Source of the DNA: Eledone cirrhosa
Lineage: Eukaryota
NCBI GenBank assembly: GCA_964016885.1
Contig: OZ024764.1
Location: 9,610,001-9,674,000 of the forward strand
Reading direction: 5' to 3'
Length of the DNA stretch: 64,000 nucleotides
Positions 1 to 64,000 of this stretch are shown piece after piece. The notes below the pieces were generated by a model, which worked only from the letters and a program-made list of their open reading frames with translations, searched no databases and was not told where the DNA came from. The translations under genes were made by a program, and so were the position numbers. Every line of letters starts with the position of its first letter. The first letter of the stretch is position 1.

Positions 1-43833: not shown

Positions 43834-43912
43834 TTGGGTCGTCAAGTATGGAATTTGTAGAAATTTCTTTTTTTTTACGAAATTTCTACAAATTTCATAC
43901 TTCACGACCCAG
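43834..43912. mobile_element. 79-bp TIR-only MITE (mariner-like)
   Basis: TTGGGTCGTCAAGTATGGAATTTGTAGAAATTTC pairs with GAAATTTCTACAAATTTCATACTTCACGACCCAG; TA on both sides. Confidence 0.6.
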
Positions 43913-43944
<32 letters not shown>

Positions 43945-44212
43945 ATTTTTTATTCCATCTATTATGGAAATCTTCATCAAAGAACTCATTAAAACTATCA
44001 CCATGGTACCAAATATTACACACCCTGTCTACAAAGTTTAATCTCGTTAGCTCTGCCAATGTTGCCTGGAAATAAACTTTTGAAGAGTTACTTTACTATC
44101 TAGCTTATTTCCTCTGTCTTTCTGTCTGCGTGTGAGTTTCTGTGTGTGTGTTTATATGTGAGTTTGTGTGTGAGTTTGTGTGTGTGTTTGTATGTGTGTA
44201 TGTATGTCTTCC

Positions 44213-44254
<42 letters not shown>

Positions 44255-44307
44255 GGAAGACATACATACACACATACAAACATATATATATATATATATA
44301 TATATAA

Positions 44308-44582
<275 letters not shown>

Positions 44583-44583
44583 C

Positions 44584-44648
<65 letters not shown>

Positions 44649-45102
44649 CATATATATATACATACATACATATATATATATATATACATACATATATATG
44701 TATATATACATATATATACATACATATATATATATACATACATATATATATATACATACATATATATATACATACATATATATACATATATATATATACA
44801 TACATATATATATATACATACATATATATGTATATATATACATATATATACATACATATATATATATATATATATACATATATATACATACATATATATA
44901 TATACATACATATATATATATATGTATGTATATATATAAATATATATACATACATATATATATATATACACACACATATATATATATGTATATATATACA
45001 TATATATACATACATATATATATATATACATACATATATATATATATATACATACATATATATATATATGTATATATATACATATATATACATACATATA
45101 TA

Positions 45103-45143
<41 letters not shown>

Positions 45144-45198
45144 ATATACATACATATATATATATATGTATATATATACATATATATACATACATATA

Positions 45199-45236
<38 letters not shown>

Positions 45237-45237
45237 C

Positions 45238-45303
<66 letters not shown>

Positions 45304-45325
45304 ATACATACGTATATATACATAC

Positions 45326-45934
45326 ATGGTGGCTGCCAACTCGTTTTCGAGTACGGCCACTACTTTATATCCATGTAGGAGAACTCCTACTGATGCGCTG
45401 AACAAGTGTGACTTTTTAGTCCAGCCAGCGACTTGAAAACTCTGGTACAAACACTACACTTGTGACAATTATTGACACATAGTGCTGGGCCCATGGTACC
45501 ATGTGACGACAAGTGCAGAGAGATCTCCAGATATAAAGCAATGCCTGTGCTGTGAAGCTTTTATAGTGAGGAAAGGCACTGCACAAAGCCAGTCCCACTC
45601 TCTTAACCAAGATGATATTTACCAAAAAGAAGAACAAGTCAACATCATTGGATACCATCAGGGTTGCAGGTGTTATATCAGAGTTTTCCTTCTCCTAGAA
45701 TTCTGCCTTGACAAAGGCTAAGGGGTCATCTCTCCCGGTGATTTTGGATGGCCATTGACTCTTAAGAGCTCCTTTGCCCTTTGACAGGTTTTGTTTTTAG
45801 TCCTGCAGGATGTCCAGTCACCCTCCTCACCAAGAAACCTTGGTGGGGTTGCCAGTTTAGTCGCCAACGACCCGACCATGAGACAGGTTGTACTGGGATA
45901 CATGTTACCAGTAGCACCAACTGGTGACCTGACA
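45326..45934 (-). mobile_element. Non-autonomous bipartite RTE derivative (5' UTR-like plus 3' end), copy 1
   Basis: The minus strand has the RTE 5' UTR-like TAGGAGAAGGAAAACTCTG motif followed by a C-terminal zinc-finger remnant. It is nearly identical to 48099-48738. Confidence 0.6.
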
Positions 45935-45966
45935 TAATATACATACATATATATATATATACATAC

Positions 45967-46021
<55 letters not shown>

Positions 46022-46057
46022 CATATATATGTATATATATACATATATATACATACA

Positions 46058-47690
46058 TCGGGAATAGTTGCTGAGATGCTGAAGGCATCAGGGGACGTAG
46101 GCACTAAACTGGTTGCACGCATAATCAATCAGGCTATATATGGTGGTGTCATACCCAAAGACTGGTGCAGCAGTATTCTCATAAATTGCTACAAAGGTAA
46201 AGGGGATGTTTTGGAGAGGAGCAATTATAGGGGTATAAAACTGATAGATCAGGTTATGAAAGTGGCAGAAAGGATTTTAGCACAACTAATTAGAGAAAGG
46301 GTCAAACTAGATGAGATGCAGTTTGGTTTTGTGCCTGGGAAGAGTACAACAGATGCCCTCTTCTTGGTGAGACAAATGCAAGAGAGGTTCTTAGAGAAGA
46401 ATAAGCCACTATACTTGGCCTTTGTTGACCTAGAGAAGGCCTTTGATAGGGTACCCCGATCTGTCATCTGGTGGTCCCTAAGGAAGCTGGGTGGGAATGG
46501 CTTGTAAGGACAGTGCAAACTTTGTACAGAGGTACTCTCAGTAAAGTCAGGGTAGGAATGGAGTTTAGTGAGGAATTCCAGATACAAGTAGGAGTACATC
46601 AGGGTTCGGTCCTCAGCCCGCTCTTGTTCATTATAGTCCTCCAAGCCATAACAGAGGAGTTTAAGACTGGCTGTCCATGGGAACTTCTCTATGCTGACGA
46701 TCTGGCTCTTATGGCAGAATCAGTAGAGGAGCTAGAGAATAAATTCCGGCTATGGAAACAGCAGTTGGAAGCAAGAGGACTGAGAGTAAATCTAGCTAAG
46801 ACAAAAGTGTTGATGAGTAGAAAAGAGGACAAAACCCTGATTCCGTCAGGGAAATGGCCATGTTCGATATGCAGAAAAGGAACTGGCATAAATTCTATAA
46901 AATGCACACAATGTAGGTCCTGGGTACACAAGAGATGTAGCGGGATAGCAGGCAAACTAACAGGTAGGGAGAAATATGTATGCAGTAGATGTACAGGGAA
47001 ATTAGACAGTAGAAGTCGCACTGATAGACACATTTTTCAAATGCGAGAGGGCGCTATAGAAGTGGTGGATAGCTTCCGGTACCTAGGAGATCAGATTAGC
47101 ATGGGAGGAGGGTGTTCCGAGGCCATAGTATCTAGAATAAGGACGGGTTGGAAGAAGTTTAGGGAGCTGCTTCCTCTGTTGACGAAGAAGGGTTTCTCCC
47201 TGCGTACGAAAGGCCGGTTGTATGATGCCTGTGTGAGGAGCGCGATGCTGCATGGTAGTGAGACATGGGCAGCTACCGCAGAAGATATGCGACGGCTGGA
47301 GAGAAATGAGGCAAGCATGCTCCGTTGGATGTGCAGTGTAAATGTGCGTGAACGACCCAGCATAAATGTGTTGAGAGAGAAACTGTGTCTGAGAGGGATA
47401 GAATGTAGTGTACGGGAGAGGAGACTGAGGTGGTATGGACATGTGATGCGCATGGAGGATGACCGATGGGTGAAGAAGTGCCAGGAAATGCCAGTTGAAG
47501 GAAGACGTAGTAGAGGTAGACCACGAAAAACATGGGCGGAGGTGGTGAGAACAGACCTCAGATCATTGAAGCTCACGGTGGAGATGACGAGGGACCGTGA
47601 CGAGTGGAGAGATGCTGTGCTGAATAAGACCCGTCCCACCCTTGCAAGCAGGGAAAAGCGGACGTAAATGATGATGATGATGATGATGAT
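46058..47690 (+). pseudogene. 5'-truncated RTE LINE reverse transcriptase, one frameshift (about 46490)
   Basis: [56 protein letters not shown] and GRPRKTW motifs, with an (ATG)n tail at 47668-47690. Confidence 0.95.
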
Positions 47691-47798
47691 ATACAAATAC
47701 ATATATATACATATATATATATATACATATATATATACATACATACATATATATACATATACATATATATACATATATGTATATACATATATATATAC

Positions 47799-47851
<53 letters not shown>

Positions 47852-48056
47852 CATACGTACATACATATATGTATATATATATATACATACATATATATAT
47901 ACATATATATATATACATACATACATACATATATGTATATATATATATACATACATATATATATACATATATATATATACATACATATACATATATATAT
48001 ACATACATACATATATATATACATATATATACATACATATATATATACATATATAT

Positions 48057-48089
<33 letters not shown>

Positions 48090-48098
48090 TATACATAT

Positions 48099-48738
48099 AT
48101 GGTGGCTGCCAACTCGTTTTCGAGTACGGCCACTACTTTACATCCATGTAGGATAACCCCTACCGAAGCGCTGAACGAGTGTGACTTTTTAGTCCAGCCA
48201 GCGACTTGAAACCTCTGGTACAAACACTACACCTGTGACAATTATTGACACATAGTGCTAGGCCCATGGTAGGACAATTATTGACACATAGTGCTGGGCC
48301 CATGTGAGGACAAGTGCAGAGAGATCTCCAGATATAAAGCAATGCCTGTGCCGTGAAGCTTTTATAGTGAGCAAAGGCACTGCACAAAGCCAGTCCCACT
48401 CTCTTAACCAAGATGCTATTTACCAAAAAGAAGAACAAGTCAACATCATTGGATACCATCAGGGTTGCAGGTGTTATATCAGAGTTTTCCTTCTCCTAGA
48501 ATTCTGCCTTGACTAAGGCTAAAGGGGTCATCTCTCCCGGTGATTTTGGATGGCCATTGACTCTTAAGAGCTCCTTTGCCCTTTGACAGGTTTTGTTTTT
48601 AGTCCTGCAGGATGTCCAAAGTCACCCTCCTCACCAAGAAACCTTGGTGGGGTTGCCAGTTTAGTCGCCAACGACCCGACCATGAGACAGGTTGTACTGG
48701 GATACATGTTACCAGTAGCACCAACTGGTGACCTGACA
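48099..48738 (-). mobile_element. Bipartite RTE derivative, copy 2
   Basis: Minus ORF ends [17 protein letters not shown], a BovB/RTE-type C-terminal finger. There is a short internal duplication near 48235-48302. Confidence 0.6.
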
Positions 48739-48756
48739 TAATATACATATACATAT

Positions 48757-48789
<33 letters not shown>

Positions 48790-48906
48790 TACATATATAT
48801 ACATACATATATATATATACATATATACACATACATATATATATATACATATATATACATATATATATATATATACATATATATACATATATATATATAC
48901 ATATAT

Positions 48907-48938
<32 letters not shown>

Positions 48939-49136
48939 ATATATATACATACATATATATATATATACATATATACACATACATATATATATATATATAC
49001 ATATATATACATACATATATATATATATATACATACACACATACATATATATATATATATATACATATATATACATATATATATATATACATATATACAC
49101 ACACACATACATATACACATATATATATATGTGTGT

Positions 49137-49402
49137 GGAGGCAGGTGGCCTAGTGGTAAGGGTGTTGGTCTTACAATCATAATGTCGTGGGTTCGATTCC
49201 TGGGTTGTGTGTTGTGTTCTTGAGCAAGACACTTCATTTCACGTTGCTCCAGTATACTCAGCTGAAAATGAGTACCAGTAATAGCTGGAGGTTTAACCCT
49301 GTGATGGACTGGTGTCCTGTCCAGGGGGGAGTCTTGTACTCTCAGTCGCTTCACGCCATAAAACCAGAATAAGTACTGGCTTATTGATCCTTGAGAAAGA
49401 CT
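49137..49402 (+). mobile_element. tRNA-head CORE-like SINE with a different 3' part
   Basis: TGGCCTAGTGG A box, GGTTCGATTCC B box, CTTGAGCAAGACACTT centre and CCCTGTGATGGACTGG tail. Confidence 0.75.
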
Positions 49403-49445
49403 TATGTATATATATATATATATGTGTATATATATGTGTATATAT

Positions 49446-49490
<45 letters not shown>

Positions 49491-49494
49491 TATG

Positions 49495-49547
<53 letters not shown>

Positions 49548-49569
49548 ATTATATATATATATGTATATA

Positions 49570-49634
<65 letters not shown>

Positions 49635-49747
49635 GTATATATAGATATATATATATATGTATATATATATATATGTAGAGAGAGTGAGAGTGGAAATGAC
49701 CACTAGTAGTTAATGGCTTTATATATATATATATGTGTGTGTGTGTT

Positions 49748-49832
<85 letters not shown>

Positions 49833-49847
49833 GTGTGTGTGTGTGTT

Positions 49848-49920
<73 letters not shown>

Positions 49921-49933
49921 GTGTGTGTGTGTT

Positions 49934-49983
<50 letters not shown>

Positions 49984-50005
49984 TATATGTGTGTGTGTGT
50001 GTGTG

Positions 50006-50050
<45 letters not shown>

Positions 50051-50127
50051 AGACAGAGAGAGAGATGGGGGGGGGGGGATAGCTGCCGGGAGTAGTTAAT
50101 GGATAATACATATATATATCTGTATAT

Positions 50128-50164
<37 letters not shown>

Positions 50165-50192
50165 GTATATATGTATGTGTGTGTGTATATAT

Positions 50193-50223
<31 letters not shown>

Positions 50224-50230
50224 CAAACAA

Positions 50231-50279
<49 letters not shown>

Positions 50280-50474
50280 TATATAGGAGGGAGCAGTGTT
50301 TTAAGGAAGAGAAAATGGCTGCAACTCAATAACAACAACAACAACAACAACAGACGTTTCTCAATAGAATGTCTTTTCTTTCTTTATTGGTGCCAAATAT
50401 TTTCAATTTGGAGATAATGGCTTCCTTACACTTTAGCCATTAACTATAACTTGTGGCTCTCTCTCTCTCTCTCA

Positions 50475-50578
<104 letters not shown>

Positions 50579-50903
50579 TATATATATATTGTATATATAT
50601 ATATACATATATGTACATATATATACATGTATATATATACACAAACACACACACATATATATATATACATTATATATGCATATGTATATATATATATATA
50701 TATAAATATGTATATATATACATATACATATATATGCATATATATATACATATATATGCATATATATATACATATATATATATATATATGTATATATGTA
50801 TACATATATATGTATATATGTATATATATACTATGTAAATAAATACATATATGTATATATATACATATATACATATATGTATATATATGTTTATATATAT
50901 ATA

Positions 50904-50950
<47 letters not shown>

Positions 50951-50987
50951 ATATATATATATATATATGTGTGTGTATATATATATA

Positions 50988-51351
<364 letters not shown>

Positions 51352-51390
51352 TATATATATATACACACACATATATATATATATATATAT

Positions 51391-53653
<2,263 letters not shown>

Positions 53654-53672
53654 GTGTACATATATATATTTA

Positions 53673-53726
<54 letters not shown>

Positions 53727-53732
53727 CACACA

Positions 53733-53764
<32 letters not shown>

Positions 53765-53843
53765 CACACATATATATATATATATATATGTACACATATA
53801 TATATATATATATATGTACACACATATATATATATATATATGT

Positions 53844-53896
<53 letters not shown>

Positions 53897-53915
53897 TAAA
53901 TATATATATGTACAC

Positions 53916-53947
<32 letters not shown>

Positions 53948-53978
53948 GTACACATATTTATATATGTACACATATATT

Positions 53979-54012
<34 letters not shown>

Positions 54013-54144
54013 CATATATAATATATATATACAAATATATATATACACATATATATATATACACATATATATATATATACACATATATATATATACATAT
54101 TATATATATATACATATATATATATACATATTATATATATATAC

Positions 54145-54215
<71 letters not shown>

Positions 54216-54268
54216 CATATATATATACATATATATTTATACATATATATATATACATATATATATAC

Positions 54269-54299
<31 letters not shown>

Positions 54300-54314
54300 C
54301 ATATATATATATAC

Positions 54315-54345
<31 letters not shown>

Positions 54346-54396
54346 CATATATATACATATATATACATATATATATATATACATATATATATATAC

Positions 54397-54459
<63 letters not shown>

Positions 54460-54658
54460 CTTATATATATACATATATATATATACTTATATATATACAT
54501 ATATATATATATATACTTATATATATACATATATATATATATATATACTTATATATATACATATATATATATATACATATATATATATACATATATATAT
54601 ATACTTATATATATACATATATATATATACATATATATATATATACATATATATAGAC

Positions 54659-54689
<31 letters not shown>

Positions 54690-54853
54690 CATATATATAG
54701 ACATATATATATATACATATATATATATATACATATATATATATACATATACATATATACATATATATATACATATATACATATACATATGTACATATAT
54801 ATATACATATACATATATACATATATATATACATATACATATATTTATACATA

Positions 54854-54961
<108 letters not shown>

Positions 54962-54969
54962 TATATACT

Positions 54970-55001
<32 letters not shown>

Positions 55002-55040
55002 AATATATATAGACATATATATATATACATATATATATAC

Positions 55041-55087
<47 letters not shown>

Positions 55088-55316
55088 CATATATATATAC
55101 ATATATACATATACATATACATATATATATACATATACATATATACATATATATATACATATACATATATTTATACATATATATATATATATACATATAT
55201 ATATACATATATATTGTGTAACTTAATAGATTTTTTTTGCTATATATAAATATATATATATATTTATATATAGAGAGAGATATACACATATATATGTATA
55301 TATATATATATATATG

Positions 55317-55374
<58 letters not shown>

Positions 55375-55394
55375 TATATATATATATATGTATG

Positions 55395-55439
<45 letters not shown>

Positions 55440-55836
55440 GTATGTATATATATTTCGTTTATGAATTTGGCAACATGACCCTCCCAAAGTATAACAATAT
55501 GTATATATATATATACACATATATATATATATATATACATATATATGTGTATATCTCTCTATATATATAAATATATATATATATTTATATATAGCAAAAA
55601 AAATCTATTAAGTTACACAACGTCTTTACATCAACCGCAAGATAAAAATTACGAAATACAACAACCACAACAACAACAAAACACACACAAGCTCTGTAAA
55701 CTGACGAAAAATATACGAAAAAAGAGAGTACTAGTCTAAAGGCCTGTCACTCTATATCTCCTGCATCTCCTTTTCATATATATATATATATATATATATA
55801 CGTGGGAAAGTATATATATATATATATATATATATA

Positions 55837-56027
55837 TAGCGAATGAAAAGTGGTAAGGAACCAGGTGGACCATAACGCACCAAAGTACTCAATACTTAGG
55901 GTAGTAGAGTGGGTAATAGGAGTAAGTAAGACCCCGACGGCTGAGCTCAAGCCGTCTCGACGGCTAATTCTGTACAGAATTAGCCGTCCAAACGGCTTGA
56001 GCTCAGCCGTCGGGATCTTACTTACTC

Positions 56028-56030
<3 letters not shown>
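55837..56030 (-). mobile_element. Family E palindromic element
   Basis: Homologous to 21624-21816. Confidence 0.88.
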
Positions 56031-56059
<29 letters not shown>

Positions 56060-56068
56060 TTAGGTTTG

Positions 56069-56107
<39 letters not shown>

Positions 56108-56119
56108 CATTTAGGTTTG

Positions 56120-56160
<41 letters not shown>

Positions 56161-56444
56161 CATTTAGGTTTGTTGGTTCACCACTGGATAGAACTGGTCA
56201 TTCCGTATAGTAGTCAACCTTGATGTAATATTAAGGAGAGCACTCGACGTAAGTCCCACTCACCCATCTTCGTTTGTGCTGTTGGTGGCAGAGTGGGACT
56301 TACGTATAACCTAAACACGCTATAGCTTAGGGCTCCCACACAAAAAACAGCGACAATTTGTCACTGACATAGGACATCTCAAATAGCTTAGGGCCTCATA
56401 AAATCTAAATCCGGCCCTGGTTGGTGGTACGAGTATGGAGTTAA

Positions 56445-57021
56445 TTATTATAAAATAACAGGAGGCTGGACTGGTGTAATTCCTTAAACGTTTATTATAC
56501 TATGAACATTTCAATGACTGGGTTCAGTATGAATCCGGTGACATCGTCAGGTATTCCAAAATTTATCCAACAAAGGAATATAACAGTTGAAGGCGGCCAC
56601 CGGACTAGCAACTGTTAATTTTTGGCTGCCTTCTTGTCTTGGGCATCTCTCTCTGATTTTCAGCCCCTTGGATTGTGTCTATTATATTCCTTTGTTGGAT
56701 AAATTTCGGAATACCTGATGATGTCACCGGATTCATACTGAACCCAGTCATTGAAATGTTCATAGTATAATAAACCTTTAAGGTTTATCATATTATTATA
56801 TTAGTGAATTGGCAGTATCGGTGGAGGGTCGGACTTGCTTTCCAGCATAGTTACGTCCCTTTACGATATGAGTTCAAATCCCGCCGAGGTTAACTTTGCC
56901 TTTCATCCTTACGGGGTCGATAAAATAAAGTACCAGTAATGTACTGGGATAATTGCTGGCCTTGTGCCAAAAGTAGAAAGAATTATATTAACACCAATCC
57001 AGCCTCCTCTTATTTTATAAT
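56445..57021. mobile_element. Palindromic twin-hammerhead element, family I, right arm interrupted by an S2 SINE
   Basis: Arms at about 56445-56583 and 56681-56785 plus 56990-57021. Hammerheads at 56497-56554 (-, CTGACGA) and 56711-56768 (+; ATAC/GTAT, CTGATGA 56715, GAAA 56753, ATGTTCAT), followed by AATAAA. Confidence 0.85.
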
Positions 57022-57041
57022 TATATATATATATATAACAT

Positions 57042-57109
57042 CTCTATCTGATGACCGATCCAGACATATATTAATATTGTCTGGGATCCAGAAACCTTTG
57101 GTAATGGAG
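57042..57109 (+). ncRNA. Type I hammerhead ribozyme (solo, in an element of about 100 bp between (TA)n)
   Basis: Stem I CTCTAT/ATGGAG; CTGATGA 57048; stem II GATCCAGACA/TGTCTGGGATC; GAAA 57091; stem III ACC-TTT-GGT; GUA site at 57103. Confidence 0.8.
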
Positions 57110-57136
57110 TAGTTATATTTTGTGTTGTTCACTTTC

Positions 57137-57175
<39 letters not shown>

Positions 57176-57178
<3 letters not shown>

Positions 57179-57557
57179 GGAGGTGAGTTTTATTGTAGTA
57201 CAATAAAGCAATGCAGATATCGGATAATATCTCTCTCTCTATCACCCATCTCTCCTCCTATCTCATCCTTCCTCATTATACTCCTCCACCTCCACTTTTT
57301 ACTCTCATCTCCTCCTCTTTTTCATCCTTTCCAACCTCCCCCCCCCCTCCAAAACGTTTTTCCCAATATCACACATCAATCTAAAACTACTTTTCATATG
57401 TTGATTTAAAACTGCACTATCCACAAGTGTTTTTTAACCTTCATATCATGTCTTCCTATTTTATCTGATGAAAACACAAATGTTATTGCATGATGATATT
57501 TGTTTTTGAAATGCGCATAATAAAATACATGGAACTCTTTTAACCATCTTTTGATCT

Positions 57558-57565
<8 letters not shown>
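57176..57565. mobile_element. Family B variant: inverted tail fragment plus + strand arm with hammerhead at 57457-57527
   Basis: GTAGGAGGTGAGTTTTATTG at 57176; CTGATGA 57465; GAAATGCGCATA 57508-57519. Confidence 0.8.
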
Positions 57566-57623
<58 letters not shown>

Positions 57624-57632
57624 ATATATCAG

Positions 57633-57785
57633 TGATATTAATAAATGGAAACTATATTTATAAAACCATATTTATTCTATTATATATATTTCAAGGGTAC
57701 CAAAACTTTGGTACGCTCTCATCAGATAAAACTTGTCAAGTGCTTCGAATCTGTTATAAATATATTTGTTAAATATCCCTTTGCT
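57633..57785 (-). mobile_element. Family C/D single arm with hammerhead at 57675-57731
   Basis: Minus strand TTTTAT-CTGATGA-stem II (GTACCAAA/TTTGGTAC)-GAAA-TATATA-TA. Confidence 0.78.
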
Positions 57786-57797
57786 TATATATATATA

Positions 57798-58199
57798 TCA
57801 TCATCATCGTCATCATCACCGTTTTACGTCCGTTCTTCCACGCTAGCATGGGTTAGACGGGTTGTCCTGTTGTGAGCAGTGTCTGGTCGGCTGACCTTGT
57901 CTTCTTCATACAGGAACTGATTCTGGCTTGATTTCTACAGCTGGATGCCCTTCCTAACACCAACCTCATTTACAGTGAGTGCTGGGTGCTTTATTTCCAT
58001 GGCACCTCCATGACCACTTTACAGTGGAATGATAGAGACCCCAGTCCCTATCATCTCCTTTCTACAGCTGAGTAAACTGGAGCAATGTGAAATAAAGTGT
58101 CTTGCTCAAGGAAACAACACATCACCCGGTCTGAGAATTGAACTCACAACCTTTCGATTGCAAGGCCAATGCTCTAACCACTAAGCCATGTGCCTCCAT
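57798..58199 (-). mobile_element. S1 SINE
   Basis: Inverted full-length copy. Confidence 0.87.
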
Positions 58200-58404
58200 T
58201 ATATATATGTGTGTGTGTGTGTGTGTATATCAAAAAGCACCCAACAACACTGTAAATGTGGTTGGCGTTAGGAAGGGCATCCAGACATAGAAAACCTGCC
58301 AGTAACACTCCTATATGGGCGAGACAAGGTCACCCGACACAACTTGCCTTTAAATGGGACAAACCTATCTCACCCATGCTAGCGTGGAAGATGGACGTTA
58401 ATCG

Positions 58405-59085
58405 ACGATGGTGATGGTCATGATGGTGATGATGGGGTATTAGCGATGGTGATGGTGATGATGATGGTGATGATGATGGTGATGATGATGATGGTGGTGG
58501 TGATGGTGGTGATGATGGTGATGGTGGTGGTGATCGTGGTGATGATGGTGATGATGATGGTGGTGGTGGTGGTGATGATGATGGTGCTGTTGATGATGAT
58601 GGTGATGATGGTGTTGATGGTGATGGGGATGATGGTGATGGTGGTGGTGATGATGATGTTGGTGGTGGTGATGGTGGGGGTGATGGTGGTGATGATGATG
58701 ATGGTGATGATGATGTTGATGGTGATGGTGGTGATGATGATGGTGGTGGTGGTGATGATCGTGCTGTTGATGATGATGATGATGGTGATGATGATGGTGG
58801 TGGTGGTGGTGGTGATGATGCTGTTGATGATGATGGTGATGATGATGATGGTGATGATGGTGATGATGGTGATGATGGTGGTGATGGTGGTGCTTGTGAT
58901 GGTGATGATGATGATGATGATGGTGCTGTTGATGATGATGGTGATGATGGTGGTGATGATGGTGATGATGGTGGTGATGATGGTGGTGATGGTGATGGTG
59001 ATGGTGATGATGGCCATCAACATCATCATCGCCATCGCCATCACCACCATGATGGTGATGATGGTTATGGGATGATGGTGATGGT
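58405..59085. repeat. (GAT/GGT)n tract extending an RTE-type tail
   Basis: Begins directly after GGACGTTAA, the SINE/LINE 3' end. Confidence 0.9.
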
Positions 59086-59559
59086 GACTTCCCCTTTACT
59101 TTCTGAGTTCAAATCCTGCCGAGGTTAACCTTACGGGTTAGATAAAATAAAGTACCAGTAATACACTGGGTGTAATTGCTGGCCTTGTGCCAAAAGTAGA
59201 AACAATTATTATTACTATTATATTTTTATTAGGGCAGAATTGGTAGAGGGTCGGACATGCTTTCCAGCATAGTTAAGTCCCTTTACGATCTGAGTTCAAA
59301 TCCCGCCAAGGTTAACTTTGCCTTTCATCCTTACGAGGTCGATAAAATAAAGTACCAGTAATGTACTGGGTAATTGCTGGCCTTGTGCCGAAAGTAGAAA
59401 CAATTATATTTTTATTTGGGTCACGGTAACCTATTAGATTAGTAATTAAACTACTGACCCCTCATCCCACTTTAATTAGACTCTAATCGTAGTTATCTCC
59501 CTTGAACCTTAGGTCGCCATGACATACACCGGCGCGTACGGACCACAAACAGGCACACT

Positions 59560-59745
59560 GCACTACAAACATGCCCACTGCACTACAAACATGCACACTG
59601 CTCTACAAACATGCACAGTGCATGACAAACATGCACACAGCACTACAAAACATGCATAATGCATCACAAACATGCACACAGCACTACAAAACATGCATAA
59701 TGCATCACAAACATGCACGGTGGATCATTAACATGCACAACAGGC
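59560..59745. repeat. About 20-bp minisatellite (CAAACATGCACACTGCACTA-like)
   Basis: Seen directly. Confidence 0.8.
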
Positions 59746-59779
59746 GCACCTAAGGTGCACAACGGAAGGTAATTTCCTC

Positions 59780-60030
59780 TTCTTCTCCCACTTATTCCTG
59801 AGAGGGTCTTGGGGTCAGAATCTCAAATACTCTCTCCAGAAGGTCCTGTCAGAAGCAACCGTCTCCCACTGATCCAGCTGGATCCACCCAAGCGACACCA
59901 GCCATCTTGCTTCGGGTCTATCCCTGGGTCTCCCGCCAGTTGGCTTTATCCGTAAAATCTATCCAGTGATTCTTTCCTCGGACATTCTAACCACATGTCT
60001 GTAGTGTCAGAGCTGTGATCTCTCAATTCA
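59780..60030 (-). pseudogene. Decayed RTE ORF C-terminus
   Basis: Minus translation IERSQL*HYRHVVRMSEERITG*ILRIKPTGGRPRDRPEARWL resembles the RTE motif xQLRWxGHVxRM...RPxGRPxxRW. Confidence 0.7.
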
Positions 60031-60812
60031 GAGATTCTTTCCTGTGACATTCTAACCACAGGTCTGTAGTATCAGAGCTGTGATCTCTCAATTCAGAGAT
60101 TCTTTCCTGTGACATTCTAACCACATGTCTGTAGTATCAGAGCTGTGATCTCTCAATTCAGAGATTCTTTCCTGAGACATTCTAATCACATGTCTGTAGT
60201 ATCAGAGCTGTGATCTCTCAATTCAGAGATTCTTTCCTGAGACATTCTAATCACATGTCTGTAGTATCAGAGCTGTGATCTCTGAATTCAGAGATTCTTT
60301 CCCGAGACATTCTAACCACATGTCTGTAGTATCAGAGCTGTGATCTCTCAATTCAGAGATTCTTTCCTGAGACATTCTAACCACATGTCTGTAGTATCAG
60401 AGCTGTGATCTCTCAATTCAGAGATTCTTTCCTGTGACATTCTAATCACATGTCTGTAGTATCGGAGCTGTGATCTCTCAATTCAGAGATTCTTTCCTGA
60501 GACATTCTAACCACATGTCTGTAGTATCAGAGCTGTGATCTCTGAATTCAGAGATTCTTTCCTGTGACATTCTAATCACATGTCTGTAGTATCGGAGCTG
60601 TGATCTCTCAATTCAGAGATTCTTTCCTGAGACATTCTAACCACATGTCTGTAGTATCAGAGCTGTGATCTCTCAATTCAGAGATTCTTTCCTGTGACAT
60701 TCTAACCACATGTCTGTAGTATCAGAGCTGTGATCTCTCAATTCAGAGATTCTTTCCTGTGACATTCTAACCACATGTCTGTAGTATCAGAGCTGTGATC
60801 TCTCAATTCAGA
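59966..60812. repeat. 65-bp minisatellite, about 13 copies, derived from the adjacent RTE ORF segment
   Basis: Unit GAGATTCTTTCCTGTGACATTCTAACCACATGTCTGTAGTATCAGAGCTGTGATCTCTCAATTCA at 60031, 60096 and onward. Confidence 0.92.
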
Positions 60813-60837
60813 TATGTTGTTGTTTTTTTTCGACGTT

Positions 60838-61944
60838 TTAACCCTTTAGTTACGAACCCTACCAAAACCAGCTCTGGTTTTACGAAATATAGCCACCGAT
60901 TTTAAAGGTTTCCAGTTTAAATTAAAATCTTCTAACATAATTTTATATAAGAACCTTATATTTAAGTTATTATCTTAGTAATGAAATAATTGATATTTTT
61001 AGTAAATCACTCGAAATTTTTCATTAAAAACAATTATGTTTTTAAAATGTTTAAAGATTCAAGGTAGCTTTTCGCGCTCCCTAACATCAAAAACAAATTA
61101 ATTAAAATACAGGGATCTTATTTAAATTAAAATCTTCCAACATAATTTTATATAAGAACCATATGTTAAGTTACTATCTTAGTAATAAAATAATTAATAA
61201 TTTCAGTGAATCCCTCAAAATTCTTCGTTAATAAATTAAAATAGATTGCATTTTAATAGAAATATATACATTAAAGGGACAGGCATACATTTGTGTGTAT
61301 AAATGGTGAGAAATATTTGACTACATAAATAGAAAGACTTACCATCTCTATCTTTGCCAGTAGTAATGTCATTACAGATAAGTCAATATGACGGTACCAT
61401 ATATTTCCACCTCAAATACGTTTTTAAGTTGTTTAAACCTTTAGCATTTAAATCGGCCATATCTGGCCAGAATTCCCTTACTTCTTTCTGTTCAAACTGG
61501 CTGTAACTGGCCAGAATTCTCTCACCTCTTTCTGTTTAAACCAGCTGTAACTGGCCAGAATTCTCTCACCTCTTTCTGTTCAAACCAGCCGTAACCGACC
61601 ACTTATACTGATGTTAAGATATTTTTCTCAAAATCAATAACATCACAGTCTTATAGATTCGATATTATGAGAGGTAAACACAGACTTTACCGTAAAAATA
61701 TGATAGTAAATAAAGGGTTAAGCCTTTCTAAATGTCATCATACACAGGAACATTGTGGATGTCCAGAATTCTCTCACATATTTCTGTACAAACTGACCGT
61801 AACCCGCCACATATACTGACGTTAAGGTATTATTTTCAAAATAAATAATATCAAAATCTCATAGATTTGATATTATGTGAAGTAAAGCCTTTACTACAAA
61901 AATACCATAATAAATATAGAGTAATGTAAATGTCAAAGGGTTAA
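60838..61944. mobile_element. Cluster of piggyBac-like non-autonomous elements
   Basis: TTAA-CCCTTT at 60838-60847; AAAGGG-TTAA at 61712-61721 and 61935-61944; internal duplicated segments. Confidence 0.5.
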
Positions 61945-61954
61945 CTACAACTGT

Positions 61955-62041
61955 TTTACTCCTTCCTACATCTTGGAGATCGCAGTAAATGTGAGGGTCA
62001 TTGCTTCCGTTGTCGAACGGAATAAAATGCGAAAATATCGG
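61955..62041 (+). pseudogene. CRE-like endonuclease fragment (second copy)
   Basis: FTPSYILEIAVNVRVIASVVERNKMRKYR is homologous to 63376-63460. Confidence 0.6.
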
Positions 62042-62235
62042 TAACTGTAGTCGTTAGAACATCAGATAGAATGCTTTATGGTATTCGTTCCAGCTATCTC
62101 TGGGTTCAAATCCCGCCGAGGTCAAATTTGCCTTTCATTTTTTCGAGGTCCATAAAAAAGTACCAGTCTAATACACTCTTCCTCTATATCTCTTTCTCAT
62201 CTCCTCTCTCTCACTTTATCTTTCCATATATATAT

Positions 62236-62394
62236 ATAGGAACGAGTAGGACCCCGACGGCTGAGCTCAAGCCGTTTCGACGGCTAATTCTGGACGTCGG
62301 GGTCCTACTCGTTCCTATTACCCACTCTACTACCCTAAGTATTGAGTACTTTGGTGCGTTATGGTCCACCTGGTTCCTTACCACATTTCCTTCG

Positions 62395-62396
<2 letters not shown>
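62236..62396 (+). mobile_element. Family E element with partial palindrome deletion
   Basis: Homologous to 3920-4112. Confidence 0.85.
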
Positions 62397-62436
<40 letters not shown>

Positions 62437-62501
62437 ATAATAATAAATGCGAAGACTAAAATCCGAAGAGGGCTCGATAAGGATAAATATATATATATAT
62501 A

Positions 62502-62930
62502 TATGATATTAAATAAATGGAAACTATATTTATAAAACCATATTTATTTCGTTATATATATTTCAGGGATATCATATTAACAATATGTTATGCCTTCTTC
62601 AGACAAAATACAATATAAACAGTCTTATAAATAAATAGATACGACATACCTTTCAATCACCTTGCATTTAAATCACCAAATGCAAGGTGATTGAAAGGTA
62701 TGTCGTATCTATTTATTTATAAGACTGTTTATATTGTATTTTGTCTGAAGAAGGCATAACATATTGTTAATATGATATCCCTGAAATATATATAACGAAA
62801 TAAATATGGTTTTATAAATATAGTTTCCATTTATTTAATATCATAAATATACTCCAAATACTTGTTGAGTGCTTTTATATCAGTTATAAATATTTACTCG
62901 TTGTTAACCCAACAATTTAAATATAACTTT

Positions 62931-62933
<3 letters not shown>
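62502..62933 (+). mobile_element. Palindromic twin-hammerhead element, family D (related to C)
   Basis: Near-perfect arms at 62502-62669 and 62678-62845. Hammerheads at 62545-62610 (-) and 62737-62802 (+; TATTTTGT/ACGAAATA, CTGAAGA 62745, GAAA 62783). Tail hairpin at 62850-62871. Confidence 0.9.
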
Positions 62934-62986
<53 letters not shown>

Positions 62987-63348
62987 CCTAGACCAAATAT
63001 TTATTAAAATAACAGATTAAAGTTTAAGCGAAGAATCGCTGTTTTCACTCTTAACGGGATCTTCTGAAAGCAGCGATTCTTTGATTAAATCTGTTATTTT
63101 AATAAATATATATAAATATACAGTACCAGTCAAGTACTGGGTCGATTCTTCCTCATTTCCTCTCTCTCTCACTTTCTATCTTTCTCTGGAAGAAACCTGC
63201 TGTACTCAGGCCTGGAGAGAAATGGGCTCCGCCGGGCTTAAAATGCCCAAGAAACGCTGTATGTCAATGTGGCACTCCTATGACTCTCAGGAGTTGCGGG
63301 ACCATACAATACAATACAATATAATACCAGTCTAGAACTGGGGTCGAT

Positions 63349-63627
63349 ATCTGGGACATCACAGTCAGTGAATCTTTTACTCCATCCCACACGATTGAGC
63401 CCGTTATAAATGTTGAGGTCACTGCTTCCGTTGCTGAAAGGAATGAAATCCGAAAATGCCTGGATTTATCTAATAATTATTTTTTCCAGTCTGTGGTGTT
63501 CGAGACTTTTGGTGGAGCTGGGTCCCTGACAACGAAGTTCTTCTTATCACTGGTGGCTCACTTTACTGAGGTGTCATCTGATGGCCGTGAGGGTGCCTGG
63601 TTATTTCAGCACCTTAGCCTCGCCATG
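63349..63627 (+). pseudogene. CRE-clade non-LTR retrotransposon restriction-like endonuclease C-terminus
   Basis: Open frame IWDITVSESFTPSH...ASVAERNEIRKCLDLSNNYFFQSVVFETFGGAG...DGREGAWLFQHLSLA matches the WDxTV...AExxKxxKY...ETxG...QRLSxA pattern. Confidence 0.75.
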
Positions 63628-63895
63628 ACCTCACCTTACTAAGGTGTCAAGTGATGCCCGTGTAGGTGTCTGGTTATTTCAGCACCTTACTTAGGTGTCA
63701 GGTGATACCCGTGTAGGTGCCTGGTTATTTCAGCACCTTAGCCTCGCCATGACCTCACCTTACTAAGGTGTCAAGTGATGCCCGTGTAGGTGCCTGGTTA
63801 TTTCAGCACCTTAGCCTCACCTTACTGAGGTGTCAAATGATGCCCGTGAGGGTGCTTAGCTGTTTCAGTGTCTTAGTCTCGCCATCACTCACCTT
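63560..63895. repeat. Irregular tandem repeats of the CRE 3' segment
   Basis: TACT(G/A)AGGTGTCA...GGTGCCTGGTTATTTCAGCACCTTA is repeated about 5 times. Confidence 0.8.
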
Positions 63896-64000
63896 TTAAG
63901 GGAGGGGAAATCAATTAAAACAACCTCAGTGCATTACTGATACTTTATGTAAACATGAAAGGCAAACTTAACCTCGGCGGAATTTGAACTCAGACCGTAA

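What the first reader, a model, noticed from the sequence alone, without database searches (positions are those of the whole stretch)
62850..62871. Conserved covarying TT-bulged hairpin marks where the short arm ends in every family
Seen: divergent tails share YACTC-stem-loop-stem-TT-GAGTR. A reads TACTC-TGC-cat-GTA-TT-GAGTA (1658-1678). B reads TACTC-CAG-9nt-CTG-TT-GAGTG (6866-6892, - strand). C reads TACTC-CA-6nt-TG-TT-GAGTG (27511-27532). D reads TACTC-CAA-atac-TTG-TT-GAGTG. E reads CACTC-TACT-acccta-AGTA-TT-GAGTA (4040-4065). G has a GCTCT/AGAGC variant (33904-33924). The upper stem differs in sequence but keeps pairing. The inverted short arm ends only about 2-10 nt before this hairpin in each family, and the single arms at about 57565 and 57633 end at the same boundary. 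Inference: this is a cis signal for RT binding or internal initiation, giving two defined termini consistent with twin priming or stop-at-hairpin fold-back synthesis.
Basis: partly seen in the sequence, partly recalled or inferred. Interest (0 to 1): 0.88.

Follow-up and report, generated by a model that had tools for sequence, protein, structure and literature searches.

The report
Twin RNA hairpins set retrotransposon ends
The hairpin is the first of two matching hairpins in Hydra-type Penelope-like retrotransposons, and inserted copies end a few bases before one or the other, so the pair likely marks two start points for reverse transcription and would explain the long-puzzling one-sided "tail" of these elements.

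Summary
The hairpin is real and covaries. Its pattern occurs 115,632 times in the genome against 6,841 for the control. The elements are 5'-truncated copies of autonomous Hydra-type Penelope-like retrotransposons (PLEs) inserted in (TA)n; full-length relatives with intact reading frames exist. Tail-less arms end 3-9 nt before hairpin 1, and tail-bearing arms end 3-9 nt before hairpin 2, which is left out of the insertion. The same pair follows the hammerhead in homologous elements from metagenome contigs (24 of 46 sites; shuffles 1.6%) and in published coral and sea-cucumber consensuses. All 44 inverted pairs examined are one tailed plus one tail-less arm. The tail-less arm reaches further 5' in 15 of 24 junctions, which argues against stop-at-hairpin fold-back. 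Best reading: two RT-positioning RNA hairpins that direct twin priming from both target strands (inferred). The tail and two start sites are known for PLEs; I found no description of this duplicated motif.

The parts
62851..62870 (+). Hairpin 1 of family D: ACTC / CAA-atac-TTG / TT bulge / GAGT
   Evidence: folds as drawn in the read-through copy L357 (z -3.0 for the 150-nt region)
62871..62933 (+). Rest of the 'tail'; ends 3-7 nt before hairpin 2, which is not part of this insertion
62678..62933 (+). Tail-bearing arm (5'-truncated pLTR) of family D
   Evidence: matches the pLTR of full-length L357
62502..62669 (-). Tail-less inverted arm; its last matched base lies 5 nt before hairpin 1, then the (TA)n target
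62670..62677 (.). Head-to-head junction, different in every copy examined
62737..62802 (+). Minimal type I hammerhead (core CTGAAGA 62745-62751, GAAA 62783-62786, palindromic stem III loop, predicted cut after 62794); mirrored on the other arm
   Evidence: sequence read directly; no Rfam hit
62934..62980 (.). (TA)n target run; a second run flanks the other end (about 62487-62503)
62236..62395 (+). Family E insertion, hairpin 1 at 62324-62347
1524..1721 (+). Family A insertion, hairpin 1 at 1659-1677, zero-loop junction at 1586/1587
3920..4112 (+). Family E insertion, hairpin 1 at 4041-4064
6809..7222 (-). Family B insertion, hairpin 1 at 6867-6891 (minus strand)
20456..20864 (-). Family B insertion with a mutated hairpin 1
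21625..21817 (-). Family E insertion
27238..27601 (+). Family C insertion, hairpin 1 at 27512-27531
   Evidence: a read-through relative with hairpin 2 is L436
33852..34160 (-). Family G insertion, GCTC/GAGC form of hairpin 1 at 33904-33924
36460..36555 (-). Family E single tail-bearing arm
39728..39858 (-). Family A single tail-bearing arm
40553..40829 (+). Family H insertion; tail-less arm ends 5 nt before a degenerate hairpin (ACTC-GTGT-agg-ACAC-CT-CGGT); link to a Hydra-type ORF not tested
55839..56028 (-). Family E insertion

Best explanation
The hairpin is the first of two matching RCTC-stem-UN-GAGY hairpins between the hammerhead and the start codon of Hydra-type Penelope-like retrotransposons, insertion ends lie 3-9 nt upstream of one or the other, and each hairpin likely positions a reverse transcriptase that would start copying there. 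Shown: the unit reads hammerhead, hairpin 1, 35-70 nt, hairpin 2, ATG, RT-GIY-YIG ORF, 3' UTR, in tandem; the 'tail' is the stretch from one end to the other; inverted pairs are one tailed plus one tail-less arm from the same subfamily. Inferred: the endonuclease cuts both strands of a (TA)n run. Each free 3' end pairs with a short UA in one read-through RNA, one before hairpin 1 and one before hairpin 2, and primes a cDNA, possibly by an RT dimer holding both hairpins. Both cDNAs run 5'-ward over the same RNA and usually stop early, near the hammerhead. Their ends are then joined by 0-3 nt microhomology, or one folds back onto the other, giving a head-to-head repeat with a tail on one side only.
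For: Second hairpin in read-through copies of B, E and D, followed by the ORF: 264 matches; 500 matches, some double-counted; 118. A family-blind two-hairpin pattern gave 893 matches against 0 for the control; 27 of 30 loci read have a Hydra-type N-terminus right after it. Of 204 arms whose match stops at a TA run, 102 end within -10..-2 of hairpin 1, 85 within -10..-2 of hairpin 2, and 17 elsewhere. In D, none of 72 ends between hairpin 1 and -8 of hairpin 2, although the tail is full of TA. The same geometry appears in metagenome loci: L216 is an inverted pair ending at -6 and -3, L155 at -4, L176 at -3, L167 at -6; L151, L182 and L202 agree by eye. All 44 of 44 E pairs are tail plus tail-less (43 by script, one by eye). 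Both arms come from the same subfamily in 33 of 35 pairs, against 21% expected. The tail-less arm reaches further 5' in 15 of 24 D junctions, the tailed arm in 5, equal in 4. Eleven of 88 junctions have a zero-base loop. Precedent: the anole PLE starts RT at two internal sites that match the tail borders, nicks and extends both strands, and is predicted to be a dimer (PMC11167929).
Against: No binding, RNA or enzyme data. The direction of synthesis is inferred from the ends alone. Family A has only a reduced hairpin 2 (GCAC-TCTCT-GTGC) and looser ends. One family has no regular hairpin 1 (L429, L438, L449, L453). Family F lacks the motif. In one search, 273 of 477 ending arms broke off at non-TA positions, mostly where my exact matching met subfamily differences, and were not counted. 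The hairpins are weak: the best fold of the E region pairs hairpin 1 with hairpin 2 instead, and only D scores below -2 in z. The D junction sample was chosen by likeness to the window copy, and deletion at palindrome centres after insertion could change which arm looks longer. 20 of 46 metagenome hammerhead sites have no hairpin within 110 nt, and 2 more have only a different stem; several of these are tail-less ends or other elements.
Confidence: 0.7

Rival explanations
1. The hairpins act in DNA. The GIY-YIG endonuclease recognises them in a cDNA, tandem or circular intermediate and cuts 3-9 nt to their 5' side, and the cut ends are joined to (TA)n.
For: This gives the same two ends. PMC8557442 ascribes the tail to endonuclease-mediated resolution, and PMC11167929 cites that the Drosophila Penelope endonuclease needs the tail for recognition. 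Pairing data alone cannot tell RNA from single-stranded DNA.
Against: The spacer inside RCTC...GAGY varies from about 8 to 28 nt with a covarying upper stem, which does not fit a double-stranded site. Fixed G-U wobbles on the sense strand in A hairpin 1 and B hairpin 2 mildly favour the RNA strand. In the one PLE tested in vitro the tail borders are RT start sites.
Confidence: 0.15
2. One priming event at the tail end; the cDNA folds back, copies itself and stops at the hairpin (self-priming, as proposed for PLE inverted junctions).
For: It explains tail plus tail-less pairing and the same subfamily in both arms. The tailed arm is the longer one in 5 of 24 D junctions. Self-priming is proposed in PMC3846280.
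Against: It predicts that the tail-less arm never reaches further 5', but it does in 15 of 24; L098 holds about 1.1 kb only in the tail-less arm. It does not explain why the tail end has the same offset from an identical hairpin that is not copied. Arms stop 3-9 nt short of the stem, not at its base. Tail-less ends also occur in the sense direction after an ORF (L167, L176, L216).
Confidence: 0.1
3. The ends are set only by UA microhomology to the (TA)n target, and the hairpins are kept for another job such as translation control or hammerhead folding.
For: Every end overlaps the target by 1-3 nt of T/A. Both hairpins lie in the 5' UTR, and hairpin 2 is 20-65 nt before the ATG.
Against: Many other TA sites nearby are not used; none of 72 D ends falls between hairpin 1 and -8 of hairpin 2. 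The offset holds across families whose sequences are otherwise unrelated.
Confidence: 0.05

Closest known systems
Hydra clade of Penelope-like elements (Craig et al. 2021, PMC8557442)
   Same: C-terminal GIY-YIG without CCHH, RW(K/R/T) and DKT motifs, CxCx5C linker, hammerhead, (TA)n target. By eye, 4 of the 6 consensus sequences in its File S7 carry this hairpin: Hydra-2_Amil, Hydra-2_Ajap, two copies at the 5' end of Hydra-1_Ajap, and an imperfect one in Hydra-1_Crog.
   Different: Units here are 3.5-3.9 kb, against 'generally <3 kb'. The main text has no occurrence of 'hairpin' or 'stem-loop' and gives no cis signal for the tail.
PAc (Poseidon of Anolis) internal initiation (Frangieh et al. 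2024, PMC11167929)
   Same: Two internal RT start sites at the tail borders, both target strands cut and extended, AT-rich target, uncleaved hammerhead RNA as template.
   Different: The start lies within one AC-rich stem-loop inside the ORF, and the tail is 30-40 nt. The RNA letters in its Fig. S1 hold no RCTC/GAGY hairpin. Here two matching bulged hairpins lie in the 5' UTR, 3' of each end, and the tail is 57-91 nt.
L1 twin priming (recalled, no call)
   Same: Two primers from opposite target strands on one RNA give an inverted 5' part with a microhomology junction.
   Different: In L1 the second start is at variable internal sites and the two cDNAs do not overlap. Here both ends are fixed by structure and the arms overlap almost completely.
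Telomerase RNA boundary and anchor elements; 3' stem-loops of stringent LINEs and SINEs; hepatitis B epsilon (all recalled, no call)
   Same: A small stem-loop bound by the RT fixes where synthesis starts or stops.
   Different: Each of these is a single element; here the element is duplicated and each copy marks one end.

Membership tests
Hydra-clade PLE | [quoted passage not shown] | tested here: met
   ORFs of 717 (E), 737 (D) and 800 aa (B) with G(L/I)YRDD and a C-terminal IY..Y(I/V/F)G region. Pfam gives only a weak GIY-YIG hit for an E fragment (E 0.069) and none for P0001; 18 homologs mostly carry PF26215.
Hydra-clade PLE | RWK and DKT motifs | tested here: met
   DKT in B, D and E; RWT, RWR and RWR in B, D and E; RWK in L429
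Hydra-clade PLE | CxCx5C linker, CCHH absent, CxxC and CxH near the C-terminus | tested here: met
   Read by eye: CNCRDRSKC, CNCPDRSIC, CNCRIKNKC; CDLC or CNLC; CKH or CLH
Hydra-clade PLE | Hammerhead in the pLTR | tested here: met
   Canonical minimal core in B, C, D and G. E has a U3-A8 core variant read by eye. No Rfam model reaches threshold. Cleavage not tested.
Hydra-clade PLE | Insertion into (TA)n | tested here: met
Hydra-clade PLE | Generally shorter than 3 kb (descriptive) | tested here: not met
   Repeat units 3,531 (E), about 3,748 (D) and 3,918 bp (B)
Hydra-clade PLE | Groups with the named Hydra references in an RT tree | not tested
   The named reference proteins were not in hand as sequences; the tree holds only unnamed homologs and has no outgroup
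EN+ PLE in general | Partial tandems forming pLTRs, inverted 5'-truncated copy, one-sided tail | tested here: met
   L357 = inverted tail-less arm, pLTR, ORF, pLTR, tail; L356 and L360 are tandems
EN+ PLE in general | Tail of 30-40 bp | tested here: not met
   Tail equals the hairpin spacing: 71-91 nt in the genome, 57-83 nt in metagenome loci
Naiad PLE | N-terminal endonuclease and no canonical hammerhead | tested here: not met
   The endonuclease is C-terminal and hammerheads are present
Non-autonomous elements (retrozyme, MITE) | No ORF in the family; fixed ends at both sides | tested here: not met
   A, B, D and E lead into their own ORFs and inner ends vary; G, H and F were not traced to an ORF
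RT-binding RNA element | Bound by the RT and needed for initiation | not testable with these tools
   Needs biochemistry

The most novel reading that the evidence does not exclude
Hydra-type PLEs carry a duplicated bulged RNA hairpin, conserved from this genome to coral and sea-cucumber elements, that acts as a two-site ruler. An RT dimer binds both copies on one RNA and primes both strands of a cut (TA)n target 3-9 nt upstream of each hairpin. This programmed twin priming would explain both the PLE tail and the head-to-head inverted pLTR, and would give a portable cis signal for a telomerase-related RT.
Probability: 0.55. Interest if true: 0.85.

Novelty: new variant of a known kind. Interest (0 to 1): 0.72.

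Why it matters
How PLEs make their one-sided tail and inverted repeats has been open for about twenty years. The one in vitro study found two start sites but no conserved signal. Here the signal can be read from sequence: two 16-36 nt hairpins whose positions predict both ends across distant families. That makes the mechanism directly testable by moving, breaking and repairing a hairpin. It defines the minimal RNA for a telomerase-related RT that targets (TA)n, and gives a short diagnostic motif for a clade with over 100,000 copies in this genome.

Tried and rejected
Rfam: no match in the window at gathering thresholds or in the D pLTR at E<=1. The repeat finder was swamped by microsatellites. 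A DNA search with the E tail found nothing because common words are skipped; patterns were used instead. No PDB chain matches the Hydra-type protein profile. No RNA holder was listed for the D pLTR, which is no evidence on expression; no reads were laid. A dimer prediction could not be queued and was not run, so the dimer is untested. A MAFFT alignment of 36 hairpins did not align the stems, so no covariance model or R-scape-type test was made; covariation rests. The family-E half failed (wrong anchor) and caught only 5 pairs; both are superseded. overshot into TA runs and one search missed family B; one search replaces them. Naiad as partner was rejected (C-terminal endonuclease; the Naiad_Obim 3' end shown lacks the hairpin). 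A Helitron or MITE reading was rejected because of the ORFs and variable centres. Other hammerhead-bearing repeats in the same loci lack the hairpin: 0 of 6 and 0 of 13 sites. I first took L096 for family A and a stem in Hydra-1_Amil for the hairpin; L096 is family B, and that stem is a different one upstream. Earlier findings of the scan: none returned.

Full report
1. The observation. They sit in asymmetric palindromes inserted in (TA)n runs. The window lies in a 3.0-Gb animal genome; that it is an octopus is my guess from its make-up and was not tested. The pattern YACTC-N8-16-TTGAGTR occurs 115,632 times against 6,841 for the reversed control, and the exact family-E hairpin 30,326 times against 0.

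Fifty sequence clusters were collected downstream of hammerheads without asking for upper-stem pairing. Upper pairs 1-3 are paired in 46, 36 and 32 of 50, against shuffle means of 33.9, 24.3 and 19.2 (p <= 0.0001). The shuffle ignores kinship, about three chance hits and one mis-parsed row were left in, and a +2 register shift still gave 32 at position 2. Pair 1 is C-G 25 times and U-A 18 times; the base pair is G-C 33, A-U 15, A-C 2. On a quick RT tree of 25 elements, pair 1 needs 5 switches, 4 of them forced by strong branches. The bulge is UN (TT 33, TA 9, TC 6, CT 2).

2. What the elements are. Long copies lead upstream into a PLE reading frame. Intact frames exist for B (800 aa), E (717 aa, in 3,531-bp tandem units) and D, the family of the finding (737 aa); A has the same kind of N-terminus. 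The motifs match those listed for the Hydra clade in PMC8557442 section 11, except for length. A tree with the named references was not made. L357 shows the full layout: inverted tail-less arm, pLTR, ORF, pLTR, tail. The window copies are 5'-truncated insertions. The inverted copy and the one-sided tail are known PLE features.

3. The second hairpin. Where a pLTR reads on into the ORF, the tail is followed by a second hairpin of the same form and then the ATG. In D it is GCTC-CA-atac-TG-TT-GAGC, in E GCTC-CTAC-tccc-GTAG-TA-GAGC, in B GCTC-CT-taac-GG-TT-GAGC. A has only a reduced form. A pattern blind to family gave 893 matches against 0 for the control. All 30 loci read have the second hairpin, 26 with at least one upper pair, and 27 have a Hydra-type N-terminus after it; in one family hairpin 1 is irregular.

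Tail-bearing arms stop before hairpin 2 by the same 3-9 nt as tail-less arms stop before hairpin 1. The last matched base is mostly at -5 and -3 in E, -5 and -7 or -3 in D, and -4 or -7 and -4 to -9 in B. In that arms ended. Of these, 204 stopped at a TA run: 102 near hairpin 1, 85 near hairpin 2 and 17 elsewhere. The other 273 broke off at non-TA positions, mostly subfamily differences, and were not counted. The cleaner sample is 84 E arms found by an anchor upstream of the hairpin: by eye 50 end 2-9 nt before hairpin 1 and 34 carry the tail. For A, 30 anchor hits gave 12 tailed, 11 tail-less at -18 to -5, one interrupted, and six copies of one duplicated tail-less site.

4. Beyond this genome. 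A scan of metagenome contigs with homologs of the B protein gave 76 loci. Of 46 hammerhead-like sites with 110 nt downstream, 24 have the hairpin at +49 to +66, two have a different stem at +24, and 20 have none; shuffles give 1.6% and background windows 3.2%. Of 21 loci with an N-terminal match, 6 show both hairpins before the ORF by script (L154, L157, L167, L181, L185, L202 and L207 appear in the list of 7 with two calls; in L202 the ORF start is offset), 7 show one, and 7 show none, several of those being rearranged. Ends follow the same rule: L216 is an inverted pair ending at -6 and -3; L155 ends at -4, L176 at -3, L167 at -6. By eye, four of the six published Hydra consensuses carry the hairpin. 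Two other hammerhead-bearing repeat types in the genome do not (0 of 6, 0 of 13).

5. Mechanism. Shown: two fixed ends, each just 5' of a hairpin. All 44 E pairs are tail plus tail-less; a few two-tail pairs exist in hairpin-selected loci (L043, L139, L067). Arms come from the same subfamily in 33 of 35 pairs (21% expected), with a mean of 2.1 differences in 44 nt within insertions and 5.8 between. The centre differs in every copy. In 24 D junctions the tail-less arm reaches further 5' in 15, the tailed arm in 5, and they are equal in 4, mostly with 0-3 nt overlap or small insertions. Across four families, classed 88 junctions as 19 tail-less longer, 12 tailed longer, 28 blunt and 29 unclear; 11 have no loop at all.

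Inferred: the tail end must be a start of synthesis, and it has the same offset from a hairpin that is not copied, so the other end is most simply a start too. Two cDNAs, one per target strand, made on one RNA and joined at their far ends account for all of the above. A centre closed by fold-back of either cDNA also fits, but still needs two starts. The in vitro work on the anole PLE shows two starts at the tail borders and extension of both strands. The RT dimer and the RNA nature of the signal are untested. The hairpins are individually weak, and in E the best fold pairs them with each other.

6. Literature. Seven searches found no description of this motif. What I saw: PMC11167929, parts 1-2 of 4 of the text and the text of supplements 1 and 2, which are figures giving little text. 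PMC8557442, passages, section 11 whole, supplement search hits and supplement parts 52-53. Passages only of PMC3846280, PMC13282606 and bioRxiv 10.64898/2026.07.22.740005; the word 'hairpin' does not occur in these three or in PMC8557442. All other papers were seen as listings only. Subscription papers, Repbase entries, figures and preprint supplements were not visible and could hold a prior note. L1 twin priming, telomerase, LINE stem-loops and hepatitis B epsilon are recalled.

7. Verdict. A real, covarying, clade-wide cis element in a known class of retrotransposon. The new part is that it is duplicated and that the two copies predict both ends. Novelty: new variant of a known kind. Interest 0.72.

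Noticed in passing
L034, L038, L050, L060, L063 (about 110 nt upstream of hairpin 1); L356: The family-E hammerhead has a U3-A8 core (TTGANAA with a free seventh base), a long stem II with a large loop and a palindromic stem III loop; several short E copies begin at or next to its predicted cut site (L033, L036, L042, L059).
   Followed up: partly
window 17927-18625: 3' fragment of a different PLE with a GIY-YIG domain (Pfam E 6e-05) and its own hammerhead and tail, without the hairpin; a related tail remnant lies at 39606-39687.
   Followed up: partly
window 56485-56780 and 57000-57021: Family F: palindromic hammerhead element whose tail lacks the RCTC/GAGY hairpin; L390 shows a possible degenerate copy further downstream.
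   Followed up: partly
   Followed up: partly
L356:1270-1410: In family E the two hairpins can pair with each other in the predicted best fold, a possible switch between forms.
   Followed up: no
Supplementary Fig. S1 letters of PMC11167929: The anole PLE RNA shows a GAAAG...ACAAC motif twice about 33 nt apart, which may be a duplicated signal of another kind at its two start sites; positions not checked.
   Followed up: no
L159, L167, L184, L186, L187, L209: One subgroup has an extra short stem (ending GAGT) about 24 nt after the hammerhead core, upstream of hairpin 1.
   Followed up: no
window 1905-1938, 2230-2263, 39963-39996: Minimal hammerheads of other repeat families without the hairpin.
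   Followed up: partly
window 46000-47670 and 13900-14360: Broken RTE-like non-LTR retrotransposon reading frames (label by eye).
   Followed up: no
window 21900-26980 and 7900-11100: Long minisatellite arrays.
   Followed up: no
G000:C1:91476611-91487267 and C1:437200343-437210965: Tandem arrays of at least four family-E units; the units read in L356 are 99.97-100% identical with intact ORFs, so the family looks recently active.
   Followed up: partly
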